From contig CP089278.1 in assembly GCA_023920165.1 (NCBI GenBank), forward strand, positions 558,001 through 622,000: a stretch of DNA of 64,000 nucleotides, in the 5' to 3' direction. This stretch comes from Curvularia clavata (lineage: Eukaryota). Of this stretch, positions 1 to 64,000 are shown piece by piece. Under the pieces are notes generated by a model, which had not been told where the DNA came from, searched no databases, and saw only the letters and a program-made list of their open reading frames with translations. The position numbers were made by a program, and so were the translations under genes. Each line of letters begins with the position of its first letter. The stretch's first letter is position 1.

Positions 1-177
1 GTGCGCAAGATGGGCGAGAAGGTGAGGGAGGTGCTTGCAAGCTTTGGGGCTGGCGATACTGAGGGAAAGGACGGAGTGGGAGATGTGGTTGAAGAGGATG
101 CAGCGGCGAAGGAAATGGCGAGGAAGATGGATGCGCAGAGAGGGGCGTGGGAGACACTGGAGGAGGCGCTGGGATAA
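1..177 (+). CDS. 3' end of an unidentified CDS (partial, runs off the left edge)
   Basis: Frame 1 is open from base 1 to TAA at 175-177 (VRKMGEKVREVLASFG...WETLEEALG*). It is purine-rich with coding-like composition and is followed by AT-rich, 3'UTR-like sequence. Confidence 0.55.
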   Translation: MRKMGEKVREVLASFGAGDTEGKDGVGDVVEEDAAAKEMARKMDAQRGAWETLEEALG

Positions 178-1067
178 AGATTTGCGCGTGCGATATGCTG
201 TAGCATCATGATACCCTTTTCCTATTCTTTCACTACTTATTTATCGTCATTTAAACACATCTAGCTTTGACTGCTAGAAATCTCGATTCAGCCTTTTTCT
301 CAAGGGGGCATGAGACCATGTCACCCATCAACAGCATTCAACGGAACTTAAGTTCCATCACAGGTCTTGCGCGTCAGGATGGCTGAGACACACACACATG
401 ACGAGTTACGCATTGGGTGTGCTGTCTCGGCGCCACTGCTGTCAGGTACCCGCCAACAACCCTCTGACAACTCAAAACATGACGTCACAGATTGTACCCG
501 TACTCATCTATCTGGAGTATTTGTCCAGGAGAGTTCCACCGCATGATAAGAAGACGCATTATCCATCTTATTGCAACCTCAAGTGTCTTGTGTCCGTTCC
601 CACCGCTACTTAAATTCAGCCTCGGAGGCTGAATCCCTCAGAAACGTAAGCCGAGGAGTTCGAATAGGTAGGTGTGGTCCTCCTTTTTGGGGGTGTGGCC
701 ACGCGGTGAGATACCGAGACCCCTGTCCACAATAGCGCAAACTGTTTTGGGAACAAGGCAAACGAGAAGCCAAGGCTGCTACGCTCAGCCGCTCACTGCC
801 ACCCCGGGGTCTTGTCTGCCTGTCAGCTGGAAGGGGCATTTGGAAGGGATTAAATAGCCCAAGAGGCGGCCAGAAAGAAAGGGAAGGGAAAGGTGTGGAC
901 TCGAGGGTTAGTTGACTTGAGTTATTGCTCCGCCTTCCTGCATCACAAAGCGGATACATACTTCCCACTTTAACACACCGCCATCGTCGAATCCATAAGG
1001 ACGAAACTTCCGAAAAGCCTCGATATAGACGTTTCTTTTTGGGGGGGTTTTTTTTCTCGCTGCTACC

Positions 1068-2624
1068 ATGGCGTCAGAAACACCAAACCGCCCATCCAAA
1101 CGCATTGCCATCTTCTGCGATGGAACATGGGTAGGTCGCGAAACCGCCGTCGAAGATGCACCGCCCAGCAACATTCGCCAACTGGCCAACATGGTCGGCG
1201 AAGTGCAATATGACGAGACGAACAAGACAGCCGCCAAAGTTCACCGGATTGAGCCGCATAGAAAATTCTCAAAGGCCGGCAACGACGATGATTCCATCAT
1301 CGCCGGCTACCAGGAAGGTGTGGGCCTAAACAAGAACTTTATGCAGTACATCTGGGACGGCGCAACGGCATCGTCCATTAGCGAAGAATGCATCGCCGTA
1401 TACAGGTTCATTGTCGAAAACTACACTGACGACCATGAAATCTGGCTGTTTGGATTCAGTCGCGGTGCTTTTACTGTACGCTGTGTGGCAGGGATGATCA
1501 ACAACTGCGGCATCATCAAGCGGCGGGACGACTACACTGACGCCGAAGTCTCGCGCCTGTGCTACGAAATCTTTCGCACGTACCGATCCAGTCTGCCTAT
1601 TGATGCACCGAAGAGCGAGGAGTGCAAGCGCTGGAAGGGCCTCGAGGACCGTGTCTGGCAGGTCAAGCGCCCAATCCGCTTCATGGGCATCATCGATACG
1701 GTCGGGGCACTGGGAATTCCTCGATTGAGCGCAGGTGTTGGATTCGATTGGAGTCCGTTTGAGTTTTTCGACCAGAGCATCTCGAGTGTGGTGCAGTACT
1801 GCTATCACGCGCCGTGCCTGCACGATCGACTGTGGACATTCCAGCCCTGTCTTGTTACTTCGACCGAGGAATTCGAGGACACAAACGAGCCAAAAGCCAA
1901 CATAACGCAAAGATGGTTCCCGGGAACTCATTACGACGTGGGCCGCATGACATTCCGCTTTTTGCGTCAGAGCCCTACAAACTGGATCGAGGAGGCGCTG
2001 GGCTGGCTTCCAGACCTGTTTTCCCGCACAATCTATCCCAACCAAGTGCTGAGCGATGCGGTACTGCGGTGGATGGTGGAAAGCGTGCATGCCGTTGATG
2101 AGAATTCTGAAAATCCCATTATGCCCGGCGCACAACAGTGGATCGAGCATCTTAATGAGAGGCTCGGTGAAGCCGCCCTGTCAAGCTCATCGAAGCGTGA
2201 CCAGCATTTGCGAATCGGCAGTGGCGATATCTATGGCGATGTGTTGGCTTATGCGCCTGGAGGCGTCGTGATTAGCTCATTACAAAAGACTTCACACACG
2301 ATTACCTCTTTTCTCAATGGTGTCGCCCCGCGCCTGGGCGACATGATTCAGAGCGTGCTGGGTGTAAAGACGCTCATCGGTATCCTGACAAACACAGCTG
2401 ATCGCCGCATTCCGGGTACGCAGGCAGACATCTACCCATACACGGAGCCAGAGACGGTAACACTCAAGGGAAATGAAGTTACTTTCAGGGTGCAAGATGT
2501 GGCGCAGATGAAGGCTGTAAATGAAAACAAGCAGGTCAGGTATCCGAGCCAGAGTTTCGAGTCATTTTTACTCTGGAAGGAGGTTTTTGGGAAGAAGGAG
2601 CACAAGTGTGACGCCCGAGACTAG
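1068..2624 (+). CDS. DUF2235 (Tle1-like) alpha/beta-hydrolase family protein, 518 aa, intronless
   Basis: Family motifs IAIFCDGTW, YQEGVG, WLFGFSRGAFTVR (GxSxG), IDTVGALG and WFPGTHYDVG. Confidence 0.88.
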   Translation: MASETPNRPSKRIAIFCDGTWVGRETAVEDAPPSNIRQLANMVGEVQYDETNKTAAKVHRIEPHRKFSKAGNDDDSIIAGYQEGVGLNKNFMQYIWDGATASSISEECIAVYRFIVENYTDDHEIWLFGFSRGAFTVRCVAGMINNCGIIKRRDDYTDAEVSRLCYEIFRTYRSSLPIDAPKSEECKRWKGLEDRVWQVKRPIRFMGIIDTVGALGIPRLSAGVGFDWSPFEFFDQSISSVVQYCYHAPCLHDRLWTFQPCLVTSTEEFEDTNEPKANITQRWFPGTHYDVGRMTFRFLRQSPTNWIEEALGWLPDLFSRTIYPNQVLSDAVLRWMVESVHAVDENSENPIMPGAQQWIEHLNERLGEAALSSSSKRDQHLRIGSGDIYGDVLAYAPGGVVISSLQKTSHTITSFLNGVAPRLGDMIQSVLGVKTLIGILTNTADRRIPGTQADIYPYTEPETVTLKGNEVTFRVQDVAQMKAVNENKQVRYPSQSFESFLLWKEVFGKKEHKCDARD

Positions 2625-2921
2625 TTTCTGATTATTAGATTGCGGCGGAATCTTCATTTGAGCGAATTCTTTAATATGTTGTCGTATAGCTCAATCTTGA
2701 TTTAGACAGCTAGATAGATCAGTCTTTCTTGTTCATTTCAAATGCACCCTCGTTCGCAAAGGCTTTCTTGTCGATGATTTGATCCCTGAGAAAGGTGTAT
2801 TAGATTTGTTACGCTCGCAGTAAAGATTCTTTATCTACTTGTAAAGTCTAGTGTATCGAAACGAAGAGAATATCTATATCTTTTCCAACGGCTGGCGTGT
2901 TATACAGAAGTAGCAAGACAC

Positions 2922-4273
2922 TTACTTCTTGCCTCTCCCACCAAAGCCCCAGCGAATCTGGTTGGCCCACCTAACCTCTACGCCAAGGTCGTCGGCGCAC
3001 TGCCAGACAAAGCCAGGATTCTTCTGGAACATGCGACCGATGAATGCGACGTCGAGGTTGTCGTTCTCAAGGTAGCCATTCGCCTGCTTGCCATCGGTAA
3101 TGCTACCAACGGTTCCGACAGCCATCTTGTTGCCGACCTTGTCCTTGACGGCCTTGGCAAATGGCTCTTGGTATCCGGGTCCGCCGTGGATATGTTGCTT
3201 CTCGTGGAGTCCACCAGATGAAACGTCGAGTAGATCGACACCCTTATCGGCTAGGATCTCTGCAAGGCGAACAGTCTGGTCAACAGTCCAACCTTCAATA
3301 CCAGCCTCATCGAGCCAGTCGGTCGCGCTGATGCGGAGGACAAGCGGCATGCTATCTGGAATAGCCTTGCGAGTAAGCTCGACTACTTCGAGGGTGAGAC
3401 GCGTGCGGTTCTCAAACGAGCCACCGTATTCGTCGGTACGCTTGTTGGATGCGGGAGAGAGGAAAGAATGTAGGAGGTAGCCGTGGGCGTTGTGAATCTC
3501 AATGGTATCAAAGCCAATCTTGACAGCACGCTTGACGGCGTCAACGAAAGCCTGCTTGAATGCCTCGATATCTTGCTTGGTCATCTCCTTGGGTGTGCAG
3601 TGCTTGTCGTTGAACGCAATGGCCGACGGGGCATAGACGTTATCTGGCCAGCCATTCATTTCCTTGGTAGCAATGTCACCCTTGCTTAGCCACGGTGCCA
3701 CGGTGCTGGCCTTGCGTCCAGCGTGAGCAAGTTGGATACCGATTTTCTGGCCCTGCGAGTGCGCAAATTCGACAATCTTTCGAAGGGGTTCCATTTGCGA
3801 ATCTTTCCATAGACCACAGTCCTCGGGAGTGATGCGGCCCTCTGGGACAACAGCAGTAGCCTCGACAAAGGTCAGGCCAGGGCCACGCTGGATAATGCCG
3901 CCCAAGTGTGTCAGATGCCAATTGGTCTGGTGGCCATCTTCGGCTGAGTACTGGCAGAGAGGAGAAAGCGCGAGGCGGTTTTGAATCTCAAGTCCGCGAA
4001 GCTTGAGGGGCTGGAAGAGCTTGGGAATCTTGGAGCTGCCATCGAGCATGCCCAAAGCGGTGCCTGCGGGAGGGTCTTGCTCCGGTGTGAAGTATGAGAC
4101 CTAGACGGGTTAGCCATTGCGAAGATGGTATGGAGACTGTTGCCTACACCAGGGGCAGCCTTGTTTCTCAGCTCATCCTGGACAGGAATTTGGCTGCTGT
4201 TCTTGTCTTCAGGAATGTCTTTTGCGATGGCGTGATGCGAGTGTGGCTTCGCGGTTTCAGCTTCAGCGCCCAT
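2922..4273 (-). CDS. NADH:flavin oxidoreductase / Old Yellow Enzyme (YqjM/NamA-like); 2 exons (4273-4148, 4100-2922)
   Basis: Motifs SPLCQYS, QLAHAGRKAS, IEIHNAHGYLLHSFLSP and RTDEYGGSFENR. Intron 4147-4101 (GTAGGC...GCTAAC...TAG) joins MGAEAE...AAPG to VSYFTPEQ in frame. Confidence 0.92.
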
Positions 4274-6744
4274 GATTACGATTGATGGTTTTTGCAGATA
4301 AAGCAATGGAAGGATGCTCTGACTCTATTCTCAGGCTTCAACTATGTCGCGACAGAGGGGGCGACCAACGCAGCATTTATACTGCTCTCTCGATCTTTGG
4401 AACATATCGGCATGACGTCTATCTTGAATAGGCGTGGGGCACACGGTAGTGCCCCACCTACCATGTTGGGGTTGGTAAGGTGTCGTCAAGTCTATGGATG
4501 ATTTGTAAGAAACACGTCGCCACCGTCGTGGGTGGTTGTTGGATGTGTCGAGGGGAATTAGTGGAGCAAATTGACTGCAGTCGGCGCCCTGCATCCATAG
4601 GAGGCGGTCAGTAAGGTAAAAGGGAGCTTGTACAAATGCTGACAGACATCAGCAGACGTGGTTAGCGAGCACCCCACCACTCGTACCTCTGCGTGTTTGC
4701 AAATTAATTGGGTTTGGTTTCTCTTGCTGAAAAATCATTACCGTTCAGCACCTGGGAGTTCTGCTGCAACGCTTGGCAAGCATGCCTCAGAAGGTTACTC
4801 GGCGTTGTTGTACGGAATATGTTCGCACGGATCAAACTCGGCGCTTAGCAGCGCACCATGTCCAAAGAATACCGCGGACAGCACCTACCAAACCTCTATT
4901 CCCGTCTAAGTCCGTTAAAACCTAATTCTTTTGCTGAATTTTTTACCAAGACCTTTCTGGTAGCTTCTTCTACCATTGCGTTGTATGTCGTTACAAATAT
5001 CATGCTATGTAATGCAGGATTGGGTGTTGGAGTTGCCCACGCTAATCTCTGGAGGTGGTGAGGGTACTTGTACGAGGCCGGTCTTTCCCGCTCCAAGCCT
5101 CTAGTGCTGTGATCGATAGTGAGCCACAGACTTCCATACTCAGTATACCAAGTCCATGGTGCCAACGCTTGCTGCAGACTTGGCTGTCGCAAATGCTGGC
5201 CCGGCGGCCTTGTCAGGCAGCCCAGCGCGCCCAGTAAGTTTGAGTAAGCGTTTATGCGACGAGACGACGGGCTAGATTCTACATGGCAATGGCATTGCGA
5301 TAGTTGGGGTCGTGGCGCTGGCGTGCTGCCCCGACCACTTTAGCAGGAAAAATATTTGTCGGGAATAAACAGAGTTATGCGTTGGAGGGCGACGAGACAT
5401 GACAGTAGCGTGACGAAGGCCCTCTGGGCCTCGGACAGTCCAATGACGCACATCACGCGTGTTTCGTTTCGAGATGAATGGGGCATCAGGGCTGAAGCAG
5501 CCGACGTAGCCGATGGTGCCAAAAGGTCGGTCCTTTTGGTATGTAACGTGAAGTGGGTAAGATTAGACATGAAGATTTCCGCTTTTGCACGCAGACATGC
5601 ATGCCTCAGACATGGACTGTGGCACAAGAGCAGGTGATGACGAGGCGTCGAGGGCTGCTGCCGCCCGTGCCACGGCCACGCCGAAGGGGGGAGAGGGCGA
5701 GGCTGGATGGGGACTCGCGCAGCATGGTGTCGAAATTGTCTGTCTGCGGTGCATAGAGACGGGAGAAACAATGGCGGCCGGAGAGGCAGAGGTCGGGGGA
5801 CAGGGCTGGTGGTTAGATTGGCATCAGCAATTTACCCCACGGCTGGGATGGACGAGTGCGGCGCAGGAGATGAGGAACAGGCTAGCAGCCTTCCTGATTG
5901 GGCGTGGCGCCGCCGGGCTCAAACACGGGCTCAGTGTGGCTGCACCAATGGGAGTGGGCAGAGCTGGCTATGGGCCAGCCGCTCACGCAGGGCAGCGGAT
6001 CAAGAGCACCCGCCCGCGCTGCCTCTATGCCACTCGCTGTCCACTTCCTGCGCGACGACGACAATAACAACTCACAACGCTGGCGCTTGACATTCTCCTC
6101 CAGCCAGCAAACATTCGCTTTGCGCCTATTGTGCCATTGCCACTTGGTGCAACATCGCGCCTGCCGCTCCTTGACGCCCACCAACCAAACTCCGCACCTC
6201 ACTTCACTTCACCACGCCTATAGTCGCATTCACTGCCGCACAAAGAAACCAGCAATTCACTCCACCACAACAGCAGCCCTCTCTCGCTCTCGCTCTCTCT
6301 CGCCGCTACTTTACTCTGCCTTATCCAGCCAAGTCTCTCGGTCGCGGCTTTTCCGCCGTCCAAGCCTTGTGTCGCTCAAACGTGAGACGCTCCACCCACA
6401 CGCGTATTTTCTTATGCACACGACTCCCCCGTAGCCATTGAACACCTACGCATCGGGAAACACACCCTCCCCTGCCCATCCCCCCCAGCCTCAGCTCTCT
6501 TCTCATCCTTCAACATTGTCCCCTCCGCTGTCGCTCTCCTCTCACTGAATCCGTGGTGAGCAGCAGGACTGTCACCACCATTACTACCACCCTTTTCTTG
6601 GTCTCTCTCCCTCCACCCCATGTCCTAGCGACTCCAGTCACTCCTTCGACCACCAGCTGGGCTGCAGGATCAAAGTACCGTTGACCGGATACATACATAC
6701 ACTCTTTACGTACATACCATCTCACCTAATACTCAACACCAACC

Positions 6745-8769
6745 ATGGGCTGCTGTGGAGATCGCGAAAAGGCCATGACCGTGGCCGAGGAGCAGAAGTG
6801 GACACACATTGTAAGCACACCGCGCACCTGAAACCGATCCATCTGCTTACCCATTCAGACTCTCTCCGACTTCAAGTCCACTTCGTGTCTCGCTCCCTTC
6901 TCGTACGTCTGGTTGTGGATACTCGTCCTCATCTCGTGCGCTGTCTACGCCGCCGACGCCTTCACAGCCGTCAACCTGCTCGCCTTTGACAAGTGGACAA
7001 GCTCCATCAAGCCCGCTGTCCCCTTTGAAATCGCAAAGTGGATCTTTGCCATCACCATCATCATCTCCTATGTTTTTCTGGTATACCGTTGGATCAGGAC
7101 CCTGCGCGTCATGCGCACAGGCAGTGTTACCGAATGCTACCTCGAGCCCCTAGCTGTCATATGGCAGAGCATGCGCGTCACTTCCTCCGGCCAGGGCTGG
7201 CGCCGATTCTTGGTCTTTGCCGAGCTGACAAAGAGTAAAAAGGGCGTCAACTACATTGCTCTTTTTGTCTACTTTCAGTTCAAGAGCGCTCTGCTTATCA
7301 TCATCGCTCAAGGTCCCCGAATCGCCATCAACGCCATGACCCTGTATGCCGTTATGCAGGCTCAGATCATACCGGGAGGCGATCATGCTGCAAAAGACCG
7401 ATCTAACATTGAGCAGTTCTTCATGAACATCAAGACCATGATTGACACTGGCAACAGGCAAGAAACCATCATCTACTTCACCATGTTGTTCTCTTTAGTC
7501 ATTTGGGTCATTGCTGCCCTGAGTTTGATCGTCGCCTCCCTGCTCTACATCTTCTTTTTGTGGCACTACATCCCCAAGGCCGATGGAAGTCTCACCAACT
7601 ACTGCCGTCGCAAAGTGGAGACTCGTCTGGAGCGAATTGTAGGCAAGAAGATCAGGAAAGCAATCGAGAAGCAGAACCAGCAACTGAAGAAAGAAGAGCA
7701 AAGGGCAATCAAGAAGGGCGAGTTTGACGCATCCAAGTCACGACCTACTCTGCCCAACATCGGCAATGACGACGACGACACGTCCACCATCTTCTCTCTA
7801 CAGCGCTCTGATACCATGAGTACCAACACGACGCTTCCACCATATGCGCCACCACAGTCCAACTCCGGTCGAAGCTTGATCACGAAGCCGTCTCTGCCGA
7901 CACTCGACGAACGTCCTGACGCACTTCGACGATCCGAGTCACAATTCACCACCTTCTCGACTACGAGCTATGGCTCCAATGCACCCATGTTGAGTCAAGC
8001 CGGCAACATGGGCAGGGCATCACCCGCTCCTCCAATGCCGCCCCTTGATCGCACTGTTACTGGACCTTTCAGTCAACAGAGCAACTTGCCGTATTCGTCC
8101 GACAGGCCGTTTACTCCTATGTCGCAAGGCAGGGCATCTCCCATGCCTCAACGGGGTCCCCTTCCGCGAGTCGACACTAGCTACAGTACCCATGTTCCAT
8201 ACGGCTCCGAGCCTGGCTTGGTTTCTCCTCTGGCCAATGATGCGCGAAGCATATCGCAAGCTCAATCCAATCGTCCCTATCAAGAGTTCAGTCCTTACAA
8301 TAGCCGTGGTCCCGCAACGGGTCCCGAGTACGAGCTCTCGCCGGTGGAAGGAAGCGCAACAGCGGAAATATCTCGAGACTATTACCCCGACCCCAACGAC
8401 TACCAGCCACCGCAAGTCCCCGATATTTTGAGGGCTGGCTCTCCTGCCATGTCGCAGGTTGGCGGCCCGCTGCCACGAGCCGGCACTGCACCCCCGCGAC
8501 CTGGTGTACCACCAACTCTGCAGTCTGCCACTCAGCGCCGGGAGATGTCACAGCCTAACCGTGCTATGAATGGTTCGGTACCACCACAGCCACAGCGTAG
8601 TGCCACTGCTCCAATTCAGCAGCCGGCCTGGGCTCAAGGTCCTCCTACGCGCACCTACACTCCTGCTGGACCCGGTCCTCAACGTAGCTATACGCCCTCT
8701 GGACCTGGCCCACAGCGTAGCTTCACGCCTTCGGGACCTCGTGGCTATGACAACGGCTACAACTACTGA
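6745..8769 (+). CDS. KCH1/PRM6-family fungal K+ transporter-like membrane protein; 2 exons (6745-6810, 6859-8769)
   Basis: N-terminus MGCCGDRE...EEQKWTHI, intron 6811-6858 (GTAAGC...CAG), then TLSDFKS. Several hydrophobic helices, GWRRFLVFAELT and a long Pro/Ser-rich cytosolic tail. Confidence 0.8.
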
Positions 8770-11700
8770 GCCATTTTTTGGATCAAATCTTGACTGCGCG
8801 TTTTCCTACCTTCGATACCATTTATGCATGTTCATGGCGTTCATTTCTCCATCCCTGTTAGATACAGATGCTCCTTCACCCCAACCCCATCTTCTTACAT
8901 TCACAACGCACTTGCCCATAACCTTTTGGGATATGATGATGACATCTTTTTTCACCTCTGTGAAAAAGAAGATTCACGAACCTTCGCTTTTTATACATAT
9001 ATGTTTCGAGATACCCTTCCAACCTCCCCGCACGGCTGGCCTCGGACGTCCATTCGCTTTTCTTGTATGAAGATATTTTGATGGCTTGGAGGATATCATT
9101 GGGAATTATCATAGGAATTGCTGCCGTACATACACTGAAGTCGGGCGGCATGTATATTAGATGCATATGTCTAGCTCTCGTCCTAAGAATAGATGGGAGT
9201 TTTCTTGATTCGCCATATTCACATGAACGCTGCAGCTGCGATGTCGTCAAGTGTGATGAGTTTTACATTTTTTTTCCCTCAAGCCTGAATACTTTTCGTT
9301 TTCCATCTTTAACCAAATGCATGGGTACTTTCCTGCTTCCAACTCGCTAGTCTATTCTCGTATCTTGTCCCCACATCACGATGCCCCCCTTCCAACCAAC
9401 CTCCAGTTACGCATATGTAGATACGTTTAACCCCTCCACATCTAACGTCATAGTATCCATCTCGTTCTCATATTCTTTTTTCCTTTGCTTTCTGTACCTG
9501 GGCCGCGCCCCGTGCGTATCACCACCCAGTCTATACTAAACCAGCCCCGTTGTCATAACAATAACTCAACCTTGTCTATAGCAGGATTAGTTATAATAAT
9601 AACATGCGCGTTGTCAAAACGCAGAACAGGGAAACTGTATCGGTGCCCCACTCATGCCGAGAAGGTAATTTCCGCATTGTTTGAAGAGGATTTGGTGCAG
9701 AGATTGGTGAGTCGGTGATGATGTGTATTTGTGGGGAGAGAGAGAGGAAGCGTGAGTTAGATGTGGTAAAGTTGGCAACGATACGACAACGCTGCAAGAT
9801 CAAGTAGACGAATTCAATGTCTGCATGTTTGGAAATCTTTTCTGCCGGGCCATTTATTGTTTTGGCTATCTAGAATTTGTACACATAGAGACTCGGTCTC
9901 TAATCTACTCCTTCTTTCCTCTCTCGAGCACAAGCACACGCCTACAGAGCAATTCAAATGACCTATTACGGAGTACCTTCCTACATACATACCCACATTC
10001 TTGGCGATCCCTCTCACAGACCAAGATCACAGCAACCATGCGCAAGCAACTTGCTTGCAGATGATTAATTAATTTCCGAGCCCAGAGTTCGCGGTTCGCT
10101 AGGCTTGTGCGAGCGAGCGTGCATTGCAAACAAGTGTGTGCGCCTGCAGATTTGAAAACAAAACAAAATACCTACGTACCTACATAGCTCTCTGACCAAG
10201 CGAACGCAAAGGGAATATGCGCAGGTACTAAGCGAAAAATAAGCAATATATTCGATTTGTCGCAGAAAATAAAAGCTATTCTGCTCGAAATCGGCTTAAA
10301 AATACTTCTAAACTGCGCTTGTTGCTTGCTTTAGCCGCCGCTAAGAGTGTGGTTTTCCTGGGAGCATGGGGTTGGTTCGCGATGGAGCTTTTTACGCGCT
10401 CAGAGCCAAAAATAACCTACGTGGAGGTTGTTTTTAGGTCTGATGGGTGGTATATGTACATAAACAAACGCCTGTTCAAGGACTGCTAGCTGCGCAGTAT
10501 AGAGTTGGTTTGTTGGCGGATTAGTATCTGCATATAGAGGGAGAGGGAAGATGGACATAGCAGAAATGCCGCGTTGCACTGCGAGTATTGTCTAATCATC
10601 CCAAGTCTTGTGATGATTGACCTACCCAGTATCCGAGGAATCGATATGTGCATGTATGTGTGCTGTGAGTAGCAACAACACCCAAAATACCTCTGACAAA
10701 CCATTGTTGCAGCGCATAGTCCCACAACTGTTGCTGCGATATAGACCATTAGAGTGCCAGCCAGACGCCAGGAAATTCCACAGCAACTCAACATGACACA
10801 CGTCGCGGAAATAGCCCGTGCATGTTTCATTCGCAGCTTCAGGCATCAAGGCCATTTCTTTTCTTTGGCTGAATATTATTGTCGCATGTGTTGCAAACTC
10901 CCCCCACACGCAGACTGCACATTGCTTGCCGATCGGCAAACCTGATCTCCAAGCGCCCCCTCCTCTCACCACCCGAAACATGTTTGATCGCCAGGCACCC
11001 GCACCAGCGCATCGGCTCGAATAATTAACATCCCCGTCGAACCATACAATATCCTCAACATGCCAAACTTGTCAAAGAGGCAACTCGGAAGGCTGCGATG
11101 GTGCGGCAGAAGGAGAATCAGCGTTCTACCAATTGTTGTCGTCTTGGGGGCTGACAAGAGGGTCTTGGCTATTCTTGGGCTAATTCTCTTCTTACGTGGT
11201 ACCGAATTGCAGAGCTCGGCAGGTTATCCACGACTGAATTCAAGACAGCAAGTTGAATTGGGGGCCCCTTGCTGTTCTGTGGGTTTGCCACTAGTCGTGT
11301 AGTGTCCGAGTCCGGCGACAAAGCCCTTGTGCTTGTGGTAAGCAGAAGGATGGATATTCACCTATCGGCACCACGTGTAATCATGTGCATGCCAAAATTC
11401 ACCGGTGGACCCATGTGCAAACACGTCGGCTTGCCTGCTCATGCTACCTGTCCTCACATGCGTTGTGGTGGCGGAAGAGAAACTTTTGAGAAGAATTCTC
11501 ACAGTAATCCCCAGCCAGTTAAGCTGACAGATTTCGCGTTAAGTGGTAGAGCGATCCACCAGAACCACAAAAACCTTGCACAAGCGAAATTACATGTAAA
11601 CGTCTAGAACACATTCGCTCGTCGGATAACCTACACCTGTTGACATCACACCGGCTCAGCTCCGACTAGGTATCGATAAGATGCGAAGCTTGTTGGGAGC

Positions 11701-13470
11701 ATCCACAAGGCGTTGTGCCTACTGTGTGATTGGTGTACCTTGAAAACTCAGCATAGTAGTATGCAGTTTGTATGCAACATCTGCCAATGAGAATCCTTCC
11801 CGACGAAAATGCTTCCAGGTTGGACGGCAGATTACAAAGTATGCAGAAGCCACATAGTCGGACTGAGCGGTAATATGTCGCGTCATAGACACAGTCGGGT
11901 GTCAGCAGTAGCGGGTGCGGCCGTATACGAGAGTTTGCTGGTAGACTTTGGGCTGCGTGTAATCCCATTCAGGGCGCAAACCCGCATCTTGTCCACTTAT
12001 AAAACAAGACCGGTATTATTCATGGAATACATATATCGCAGTAATTGGCACTTGAAGTAGACGTGAACAAAAACAAAAGCCAGAATTGTCAAAAGTAGAA
12101 GACTGCAAGACTCGGGGCAACGAATGCATGCAGACATGCTGTGTCTCCCAGTCTTCCAGTCTTGCCTGCATTCGAGACATGTCACGGTGAAGAGCTAGCG
12201 AACAGCACACCACCACGTCGCTTTTGCTGCTGCGTTGCGGCCGCTTCAGCTGGTGGGTATTGGCTTTTGAGATTTTCATCCTGCATATGCTTACCGGTCC
12301 CCACCATACGATAAAGTCTTTACCGTCCCGCTGGCCACGCTGGGGCTCCACAAACGTCGCATCGGCGGACATGTGCGAGTGGAGCAGAAGTTGCGTGGGT
12401 GTAGCTGGGCCGGGCTATAGCCATGTAAGGACAAACAGGAAAAGCGGTTATGCAAGCTGCTGCGTCACCATCCTGCAGGACCATTACACAAGCCGACGGA
12501 GGCTTTCCCTAGGCCAAGGAATGGCCCGGGTTGGAGCGACTGTCCGGATCACAGTGCGTCGATGCGGTTGAGGCGTGTCCACGGCACCGATAGTGATAAA
12601 GAGGCGGTGGTATGTGAATGACATGACGACACCTCTGAGGCTAGGCCAAAGGAGGCAAAAAACGCATGGCGCAGTGCGATGGCAACGGACAGGCGACGCG
12701 GCCGATAGCAGAGGTTCTGGAATCTGCAAGGTCGGTTCTCCACTTGGGTTCGCGGCGACAAGACAACACGCACACACCTTTCCCAATCACAGCCTGCCTG
12801 GTCCCACCCTGTGATGATCGTAATTGCGCGGCCTTGCCATGGCTGAACATGAGGTCTCGAAGCCGGCATTCCTGTCGTCGAGCCGCAGCGGCTCGCTGTG
12901 TGCAGCGGCAACATGGCAATGGCCTGTTCTTTATCGCGGTTGCGTGCGTGGTTGCCAAGGGATGTCTGGAGACAGAGAGGGGGATGGTTCAACAGGCGAC
13001 TCAGGCGGAGCCAGGCCAAGGTGTCAAGCCATGAAGCGCCAGCGGTGCCTGGGCCAGGCACACCAATCACGACCGGCAGCGAAGTGATGGGGCCGCGTCG
13101 CCAGGGGTTGCATGTCCCGTGCAATTGGCCCCGTCCAAATTAGCAACGGGGATGGTCGACGGGGCGCTAACCATTTGTGGCCGGCCAGGAGATGAGATGG
13201 GGCAGCCGGCTTGCGCTGCGTCTGGCCGCTTGCGTCCTTTTCCCTCCTCCTCTTCACCGACATATATCTTACCCACGGTCCCTCATTCCCTATTAGCCAC
13301 ATTCGCGCGTTCACTCATTCACGCCCGTCTTGGTCTTACTTGCTGGCTTGCCCGCTCAGTCATTCCTTTAACACCTACAGCCATACTTCTCGCTCCACCA
13401 GCACTCTCGACACGCCGTTGAACGCCGTTACGACCTGTCCGCTGTACAGATACCCACCCGCCCATTCAAA

Positions 13471-14520
13471 ATGCGTTACTCTTCCGCTCTGGTGTTGAGC
13501 ACCATCGTTGTCGGCCAGGCTGCTGCCGCCAACCTCCACAACCGCCACGCCAGCTTCCACGCTCGTCGCCAAGCGTGAGTTCTGCCAGACATGCTTCTGT
13601 CGAACCAAATCTAACCATGCAATAGCGAGGCCAAGCGCAGCGCTGACGGCCAGGTCGACTGGAGCAAGGTCGCATACGACCTCAGCGATGTCGACTGGGA
13701 CAAGGTTTTTGCTAAGCCTTCTCCTAGCCCAACTCCTGAGCCAGAGGCCAAGGTTGCTGAGGTTAAGCAAGCCGACACTTACCCCCAGGCCTCCAGCTCG
13801 TCGCCTGCCGCCACCTCGGCTCAGAGCAAGGCTCCTGCCGCCACCCCAACCAAGGACCCTCTTGGCGACCTCCTCGACGATGTTGGTGACATTGTCGAAA
13901 ACGCCCTCAACGGCCTCCAGTCCATGATCACTGGCCTTGGTGCCAAGATCGGAAAGAACCCCAAGACCAACGAGAATGGTATCTGGATTGGCAAGGACAG
14001 CAACTGGAGGGCCCAGTTCACCAACGACGCCAGCAAGGACGCTGTTCTCTTCTGCTGGAGGTCCAACGACTTCAAGAACATGTGCATCAACGAGATGCAG
14101 CCTGAGATCTCCGTCGGTCTCAAGTCCGGCCAGTCTGTCGACATCTCTTTCGAGGAGAACGCTTCTGCAGCCTGCGCTCCCGTCTACCCTGACACCAAGC
14201 TCGCCATGTTCGGTGGTGTCGACAACACCTGGTTCGAGGTCACCTTCGGATCATCGGGTGCTTTCGATGTTTCCCGCAACGTCAACATGAACGGCAACAA
14301 TATCTCCGCCAAGGGCTCCAAGTGCACATCCGACATGGACACCTGTGTCTTCAAGTGCAAGAACGGTATGACCACCTGCGAGAAGGGTACCGACTACGAC
14401 CTCTTCAACTGCGATTCCAGCAACGGTGGTGGCGGTGGCTACGACACAATCATGGCTGGTACCGGCGGTGGTTGCGCCATGGGCCAGAGCGGCGAGGTCA
14501 TCAAGGTTGTCATGTCCTAA
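13471..14520 (+). CDS. Secreted Cys-rich protein, Asp f 4-like; 2 exons (13471-13574, 13626-14520)
   Basis: Signal peptide MRYSSALVLSTIVVGQAAA, His-rich propeptide ending in KR, intron 13575-13625 (GTGAGT...CTAAC...TAG), Ser/Thr/Pro/Ala linker, C-terminal domain with 9 Cys, strong C-ending codon bias. The family assignment is by resemblance only. Confidence 0.75.
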
Positions 14521-16029
14521 GCGTAGCCAAACCGATTCTGTCGGCATGGTCTTCTGTTCATTGTTTGCGTACTTATCTTCGCTATATTCCCCCTTGTTCA
14601 TTAGCGGTTGAATACGACTCTATACACTCTGTCTTTTAGATATGGGTGACTGGTCGGATACTCAGGCGCCTTGTGGGTACTGGTAGCCTGTGTGATACGC
14701 TTTTCTTTCGAGGCTCCCAGTGGTCAACGTGTATTTAGTAAATGTTTATTGTTAGTCTGCAAACTCGAAAAGTTCAACGAACTCGGTCTCGAATGTGTCT
14801 CGCGAACGTGATATGCTCTGCCATCAGGCGCGATTGTTTCGGCCTGGCGCCTGAGGTATGTAATTCCAGATTTTGGAGAAGATCGTGTTCGCTCAGTAGC
14901 CGTCTGGATCCGCTTCACAGGCCAGTGCATCTGGCGGTGCACATCCCGCTCGCTAACGATTCTTTAATTTCCCCCTCTTCAATTCCCCGATGCAGCAGGC
15001 GTCCCAATAACCGATCTGATCACCCAACAAACCCACATCCCATCTCGGCTCACGGGCCATATCGAAGGAAGAAAAAATGGAGCATGGATTACCCCGTACT
15101 AAGCGTTCACCCGGGTCAGCGATCTCGCGCCATTGTTTCATCACAAGACGGAGGCAGTCTGGGTCTGATTTCGGTGATGAGGACAGTATGTATGTAGGTA
15201 AGACCTATAGCCTATTGCGGAAATGGGCCGGTGGGATAGCGACGTAATCACAGCGAGCGGTACGCGTCGACAAAACACGGCGAAGAACATGTAAATGCTA
15301 TGCGAAGAGCGGACTGTGGTGATTGCAGATCAGAAGAATAGCAAGCGAATAAGTAGAGAGAAAGAGAAAGAAAATATGCGGTGGTGAATGTGACATGACA
15401 GAGACCATGTTGTGAGGAGCTCACCTGCTCGGTCCTTCCCAATGCACAGACAAGTACATAAACAAACAAACATACATACTGTGTGTAAGACATGAGGGGA
15501 GGCGCGATCCTTGTAGCAGAATCTGAGATGTGCGAGACATGGATTTGGTATGTTGAATATTCAAACACATTGTTGTGCTGTACACCAGTGCGAATTGAGG
15601 CCTGTGTCGTTCGATACGCATGAAGACGAACTATCAACACAGAGATATTATATAACTGTGACAACTACCGTTACTTTTCAAAGTAAAGTTATAAGTGCTA
15701 AAAACACAGTAAACGATGAACAGCTGTGACAACTACAGCTAATTTTAAGCGGGTCGCCATTCTTCGGTTTCCCTGACAATCACAAGCATCATGGACATGC
15801 AAAACCTCAATGCAGGTTAATCAAAGACTCGGAAACAGTAATGCGCTCATAAATGCTTCATTTCAGAAAATAGTCCCACAGTCCAAGCTCCACATACCAT
15901 GAAGAGTGTCTAAACTATCAAAGGGAAAATGCTCTTTCTGTACTCATACATGTGGTCACGAGCTACATTTGTCTAGCCCATACATGTGAATCAACTCGGG
16001 ATATAAGATGCAACACCAGGCCCGACCAT

Positions 16030-17560
16030 CTACAACTCGTCGTGGTCCTGAGGAACATCGTCGTCAGCACCGCCTGCCGAGCCGTAGAGCTTGGAGGTGA
16101 TGGGGTAGGCGACGTCGGAAAGCTTCTGGAACTGCTCATCAAATTCCTCAGCGGAGGCGTCGCCACCGTTGCTCTCGAGCCAGTCCTGGGTCTCCTTGAC
16201 AGCCTCGAGAAGGGACTCCTTGTCATCATCCTCAATCTTGCCACCAAGGCCCTCCTCGTCCTTGACCTGGTTCTTGAGGCTGAAAGCGTAGTTCTCGAGC
16301 TTGTTGCGAGCCTCAATGCGCTCACGAACAGCCTTGTCTTCCTCGGCGTACTTCTCGGCCTCCTCAACCATGCGGTCAATCTCCTCCTTGCTGAGACGGC
16401 CCTTGTCGTTGGTAATGGTGATGCTCTCACCCTTGCCAGTGCCCTTGTCGACAGCGCCGACCTTGAGGATACCGTTAGCGTCAAGCTCGAAGGTGACCTC
16501 AATCTGGGGAACACCACGGGGCGCAGGACTGCATATTGTTAGCTGCTGTTCAGTTCATTGTATACGCCACATCGAACTTACGGAATGTTGGTGAGCTCGA
16601 ACTTTCCAAGCTGGTTGTTGTCCTTAGTCATACTACGCTCGCCTTCGAATACTTGGATCAGGACGACGGGCTGGTTGTCAGCGGCCGTGGAGAAGATCTG
16701 GCTCTTCTTGGTAGGAATGGAGGTACCACGCTTGATGAGGGTGGTCATGACACCGCCAGTAGTCTCAATACCGAGAGTAAGAGGGTTGACATCCATGAGA
16801 ATGACACCGCTGGCGGCATCTTCACCGGCAAGAATACCACCCTGGACGGCAGCACCGTAAGCGACAGCCTCATCGGGGTTGACGTCCTTGCGAGCCTTCT
16901 TTCCGAAGAACTCCTCGAGCATGGACTGGACCTTGGGAATACGAGTGGAACCACCAACGAGGACAATGTCATCGATGTCGCTCTTCTTCATCTTGGCGTC
17001 CTTGAGAACCTGCTCAACGGGCTTGAGCGTCTTCTTGAAGAGGTCGTTGTTGAGCTCCTCGAACTTGGCGCGGGTAAGAGTCTCGGAGAAGTCCTTGCCC
17101 TTGTGGAAAGACTCAATCTCGATCTTGGTAGACTTCTGCGAAGAGAGCGTGCGCTTGGCCTTCTCAACCTCGCGCTTCAGCTTACCCATGGTCTTCTGGT
17201 CCTTGGTGATGTCGACATCGTTGGCCTTGTTGTACTTCTTGGCCAGGTAGTTGATAACACGGTTGTCGAAGTCTTCACCTCCCAAATGAGTGTCACCAGC
17301 AGTTGCTTGGACCTCGAAGACACCCTCGTCGAGAGTAAGGATGGAGACATCAAAAGTACCACCACCGAGATCGTAGACGAGAACCTGGCGTTCACCCTTG
17401 TCGGTCTGCGGAGAAAGTTAGCTTTGTTCGCGGAGATAGTGATGGTGCGTCTTACCTTGTCAAGACCGTAAGCGAGAGCGGCGGCGGTGGGCTCGTTGAC
17501 GACACGGAGAACGTTGAGACCAGCGATAGTACCGGCATCCTTGGTGGCGGCACGCTGAGC

Positions 17561-17602
<42 letters not shown>

Positions 17603-18266
17603 AGTCTCGCCAAGGTAGCTCTCAGCGACCTCCTTCATCTTGCCGAGAACCATGGCGGAGACTTCTTCGGGGGTGAAGGTCTTGTCCTTGCCGTGAACGG
17701 GAACACTAACGCGGGGCTGGCCATTCTGGTTGACGACCTTGAAGGGGAAGTGCTTGATGTCGTTCTGGACAGACTTATCGGCGTACTTTTGACCAATGAG
17801 ACGTTTCTGCTCTCCCGTTAGTATGCTGCGTTTTCAATAGCGGGGTATAGGGTATGCATACGATATCGAAGATGGTTCGCTGGGGGTTGGAGGAGAACTG
17901 GTTCTTGGCGGCGTCTCCGACAAGGCGCTCCTCGTCTGTGAAGGCTACCCAAGAAGGAGTGATACGGTTACCTAGAGGGCAATGGTTAGTGGGGGTGTCT
18001 CAGAGGAATTGGTGCTGGAGGGGCTTACCCTGGTCGTTGGCAATGATTTCGACATTGCCGTTCTTCATGACACCAACGCAAGAGTACGTGGTTCCCAGAT
18101 CGATACCAATAACAGGGCCGGTGATAGACTTGTCGTCCTTTGCGGATTCGGTGTCGTCGGCGTGTGCTGTCTTAGCCAGCATCAGACCGCCGACGAGGAC
18201 GAGGAGAAGGTAAAAGGCGATTGACCATGTCGAGCGCTTGCTCGCATTTCGTGAGCTGCGCGCCAT
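16030..18266 (-). CDS. KAR2: ER Hsp70 chaperone BiP/Kar2; 5 exons (introns 18028-17972, 17861-17807, 17455-17406, 16581-16529)
   Basis: Signal peptide, [29 protein letters not shown] and C-terminal HDEL. All four introns are GT-AG and restore frame. Confidence 0.98.
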
Positions 18267-18640
18267 TGTGGTGTATGTGTGTGTGTAATGGGGTCTCTCA
18301 GAGACTATGTGGCCCTCGAGTGCCAGAAGCAAGTGCGGGCGTAACTCTCTTGGAGCTCGCGGAGGGGTGGTGGAGTAGACAAGACTCTCCGGGTATCGTA
18401 AGGAAAGGAAAGCAAAGGCAAGATGGGCTTGTTCCCTTGGTGAGTGGAGGGAGAAAGAAGAGTAGCGGTGGAGGGCTACTATTATATGCACGCCCAGTCG
18501 TGGAAGTATTTAGAAAGAACACCTTGCGATCTCGAAATGCTAGCTCCGAAACAGGCTTAGCGCGCAAGCTTGACCATGGCGCTTTTGCCCCAGTTGCCCG
18601 CAACAGCCTCAATTTCATCCGTGTTTAATGCAACCTGCTA

Positions 18641-18652
18641 CAGGACACGTGG
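18641..18652 (-). promoter_or_regulatory. Putative unfolded-protein-response element (CCACGTGTCCTG) upstream of KAR2
   Basis: About 375 bp upstream of the KAR2 ATG. Resembles the ACACGTGTCCT-type HacA/Hac1 site I recall for filamentous-fungal bipA promoters. Confidence 0.6.
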
Positions 18653-19910
18653 AATTTGGTGGTCTAGTGGCGATCGCTGATTGTATGGCTCTTGTATCAT
18701 CTTGATCGCTCTGCCGCTGTGCAGTTCTGCAGCCTCGAGAAACGCAATGTGTGTGCGACTAGACAAGTCGCAGCTCCATAGGCGTATCGCCGGTCGCTAT
18801 CTAGCGGCCGATACCCCTCCACCTAAGCGAATGCACTCGAGCCTCGCACCTCTCTTTCGACATGTCCACCTTGGATGAAGCAGTGGGCCGGGTTACGGTT
18901 GCCTAGTTTCGACTCATACATGGCAATCATCTCGAAATTTCCGGCTTCTTCATCGGTGATTGCGGTGGGCTTCGGTGGCTGTCAGTTCCAGGTGTCCTTT
19001 TTGTTTTACAGTAAATTGTGGGGAAGCGGAAATTCACTACTCCGATCTCTACCAATCGCCTGCCACCACATTGATGACTCCAGATTCGCCTTACCTGCAA
19101 CGTTTCCATAACGCTCAGTTGCCACCTACGCAAACTGCCATGTTGCCCTGTCCGCTGTTTCCCACAGACTGACCCACAACACCTCCAATAGAGATCTCGG
19201 ACCCATACATAGAAGTCGTGTTGGTCAATAAATCGTCCTTGATTACTTATACATATATATCATGGAACGAACGCATCGCGCTGCTGTGTCCCTGGGATTG
19301 TGCAAAAGCAGGCCATAAATTCGACCAGCAGTTTGCAGCTTAACAATGGATGACTATGAATGAAGGCTGTTGCAGAACCCCAAAGATCTGTCATCTTATA
19401 CGCACACATCCGAAATACGCGAAGCCGCAACCCTATTCGGCGACAACTTACCACGCCGCAGTGCCGAATCCGGAATCGTCCCCACCAGGATGCTCTAACT
19501 TTACTTCAACTACAACACATCGATACGGCCACTTATGTCCTACAAAGTATGTGTGCCATGTCAAATCACTACTTCAAGTCCCGTAGTTCAGATACAGACA
19601 TAGTATTATACACTGGTAGACAACCAAGTGGATAAGCCAATCATGCGTCCAGCGGCTCAGCCACACGCTCTGATTGGACGAACCCTGTCGCAACGTCATG
19701 GACGCGAGCCGTCTCATAGTCGTCATCCGTGGCTGGGGGTTAAACTTACCTGAAAACAAACTGCGACAATACTCGTTTCTGCATGGTATATAACTGCGTG
19801 GCTGTATAAGCACTAATTGCCTTGACATATATGACTGCTCTTGGCCCTCATGTCAAACTACTAATCTAACACTCCTCTAAAACACCGTCAGATACGCAGG
19901 TCCGAGCAAC

Positions 19911-21287
19911 ATGTCTGATAGCGTCGTAGATCCAGCGGCAAGAGACAAATATCTTCTGCAAGGTACACAGAACAGGTTCTTTTTGCTCCAGTCCACCTAA
20001 CAATGCGCAGTAACTGCAGGGCCATCTTATAACCCTTCGGACCATAAACCAGTAGCAGTAAATGAGACGGACGCAACCCATATCGAAAGTGATATCTTAT
20101 CGGCCTGGATACGCGTTCGCATCAAGGACTACCATGGCTTACCTCGTGGCTCGCCGTCGTCATCACCTTACTTCAACCACCCACAACATACCTCAGATCG
20201 CTACTCCATCGCTTACTCATTCATACCCAAAAAGGATATGTCAGGTTCCGACCTGGTCATGGGCTTCGACTACGGCCATTCAATCAAACACCAATTACCC
20301 CCCGGTTTTCGTTACGCGATGAAGATTGCAACCAGCCTGCTTGATCCAGGCCTGTATTCTGATCCCTACTCTGACCAACCGTATCTTTATGGCCCTGCAC
20401 TCTCCAGTTTCTTTGCCTTCAGAATCGGCGAGAAGACAAGCATCATGTCCCCGTCTGACCAACTCTCCCAGCTCGATCAAGAATCTGACAGTGTGATTGA
20501 GGAAGGTGCATACGGAAGCGGCGCTGAAATCCGTGAGACGCTCAAGATGCCCTCAAGATGGAAGAAACGACGGAAATTCTATCTCGACGCCAACGCCCTT
20601 GCGAACTTTACGTTCGAGAAGGACAGGATGTACCATGTGGACTTTTTCAACCCACACTTGGACTTTGCAAACTTCGCCCTAAGATTACCAGGTTTCTCAA
20701 TCAGTGTCGCGCGCTACATAGACGAGAAGACGCATCATTTGAGATATGTCCTGAAGAACCGAAAGACGGACGAGGTTTTAATTGTCGTGATTTTTAGGTT
20801 ACTGTACGGCAAGGAGTTGAAGGAAGTGTTGGAACAGGAGAAGAGCAACGAGAGTGTGCCATCTACAATCGCGGCTGATGAGTCCAGAAAGGATAAGGAC
20901 CATGATGAGCTGACCAAAGGACACAATACTGAGAAAGATGGAGGATATGCCCATAGACGTGCATCAACACCGGCGGAAATTCCTGGGGAACCGGGGCCTG
21001 AAGCAGCAAATCCCGATCACGATAATCAAAACGCCCTGGGTTATGCTGGCCAAGCCACGGCCGCAGTGTCAGGCTTAACAAGCACAGTAGCAGCGGCCTA
21101 CAGAGCACTTGGCTTTGGTAACTCGTCATCTTCAGCTTCCGATTCCGATGCATCGAGCAGAAATAGTTCTCCACATTCTTCCGGGCAATCGACGATAGCA
21201 AAAATCGACAACATAGACAACCAGACAGTGGAGAGGTTCCTGCAGGATCAGACCAGTAACGCACCAAGTTCTACAAAAGCAAATTGA
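19911..21287 (+). CDS. DUF1769 family protein; 2 exons (19911-19962, 20011-21287)
   Basis: The provided ORF (20238) extends upstream in frame through VTAGPSY...RVRIKDY...YF...DRYSI. Intron 19963-20010 (GTACAC...CTAAC...CAG). Motifs LPPGF, DPGLYSDPYSDQPYLYGPALSS, DFFNPHLDF and LRYVLK. A further upstream exon is possible (CTAAC...CAG at about 19866-19891). Confidence 0.8.
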
Positions 21288-22282
21288 GAAAAAGATGTGT
21301 AGGCCATGCATCCTATCCCGCTAGACATAGATAATCGTAATTTGATGTTACCCCATGACACTCATAGTGCCATGTGTCTCTTTATCTGGCGCACTCCTGA
21401 CTCTGAACACTCAACAACGTGATCAAGGCCAACAATCCAAGCAACTCTAAGCTAACAATCTTCTCTCGCGACAACAGCTGGTGTCAAACAAACTTGGAAT
21501 TCCTTACGAAGTATGATGACTGCCAGATACCTTTCCGTTCCGTCTTGCTTTTTCCTGAGATACACGAGAACACCAGCAGACCCCTAAGCATGTGAAGGCG
21601 GCAGAATAGACGGTAACGCGAAGGGTCTAGCTCAGTTTAGGACCGCACGTGCCATGCGCCCCACATCCATCTCGAAGACGATGAAACCGAACAGGCTCCT
21701 TGACACACGCTGGGCCCCAAACTTCCTTCGGAGGGCAACAATACACGCTCTCATGGCGCAGGGATCTGACCCCCAGCTGACTACCGTCAAGCCGGCTCGA
21801 GGCCCAGGGCAACTGCACGCGCCATGGTGTCAGCCGGTCTTACCGTCGTTGACCCCCTCAACCTAGCGGATCTGCGTCTCGGATACTGAAGCTTCCATGG
21901 CACTAACACGTTTTGTCGCGAAGAAATGCCCAAAGCACATTGCGACACGACGGTGATTTGCGGTAGGGTATTGATTCCATCGGCGTATGTACTCCCGTAC
22001 GCTTGCGGGTGTCTGTGTTTCCAGTGCACAGCATCTTGAGGCAGTTTTAGTGGCGCGGATTCATGCAACACCGAATGGGTTATCCCTCTTTAGGGCTCCC
22101 ATGATGCCTCTTCTTGTCAACAGTCTTCGTTTATTAGGTTTTCTTCGATTCCGACATCTTTCCTGACTATTTTCCCGAATTCGGCCCTTTGTAAATCTTG
22201 TACGATGATGATAAACACTTGCCTGGACCTCGCACTTTTGTGCCATCCAGTCCTGGCGCTTCTTACCATTCAGCGATCTAAG

Positions 22283-23276
22283 ATGCAGACTCAGCAGTCA
22301 TTCTGGCAGTTCTTCCTGCTCAGTTTTCTATCCCTGCTAGCCATTCGCTATGTGAGCAGTGCAAGCACGACTCCTCAGATCCCGGACGCAATAAATGCAA
22401 GTGTCTGCGAATCACAAGACCAACCCAATCCGATCGCTTCGATATATCCAAACAACGCGACCGGAGTCCTCAACGGCACGATATCGGTAGTGCCAATCTC
22501 ACTGGATCTCGCACGACAACTGATACCATCGCAATATCGCATCTTGGAGCATGCATATCGACACCTCCTTCCATCGTTCCCCAAAAACATGTACCCGGCT
22601 GTTGTCCAAGCTGTCCATGACCACGACATCCAGGCTTCCGGATTCAAAGTCCCCGACTTTTCAGTGAGTTTGAACGATTTTCTCCAACACCAACCGTAGA
22701 ACTAACAGCCCACAGCGCGCTGGCATCGAGTTCCCATTTCTCGACTTATTAGGCGACAACAGCACCTCCTTCAAATGGGTGCCTTCGTTGCTCATATCCA
22801 GCGACAACACGCTGGCAATTCAGGGCTCTGAAGCCTACGGCACAACCACCTACCCTGCCACCTTTAACCCTACCTGTGATGCCTACAAGGCCGTCACTGA
22901 CGCCAAGCGACCCGGCACCACGTCCTACATCGGCCGCAGCACCAACAGCTCCGCATCTGGAACCGCATGTGTCGACACGCAATTCTCCGCAACGACTAAG
23001 CAAGCGTATCCCCTGAACTTCTTTGTCAACGTCACCAACCAGATCATTTTCGCCGACGGAAAGTCGTGCGATAACATGATTCGCTTCTTCAACACCAGTC
23101 TTTCTACTGCCCCGAATACGATTCAAACGGTAAAGGGCACCGTGCGCGCAAAGATTCTGCCGTTCAAGGACGAACAGGTCTGGAACGATGTCTATGGTAT
23201 TCGTCTGGCTAGCGCGTTCATTGAGAATAATTATCTTCCGTGCGAGAACTTCCGGGGCTATGGGTCGTCGGATTAA
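22283..23276 (+). CDS. Uncharacterised secreted or membrane-anchored glycoprotein; 2 exons (22283-22663, 22716-23276)
   Basis: Hydrophobic N-terminus FWQFFLLSFLSLLAIRYVSSAS. Intron 22664-22715 (GTGAGT...CTAAC...CAG) joins the two track ORFs in frame. Many N-x-S/T sequons and 5 Cys. The start codon choice is uncertain. Confidence 0.78.
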
Positions 23277-23586
23277 GAGGGGAAGAGAAGGGAAATTGCG
23301 GCTTGTTTGGGTCCTTTGACTCAGGGAAAGCAGCCGAAAAGCTATGCACATATGATGAATTATCACATGGGGGAGTTTGGGAGCATACATGTAGAGCAGT
23401 TGCTCTGAGAAACAAGTGCATAAGGGATACCCGATTGAAGTTATTTGGCCGGCTAGCAGCCATAGAGAAGACTGTATATAGGATAACAAGATATATATTT
23501 ATCGCCATGTCGAAAGACAGAAAAAGAAAAGATCGCTTTGCGTTTTTGTACAACATACATAATGTGATGACATATCGACCAGCTAC

Positions 23587-25390
23587 TCATTTCATGCCAA
23601 GCAAGCCTTTCAACCTCATGACCTTTCCCTGAATTATCCCCTTTAGACCACCCGCTCCCATGGCTGGTACCTCGTCCACGCCAACAAAGCGACGTACCAG
23701 CAGATTGAAAATGTTTCCAAAACCCAATGCCATGACTGTGCTGGTGAGGATGATGACATTGTACGGCATACTGAAATCAGGCGTAGGCAGAGGAAGAAGG
23801 AGCGAGTTTGTGCGGACGTAGATGCCCTTGTTGTCGCCAGACGATGGTGACAAGACACGGATGACGGCAGGAGCGACATCAAAGCCTCGGTTTGCATCTG
23901 GTGGGTACTCTGTATATCGTAGAATGGCTTTCTCAAAGTCATAGGTCAGAGTGAGGGTAGATGCGGGTGGGATAACCATGCGCAGCTCGAGATGAGTGCC
24001 GCGTTTGCGGTCGACTGCTGGTCGGTAGTATGTCTCTTTGATGGGAGTCTGATCAGTGGTATCGAGATGAGCTCGCAGTGTGTGCAGGTAAGGTTTCATG
24101 AACCAAGGCAGAGATTCGAGATACACGATCTCGACTGCCTGTTCTTTGGATGGGTTCCGTATGACCGCCTGGATGCTACCTCGCTCTTGGCCGTGGCCGT
24201 TGATGGATCTCGCTGCAAAGACGAGCGGGTCGGGACGGACCAAACCTGTCTTCATCTTCTGCTCAGGGAGAGCAACGTTGAAGTTCTGGCCGGTCGGAAG
24301 TTTAAAGCAGCGAAGAGTATCTGATGCCAACTTCATCTCTGTGAATGGGCCTTCTGTCTCCACCTCCATGATACGCTCTGGTGGCATATTGATACAGACA
24401 TTGTGGGACTCGTCTGCGCTCTCACCTACCAAGGGGCAGGCTCCCCTAAGCGGCCTTCCGAAAACTTCCTCGAGGGTCCATGGAAGCTCAGTGCCCTTGT
24501 TTAGAGGATAGCATGTATCATGCCCGTTGTAACCCTTGGATGTGTCGCATTCTATCTGTTCAATTGGGAGAGGCCGCGGGATAGGGTTGTCTCTTGGGCG
24601 CTTCGCTCTATCAATGTCCAAGACCATGTCCACACTCTGCTCCATCTCTATGGAGCAAGTGGAGCCAGCCTCATCACACGTGGGGCGGACATCTACAGCC
24701 ATGGTCTGGAATGCGGCATCGAACAGCTTGTGCCCATCAAGGAGGCTGGAGACCCCTGCTTTCCCCTTGCAGGGCAACAGTTTCAGGAAGGGGGTCAGGT
24801 TCTCGGTACAGACGACCTCATGGGGCAGCGTGCCGTGGAGCAGGTGGAGGTTGGATGCATTGCCGTGCTGGCCTTCTGGGTCAAAGGACATGACAGGGCG
24901 TATGGTTTTGGTAGCATCAATGAAGTTGATCGAGGCGCAGAAGAGACCCGACAAGGCATTGGTAAGCTTCAGCCATCGGGCAAACGCTCTGAGGACAGAT
25001 TAGCATGCGTTAAGCACTGCGTGTATAGGAGACATACTCATCCTCGGTATCAGCCTCGACCCAAGCCCACAGCTCGACGCCAGTGCCTCCTTCTCTTGCC
25101 CCGTTCCATGGCCGCTGTCCCCAGTTGTCGGCATCCCATCTCCCAACACTAAACCTCAGGTGCAGTTCCTTTGTATGCGTATGTTGGAGAATCTGGCCAA
25201 AAGAGCGTGGGAAGTAGCGGAAGTTTTGAGCCTCAAAGGCTGCTGCGCTTTCGTTGCTTCGGAAGTTGAAAGAGGCCAGAAGAGTGTTTTGGGGCAGCGG
25301 CCGGAGGAGGAGGCGCTCGCTGTAGTCGGAACTCGCCGAGACGAACGCGATTAAGGCATTGAGCAACAGGAGGGCGAAATACGAGAGCAT
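23587..25390 (-). CDS. GPI16: GPI transamidase subunit Gpi16/PIG-T; 2 exons (25390-25038, 24988-23587)
   Basis: Signal peptide, GGTGVELWAW, LSGLFCASINF, EVVCTENLTPFLKLLPC, YPPDANRGFDV and PTPDFSMPYNVII followed by a TM helix. Intron 25037-24989. Confidence 0.95.
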
Positions 25391-25608
25391 CGCAGCATTG
25401 TAGCGCTCTCTACGCGGAAATGGTGGTGTTGTGATGAGGTGGAGAGTGCTGGTGGAGGGTGAAGGCGCCCCGCGTGTGATTGGCCGGGCGGTGTGTATAC
25501 CGTACTTGGCATTACCGCGGTCGCATTGTCGCGATTTCTTTTGACCGTCTCTCTGCCCCCAGCTCTCCACATCACGACTTTACCAATCAACACCACCCGG
25601 TACACATT

Positions 25609-26590
25609 ATGGCTGCGGCAGAGACGCGTAGGCTGCTCGGTATGCTCCTCCAAATCTACTCAATAGAAGAAAAAAACAAGACTGACACGATGCAGAGCAG
25701 CTCATGGGCGAACAGCTCATGAACGGAACCGACCAGCGCGCGCCCCAGCTCAGCATCACCGACCCCAAGGTCTGTCGCTCGTATCTTGTTGGCAACTGCC
25801 CACACGACCTCTTCACCAACACCAAGAACGAACTGGGAACCTGTCCCAAAGTCCACAATGAGGCGCTTAAGGCCGAGTACGAGAAGGCCGACGCAGAGCA
25901 GAAGCGCAGGTGGGGCTTCGAGTTTGACTACATGCGCGACATGCAGCATCACATTGACGCCTGTAACCGCAAAATAGATTCGGCCCAGCGCCGCCTAGAA
26001 AAGACGCCTGAGGAGATTCGGCAGACCAACGCTCTTGTAAGTAGCCTTGTGGTTGTTCCAACCTGTATCCTTTGCTAACATGTGAACAGCTCAAAGCAAT
26101 CAACGAACTCACAAAGTCCATCGAGGCCGGTATGCTCGAGATAAAGATCATGGGCGAGGAGGGCATGGTCAACATGGCCGTGCAAGAGTTCACAAAGGTC
26201 CGCTACAAGAAGGCAGAGAAGGAGGAGCGTGAGCGGGAACTGAGGGCCCTCTCGGACACTGGAGGTCCTTCGGGTCACCAGAAACTCCAAGTGTGTGACG
26301 TATGCGGTGCGTATCTCAGTCGTCTGGACAATGATCGTCGTCTAGCAGACCACTTTTACGGAAAGATGCATCTTGGCTACGCTTCGATGCGCAAGTCGTA
26401 TGAGGCACTGTCCAAGGAGCTCAAGGACCGTCCTCAACCCCGCAACTCGTACCCTTCTTCGAGCAACGACATGGATCGCGGCAGTGGCGGAGGATGGGGA
26501 GGCGGTGGTTACGGAGGCGGTGGTGGTGGCGGCGGTGGCTACCGTGGCGGACGAGGCGGTCGTCGCGGTGGCAGAAGAGGCGGCTGGTAA
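25609..26590 (+). CDS. LUC7: U1 snRNP component Luc7; 3 exons (25609-25639, 25696-26036, 26090-26590)
   Basis: Zinc fingers VCRSYLVGNCPHDLFTNTK...CPKVH and VCDVCGAYLS...DHFYGKMH, plus an RGG tail. Introns 25640-25695 and 26037-26089 restore frame. Confidence 0.96.
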
Positions 26591-26949
26591 AGTTTCCCCC
26601 TTAAGGTCTCGGCGTTCAGGTGTGTCTATGAGATTCCCAAAATGTGCAGCTTACTACAGTTTTGATGCGAGAGAAAATAACTACCACCACCTCGACTTGT
26701 TCGGTGGTGAAACTGTATAACATCTAGCCAACTATGTTGGGGGGAAGCCCTCCGAGAGGGTGAGTGTTTTGAGCTATGAAATCAAAGTTCCAAGTCAGCA
26801 AATGTACGCTTTTCTCTCCAAAAAAAAAAAAGATGCGCCCTGATATGCTTCTTTCTAACCGTCATTCAAGGGAACTGGACGCAGAAAACTACAACATGCC
26901 CTCTTGTTTGTGTGCATTCTTGTTGCAGGTGCGTGGCTTCTTCTTTCTT

Positions 26950-27470
26950 GGACCCGTGATACCTGTCTTTCTCTCGACGTGATGCAACCTGCTTGCTTCG
27001 TTTGTTTGTCACTACCATTCTCCCCATGGACACGTGCCCGTCGACGTCGTTTGCTTAGCAAAACGGGGGCACGTCATGTCCTGGCCTTGATCCCATGCAG
27101 CCATCAAGTCTTGAACAGCTTGGAGATTCACTCGGCTAGACTGGCACTGGCATATCTTCTCCAGTTTATATATCAAGAAAACGCTCATCTTTCTATCAAG
27201 CGTCACTCGTCTTGCCTCACTGGGTGGGTCCCCTAGCAATAATAGTACCGTAGTGGTTTAGCACTACGACTAGTACTGGGTTGCTCGCTAGGGGAGCATC
27301 TGTCGGCTGTAGGACCAGAGTTCGATTCGGACCAAACCCAATATCCGAGTTGAATGAGAGTCTGATCCGGAAGACAGGTGTCGGGCAACGGAGGCTCTGG
27401 CGAGTCGACGGCTTGAGAGAAATCAGCGGTTTGATTGAAATATCGATTGTAACCTTGATTTTTTTGCCCT
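26950..27470 (+). ncRNA. Candidate structured non-coding RNA or large cis-regulatory RNA element, family unassigned
   Basis: Dense set of hand-found helices with + strand G-U pairs, long-range pairings and a 3' AUUUUUUUG Sm-like site (see findings). No credible ORF. Confidence 0.45.
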
Positions 27471-27754
27471 TCCTTTTTTTGCCCGTAGTGAAAGCGGTAG
27501 TATAGTAGATATAGTAGATGATCAGCAACTACGTAGTATTCAGCAGTGCTGTTAAAAGTTAGACTCGATTATCGTACTTAAGATAATAAGAATCTCTCCC
27601 GTCATTATGTGGCTCGATAAATACTCCAAGTTGGAAAAGGTACATAGAGTATCTTGACCTATCTTCAGCAGCAAAAACAGTAACATCACAAACCACCCAA
27701 ACGAGACATTCTAATATAACAACAACACATGGGTATTCATTTCCAACTCTACAC

Positions 27755-30196
27755 TTATTCCTCCTCGTCATCAAACCCCAGTCCGTCCACTTGTCCCAAA
27801 AACTCCGTGTTCCCCCTCCCCTCCATCAACGCCTCGACATCAATACCCCCACTAGTCAGATACCTCGCACTAACTCCTGTATTAATCCTCTGCGCCAATA
27901 GACCCTTCAACTCTGCCCTCAACGCCTGCACCTCCGCCTTGGTCATCTGGCTTGCCTCCCTCTCCTTCTTCTTACGGCCACTACCCCGACCGCGTTTACC
28001 CTTGGACTCCTTCTCCAGCTCCTCACTGTCGTAATCAACGCCCAGATCCTCAGCGGCCTGGCGCAAGACATCGTCACCGCTATTCTTCTTTTCCTTGGCG
28101 ATAACGGTATCAGCGAGGCGCTTGGAGATGGTAGCGCGGGGCTTAAGGCGTGAGACGATGCGGCGGTCAATGTCGAGGGTGCGAATGAAGAAGGACGTGT
28201 TTTTCGCCTTTGGCGCTGAGGCAGCGCGAGCGTGTACTTTGGCGATGAGGCGACGCACACCTGCGACTTCTTCGGGAGCGCAGATTAGGATGCTGGCACC
28301 GGAGGCAGAGGCGCGTGCTGTGCGTCCAGAGCGGTGCACGTACGTGTCTGCGGTTCGAGGCAGGTGGTAGTGGATGACGAGTTCTACTTTGGGGATGTCG
28401 AGACCGCGGGCGGCGACGTCGGTGGCAACGAGGATGGAGCCGGGGCGTTCTTTGAAGCGTTCGATGGAGCGGAGACGCGCCTTTTGCGCCATGTTGGAGT
28501 GGAGAGGCAGAGCCGGCAGGGCTAGGTTGGTAAGGAAGGGGGTTATGCGTCGGACTGCGGAGATGGAGTTTGTGAAGATGAGGGCGCGCTTTTGGGGGTA
28601 GAACATGAGAAGAGAGTATAGGTATAGGTCTTTTTCAGGACCGGCACATTCAATAAGTCCTTCCTGGAGTTTGCTGGCCATCTGTGAGGTCGGATTGGCG
28701 TCGATGAACTTGGGCTTCTCTTCGCGGAAGCGAAGTTTTTTCAGGAGATACTCCATCGATTGTTGCTGGTTCATCTGGTCACCACCAAACTTGGCCTTGC
28801 CAGCAAGCTTTCTCTGCAAGTCTTTGCCAAAGGTAGCAGAGAAGACGAGGGTTTGGCGCTCAAGTTCTGGTGTTTCTGTTGCCACGCCGTTCTCGTTTGG
28901 CTTGTCGTCAGGCTCGAGAACTTTGAGGATATCATCCATTTCCTTAAAGTGACCCTCGCTCAGCAGGCGGTCAGCTTCGTCGACGACCAGGAACTTGATC
29001 TGCTTGAACTTAGCAAGCAAGCCGTGGCCGCTGCTGATCACCTCCCACAGTCGTCCTGGGGTTCCGACAACTATATCTGCCTTTTCCAGTTGCCTACGCT
29101 GCTTTTGTACTGACAGACCACCGGTGATGGATGCAATATAGGGAGAGTCAAAGTCACCCTTCGTGCAAAGCGCAATCAGATGGCTGTTGATCTGGTGGGC
29201 AAGTTCTCGAGTTGGCGCAATGATGAGGGCGAGTGGAGTTTTGCTTTCGGCGTCCTTGGAAGCTGAACGAGAAGCAAGATACGACTCGATGATGGGAATT
29301 CCGAACGCAAGCGTCTTTCCTGAACCGGTTGAAGCCTTTCCAATAACATCTCTACCAGCAAGGATCTCGGGTATACTTGATGATTGAATGTCGGTGGGCT
29401 TGGAAAACTTGAGCTTCGCCAATGCTCCGAGCATTTCGTCAGATAGATCCAGATCCGCCCAAGCAGATACATCTTCTTCGTCGCTGTCGTCGACCGGCTG
29501 GTTTGCCAGTATGTCAAAGGCGCCAGGACCAAAAGTCTCGCCCTCCTCAACGCCATCTGCGTCGGGCTCGTCTTCATCTTTGTCTTCTGCGTCACCATTT
29601 GCCTTTTGCTCCTGCTCTCTTTTCAGTCTCTCTTCCTTGAGTCTCTTCTTCTTTTCCGTCTTCGTCTCTTTTCGTGTCTCGGGCTGGCTGTTCGCTACCG
29701 GCTTGGGCTCTTCTGTCTCGGCCTCTTCATCGCTAAAGCCCTCCCATTCTGGCTCTTCGCCGTCCCCCTGTGCCTCGACTTCTACCATATCCTCCTCTTC
29801 CTCCTCTTCCCTTTCGTCAGCTTCACTCTCATCCTCTTCCCCGGGCTCCTGGCCCTCGCCAAAAGTTATCTTCTCCAGACGTCGGGCCTCTTCCTCCTCG
29901 CGCTGTCGGGCTTCCTCCACATCGCGTGCAACCTCGTCTTCCGTCTTTGTTGTTTCAAAATGCAGGTTCCCGGTAACAGGGTCCTTGATAATTTCCACGT
30001 CATCAATCTCCTCGAGTCCGTAAAAGCCCTCTGTATCCTCCAAGCGATCGGGCATGGAAACAGTCTTCCAACCTAGCTGGTCAAGCTGCACTCTACGTTT
30101 GGTCTTCGCAGGCAGGGGTTTAGGAAAGTCGTCGACCTTTTGGCGCTTATGCGCCTTGTGCGCTGCCTTTTTTGGGGCGGCATGAGGGCGCTTCAT
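27755..30196 (-). CDS. MAK5: ATP-dependent DEAD-box RNA helicase Mak5/DDX24, 813 aa, intronless
   Basis: ASTGSGKT, PTRELA, TPGRLW, DEAD, SAT, ARGLDIP and HRSGRTAR motifs. The N-terminal FYGLEEID and acidic region are typical of Mak5. Confidence 0.93.
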   Translation of the reverse strand: MKRPHAAPKKAAHKAHKRQKVDDFPKPLPAKTKRRVQLDQLGWKTVSMPDRLEDTEGFYGLEEIDDVEIIKDPVTGNLHFETTKTEDEVARDVEEARQREEEEARRLEKITFGEGQEPGEEDESEADEREEEEEEDMVEVEAQGDGEEPEWEGFSDEEAETEEPKPVANSQPETRKETKTEKKKRLKEERLKREQEQKANGDAEDKDEDEPDADGVEEGETFGPGAFDILANQPVDDSDEEDVSAWADLDLSDEMLGALAKLKFSKPTDIQSSSIPEILAGRDVIGKASTGSGKTLAFGIPIIESYLASRSASKDAESKTPLALIIAPTRELAHQINSHLIALCTKGDFDSPYIASITGGLSVQKQRRQLEKADIVVGTPGRLWEVISSGHGLLAKFKQIKFLVVDEADRLLSEGHFKEMDDILKVLEPDDKPNENGVATETPELERQTLVFSATFGKDLQRKLAGKAKFGGDQMNQQQSMEYLLKKLRFREEKPKFIDANPTSQMASKLQEGLIECAGPEKDLYLYSLLMFYPQKRALIFTNSISAVRRITPFLTNLALPALPLHSNMAQKARLRSIERFKERPGSILVATDVAARGLDIPKVELVIHYHLPRTADTYVHRSGRTARASASGASILICAPEEVAGVRRLIAKVHARAASAPKAKNTSFFIRTLDIDRRIVSRLKPRATISKRLADTVIAKEKKNSGDDVLRQAAEDLGVDYDSEELEKESKGKRGRGSGRKKKEREASQMTKAEVQALRAELKGLLAQRINTGVSARYLTSGGIDVEALMEGRGNTEFLGQVDGLGFDDEEE

Positions 30197-30586
30197 GGTG
30201 GCGCAGGTTTTGGCAATTGGGAAATGCTGTCGCGCGAGATTTTGCGGCGCGCGATGCTCTCTGGAATTATTTTTTTGGGGAAAACTTGTCGGCGCTCGGG
30301 GGTCCGCTGCCCCACTTCGCCGTCTAGCCGTTTAGCCCACACTTCACGTGCGACTCACATCTGCACTGACTAAATTGCGAAAAGAGTGGACAATTAAGAA
30401 CAAAACAGAAGGACCAAATTGCCGGTCGTTGGACTGGAATTGCAACATATACTATAAATTTTGACGTCCTACTCAGAAGCGAGCAATACACCAAACGCGC
30501 AGATCAAACAGAACAACGAGTTGTATTGACTCGACAATACTTTGTAGGAGCGTAGGTGGGGTGTCTTGCCCATCTAAAAAAGAATC

Positions 30587-31771
30587 ATGGGGAAATCGTC
30601 AAAAGACAAACGCGATGCGTACTACCGACTGGCAAAAGAGGAGGGGTGGCGGGCACGGTCTGCCTACAAGTTGCTGCAACTAGACGAAGAATTCAACCTT
30701 TTTGAAGGAGTCACTAGAGTCGTGGATCTCTGCGCAGCACCAGGAAGTTGGAGTCAAGTTTTATCCCGAGTCCTCATAAAAGGAGAGAAATTTGGACGAG
30801 CGGGGTGGCAGGAGAAGCAGGCTAGTACTCGAGACTATGTTTTGGGTACAAAGGGGGGTATATCAGAAGAACCAAAAGAGGAGCAAGAGAAAAGCAGTGC
30901 CGTGAAGGCGGAGACACAAAAGCCGAGAGAAGGTGTTCGGATAGTCGCCATTGATTTGCAGCCCATGAGTCCGCTCGAAGGAGTCACGACGATGCGGGCA
31001 GACATCACGCACCCGTCAACAATACCCCTTATGCTCAAGGCCCTCGACCCAGATAGCTATGATGCCAAGGCGACCAGCGGCTCTTCACCTGTGGACCTTG
31101 TGATTTCCGACGGGGCCCCCGACGTCACTGGCCTCCACGACCTCGACATCTACGTGCAGAGCCAACTACTGTGGGCCGCACTCAATCTGGCCCTGTGCGT
31201 GCTCAAACCAGGGGGCAAGTTTGTAGCCAAAATCTTTCGGGGCAAAGACGTCGACCTGCTGTTTGCACAGCTGAAGATTGTGTTTGAGAGGGTGCGAGTG
31301 GCCAAGCCGAGGAGCAGTCGGGCAAGCAGCATAGAAGCGTTTGTCGTGTGCGAGGGCTTCTGTCCTCCAAAAGGTTTCACGGCCAGTCTGGACAAACCGC
31401 TCGGTGCAGGCACGCAGCTACCCACCCCGCCAGCACCCGCACCGTGCGATGGGCGCGGGCCCGAAAGCAGGGTCTCGCGAAAAGTCAGGGACGACGGAGC
31501 AATAGAGTTGGATCTTGGCGACGAGGACGAGGACCAGGACCAGGATGAGTTGGAAGAGGGAGGTCGGCGGTGGATTGCACCCTTTCTAGCGTGTGGTGAC
31601 TTGTCTGCGTATGATTCTGATGCTACCTATCATTTACCCAAAGACCGAGTCAGTCTGGACCCTGTGCAGCCGCCGACGGCGCCACCGTACAAGCGAGCGT
31701 TGGAGATGCGGAAGCTAGCTGGCGGAGCATATGGGAAGACCAAGGGCAGAGTCGAGCAGACGGTGTCTTAG
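30587..31771 (+). CDS. TRM7: tRNA (C32/G34-2'-O)-methyltransferase Trm7/FTSJ1
   Basis: [64 protein letters not shown] and [10 protein letters not shown]. Confidence 0.95.
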
Positions 31772-33374
31772 TTGATTGCAGGAACACACAAGTGGTGTCT
31801 TGGAGATATTTGTCATGGCATGTTTGGTGCATCTGGCGGATCAGCATTACTCGGGAGGTGTTGATTGTATACTTTATGACCATATGCTGGTGAGTACAAG
31901 GTTTGATTGCATGGAGACGTAGAGCAGTTTTTCTCAGACATTTGATATTGTCTTCCTCGGAGCGAGGTGCATTCGAGTGTCTCGTATACACAATCTGACA
32001 CTGCAAAGGGCATGGCCGTGGAGCTGTCCTTGCACTTGGTGAACTGGTTCGCACATGGACTCGAGTGAGCTTGTGACGACGCGCTAGTCCCGAAACAGAG
32101 GTAGCGTCCAGGCACGGTGTTGTTTATCTGCACGCCAAACCTTGTAAATTGAAGTGTGGCACGGCTGTGAGCTATGACGTGCCAGAAGCAACGGTGCAGC
32201 ATGTCAATGTCTGACGATGGGCAGCACCGGTGGTGAGCGGGTGTGTCAGAGGTGGCCAGCGGTGGAGCAGACTTGAAGAAAAAAAATGTGCAGCGAGGAT
32301 CGACGCAGTGTAATTAGCCAATTTCGGCAGCAGCAGTGGTGGGCATGGCGATGGGATAGGATGGGGACGTGAGACCCAGGGCAACGGTCAGCAGAGCATT
32401 TTGGTGCAGCGGTAGCGTACGATGGCTACGGGAGATGGGCCGTTGCCGCGCGTGTCGGGGGATGCTGGTTGGGGGTGGGCGGGATTCTGGAAGGCGGCAG
32501 ATGGCGGTGGGTGCGACGGTGGTGCAGCAGATGGCGGACGCTGTGGATGGAGGGTTTGGATGCGTCGTGGTCTAAATGGGCGCAGGCGGACCGAGCCAGG
32601 TGCTGTCTCTGTTGCTTTTGGACGCCCTGCATGCGGGCGTGTCGATGGCGCGTTTCACCATGCCCAGCGTTTGGACGCGTCGTGCGGGCGCAATGGCGCG
32701 TTGTACGTGGCCAGAGAGGCAGTGGATGTTTCTCATGGAGCCGGGGGCGGTTCCTGCATGTGCAGCCATGTGCGGCCATGTGCAGGGGGCGGGCGTCGAG
32801 TGCAGCGTGTTTCTGGCGTCGATGTGTAGTATGCGCCTGTTGGCTGTCAGACGCGGGCGCTGCACGAGTCATTGTGCATCCAGATGGGAAATAAGATGAA
32901 AGGCCGACTGAAACACCTTTGGGCGTGCATAGATAGCAGCATAGTAGGCGCGGTGGAGAGGCCGGGTGGGGAGATTGCGGCAGTCTGGAGGCTAGCAAGG
33001 ACACGGCGGAGGCTCGTACTCTGACGGCAAAAGCATCTCTCGTCCAGGCCCATGCCGGCCCGTCTCTGTTCTATTCTGTCCTGCCCTGTCCTGTCCTATC
33101 CTGTGTTTCTGTCCTCTCCTGCTGCTGCTATCCGCTCCACACGCCACACGCCCTCGTCCTCGCCCTCGCCCTTGTCCTCGCCCTCGCCGCATCCGTCGCT
33201 GTATGCAGCCTACCTGCCTGTCGCTAGCACGCCCGCCCCCGTGAGAGAGCCACCACGCGCACGCGGGCGCGAGGGCGCCAGAGAGAGCCGCATCGAGTCG
33301 CCGTCGTCGTCGTCGCCAGCCCCAGCCCTAGCCCCAGCCTCAGCCTCAGCCCCGGCGGCGCTGCAGCAGCAGCC

Positions 33375-36138
<2,764 letters not shown>

Positions 36139-37226
36139 AGTTTTGTTTTGGTTACGAGTGTTTTTTAACACGGGCACTTAGGGACAGTTGTTTCGCAGAC
36201 CAACGGTCACGATTCGGCCAGCACGAGTACCATCTCGTTCGCCGGCTGGTATGGCAAGACGACGGAACTGTAAGGTGACTCGATGGCACGAGGCCGAGCA
36301 TGGGCGCTTGCGATGACACTTCAGTACACTCCCAAACCGAGTGACTGCATTTTGAGCGACCAACGTTGACGTTATAGTCGAGCCACGGCACGACGTCGAC
36401 TCGAGCATCCGTATGCAAAGGCCGAAGCCTCATACTCTTGTTCTTTGCATAGAGCAATGTGGAACCATCTTACAGCAAGTCAGCAAGCACGTTTCGTCTT
36501 GTTTCAGCCGTCATCTTTTGCGATCACTGCCTATTGCCGTACATTTGAAAAAGGGTTGGAAGTTGATGTAAGCATACGTCAACTCAGTCATATGCGGCTT
36601 TTTTCTTCTGTGTTTTTTTTTATGGGACGCGGATGTCATTATACGATTACTTATACACCATTTTGCAATTTTTAGTGTCTATACACTCTTGGAGGGAAAA
36701 AGGCTCTATAGTTCTGTCACTTTGTGGCATTCTCGGCATACAGAAAAGGTCGGGTATATTTTATAGTTATTTGTAAATTCAGTTTTCTGATAAAGCGAAC
36801 AAGTGTAGCAGAGAACGGAAGTCGGCAGTGGAGCTTCAAAAACCCGTGAGTGGCTGAGCAGGCAACCGCCACAGTGTTCGTCATCACCCAATCCCCCACT
36901 AAACTGCTTGGGCGCCGCACGCCCAACGGGAAGAGCTCCAAGCCTCTGGCATACGACAGCGCGTTGGCTTTAGCTTTGAACTATCTAAACTTCACTCTTC
37001 CGACCGACAACTATCCAACTCACAAGCTCCCCTCTCTTGCACTTCTGCAGAGGCGCTGTCACAAGCCGATTTCCTAGACCTACATATACTACGGCCACCC
37101 CTGTGCTACGCTCGGCTTACTGCCACCCGTCGTCTGACCTAGCTGCAAGGCAACCTCCGCACTCTCCTCCGACAAACTTCCCCATATTCGAGTTCAACGA
37201 GCACACAAACTGAGGGCGCAGTCGCC

Positions 37227-39288
<2,062 letters not shown>

Positions 39289-39498
39289 AAATGGTCTTTG
39301 AAATGTATTCACTAAGATACCTGTAGTTGTAGGAATCAAGATACCATTAATTTTGTAGTATGTGGCGGCAAAATCGTGTATTGCAGAATCTATTATACTT
39401 GGAAATGAATTCATGACTACCAACCCAGACTCGTTATCTCAAAAAAGAAAAAAACCCATCATCCTACGTGTTCACTCAAGTCTCTTCTTCCATCATCT

Positions 39499-40035
39499 TT
39501 AACCCCCTTTGACCTGCCTCGTCTCCCAAACCACCTGCCCAATATACCCTTTCTCCAACCACTCTCTATAACTGCCACCCCGAAATAACTTGTTGCCCCC
39601 GTACTCACACACCACCTTGTCTCCTCCTTTGTCTCCTGTCACCATTGCTTTGAATCTCTCCTCGCATGTCTGCGCACTTAGTTGGTACGTGTACGGCGTT
39701 GTGTCCTCGCCGTGGCCAAGAGTAGGATGGACGTTTCTGTCGATCCAGACTTTGAAGAGCCATTTTATGGGTTTGCCGTCAAAGGCGGTGAGGCCGTAGG
39801 AGAAGGTGAGGGGAGAGGATGGCGTTATGGTGATGGGTGTGTCTCGGGCGCAGTAGGTGGAGAGGGCCCATTGCCATTCGGGGACGGTGGGGGTGTGGAG
39901 CGTGTTTCGGGGACAGGTGTTGTCGCGAGGGACGAGGGGGGAGGAGAGGGTTGTTAGGGATGGTGATGATGGGGATGTGGGGAGGGCGTGGGAGACGGTG
40001 AGGAGGGTATGAATGAGGAGGAGGAGGATGAACAT
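39499..40035 (-). CDS. Small secreted 4-Cys protein A (178 aa), effector-like
   Basis: Signal peptide MFILLLLIHTLLTVSHA, propeptide ending LVPR, 4 Cys, TATATAA about 86 bp upstream. Aligns with the neighbour at 40569-41075. Confidence 0.8.
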   Translation of the reverse strand: MFILLLLIHTLLTVSHALPTSPSSPSLTTLSSPLVPRDNTCPRNTLHTPTVPEWQWALSTYCARDTPITITPSSPLTFSYGLTAFDGKPIKWLFKVWIDRNVHPTLGHGEDTTPYTYQLSAQTCEERFKAMVTGDKGGDKVVCEYGGNKLFRGGSYREWLEKGYIGQVVWETRQVKGG

Positions 40036-40355
40036 GGTTGGCTAATGTTCTAAATGTACTTGTATGAAGAGGAATTGTGTGTGTGTGAGCGTGAGGTGAG
40101 TATTGCGTTGGTGGACGGTGTTATATACCATGTTGTTAGTATTGTTTTCTCTTCGTGGATAAGCCAGGGCGGTATGGGTTGGTGGTTTAAATTGACAAAG
40201 GTGAAGACACAAAGGACACGCCACAACAATCTTTAATGTAGCATACAAAGAAACGAATTAAGCCTTTTGAAGCATGTAACATTGGACTCGTTGCTAGTAC
40301 TGCTTGGCAGACCACAGAAGCGTGTATTGAGAATTGGGGTTCTCGAGGTGTAGAG

Positions 40356-40410
40356 GGAAGGAAGGAAGGAAGGAAGGAAGGAAGGAAGGAAGGAAGGAAG
40401 GAAGGAAGGA
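40356..40410. repeat. (GGAA)13 microsatellite
   Basis: Perfect tetranucleotide run: 13 copies plus GGA. Confidence 0.97.
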
Positions 40411-40568
40411 GCGGTAGCCATGCACCCAGTGTGTGGTTCTATCCCCATCCCCATAGCCATATCCATGTCCATGCTCCTCGGAAACGGAAAAGGGAAAATA
40501 CGTTGAAATGAACACAAGAGAACCCCTTGCATGCCCCCCAGCCTCGCACCGTACACTTGGAAAACCTA

Positions 40569-41075
40569 TCAAGCCCCCCTCTTCCTCCTTGTCTCGACCC
40601 AAACCTTCGCCCCCTTCTCACCTCCAACCGCATTCCTCCGTCCCCCCTTCACCAACCCCTCTCTACACATCCACTCTCCAGTCCCATCTTTAACAGCAGC
40701 TTCAAACCACGCTCTGCATCTCTCTCCAGTGACTTCCATCTTGCCTCCGCCCAGAAAGTCACCTTGCTCCCATACCATGCTGAGGATCCAGGGGAGGGTG
40801 TTGCCTTTGGCGTCAGTGAGCAGGTAGGTGTATGTGATGGGCTTGTTGGGGTCAAGGGAGAGGGAGGGTGTGAAGTGTTTACAGAAGGTTGTGGCGGCGG
40901 AGAGGTATTGGGGGAGAGTGGGGAGATGGGTAGTTGGGCATTTAGGGAGGTCGCGGGGAGTTAGGGCGATAGCATCGTTGTTGTTGGTCGTGGTCGCGGT
41001 GGGAAAGGAGATGGGCGAGGAAGATACTGTTGTTGCGAGGTAGGAGAGGAGGAAGAGGAAGAGCGGTATGAGCAT
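40569..41075 (-). CDS. Small secreted 4-Cys protein B (168 aa), effector-like paralogue of protein A
   Basis: Signal peptide MLIPLFLFLLSYLATTVSS, propeptide ending LTPR, 4 Cys in the same order and context as protein A, TATATA about 57 bp upstream. Confidence 0.8.
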   Translation of the reverse strand: MLIPLFLFLLSYLATTVSSSPISFPTATTTNNNDAIALTPRDLPKCPTTHLPTLPQYLSAATTFCKHFTPSLSLDPNKPITYTYLLTDAKGNTLPWILSMVWEQGDFLGGGKMEVTGERCRAWFEAAVKDGTGEWMCREGLVKGGRRNAVGGEKGAKVWVETRRKRGA

Positions 41076-42355
41076 TTTGGTCGTAGTAAAAGAAGCAGAA
41101 GGGATGAGTGGTGTTTTTGGTGTGCCTCTGGTATATAGCGTATCGTTATGGCTGTCAAGTAGTAGAAGCGCTGTAGTTGAGAATCTACGTATAGAGAATT
41201 TGCCTTACTTTTTTTGGAGGTTGAAGGGACGCGATGGGATTTATGTGTAAACATGTTTTCTTGTGCACCGAAGATCCTGTACACGACTTGTATTCAAAAT
41301 ACCCGGATCGAGTCTTCAATAAGATTTGAATACACACATTCCCTCTGTCAAACGTACTTTGCAGAGCACAGAAGGAAACCACATCATTGGGAACGCTGTT
41401 ACGCTGGCTATGTAACGTCGTATGCACTGCAACATTTTGTGTTGCGGAGAGCACAAGGGGGAGGGACAGTGTCTTTGAGATGACAAAAGAGTCGTTGTTA
41501 AGGAGAGACGGCAACAGACAAAGACCGTGACGTATATACGCCTTTCGGGGAGACAATGGATACAATCAGTCGGGTCTTTGAAAATTAGATATCGAGTCTC
41601 TTTGACTTGTTACGGTTGCCACCGCATGTTTTGTCTTCTGGGGTAGATGATCTTGACCCGATATTTTTTTAGGACAACCATTGCCTGGCATCTATCCTTT
41701 CCAAGGTCCTGCACATCAATCACCCGGCGGGCCAGACATGGTGTTGCTTTGCAATGGCCACACGGTGTATGGCGAGAGACGTTGGCGGTGGAGATGTGGT
41801 CGTGTGGAGGCTAGCGGCAGCGGACTAGCGGCAGGCTTGCTGGGATTGGCAATGGTGGGGAGTCGGGAAGCCGGGGGGTCTGCTGCTGCTGGACCAAGTA
41901 GCTTCGAGGACATTCTGGACGGCTGCAGTCAGTACCAGCAACTGCATCCATTGGACAGGTGACAAAAACTAGTCTGTGTATACGACATACGTATGCAATT
42001 GAGCCCGCGCCGTCTGTCTTGTCTGTGAAGGCACGCTATGGCCTGTTAAGCCACCCCGGGCGGATTACCGAGACCCTGCGCAACCTTTCCTTTCTCTGCC
42101 TCAGCTCCCAAACTGACAGCAACGCACTAAAACCCCCAAGTAAGAAGTCCCCATCCTTTTCTCTCTCCCTCCCTCTCTCTCCCTTCTTCCTCACCCACCT
42201 CACTGACTCTGTCCCCTCCCCTCCCACAGAACAGCACGGCCAACCTCCCCCCGTCCCTGCCTGCCATCGTCAAGCTGGCTCCACGCCCGTAATCTCCTCC
42301 ACCCACCGTCCACGCGAATACCCTTTGGTCACCTCGAAACGGTCTACACTGAACA

Positions 42356-45300
42356 ATGGCATCCGAAGCAGTTGCTAGCTCTGCCACCGAGGGTTTGACC
42401 CCGGCCCAGAAGCTCATGCAGGAGCACGCCGACCACCACGTCACCGTCGAAGACGTCCCCGACGAGGAAGACGTCGCCCACCCGACCCCCTCAGCCGCCG
42501 ATACCTCTGCCCCCCTCAGCGAAAAGGCCGCTGGCAAGCAAAAGACTGACGATGCTTCTTCCAAGAAGCCCACTCTGAACATGTCGTCTGAGGAGGCCTT
42601 CCCGGCTCTTGGTCCCGTTAAGCCCCGAGCCCAGGCTTCTGTTGCACCCACCTGGGGCAAGAAGCCCTCCTCGGTCACCAACGGTGTCAATGGCAGTGCT
42701 TCTGCCCCCGCTGGTCGTGGCCCCGCCCTCCCGTCTATGAGCATTCCTGGCAAGCACGTCGAACGCATCTCCCTCGCTACCAACCAGGTCGCTCCTCGTG
42801 GAGAGCTGAAGAAGCCCATCAATGAGATTGTCCGCGACATCAACAGGCGCTCCAAGGCCAACCTCGAATACAAGCAGGCTCCCGGCGCCCTCATCTTCGA
42901 GGCAACTGGCCCTGTTGAAGCAGCCAGGCAAGCGCTCAAGGAAGTCGCCAACGAAGTCGGCTCCAAGGTAAGTCAATTGGTCAACAACGTCTATTCCTTA
43001 CGTGCTCACAATCTGTAGCAATCCGTCGATGTCCCCGTCCCCGCTTCCGTCCGCGCCCACATCATCGGCCGTCAAGGATCCAAGATTCAGGAAATCAGCA
43101 AGCGCACCGGTGCCCGCATCCAGGTCCCCAAGGCTGAGCCCGGCGAGGATGAGGACACGGTCGTCAACGTACACATTGAAGGCAATGCTCTAACTGCTGA
43201 GATGGCTCGCCGCGAAATTGACGCCATTGTCAACGAACGCACCTCGACTGTCAACCTGCGCCTCAAGGACATTCCCGCCGAGTTCTACCCCTTCCTCGCA
43301 GGTCCCAACAATGTCCACGCCAACAGGCTTGTCCAGGGTCGTGATGTCAACATCCAGATCCCCCAGTACCACACCTGGCAGTCGCAGGCTCCTCCTTCGG
43401 CTCCTCGTGGCCAGCCTGCTCAGTTTGTCCCACAGGCCAACTTCCCTATCCAGCTTTCTGGTGACCGCGTAGCTGCCCAGCAGGTCCAGGCTGAGCTGGA
43501 GCGTCGCGTTCAGCAACTCCGCCAGCAGTTGGCTACCGAGCAGCGATCCATTGAGCGCGGCAGGCATCAATTCATTGTTGGCGACCGCGGCCACTCTCTG
43601 CATGACTTCTTGGAGGAAACTGGCTGCAGTATCGTCCTACCTCCCAGCTCGGACGACAGCGAGACTGTCTACATTGTTGGCCCACCCAACAAGATCGAAC
43701 AGGGTATCAACAAGCTTGAGGATCTTGCTGCCAGTATGACCATGGCGACCGCAGACGCTGCCCGTGAGCACAAGGGCCCGAATGCCCAGGCACATGCCCA
43801 CAACCTGACCCGCTACCTGCGTCAACGGAAGGCTCTGGAGGAACTTGAGCGCAAGCATGAAGCTAGCATCGTCGCTCCCAACGACCGTCACGCGCCAACT
43901 GGATGGGAAATTTACGCAAAGGATGGAAAGAACAGCATGAAGGCGCGTACCGACATTATGAGCCTTTTCCAGTCGCATCCACCAAGCAGGTTCTCTACCA
44001 TGGAGGTTGACCCCTTCTACCACGACTTCCTGCGACAGCGCAACGCGCCCAAGGTCAGGCAGGATCACGGTGTACACATTGTTTTCCCCGACGAATCCGA
44101 GCAGTCACCAGAGTTGATCCTTGTCTATGAAGGTAACACCCCACACGACCAATATGATCTCCCACGAGGTGCACCATCTCAAGCCGAGATCAAGGCATAC
44201 CAGAAGGGCCTACAGGACGCCCAGCGATACATCCTCGGCCTTACTAAGGACCAGCCGAAGATTGAGTCTCGCGGCCTCGAGTCCAACCCCAAGTTCCACC
44301 GCAAGATTGAGCAGTTCGTCAACGACGAGCAGCGTGGCCTTGCGCCAGAACAGGTTCCTGTCCAGGCTCTGTTCGGTCACCGACGACCCGAGCCCTACAG
44401 CCGCTCAAACAACAGCTTTGCCATCCGTGGACCTACAAGCGCTGTTGACGAGCTTAATGCCAAGATCCTTGCGTTTATTGAGCAAGCTGAGAAGGACGAG
44501 CTTGAGCGCAACCATGTCACAACCTTCGATTACCCTCAGAAGTACGCAAGCCACCTTGTTGGCAAGGGCGGAGAGAACATTCAGCGTCTGCGCCAGAAGT
44601 ACGATGTTGATGTCCAGATCAACGACGGCAAGGTTGAGCTCAAGGGACCTTCAGCCAAGGCCCAACAATGCAAGAAGGAAATTCTTGACATGGCTAAGAA
44701 GCTTGAGGACGAAGCCACTCACATTCTCAAGGTCAAGCCACAGTACCACCGTGATTTGATTGGCGCTGGCGGTAAGCAGGTCGAGCGTCTGCAGGACCGC
44801 TACGGTGTGCGCATCAACTTCCCTCGACGAGCACAGAACGATGAGGAGGCAGGTGATGCGTCATCACAGAAGAACGTCCGCTCTGGCCAGAACCCAGACG
44901 AGGTCATCGTTCGAGGACCCAGGAAGGGCGCCGACGAGGCCCGTGACGAAGTTCTGAGTCTTCTCCAGTACATCATGGACAACTCTTACAGTGACACAGT
45001 TTCGGTTGCCCAGAGCAACATCCCACGTTTGATCGGATCCGGTGGTCGCGAGATGGAGAACCTCCGTCTCGAGACTGGATGCCAGATTGACGTCCCCGGT
45101 GCTCGTGAGGGCGCTGATCCTTCCGGCCGCGCGGAGATCAAGCTCAAGGGAACCAAGAAGCAGGTTGAAGCAGCAAAGAAGATTCTGCAGCAGCGTGCTC
45201 AGGAGTTTGACGACACCGTTGTCGAGACGCTCGAGGTTGACAGGAAACACCACAGGAACCTTATTGGTGGCAGCGGTGCCAACATCCGCTCCATTGTCAC

Positions 45301-46335
45301 CTCGGCTGGCGGCCCAGACAACTCCCGCGATCTGGCACGTATGGTGCGTTTCCCTCGCGCCGAGTCTGATGAGTCTAGCATCCGTGTAGAAGGACCCAAG
45401 AGTGTGGTTGAAAAGATTGTTGCCGCTATCAAGGCACAGGTCGCCTCGCTCGAGAACCAGACTACCGAGACTCTCGAGATTTCTCCTGACAAGCACCGCC
45501 TGCTCATCGGACGTGGTGGCGAGACTCGTCGCTCCCTTGAGTCTAAGCTTAACATCCAATTGGATGTTCCCAAGCAGACTACGACTGGCGCTGCCCGCAG
45601 CCAGGTCAAGATCACTGGTGAGCCTGCTGCTGTTGAGAAGGCCAAGGAGCATATTCTTGAGCTTGTTAAAGGCCAAGAAGGCGAGACTGTCCAGGTCCCA
45701 CGCTACCTCCACCACGCAATCTCAGACAACGGCCAGTTCTTCCGTCAGCTTCGCAACCAGCACAAGGTCACTGTTGACCACGGCGGCGAGCAGCTTCCTC
45801 CCAAGCCTGCTCAGACCGAGGCTGGAAAGGCCAGGAAGGGCGCGAATGGAGCTCTGCCATTGATCACCGATGATGCCAACAACAGCGGTAACGAGCACTC
45901 GTGGGAGATTATTGACAACAACGTTACCGAGGAGGGTGCTGACACTTCTGCCACCATCCCCTGGATCCTGCGTGGCCCTGCGGAGAACCTGCCCAAGGCC
46001 CGCCAGAAGCTTGAGCAGGCCATTGAGGCTGCTTCTAAGCCCTCTTCTACGGGTTACCTCATCCTGCCTGACCCACGAAGCTACAGGTAAGCTTGATTCT
46101 GTTGCTCATTTGAATTCCCGTGCTAACTCACTACAGGCTCGTCGTCGGACCTGGTGGTTCTACCATCAACGACCTTCGCAAGAAGACGGGTACCAAGATC
46201 CAGGTCCCCCGTGACCAGGCCAAGGATGAGGCCATTGAGATTGTCGGTACCCGCGACGGATGCGAGGAGGCTCGCCAGATGATTCTCGATATTGTGTCCA
46301 AGGGTGGCAACGGTGGCCGCCGGGAGCGCGCCTAG
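42356..46335 (+). CDS. SCP160: Vigilin/Scp160 multi-KH-domain RNA-binding protein; 3 exons (42356-42967, 43019-46086, 46137-46335)
   Basis: Many KH GxxG loops (IIGRQG, LVGKGG, LIGAGG, LIGSGG, LIGRGG, VVGPGG) and N-terminal EEAFPALG. Introns 42968-43018 and 46087-46136. Confidence 0.92.
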
Positions 46336-47643
46336 GCGCCTAATCTTATGATATCAGTCTTGGTCCAGGGAGTGTGAGGCGTCATCGTCTCTGACGGAAC
46401 TTTGGATCATGCTATGAGTATGGAGATAAAAGAGGTTTTGTTTGTGCACATTCCTATCAGTGTGGGAAGAGTATGATGCATATGATGACGAAACAAAAAT
46501 TTCTATTTTCCTTATTCCTCTTTCTATCTCTTGGGTTATCAAAAAAGCAGGAATCAAGCATTATGATGGTTTACGTTTATGTAGTTATAGGAATGAGAGA
46601 ATCAATCCTTTTAATACAGTTGAGCTTTCTGCCGTGTTGGTGCATTTTTAGGGAGTTTTCTTTGGATATGGATTATAACTCGAACCACTTTTGTCCATTA
46701 AAAAATGAATGTGGTTCAACATGCGTTGATGCAACAAGAAAAGGGAATATCGAAAAAGAATAGACATACAGCACTCCTTAAAAGGTACATGGTCAATCTC
46801 ATCCAAACTCCAATTCCTTTTCTAATTTCTTATGATTCCTACACCAGAAGAGGATACATCGTTCTACCTTATTTCTATATGCACCCATTCGCTCCACCGC
46901 TCCATGCTTCCCCAGCCAGCCAGGTATACAATCCGAATACAAGAGATGTGAGGTTGTGTCGCAAGACAGAGTCGAATCAATCCACCAACCAAACAAGCAG
47001 CAATAAGGAGAAAGACGAAACAGATAAAATAAAGTTACATGAACACCATGAAAATGTTACAGAACGAGACAGAAGAAAAAAGGGACTTCGAATTTGCAAA
47101 AACCTCATTGCACTTCCTCTTGCCCCTGCCCCAACGACTACCACCGTAACACAGGCAAACGAAAACAGTCGTGTTTTCTTTTTCATACAGACAGACAGAC
47201 GCAAATATATAGACACAACAACATGTCAATCATATTCATTTACACCATTCCAGCGATAAAATGCAGACAGACAGACAAGGTAAAAAGACAGATGGGTGAG
47301 TAAGAGACAAAAAAACTCCCCATAATTCATAAACATTGAATTCGTGTACGTGGCCTCAAAAGACAGCAATTGAGGCAGAGAGAAGAAAAAAAAGGGTTGT
47401 TAAGAACAGGTAAGAAAAGAAAAGAGAACGTAGACAATTGTTCGTGTGCCCATGATGCGAGAGCAACAGAGTGAACAATACGCTGACTGGGAGTGGAAAA
47501 GAAGGATACGCTCCCCGTCTTACAGCAACAACAAAATCGTACCCAGACCAAGAGGTAGAGCATAACGTTCAACAATGACAAGAAAACAATGAAGACAACC
47601 ACAAAGGTGCGATATGAAGGGTGTGATAGAATATGTATATCTG

Positions 47644-50600
47644 TCAAGAAGCCGGGTGGTTCTCCGCGCCATCTTCAGTAGCAGTAGCAGGTTCCGGAGG
47701 CGGTTCCGTCTTCCCCTCCTCCTGATTCTGCAAAAGCCTTGCTTGCTCATCAGGAATAGTAGCATCACCCTCTTTGTTTTCCTCTCCCGCCGTCGGGGCA
47801 CCTTCTTTTGCTGCCGCCTCCATACTCTCCGAGGGATTAGTGACAGGCGGTTCGCTCGAAGGCTTCGTCACGACTTCATCTGCGCTGTGCTTTCCGCGCT
47901 GAAACCAGCCACCTTTTTCCCATTGCCCAGGCTGATACAAACAGTCGTTGCGAATGTCTGTGTCTACGATGGCGCCCATGAGCCGATTCAACCGGTCGAA
48001 GGAAATGGGTTTGAGGATCCAGGCGTCGAAGCCAGCGTCGATGTAGTGTTGGCGGTCGCGCTCGACTAGTGATGCTGAGACGGCGATGATGGGAACGCGG
48101 CCGCAAAGGGCGGCGCGGGGAGAGTATATGTTGCTGTGTAGCTTTTCAAATGATCGTATCATCTTTGTTGATGTGAGTCCGTCTACAATTGGCATCTGGG
48201 TGATGGTCAGTTTATCTGAATAAAAGATGCGAACTCGAATAACATACTTGCATATCCATCAAGACAACATCAATGTCTTTGGAGTTATCGCAAAAGGCAG
48301 ATGCGCATTCTTCGCCATTGACTGTGAGATGAACCTGGTGCCCGAGCTTCTCTAGACGCTTCTTGACAATCCTACTATTCACTGGGTCATCTTCAGCCAC
48401 AAGCACACGCATTTTTTCAGCTGACAAAGGCTCAGGTTCGGCAGTCAACTTTGGGTTTTCGTCTTCAAACACCTCGCCGAGTATACTTCCAGGCCGACGA
48501 ACGCCCACTGGTGAGTTGCTGCCAGTTTCATCAGGAACCTTCAAGGCTGTGATGGGAGCATCTGAGCCAGGAACAGCCTGTTCACCAGGCCCGCTCGATG
48601 GCATGCTTCTTTGGTGAGGTGGAACAATGGGTTGGCTGCTGAAGTCCTCAAGGCTCTTAGACCTCCTGCGTGCAGCGGCTGATGCCTCCGAATCCAGGCT
48701 ACTTCGTTTTGTCAAAGTAGGTCTCAACGACCGCGAACTTGGACTTGCGTCGCCTCTACCAATTAGATGTGGCTCTTGGATGGCGTCAATAAGTCTGTCC
48801 ACATCACTTCTTTGACTTGACCCGCTCTTGAAGCTTCGGAGGCTGTTCTTGCTCGTCAGACTACCAGCACTAGTCCGTCGTACGATAACGTGGCTGGACG
48901 GTTTTTCTCCTTCACCTGCAGAACTATGGCGTGACAGACTTGGCGCTATCAGCGTCCGCTCGGCAGAACCAGGACTGGAAACATCGGGGAAAGGCTGTTC
49001 AGCCTGAGGCGTAACGCTTCCTGGAGGTGAAGTTGCGGTATTGCTAGCATTGCCTAGCTCAGAGTCTGGAAGGTCAAACGGTAACTGTATGATGAATCTT
49101 GTGCCTTTGCCTTCTTCTGACCGTAGCCTGAGTTGTCCATTCATATTCCTGATGATGCGTCCTACAATGGCCAATCCAAGACCTAGCGTCGACTTGTCGC
49201 CTTGTTCCGTGACCTGCTTCTGGTCTGGTACCAGTGCATCCTCTAACAAGGAAGTCGGTTCAGATTGTACTTGCTCGAGGTCATTGAAAAGTTGGTCAAG
49301 CTTCTTCTGGCTCATGCCAGTACCTGTGTCAGATACTGCCACTTCGATATCGACATGTTCTCGACTCGGCCTGGCTGCGACATATGCTTCGACTGTAACA
49401 CTCCCATGGGTGGTATGTTGAATTGCATTGGCGGTGATGTTGGAGATAGCTTGCCGTATTCGCCGTTGGTCTCCAATGCAATAATTTGGCAAGCCGGGGT
49501 GCTGGATGACTTGATATTCAATGTTTTTTCGTTTGGCATCATTGCGGAACATGTCCGTGGCCTCCTTGATGGTATCCTTCAAATCGAACGACTCGCCTTT
49601 GATGAGTGGTCCGCCCTCCTCCGTCTTGGTCAAATCGAGGAGATCATTGATCACGTAAATCAAGGACTTCGATGCTGAATGAGATCGCGAAAGATTTTCT
49701 CGTGTTTCTTGATCCAAAGCCCCCTCTAACGCTATTTCCAGATAGTTAATAATGGCGTTGAGCGGTGTGCGGACTTCGTGTGCTGAGTTTGCCAGCAACA
49801 ACCGGGTTAGTTGGCTACTCTGCAGAGCAGCTTCTTTTTGCCTCCAAACTTCAATAAACTTTCCATAAACCAAACATAGGACAGAGGCGGTTTCGATCTC
49901 TTCTTCTGTCCATTCGCGACACTTGCCAACGACTATCTCGGACCACGTCTTGAAACTCTTTCTTGGCTCCAAGTAGCCTTCTGTGCCTTCTTTGATGAAT
50001 TTTTCGTACGGATTGCCAGCCCATTTGACTTGTCTGAGTTGACCTCTTCGGAAGAAGACGATGAAATCCTCACCACCCACGGACAAGGGAACTATCAGCA
50101 TACCTGCAATGACATGAAAACCTGGTGGGTATCGCAAATCTGGAAAGTCTGCGGCAATGTCGGTAGAAGTCATAACGGCCTGAATCTTTCTCATCCTGAG
50201 ATACTCGAGCATGGCGAGTGCTTCTTGAGAGTTTTCCAGGGTACCTAATATTTTAGTCTCGTCACGAATTGACAGCAGACCAAAGTCGGCGTCAAAAAGT
50301 TTCAGGAGGTCATCAGAAGAGGCAATGATATACCCAGACGGGTTGTGTTGCGTGGGCACAGTGTTGATCAACTTCCGCGCCTGTAACCTCGATGCGTACG
50401 ATAACCGTTCAATGTTCCGTGATGCTGTGTCGCCAATCATGCGGCACATTTTGCGGATAGGAAAAGAGACGCGCATACCACGAGGTCCATACGTATGGCA
50501 TGCAATAAGTCCCCAGAGCTCGTTGAAAGCATTGATGGAAATGGACATGGACGACCTCACAGCCATGTTTGCGAGATACTTGAGGTGGATTGGAGACATG

Positions 50601-52189
50601 GCGCGGAGGTATGAATGTGTGAGATCGAGTGGGTTCTCCAAATCTTCTGTGGTACGGCAGACGAGCCGCGCCGTTTGAAGATCTCGATCATAAAGCATGC
50701 GCACTTTGTTGATCTTGTACAACTCTCGGGCTTGCTTGGGTATGTCCGAGGCAGGAAAGTTCAAGCCCTTGTAAAGATCTTTTGTCGCTCGAGGATCCAC
50801 AAGCTCGGTGACGACACGGCCATTGAAACTCTGGTCGAACTGGTAGATCATGACACGATGGAAGCCTGTAAGTTCCTTGACAACGCCGACTAGCACCTTC
50901 AGAAACTTTTCCAACGAGGGTGCAGCAGCGAGCTGTTCTTGCACCTGAGACATGATGTTAAAGACCTCCATAGCGGCCGCCTCGCCTTTTCTTTTTCGTG
51001 CACTTCGCAAGATTCTCAACGGCCTACTTTTGATTTCAGTACTTTCCAGAAACTCGTCAGCCGTGGGCTGACTGGACAAGGTGTCTTCAGGTAACTCTGG
51101 TGTGTTGTCGCTGGGCGGCACGAGTGGGTAGAGGGGGTCGTCTTCGAGCTCGAATTCACAAATGACTAGACCGGGGTTGGCCTCGTTCGTGTGTATTGCA
51201 CACCACAGTTTGCGTGACCGAGTGTGACCCGCGATCTTGATGGACATGGTGAAGACCTCGGGTCCATTGACCGTAACATTGGACTCTTCGTCCTTAATAA
51301 AGTCGATGTGGTCCAGGAGGTTGTCGGCTTGCTCTTCTGAAAAGATATCTGTAAAACTCTCCAGAGCAAAAAGCTCTTTGGGGGTACGACCCAGAATCCG
51401 TTGAGAGTTTTCACTTACGATACGTACCTGCAAAGTGCCCTCGGGGTTGTCTTGCAGCGCTACCAAAAGACCAAATCCTTGCACAGCGCCCGGTAAATGG
51501 ATGGGCTCGTCTTCGCAGCGTTGTAAAGTCTCGCCTTCGCGCCCAGTAATGATCATATGCCCGCCTTCTGTTACGACATGCTTGAATCGATGTGTTACCA
51601 AACCACCCATATCCATACTACTAATGCCACTCTGTGTTGAAGGTGGACGTTCGGCTTTCGCAGGCGGCGATCGGCTGTCCTCGTTTATGCTGGCGGTCGA
51701 CTTGCTGGACGACATGTCGTTGAAGAGCTGCGAGGGCAGCGGTTGGCCCCCCCTTTGGGATGCTTTGGTTGCTGCATGGCGCATGGCCCACGCCCGTTGC
51801 GAAGCATGTGAAGAGTGCGAAGTGGCCGAACCCTGCGAGGCTCGACGGGTATCGGACACAAGGCGGGGGTCGTTTGCTCGCGAGTAGGGGTGGAAGTAGT
51901 CACCCTGTCCATGTTGACCCATAGGCGTGGAAGTTGGGTCAACGCTGATAGCGCTACGGATAGGGAAAACACGATCCGAGGCAGAGGGACTCAGTGGACC
52001 TGTTGTTTCTGTAGTAGAAGCGCGCGACCTTTGGGTGGGTTGAGGTGGTGCAGCGAAGTCGGTGGCGTCTGTGGTGACCGATGGTGATAGCGGCTCATCT
52101 GATACTGCAGGCACAACCTCTGCTGTGTGAGAGTCGTTCTCCGAGGCAGAGACTCCATCTTCGGGGACATGGTCCGATGGTTGAGACAT
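47644..52189 (-). CDS. fphA: Fungal phytochrome (PAS-GAF-PHY-histidine kinase-receiver); 2 exons (52189-48248, 48195-47644)
   Basis: Bilin-attachment RCEDEPIH, FPASDIP, LRAMSPIHLKYLANM, PRKSF, H-box SAHEVRTPLN, G-boxes DTGTG and GLGL, receiver VAEDD...LMDMQMP. Intron 48247-48196. Confidence 0.97.
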
Positions 52190-52305
52190 GAAGGCACTGC
52201 AGTTGCCGTATGCTGTCTGATATGGTTGGCGATGAGTAGCTGGCGACTGGAAGGCGAAGCTGGTCCGGGAGCCACCAAGATGCTGCTAAGGAACAGAGGC
52301 ACACC

Positions 52306-52326
52306 CACACACACACACACACACAC
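52306..52326. repeat. (CA)10 microsatellite upstream of the fphA start codon
   Basis: Perfect dinucleotide run. Confidence 0.9.
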
Positions 52327-53782
52327 GCGGTCGGCTTAAAGCGCTTCAACCGTCCATGAGCTTGTGGCCTGGGGAACAAGATGTGGAGCGGATATTTGGA
52401 GCGGCCCTGGTAGGGTTGTGACGTGACTTGGCGTTATGCAGGGACCTGGGAGCAGGTGGCGAGGGCGAGGATGATGACGATAGGGCGGACGGTCCCTGAA
52501 AGGCGCCCCCCTTTTTTTGAATTTTGTCGTCGTTGTGGTTGGGGTGGGACAGAGCTGACGGCCACATCAAGCTGGGAAGAGGTGCTGCTGCTGGAAAGGC
52601 AGGGTGCGGGGGCGAGGAAATCTGGACCTCTGGAGGCCAGCCGCGAGTGGGCAGGGACAGAACCGGGTCGTGAGGTGCGTAGAAAGTACCAGAAGCGCCA
52701 GAAGCAGCAAAGGGCGGATAGACGATGGCTGGCAGGGCCGCGGCATGCAGTGTGAGGCAGCAGACGGGGATGTCAGTATCTCGAGGGCGACGTTGGACGT
52801 GAGCCCTCATGGGCTTGCCAGAGACTTGGATGGCTTGTGGCCGACGATCGTGAACGGGTTTGGGGATAGCGGGTGCATCTCTACGATCGACGATTCGAGC
52901 CGAGTCGAGGATAGCGCATGCGCGACCCGGGCGAGGCGTGAAAAGCCCTGGCGTGACCAAGTGGCCTGCAAGCATGGGCTTTTCACAACAATTGCATGAT
53001 GGCGTTGCTGCGACCCACTCGCCCTCGCCCGCGGCCCTACTCGTCCTTGGGGCTCGGCCACGGCCATGGCCAAGGCCAACCACAGTCCCACGTCCAGGAC
53101 GCCTATGATGTCATGGCCCACCGCTTGCCCCTCGGAGCCCCGGCCGCCGCGCCGCCGCCGCCGCCACCACCGCCACGCGGCGCAGGGCTACGCACGTGAC
53201 CTGGCATCTGACAGTCACGTGCCGCTGCGTGGACACGGAAAGGGCGACCAGGACCAGGACCAGGACCAGTGCCAAGCATTGGTCCCCAGTCGCCCATCTT
53301 CTCTCATAGTAGTCGCTGCGTTATGTAGTCATCCCCACCCGGCGGCCATGGTGAATGCGGCACATGATCACCACGACGCGGTACTCTATCCATAGCCCTC
53401 TTTCGTCCCATGGGATACGGGACATGGCGCCCATTGCCCACGGGGCGTCCATTTGCCTGAGTGCATGAGTGTTTCCGACATGCCTGACGACTACATCAGA
53501 CAGCACAGCTGCGACGGCGCGGTGGGGCGGCGGCCAATGGCGGGTTAACACACTCTGCCACCCACACCATGCAACTCTGCTCTCCGGCGGCCTCTCGACG
53601 CACCCAACCCCTACGACAACTCTGAGGAAACGCATCTTTGTTCGCTTCGTGGTACGGGGCAAACACGAATACGTCTGCCAGGCAAGTCAGCCAAACACAC
53701 AGCTTGTAGCGCTTAGCGACACGAGGCAAATACAAAGAGCCCTCACCGCACCCGGACTCCACCACCTCCGTCTCGATCCTCA

Positions 53783-55504
53783 ATGTCATCGCGCTCCCTC
53801 AACGTACTCGTCGCACTCACCGATCCCTCCGCCTTCCGCTTTGGCTGCTCCATAGTCGCCCGACTGCACCGCCTGCCCAATGTATCCCTAAAGATCATTG
53901 CCTGCAAAGAATTCCCACACACTACTCCCAATGTAGTCCCACCTCAAGTCGAGCCGCTATGGCACACGTACAATGTCGACGGCACCACCTTGCCTGCCTG
54001 GCAACACGCCGAGTACTTCGACACCAGCGTCGCAGAGTACTGCACATGGGCGGACCTGCTGGTCCTGGCGCCGCTCAATGCAGAGAACCTGGCGCGCATG
54101 TTGCACGGATTCACAACCAACCTGCACCTGCAGGTCTTGCGTAGCTGGAATGTGTCCAAGAAGATCCTGCTCATCCCCGCCATGTCGACGCTCATGTGGG
54201 AGAACCCCATGTCGAGGAAGCAGATCAGCAAGATACGGCGCAAGTGGAATTGGATCCGCGTCTTGCCACCCTTCCTGTGGTCCTTTGACCATTCGGGTCG
54301 CAAGTACCAGCCGTGGGTAGAAGGCCACAAAGCCTTCAACGAATCCATACAGACGCAAATTGATCTGATGGCCGTCGGCGATCGCACCGTGGCCCTCCCT
54401 ACGGCCCATCTGCCCACCCTGACGCCAACCAAAAGCAAAGGCCCTCGCCTACCACCTGAGCTCTGGTCAATCATCCTCGAGTTTACCAACGACTGGGAGC
54501 TAGCGACCACACTCAACGTTCACACCAATCTACCCATACCCAAAGAATGGCGACAGGCCGCGAGTGACGAGGGGCCCAAGACACAGATGCAGAAGCTGGA
54601 ATGGGCCTTGCTCACATATCCATATCCGGAGATCAAAAACGTCTTCGACGCTGAAAAGCCTACACGCATATCCCGCCTTTGTATTGAGCTCATCATGCGG
54701 TTTGCCATGGTCCCGGTGCTTGTCCATTTGGAAAAATGCCACAAAGACCTCTTCTGGGGCACTTTTGGTCATACGTTTCTACCTCACAAGGCCTCGGTAT
54801 TTGGCAAGACGGAAATCCTCGAGTACTGGAGAACGTCGCCTGCCTTCCTCACAAAAGAGTACTCGGCTGACGCCATAGATGAGGCGAGCCGCGCAAACTC
54901 AATCCAAGCTCTCGATTGGTGGTACAATTCAGGCCTTGCTCTCAAATACACCGAGGCTGCCCTCGAGCAGGCAAGTTCTCAAGGGCATATACATGTGCTC
55001 AAATGGTGGAAAGAGCACAGTCGACACCGGACTGCTCCGCTGGTTCCGATCGATGAAGACACCCCTGGCAAATCCCGCGAGGATTTGCCTCTCAAAATCG
55101 GAAAATCCATCACGTACGCGACCCAGTCTGGCTGCCTGCCTGCCATCATCTTTTGGGTTGACTCGGGCATCCCTTTCTCTCATGAAGATACAATCGCAAA
55201 AGTGGCTTCAACCCACGGCCACACTCATATTTTAGATTATTGGCGTAAGCTGCGCGGCGAGAAGATGCTGTTCGACAATCAAGTTCTCGTCGGGCCTACA
55301 AAAATGGGCCATGCCCATGTGCTCGAGTGGTGGAAACGCAGCGGCTTGAAAGTAGAGTATAAAACTTGCGACATCGAAGAGGCCCTAGAAGATGGAGTAG
55401 AGGGCGCCAAGGGCGATTCCGTGCGAAGGTGGTGGGCATTGAACGGGCTAAATCTCGGCGTAGGGACGAGTGAGTGGATGCGGGTCAAAGTTCTGGGCTC
55501 GTGA
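53783..55504 (+). CDS. HFCD/PPC-decarboxylase-like flavoprotein domain fused to an F-box-like motif and ankyrin-like repeats, 573 aa, intronless
   Basis: WADLLVLAPLNAENLARMLHG and KILLIPAMSTLMW (HFCD fold), LPPELWSIILEF, and repeated ASxxGHxxVLxWW units. Confidence 0.85.
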   Translation: MSSRSLNVLVALTDPSAFRFGCSIVARLHRLPNVSLKIIACKEFPHTTPNVVPPQVEPLWHTYNVDGTTLPAWQHAEYFDTSVAEYCTWADLLVLAPLNAENLARMLHGFTTNLHLQVLRSWNVSKKILLIPAMSTLMWENPMSRKQISKIRRKWNWIRVLPPFLWSFDHSGRKYQPWVEGHKAFNESIQTQIDLMAVGDRTVALPTAHLPTLTPTKSKGPRLPPELWSIILEFTNDWELATTLNVHTNLPIPKEWRQAASDEGPKTQMQKLEWALLTYPYPEIKNVFDAEKPTRISRLCIELIMRFAMVPVLVHLEKCHKDLFWGTFGHTFLPHKASVFGKTEILEYWRTSPAFLTKEYSADAIDEASRANSIQALDWWYNSGLALKYTEAALEQASSQGHIHVLKWWKEHSRHRTAPLVPIDEDTPGKSREDLPLKIGKSITYATQSGCLPAIIFWVDSGIPFSHEDTIAKVASTHGHTHILDYWRKLRGEKMLFDNQVLVGPTKMGHAHVLEWWKRSGLKVEYKTCDIEEALEDGVEGAKGDSVRRWWALNGLNLGVGTSEWMRVKVLGS

Positions 55505-56554
55505 CGACAGCACCGCGCCGTATCGAAACATCTGTACTTGTATTGGTCTCATGTCTATAAGCGTTATCAGGTGGTACTCGGTTGAAAAGATGATTGCGAC
55601 TCAGAGTTGCTTTGCACTTCGTGTCAATAACATCGCATTTATCTTACTTTTTTTACTTGTTTCTTAAGCTATTGAACAGATTACGAAGGAATTACTAATA
55701 ATTCGACTAAGCTCTACAATCTTGTCGTGGATGCCTAGGCATGCAAAGTAAGCAAGTTTAGAGTATTTAGGTAACTTTATTAAGACCCTAGGCCTCGCGG
55801 TTAGCTTGTCAACAGGGTAGGTAGGTTTGGAAACAATCCATCTTCTGGGCGTATTTGTATTTGCCTCATATATACAAGCATGAAGAAGTGCATTGTCTCT
55901 ACACAACCCTGATAAAAACGTATCTTCAATGCGTAGAGGTAGCACTATCCCGACAATGTGTAGAAGATATTCTTTATCATTTGACTACTACAAAATGGTC
56001 GGACTATACTAGCGACTTTGACTATAGCTACGTCAGACAATTTCAATGCGGTAGTTTTATCCAGCTAGTAGCGTACAAAGTAAATGAAACATCCCACGAT
56101 ACACCCTGCTGCAGCTTACCTCTGGACGGAGAGGGGCGGAAATGGCTACTCAAAATGAGCCGAGCGCCCCGCGAAGCCTCGGTGGCTGCCCCCACTGCAA
56201 GTGCGCAAACCAGGGTCTTGTTACCCCTATCGGGACGAAGTTCGGTGAGCGACAGTGAGTTGGCCAGCCAATCGGGGGGACGAAATTTGTCGTCTTGTCC
56301 CATCCCCTTCCCGGCGCGCAGGCTAAAGCCGCTACGACAAATCCGCGGTGAGCGGACTATTCTTCTTGTTTGTGTCCACCGTATCTTTTCTCCAGCACAA
56401 GTCTCCTCGGCTTCTCTGCCATCACCACCTCTTTTCTGTGCCCACATATCACGTCGTTGCCGCCGGCTACGCACTAGGCTTTTAGAAATCTCTACCTCCC
56501 TCCAGCCGTCGCACTCGCTTCTTCCCTCCTCGCTCATACACCTACCCATCAAAA

Positions 56555-57416
56555 ATGGCCGACAAGGAATTCACCTACTCCGACGTCTCGGAACACAACA
56601 CCAAGAAGGATCTGTACATTGTTGTACACGATAAGGTCTACAATGCGTCGAGCTTCGTAGACGAGCACCCGTAGGTCGTCGCTTTTCTTGAATGCGTTTG
56701 GCACATCGTGGCCGTTGGCTTCTCGGTGGTCGTTATCGCAGGAGACGACTCCCCCACCTTGGACCTCGGCCGGCGATTTGACACACATGGACAACGAACA
56801 ATTTATTGACAACAAACCTACAGAGGTGGTGAAGAAGTCCTCCTCGACGTCGGAGGCCAGGACTCGACAGAAGCATTCGAGGATGTCGGCCACTCGGACG
56901 AAGCCCGGGAGATTCTCGAGGGACTGCTCGTTGGAAAGCTAAAGCGCCAGGTATGCTATATTTTTTTCCCTCTTTTCTTCCACTTCCCTCCAATTACTCT
57001 GTGCATTTTGTGCACTGCAATTGGTACGCGCACACTTCCGCCCAACAAAGCGGTTACTTCGTAGGCGCACATGTTTGCTCGGCTTTGTTTCCGGCAAACC
57101 TGTCCTTCGCCTTTCCCGCGGGGAAGCCCCGCCCAACATCGGACATAAGTCGGAACAATTCCGACCACATTACATCCGGGACATGTTCACGGCAAACCAC
57201 TCCAAGAGGAGAAAAATAAATAAAGGATATCTTGGCTAACGGATACAATTATGATAGGAGGGTGACCCAAAGCCCAAGTCTTACGCACAGCCCGGCTCCA
57301 CTGCTACCACCACCGACGGTGCCTCGACTGGTGTCGGTCTTTACGCTATTATTCTGCTCGGAGGTGCTCTGGCGTTTGCGGCCTACACTTTTATGAACAA
57401 GCAGTCGTCTGAGTAA
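56555..57416 (+). CDS. CYB5: Cytochrome b5 (tail-anchored); 3 exons (56555-56670, 56824-56950, 57258-57416). Not recovered by the ORF track.
   Basis: The spliced product [15 protein letters not shown]...KVYN...EHPGGEEVLL...[10 protein letters not shown] has both heme ligands (HPGG, GHS) and a C-terminal TM helix, [20 protein letters not shown]. Confidence 0.95.
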
Positions 57417-57940
57417 GGCGGTGCATGTAGACGGAGAGTAAGCACGTGTAGACGTTTGGTCTGCGGCACTATACCAAGATGTGCCAAGGTGCAATGCGAA
57501 GGAGATACAAGAAGGCGCGGTGCAGGCAAAAGCACCACGTTTAGAGCGAGGTGAGGGGGGTTTGACCAGCTTGACTGCGACGTTTGGGCAAACGAATGTT
57601 GCAGGAGCCGGTGGAAGAAGGAGAGTGTGGTTTTTATTTCTTTTCTCCGCCTTCAATACTTGGGTCGTTAGTCTGAGAGAGAGGGGAAAAGATTTTAGAC
57701 TAAATAACGGACAGACTTTTATTCAACTTTTGGAACATGCCTTTCTCCCAGAAAACTCCTGTTGGTTGGACTCGTTTGGGCGATTGAGTAACTTGTGAGG
57801 CTTTTGCGCGCTTATGCTTCAATCTTGCACATTTGAATCAGAAGCACATGTTAGGTTTATATGCGGAAAAGGGTATCTCATTTTTCTCCTCGCAATCTCT
57901 TCGTCTATAGTCTAACAACACACGCATGCTTTTCGTTCTT

Positions 57941-60185
57941 TTACATATTCCTAAACACATTACCACTGGCATTCCTCCTCTGCCCATCTCTCCTGCGATC
58001 ATGACGCTGCTGCTCGTCATCACTATGACCATTACCCTGCCGCTTCTTCTGCTTGCGCTCAGGCGCAAATGTGATTTCGCGCTCGCCAACGACAGTCGTT
58101 GTACCGGATGACGACGAAGGCTTCTTCGAGTCTTTAAGTTTCGAGACGCGAGAGCCAAAAGTCTTGTCTTTTGCGGATGACGAGGAACGCTGGTTATTGT
58201 GTGCAGAAGATGACACGACCATTTCTGGTCCGCGCTGCGAGCGGTGGCCCGCTTTTCTGTACGAGCTGGATGAGATGCGGGATTTGTCTTCTGTACTCTG
58301 TTGCTGTTGTGACTTTCTCGGAGCGCGGACTTGATCTGCATCCGAGTCGTCGCCGCTCGAGTCTTCGTCCGAAGAGCCCTTTCTGGATTCCAATTCTTCT
58401 TGCTCGGCAGCAGTGAGGCCCTTGGGGATCTTGGTACTGGGGTTGAGTTGCTGGAACTCGCGCGTCTGTTCGTCGATTTCGAATTCGGGGTCTTCGAACA
58501 GCTTGGCGAAACGTGGGTCGTTGAGGACGCCGGCGGCGGGTTTGACGGCGTCGTCTTCGGCAGCGGGTGCGGCCTGTACCATGTCGTCGTCACCGCCGTT
58601 CTTGAGCACACGCTTGGCGCGTCTGCGTTCCTGCTCTTCCTGCTTCTCCAGCATCCGCTCGGCGAGCTTGCGGTTGACCTTGACGGCCACCTTCTTGCTG
58701 CCGCGGATTCTGCTCTCGCGCTCCTTGTTGATCTTTTCGGCGATGCTCTTGGCGCGCTGTTCTTGCCAGAGGTCTGGGTTGGAAATGAGTCGTGCTTCTT
58801 CGTACAGCTTCTGGGCAACGAAGAAACCGTGCATGTACGGGCGGAGGAGACTGGTGGTTCCAACCAGGTGGTCGAGAGAGAGCTGCTTCAGCTGATCCAT
58901 GGTCAAGAACTTGAAATTGTCGTAGACATCGCCCACTGCGCCCTTGCCAAAAGCATTGGGGTCGTTTGGATCCTCGGCCATTTCTTCTACAATATTGTCG
59001 AGGAAGTGACACCATCTTGGGGCGGGGCCCAGCTGAGGAATGAAGAAGGAATGTTGCTGTCTTCCCTCGTTTGCAGTCAGAAGCATGCCCGTCTTTGGTA
59101 CCCACTCGACGTGGTTCAAGTCGACCGATGGCTGGACAGAAGTCCACGGAGTGCCGTCCTTGGCATCCCAAATCTTGATGACCCGCTTGTCTGCAGTGAG
59201 GATCTTTGGCTCGGATGTCTGGGCGCCGTCTAGGTAGATAATGTTCTTAATAGCAAAACCGTATCCTTGGTCCTTTCTCAGCAGCGGCTTGGGTGATCGC
59301 AGGTCGTAGAGATGTGTTATGCCATTTGAGTCTCCAACAGCCATTTCCAGGCCATTTGGTGAAAAGGCGAGGGCAGTGGTCTCGGACCGGCCCTCGAAAG
59401 AATCTTTCGGCGAGGACAGTATGCCCACTCGGGTCCGCGTGCGTGAATCAAAGTACTCGACTGTGCCCAATGATGTGCCCAGTGCTAGCAGGCCGTGTGT
59501 TTGCTCTGCGATAGCGCCTGTGTTGACCGCACCAGCGTCGATACCACCCTGCAGTCCACCTCCGACCATGTCGTCGTTTCCACCCACGTCGACCTCGTAA
59601 CTGCGCATAAAACGGCCGACCTCGAGGTTCAATCTGAAGCATTCGCCCATGCCCTCGGCGTTGACACCGACCGAGGGCACCAGGCATTCGGCCGAGCGGC
59701 GGTCGTATATGAGGTCGCGGCCATAGCGAGGTATGCGACTGGCATAGTGGAGGCCGCCGCCAGTGTGGAACTCGATGCATCGATCTTGCTGAAGGTGGAC
59801 GCTCTTGGTCGCATCAGACGAAAGGAGGTGAAAGGTTTGGTTCTGGAAGAGTATTAGCATGTGGGCAAGGCCAAAGGTCAGCATGCGGGGTGCGTACAAG
59901 TGTATTTGTATGGCGGGCAAAGGACAAGGACAGATGGGGAAGGTAGTGGACGTGAATCTGAGGCTTGTAGGTGCCGGTGCTCATGACCCAGTCGCCATCC
60001 TCGCTGACGCGCACACACTGGCTGGCCTCCTCAAACTCAAAGTCTTGTAGCAGATCGACGCGATTGGCAAATTCGGGGTCGTTCTTCAGACTGCGCTTGC
60101 GCTTGCGGATCAGCCATTCGGGAAGGGGACGGGCCTCGCTGCCGCTGATGGTATAGACGGGGACGTTGCCGGTAGAGATCTTCAT
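57941..60185 (-). CDS. ENP2: Ribosome biogenesis WD40 protein Enp2/NOL10; 2 exons (60185-59898, 59842-57941)
   Basis: VYTISG...LPEWL, DLLQDFEFEEAS, TGTYKPQIHV, LGPAPRWCHFLDN, VYDNFKF and NUC153-like DPRFAKLFEDPEF. Intron 59897-59843. Confidence 0.94.
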
Positions 60186-60821
60186 GGCGGGCGTGGACTG
60201 AGGAGCGACGGCTGCGGCGCCTTGGGGAGAAGAATGAGGTCGCAGCAAAGACCAAGAGAGCGAAGAAGCTGGAGGGCGAAAAAAGAGCGGGTCCAGCTAG
60301 GGCGACCAGGGCGGCGGGCTGAGCTAAGATGGGATGACCCGCAGCGAACGACAGAGGCCAGGGCTTCGCGTCCTCGCACTGCCTGCCACCATCTCGCTCC
60401 CAGGCCAACGCGCCGCTTGCCGAGCCGCCTCTGCCCATCACCAACTCGTCTGGCCCGCATCGCTGCCCTGCGCGTCGACCCAAGCCCTCTCCGCAGTCTG
60501 CAGCGCCCTCGCCCTCGCCGGCCTGTCCCAGCTGCTGCCGCACATCGCCGTCGGGGCCGGACAGCAGCAGCGGCCGCCATGCTCCATCAACCACAGCTGC
60601 TCTACAACAAACACCCTGTCCAGACCATGCCCGCTCGGTAGCCCATTCCCTCCCATCGTCTCCGCACACGCCTTCTCCCTTGCTGTAATCGTTGCAGTCG
60701 CGCGCGACGCGTCGAGCGGCCCGCAGCGCAGTTGATGGAAAAGGTGTACAGCGCCGTCCTCGGAGTGAACATACGTCGCGAATACCACCTGAATGTTCCG
60801 TAGAGGGCAGCCGTCTCTCTA

Positions 60822-63800
60822 ATGGAATTTCTCAAGACCTGTACTACCAATGCGCAAGCTATAGGAGACTTCGAAGCCATTGCATACCAAGCCTTCTCCG
60901 TCTCGCCCGTCACCTCCACACCTCCATCCTCCAAGCCATCCCAGTCCTCGAGCTCCGCCGAAGACATACGCACCGTCGAGGCGGAATTGCGCCATGGACT
61001 CCACCTGGTTGTCCATGACACCTCTCGCCCGTGGTTGTGGCTGTTCAAGCCCACCACAGTAGACAAGATAGGCCAGACTGCCCTCGAGCTCCCACAAGTC
61101 GACGGCTATCGCTTGCAGCGTGCGTTACCGCTCTCTCTTTCTTACCCATATTAGGTTGCCCGACTAACGCATTCCAGGCGAACTCACGGGCGTTATCAAG
61201 GCTATCGATCTGGTCCGCCCGCCTATGCGCCCAGGCACTCCGCATACACCCACTCCCTCGCACCATCCCCCGTCAGCAACTGCACCCCAAAGAGGTCAGC
61301 AGGCTGGTAACAATCCAAGGTCCGCGCAGGGAAACACACAGCAGCAGACGTCTAGTGACCCACCCCCACCTCCCGACTGCTTCGCCTTGTACGAACTGTT
61401 TACGTCGTCTGTCGTTGCATTGATCTCGTTCCATGTCGTCAAAGACCGTCAAGCAGTTGCTTTGAACTATCGCACTTTTGTGTCCAAGGCTGCGAAACAG
61501 ACACCTGGCGCCCAGTCTGAGGTTGACCCCCAACCAGAGTTGTATGGCCTCACCAGCATAAACGTTCACTGGACGAGCTCGGGGACGCTCTTGCTATCGG
61601 CTTTTGCTGACCGAAGAAACGTCATTCGTTGTTTAAGCGGCGTCTCGACGCTCTCCGAAGAGAGACAGCTCATTGGCACATGTATTCGGGTAGCCCCCAG
61701 TGGTTTGCTTGCTACCATTACCAGTTTCGAAGACCCTTTGGATGCAATCACCGAGGAAATTACCGTGCGCCACAGAAAACGTACAAAATTGACATCTCTG
61801 GAGCAGAGCATTGAAAAATGGAAGTCTAGCGTCAAGCGGTGGCTGGGCTGGAAAGGCTACTCCTTACCTGACTTGGACCAGAGAACCTCGTGGGTCAGAA
61901 TTCGCACCACACTGGTATCGAGCCCCAATCTTGCAAGTCCGGCTTCTGTGAGCTTGGAAAGGGATATTCTGTGGCCACGAGCGCTTTGCTTCTTCCACGT
62001 TGTTGACAAACTGGACTCAACCATCGCGGGAACTAATTCAATTGCTGCGCCTGGGAACTCCAACGTATTAGCATGGTTCGAGACACCAGAATCCATGGGC
62101 TTCAAAGACCCATTTGACACTGCGCAAGAGTGGTTTCTGGGAAAGCCGGATCGCGATAAAATTCTTGAGGCGCGAAGAAAAGCAAAGAAAGCTGAAGAGG
62201 ATGCTGCCCGTCGGAAAGAGGAACATCCAAGCCTGCATCCATCTTCGCCGCTCAACGCTCGTGGTGCCTATGGTGATCTGCAAGCAGTCAGTGGTGTATA
62301 CCCTACACCTCCGGATGGGGTTGCTCCTGGTACTGGGGTTTCTTACAGCGATACGCCTCATACATCCGGCCCACCTTCAAATGTCATCTTGGCCCCTGGA
62401 GGGAATAATCCCGCAATCAACCTTTCTGCTCCGTCAGACAACATCAAGACAGAAGATCATCAAATGACCTCTACATCTCCAGCTGGTCCTTCTGCACCCG
62501 ACAACTTCAACACATCTACCGGTAACGATGACCTTTTTGAGGATATGGAGGAGGATGGCTTCGGTGGTGAACGTATTGAGGAAACAGATTTCGACTTCTT
62601 CGATGGCCCAGACAATGACGTTGACATGCTAGATGCGCCTGCTCTACCCGACCATAATGCACCGCCTACCCATGCCACGCAACGCCCGGACCCCAAACCG
62701 GCTGCTGAAACCCACGCCCAGGATGACATGTCTGACCCTTTCGCAGCCCTTGAGAATGCTCTTGCTACAGCTTCCGAACCTACGGTGGATCAAGACCATG
62801 TCAAGGGTAAAGAACCTGCGCATGTGGAAGCACCTGATGTTGAGGCACCCGAAGCTTCCGCGAACAAGTCATCGCCGATGCGCAGGAATGTGTCGTTCTC
62901 CAGAGCACCTACGCCACCTCTTAGTCCGAGCAAAATCCTCAAAGCGCTCGAACCATCTCCACCTCGCAAAACGGCATCACGTACTCGATCAGAGGGGAAC
63001 CTCGACAGCTACCATGATGCTCATTTCAATCCAATCACGTTCAATCGCAAAATGAGCCTCTCTGATGCAAAGTATCAGGACGGCCGCTTTAGTGCCCATC
63101 ATTCTACGGCTCAGGTCGGCCAAAAGGATTCGGCTCCTAGTCTAGGCATTAACCCTACGCCATCGAAGAGCTTGAGAGAATTCCCTCTGTTGTCCAAGCT
63201 CCGCTTAGCTGCAGGGATTGCATCTGCAAACCGAATACCAGAAATAGCGTCTCTGGCTCGAGCCGCTAGTGACGACTCGGACTCTTACAGCGAGGCGTCT
63301 GATGCGTCAGACGACGAATCTGAAGATGAAGAGGTGGAAGTGACACCTGCAGCCATCATGAGCACCCTCACTATGCCTGTCAAAAGGAAGTTGCAGAGTG
63401 AGGGCAATGCAACTCCTCTATCTGTGACTTCGTTCGCTGACTCATTAGGAGGCGACTGGCTGGAGTTATATGGCTTACACCTAGACGAAACATATCTCAA
63501 CAGTTTTGAGCCAAGTTTATGGGATTGGTCTTTGGTTAATGTTCCCTCTCCAGCCGAACGCCCTGTGGCTGGAGCGCGATACAATTTGCCCGCCTTGCTA
63601 CCCAGTCCTGCGCAGATGCCCGACACCCCTACTTCTCAGCCTGATCCTGCATACGAGGCACCAGACGAGAAGCCTCCGAGTGGAAAAGACAGCATCTCCA
63701 TCACGCAGATCGTAACTGACCAGCTTGTTTCCACGACACTCGATATGCTCGGCGAGGATCCGCCCAACAAAAGCGAATTCAATAAGGATGTTGTGGTGGA

Positions 63801-64000
63801 AACGCCTTGGCAAAACACCATCAAGACTATCTTCCCAGCGGCTGCAGATTGTGATCTGCCTACGTTGGTTAGTGTTAACGAAGTGTTCCAGGATTATGCC
63901 GCTCTAGCCAAAGCACAGCAGAGACCTCCTGCACGAAAGAATGACGGCCCAGCAGTCACGGGTAGTCATATGTATCAGATTCAGGCGCCGTTTTTGAGAG
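60822..64000 (+). CDS. SSN2: Mediator kinase-module subunit Med13/Ssn2, partial (runs off the right edge); exons 60822-61119 and 61178->64000
   Basis: N-terminus MEFLKTCTTN, intron 61120-61177 (GTGCGT...CTAAC...CAG), then a long open frame containing ILWPRALCF, GVYPTPPDG and IEETDFDFFD, which are typical of fungal Med13. Confidence 0.85.

Follow-up and report, generated by a model that had tools for sequence, protein, structure and literature searches.

The window, the whole 64-kb stretch of DNA that was analysed, contains a LUC7 gene on the + strand that converges with a MAK5-like DEAD-box helicase gene on the - strand, and the non-coding interval considered here, 26950-27470, is located between the two (Table 1). 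Contig 1 of the RNA run X1 (1834 nt) spans 25600-27577 with three introns removed, two of them in the LUC7 coding region (25639-25694 and 26037-26089) and the third a GT..AG intron downstream of the stop codon (joint 26803/26871), after which 26871-27577 is unbroken. As the LUC7 exons are joined by this single contig to 27577, the interval is therefore part of a + strand RNA that is continuous with the LUC7 mRNA, congruent with one suggestion of a preliminary description of this DNA, namely that the LUC7 transcript carries a structured 3' extension. RNA contigs carry neither RNA strand nor RNA ends and overlapping transcripts can merge in one contig, and a separate RNA that starts inside 26950-27470 may thus be hidden in the LUC7 contig. 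The true RNA library X12 covers 27292-27498; most of 26812-27215 is free of contig coverage in X9, X10 and X12, which weighs neither way. We tentatively place the interval in the distal portion of a LUC7 3'UTR of unusual length, ~920 nt without the 67-nt intron and with an end near 27577, an assignment that belongs to the overall reading favoured below and shares its somewhat less than even probability. A TA repeat, expanded in a diverged copy, lies within an 84-aa + strand open reading frame, 26982-27236.

Table 1. Features of the LUC7-MAK5 region, in coordinates of the window.
Feature	Position	Strand	Basis
LUC7 stop codon	26588-26590	+	Exon 3 translation and exon structure from the spliced X1 contig
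Conserved proximal LUC7 3'UTR block, holding the invariant AGGTGTGT (26618-26625)	26605-26670	+	blastn, alignment A1
3'UTR intron, 67 nt; GTACGC 26804-26809, branch TTCTAAC 26853-26859, AG 26869-26870	26804-26870	+	X1 contig 1, depth 98
Second conserved 5' splice-site-like motif, CAG-GTGCGT (splice point after CAG); last conserved 3'UTR element	26926-26934	+	Alignment A1
5' half of the interval: transcribed, unconserved	26950-27204	+	Excess structure only at the palindromic hairpin 27032-27074
Stretch with diverged expressed copies	27178-27463	+	X1 records 3 and 4, X9 record 22
Predicted two-hairpin domain; closing stems 27205-27211/27399-27405 and 27214-27218/27391-27395	27205-27405	+	MFE, centroid, helix list
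Predicted hairpin A, 25 base pairs	27229-27295	+	Fold; 70-nt MFE -31.1 (+ strand) and -30.9 (- strand)
Predicted hairpin B, 28 base pairs, 7 of them G-U	27296-27381	+	Helix list
Predicted hairpin C, 25 base pairs; the T-run earlier read as an Sm site forms its 3' strand	27410-27468	+	MFE, centroid
Two tandem copies of a 15-nt repeat, with a T7 run and GC at the end of each	27453-27482	+	Repeat search
Contig boundary: LUC7-side X1 record 1 ends at 27577, MAK5-side X1 record 5 begins at 27599	27577-27599		
MAK5-like DEAD-box helicase open reading frame, 813 aa, convergent with LUC7	27755-30196	-	Open reading frame list

The tail of LUC7 is conserved upstream of the interval. The proximal block has blastn matches in 11 of 80 LUC7 loci, a twelfth locus (L003) being matched only over the intron block 26789-26871, and AGGTGTGT is found 20-28 nt past the stop codon in 14 of the 65 loci with at least 300 nt downstream, these 14 being all loci of the closer clade. 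The 3'UTR intron starts 213 nt past the stop codon, its splice signals are invariant in the aligned sequences (11/11, alignment A1), and an intron-like succession of GTACGC, branch and AG recurs in all 14 closer-clade loci. In the same alignment the second motif is invariant at G26933 and nearly so at G26929 and T26934, and in 12 of the 14 closer-clade loci the consensus AGGTRNGT follows the intron at a distance of 50-78 nt; the motif at 26926-26934 is unspliced in X1 contig 1. Fungal mRNAs are marked for nonsense-mediated decay when an intron lies more than 50 nt past the stop codon and a long tail comes after it. By sequence and RNA, LUC7 has this 3'UTR-intron layout, with a contiguous RNA and a conserved, spliced intron more than 50 nt past the stop. 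For LUC7 itself, the parts likely to do the work are this conserved intron and the 5' splice-site motifs, all of which precede the interval. Three elements make up the conserved cassette: a word after the stop codon that resembles a 5' splice site, the spliced intron in the 3'UTR, and another consensus 5' splice site further on. Their presence suggests that, in filamentous fungi, a U1 snRNP protein monitors splicing activity via its own tail, in a manner that would resemble human LUC7L and LUC7L2 with their regulatory exons; our literature search yielded no description of a tail-based cassette for fungal LUC7.

Folding of the entire interval gave z -3.68 on the + strand, with none of 100 shuffled sequences as stable, and z -2.01 on the - strand. 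A more extreme value occurred in one of 20 background window-strands of 521 nt (13500-14020, - strand, z -4.45), and the interval as a whole folds beyond chance to a moderate degree. The signal resides wholly in the 3' half. A comparison with shuffled sequence on both strands, as proposed in the preliminary description, is passed by 27205-27470 (-106.2 kcal/mol and z -4.88 on the + strand, 0 of 200 shuffles as stable; z -2.60 on the - strand) but not by 26950-27204 (z +0.21, 114 of 200 shuffles at least as stable), and trimming to 27211-27470 gave z -6.65 on the + strand (0/60 shuffles). In the background, 144 window-strands of 260 nt all stayed above z -3, the lowest value being -2.82. The difference in z between the strands, -2.3 to -3.8 for 27205-27470 and 27211-27470, falls outside that of 72 background pairs (-1.91 to +2.48), which upholds the earlier + strand call, and 27296-27463 has z -4.10 on the + strand versus -0.64 on the - strand. 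The + strand RNA fold of ~265 nt at 27205-27470 is real; the ~520-nt extent originally proposed is not retained, as excess structure is confined to these ~265 nt.

It is quite improbable that the fold merely represents a cluster of palindromes at the DNA level, formed by chance or from decayed inverted repeats and without a life as RNA. Hairpin A and the hairpin at 27032-27074 (70-nt window MFE of -26.6 and -26.9 kcal/mol on the two strands) are equally stable on either strand, and raw hairpin energies of this order are unexceptional, with 24 + strand clusters of 70-nt MFE <=-30 kcal/mol in the 64-kb window. Such a cluster is however difficult to reconcile with z-values of -4.9 to -6.7 on the + strand and only -2.6 to -2.9 on the - strand, with the strand differences of 27296-27463 and relative to the 72 background pairs, or with the 17 G-U pairs among the 93 pairs of the fold.

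The structure is predicted to consist of three long hairpins, two of which would be held under a common closing stem, an architecture that differs from the one first described. All sequence words of the preliminary description are present at their positions, and six of its helices were re-derived without mismatches (8, 6, 10, 9, 11 and 9 pairs, including 0, 0, 4, 0, 2 and 2 G-U, respectively). Three of them, all local hairpins, persist in the ensemble of 26950-27470, with mean pair probabilities of 0.94 (27032-39/27067-74), 0.88 (27229-37/27287-95) and 0.98 (27321-31/27344-54), whereas the remaining three do not: 27086-91/27103-08 has a probability of 0.04, the stem that was thought to close a three-way junction (27126-35/27220-29) only 0.02, and the long-range helix 27300-08/27403-11 0.00, the latter also being broken in the near-identical X1 contig (27306 G>T, 27308 T>C). 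Among the best-supported contig-versus-window differences, to which this comparison refers and beyond which 107 further differences exist, four separate X1 contig 1 from the window inside the fold, and all are compatible with the structure: 27308 and 27326 convert U-G to C-G, while 27306 and 27427 are unpaired. With these changes the energy shifts from -106.2 to -110.1 kcal/mol and the structure is unchanged.

The preliminary description also noted an Sm-like site after the folded domain and considered a novel Sm-class or telomerase-like non-coding RNA. The word ATTTTTTTG is indeed present at 27458-66, as A-U7-G-C; a single-stranded, conserved Sm site, for which A, 4-6 U, G and a purine between stems would be expected, is not, because the U-run is paired with the A-rich 27416-26 in both the MFE and the centroid structure and is placed within the 15-nt tandem repeat (T7 runs starting at 27459 and 27474), which varies in copy number, from two in the window to three in X12 record 18. 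An Rfam search of the whole window returned 0 matches at gathering score. Searches relaxed to E up to 10 yielded only 5 and 2 matches of chance level, and U1, U2, U4, U5 and telomerase RNA were not among them. Allowing at most one mismatch, the telomere template CCCTAACCC has six matches in the window and none between 24587 and 33325, congruent with the lack of a template in the interval that had been reported from the outset. A novel ~520-nt RNA of this class, U1-like or telomerase-RNA-like and ending in an Sm site, is accordingly highly improbable: the word does follow the folded domains and the fold is specific to the + strand, yet the interval is contiguous with a spliced mRNA, its 5' 255 nt have no excess structure, it matches no snRNA or telomerase family and it is not conserved in relatives, without similarity in 13 related loci. 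Sm-class snRNA identity for the interval is in short unlikely, and with the failure of this claim the finding becomes much more ordinary.

Searches of the 80 LUC7 loci by blastn, relaxed blastn, tblastx and nhmmer detected no similarity to 26950-27470. Thirteen closer-clade loci among them have 1.1 kb or more of sequence past the stop codon, and the syntenic conservation by which the preliminary description proposed to judge the RNA is absent from these 13. Judged from these alignments, the 27205-27470 fold appears to be lineage-specific. A structure scan that took in 8 relatives (L017, L033 and L009 being left out) recovered strong folding only in L010 (+521, z -3.9) and L013 (+261, z -4.4), at differing places and without sequence similarity. 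Two further readings of the gap sequence, a remnant of a lost gene and a protein-coding stretch, were considered and rejected. In L013 and L014, LUC7 and MAK5 are separated by a pepsin-like protease gene; tblastx (E up to 10) matched the gap only at chance level. A 103-aa stop-free frame is present on the - strand at 27220-27528; the protein collection supplied two candidates for it, neither of which scored.

We also considered the fold as a cis-regulatory structure of the LUC7 mRNA, in which a second, long 3'UTR intron would run from a 5' splice site at CAG-GTGCGT (26926-34) to TAG 27486-88, and hairpin C would sequester a branch-like TTGTAAC (27447-53) together with the pyrimidine tract, so that retention versus splicing, and hence decay, would be set by U1/Luc7 activity. 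This arrangement is decidedly unlikely. The 5' splice-site motif is kept in 12 of the 14 closer-clade loci, AG is absent from 27425-27487, a T-rich tract precedes the TAG, and the branch-like motif and tract are paired in hairpin C; on the other hand, the joint 26929 to 27489 occurs in no run, X1 contig 1 retains the stretch, no branch consensus is found near the 5' splice site, and the implied intron of 560 nt is unusually long for such a fungus. Moreover, none of the related loci has the fold, and a downstream z of <=-3.5 is reached in only 2 of the 8 scanned relatives, at differing places. A precedent is provided by the human LUC7 family, whose members are auto- and cross-regulated via regulatory exons in a 5' splice-site dependent manner (PMC11842720).

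Additional information comes from diverged RNA contigs that overlap the fold. X1 record 3 (329 nt) differs from the window by 28 other letters and 15 gaps, and the X1 diverged contigs over 27178-27463 have depths of 3.4 and 2.1, compared to 98 for the LUC7 contig. X1 comprises five records in all, among which there are no diverged LUC7 or MAK5 contigs. In X9, the only contig over the fold (record 22) differs at 15 of 132 aligned bases, versus at most 4 differing letters in 620 for the flanking genes. In this record the distal part of hairpin B, 27313-27363, is replaced by 19 other letters (joint 27312/27364), an indel that removes exactly the distal sub-hairpin. We infer that the diverged contigs derive from paralogues elsewhere in the same organism; they could instead stem from a low-level second organism. 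No second copy of the fold stretch was found in the 64-kb window.

Another reading takes the fold as an independent, lineage-specific small non-coding RNA gene of ~265 nt, with several diverged copies and a putative promoter of its own, TATATAT at 27167-27173, ~31 nt before the first stem, ending at the T7 runs in the manner of RNA polymerase III transcripts and overlapped by LUC7 read-through. We regard such a gene as unlikely. The fold is very stable and strand-specific with its 5' and 3' parts paired, two T7 runs directly follow it, the observed changes are compatible with the structure, and the diverged copies are expressed as separate contigs, of which X1 record 3 carries a TA run at the matching relative place. 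However, the RNA contig passes both T-runs by another 100 nt, no Rfam family is matched, and A- and B-box words are no more frequent than chance predicts. The depth over the fold is 3.3 in X12 and 4.7 in X9, similar to LUC7 pieces (3.5-7.8 and 3.6, respectively), whereas a stable small RNA should stand far above them, contig depth being a poor measure. In a more elaborate form, 27205-27470 would be one member of a lineage-specific and undescribed gene family of ~265-nt structured small RNAs, whose several diverged expressed copies keep the fold via compatible changes and helix-bounded indels, and this copy may have been drawn into LUC7 splice-site feedback; this we hold to be unlikely.

Our favoured interpretation, to which we nevertheless assign slightly less than an even chance, is that 27205-27470 represents a lineage-specific, multi-copy structured module that is carried in the long LUC7 3'UTR. 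The 5' half of the interval would then be ordinary, fast-evolving UTR sequence. The module most likely stems from a short dispersed repeat that ended up downstream of LUC7, be it SINE-like, some other non-autonomous element or a small-RNA gene that was duplicated, and its structure would reflect its own life as RNA, with the module as a passenger that has no role in LUC7 expression. Several search results weigh against this interpretation: no direct repeat of at least 6 nt links the flanks 27100-27240 and 27400-27560, and ARAGORN detected no tRNA-like head, the 60% threshold yielding six poor candidates, five of them on the - strand. An A-box-like word at 27246 (one mismatch) and a B-box-like word at 27319 (two mismatches) are present, such words being at chance frequency (31 A-box matches vs 28 expected; 156 B-box matches vs 188 expected). 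Among specific element types, a MITE was rejected, as the longest long-range inverted repeat (26958-69/27371-82) does not bound the shared stretch 27178-27463 and no flanking duplication was found, and the repeat search found no LTR ends. A strong strand-specific fold with structure-compatible changes would equally fit a functional RNA. Being far outside the local background and accompanied by diverged expressed copies, this 265-nt strand-specific fold offers a concrete target in this fungus, both for a search for copies across the genome and for a test of covariation.

Among known systems, budding-yeast U1 snRNA and telomerase RNA, with an Sm site after the closing stem, share with the interval a multi-helix domain followed by an A-U-run-G word; here, however, there is no family match or template, the U-run is paired and variable, and the sequence is unconserved and situated within an mRNA tail. 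Filamentous fungi have short dispersed repeats, both SINEs and other non-autonomous elements. The putative module resembles them in being a few hundred bases long, non-coding, transcribed, seemingly lineage-specific, apparently present in several diverged copies and located in a UTR or intergenic setting, and differs in that no tRNA-like head or target-site duplication was found and box motifs are at chance.

For the conserved cassette, the relevant comparison is with the Neurospora crassa mRNAs with spliced 3'UTR introns that Zhang and Sachs reportedly described in Genetics in 2015 as targets of nonsense-mediated decay. LUC7 agrees with such decay targets in its GT..AG intron, which lies 213 nt past the stop, is spliced, is conserved in related fungi and belongs to the mRNA of an RNA-processing factor; it departs from them in that the structured module is downstream of the conserved cassette and outside it, and its decay sensitivity is putative. 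Our literature search for LUC7 among mRNAs with 3'UTR-intron decay found no paper; an exosome-knockdown study lists luc7 as up-regulated (PMC4549623). Human LUC7L and LUC7L2 are auto- and cross-regulated through regulatory exons with premature stop codons (PMC11842720). Compared to what is described there, the fungal motifs are in the 3'UTR rather than in a cassette exon of the coding region, the regulation is putative, and the fold is linked to them by position only; common to both is a U1-associated LUC7 gene that holds additional conserved 5' splice sites in a part of its own transcript whose splicing would reduce expression.

The LUC7-like and MAK5-like genes converge, in DNA of filamentous-fungus-like character, on a gap of 1164 nt with the interval 26950-27470 in its middle. 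The + strand of the whole interval folds at -182.6 kcal/mol with a z of -3.68 (z scoring folding energy against shuffled sequence, negative being more stable; 0 of 100 shuffles as stable), the - strand being weaker at -2.01, and out of 20 window-strands of 521 nt taken as background one surpassed it. That one, the sole more extreme window (13500-14020), reached -4.45 on its - strand (25 shuffles) and -2.60 on its + strand. The entire signal is carried by 27205-27470, hereafter the fold (+ strand: -106.2 kcal/mol, z -4.88, 0 of 200 shuffles; - strand: -79.0 kcal/mol, z -2.60). The upstream part, 26950-27204, does not beat its shuffles (z +0.21, 114 of 200 at least as stable), and no excess structure was detected on the + strand of 26591-26803, 26871-27177 and 27464-27754 (z -0.10 to +0.67). 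The RNA of about 520 nt proposed in the preliminary description is hence halved to about 265 nt, with its assignment to the + strand upheld. At 60 shuffles each, 27211-27470 scored -6.65 (+) and -2.87 (-), and 27296-27463 scored -4.10 (+) and -0.64 (-). The background consisted of 144 window-strands of 260 nt (72 windows in 700-nt steps from 300 to 50700, those touching 26900-27500 left out), with mean z 0.10, sd 1.00, minimum -2.82 and 0 of 144 at -3. The between-strand difference of the fold, -2.3 to -3.8, lies beyond the range of the 72 background pairs (-1.91 to +2.48). By these comparisons with the background and between strands, the + strand-specific fold of about 265 nt is real.

Features of the LUC7-MAK5 gap and of the predicted fold
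Feature	Position	Strand	Basis
LUC7-like ORF	end at 26590	+	ORF translation
AGGTGTGT, invariant	20-28 nt past stop	+	alignment A1
67-nt 3'UTR intron signals GTACGC, TTCTAAC, CAAG|G, invariant	26804-26870	+	alignment A1, RNA splicing
Second 5' splice-site consensus AG|GTRNGT	50-78 nt past intron	+	alignment A1
Closing stems of two-hairpin domain	27205-11/27399-405 and 27214-18/27391-95	+	predicted fold
Hairpin A, 25 pairs	27229-27295	+	predicted, inside closed domain
Hairpin B, 28 pairs	27296-27381	+	predicted, inside closed domain
Hairpin C, 25 pairs	27410-27468	+	predicted, 3' of closed domain
MAK5-like ORF, 813 aa	30196 down to 27755	-	ORF

All sequence words listed in the preliminary description were located at their coordinates by script, and six re-derived helices showed 0 mismatches. 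Within the thermodynamic ensemble of 26950-27470, three local hairpins of that proposal are well supported, with mean pair probabilities of 0.94 (27032-39/27067-74), 0.88 (27229-37/27287-95) and 0.98 (27321-31/27344-54), but the other three elements are not: the small hairpin 27086/27103 (0.04), the three-way junction, with just 0.02 for its closing stem, and the long-range helix 27300-08/27403-11 (0.00). G-U pairs make up 17 of the 93 pairs of the predicted fold. The word previously read as an Sm site following the folded domain instead makes up the 3' side of hairpin C, where its U-run is paired with AGAGAAAUCAG at 27416-26, and lies inside a 15-nt tandem repeat (27453-27482). This repeat, with T7 ends, is present in two copies in the window and in three in a near-identical RNA contig of the sequencing run X12. 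Directly 3' of the fold, 27490-27545 also harbors a 9-nt tandem repeat, TATAGTAGA x2, and several GTAGTA words.

No known RNA family was recovered: Rfam at gathering scores yielded 0 matches in the whole window, and permissive searches gave five chance-level matches in 26500-27800 (E-values 1.6-8.4; 12.8-19 bits, where the cut-offs are 37-90) and two in 27160-27500, none of them to an snRNA, telomerase, SRP, RNase P/MRP or ribozyme family. No tRNA was found (ARAGORN at a 60% threshold returned six poor candidates, five on the - strand), and the telomere-template word is absent from 24587-33325. With no snRNA or telomerase family match, and the Sm-like U-run both paired and placed in a variable repeat, the Sm-class reading is unsupported. 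Taken as a whole, the preliminary description is confirmed in part.

A search for sequencing runs matched 24, of which four were compared as contigs (X1, RNA; X12, recorded as metatranscriptome; X9; X10). In one X1 contig (record 1, 1834 nt at depth 98) the LUC7 exons stand joined, introns 25639-25694 and 26037-26089 being spliced out; the contig lacks also a third GT..AG intron, 26804-26870, and continues unbroken to 27577, so the interval belongs to an RNA that is continuous with the LUC7 mRNA. This supports the alternative already raised, a 3' extension of the LUC7 transcript, and the spliced 3'UTR measures about 920 nt. The orientation of the third intron fixes the + strand up to 26871; further downstream we infer it from contig continuity and the gap before the MAK5-side contig, which starts at 27599. 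X12 is identical to the window over 27292-27498 except for the additional repeat copy. Contigs show neither RNA ends nor strand and may merge overlapping transcripts, so a separate RNA may start within the interval; an independent small-RNA gene, the first of two main rival readings, is unlikely in our estimate.

Two further, low-depth X1 contigs match the fold region only: record 3 (329 nt, depth 3.4) aligns to 27178-27463, differing by 28 letters and 15 gaps, with a left-end TA run longer than that of the window, and record 4 (depth 2.1) is a second diverged contig. As diverged contigs of LUC7 or MAK5 are missing among the five X1 records, we read both, on sequence grounds, as probable paralogues rather than a contaminant. 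In X9 the LUC7 and MAK5 contigs show at most 4 letters in 620 that depart from the window; the fold is covered there by a single contig (record 22, depth 4.7), in which 15 of 132 aligned positions differ and 19 other letters stand in place of 27313-27363, a stretch that coincides exactly with hairpin B's distal sub-hairpin. Inside the fold, X1 record 1 departs from the window at four positions, all in a structure-compatible way (U-G to C-G at 27308 and 27326; unpaired positions 27306 and 27427), and the energy of the same structure shifts from -106.2 to -110.1 kcal/mol. Four changes do not suffice for a test, but they agree in direction with the + strand preference.

As to the class of the module, the 64-kb window holds no second copy, and the flanks share no direct repeat of at least 6 nt. 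An A-box-like word at 27246 and a B-box-like word at 27319 are matches of a kind occurring at chance frequency. T7 runs are infrequent (both strands of the 64 kb give 28 matches, at about 17 separate places), and the two directly 3' of the fold are copies of one tandem repeat. A 103-aa stop-free frame on the - strand has no protein relatives. These tests leave the class between two candidates, a short dispersed repeat and a small-RNA gene family.

Scanning metagenome contigs with LUC7 exon 3 recovered 80 loci, their identity over the 118-residue query being 68-97%. When the gap was compared with all of these by blastn, relatives appeared for 26605-26670 and 26789-26871 only, and 26950-27470 gave no relaxed blastn, tblastx or nhmmer match (E up to 10); the interval is thus not conserved at related LUC7 loci. 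Thirteen loci of the closer clade reach 1150-4859 nt past the LUC7 stop, amounting to 11 distinct sequences given the near-identical pairs L011/L012 and L013/L014. MAK5 follows LUC7 in L013 and L014 only, where the interval spans about 2.5 kb and includes a pepsin-like aspartic protease gene with two D-S-G-S-S motifs (L013 2444-3917, same sequence in L014), which is absent from the window, with no detectable remnant in the gap 26591-27754. In eight other close loci MAK5 is absent within 1.4-4.9 kb of LUC7, and synteny therefore breaks just 3' of LUC7. Strongly folding 260-nt windows occur in L010 (+521 to +780 past the stop; z -3.9 on +, -3.2 on -) and L013 (+261 to +520; -4.4 and -2.0), at different distances and with no sequence similarity to the fold studied here. 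Our tentative preference is that 27205-27470 represents a lineage-specific, multi-copy structured module, which would be carried along in the LUC7 mRNA tail as a passenger of the long, intron-bearing 3'UTR.

What is conserved in relatives is the proximal 3'UTR (alignment A1 of the related 3'UTRs), and this conservation ends at 26934, just upstream of the interval. Of the 65 loci that extend 300 nt or more downstream, AGGTGTGT and the intron motifs recur throughout the closer clade (14 loci, with exon-3 identity of at least 75.8% over the tblastn match) and the second 5' splice-site consensus in 12 of 14; among the more distant loci, strict motifs recur in 1 of 51, a GTACGC match that is probably due to chance. 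The window's version of the second site is CAG|GTGCGT at 26926-34, about 60 nt past the intron. As read from the sequence, an ATG at 26776 opens a short cysteine-rich frame, some 37 codons long, that crosses the spliced junction (26776-26803 and 26871-26954), probably a chance occurrence. A cis-regulatory structure linked to this conserved second 5' splice site would offer a role for the adjacent fold, which has no counterpart in the same relatives, and we consider this second main rival less likely still. By its motifs, the cassette 26605-26934, of which the fold is not a part, resembles a device for splice-site-based feedback on a U1 snRNP protein. We found no description in the literature of a 3'UTR intron in a fungal LUC7; a Neurospora study reportedly deals with 3'UTR introns and nonsense-mediated decay. 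Neurospora luc7 mRNA is listed as rising 3.2-fold upon exosome knock-down with stability unchanged (PMC4549623), and human LUC7 genes are described as auto- and cross-regulated via regulatory exons in a 5' splice-site dependent manner (PMC11842720).
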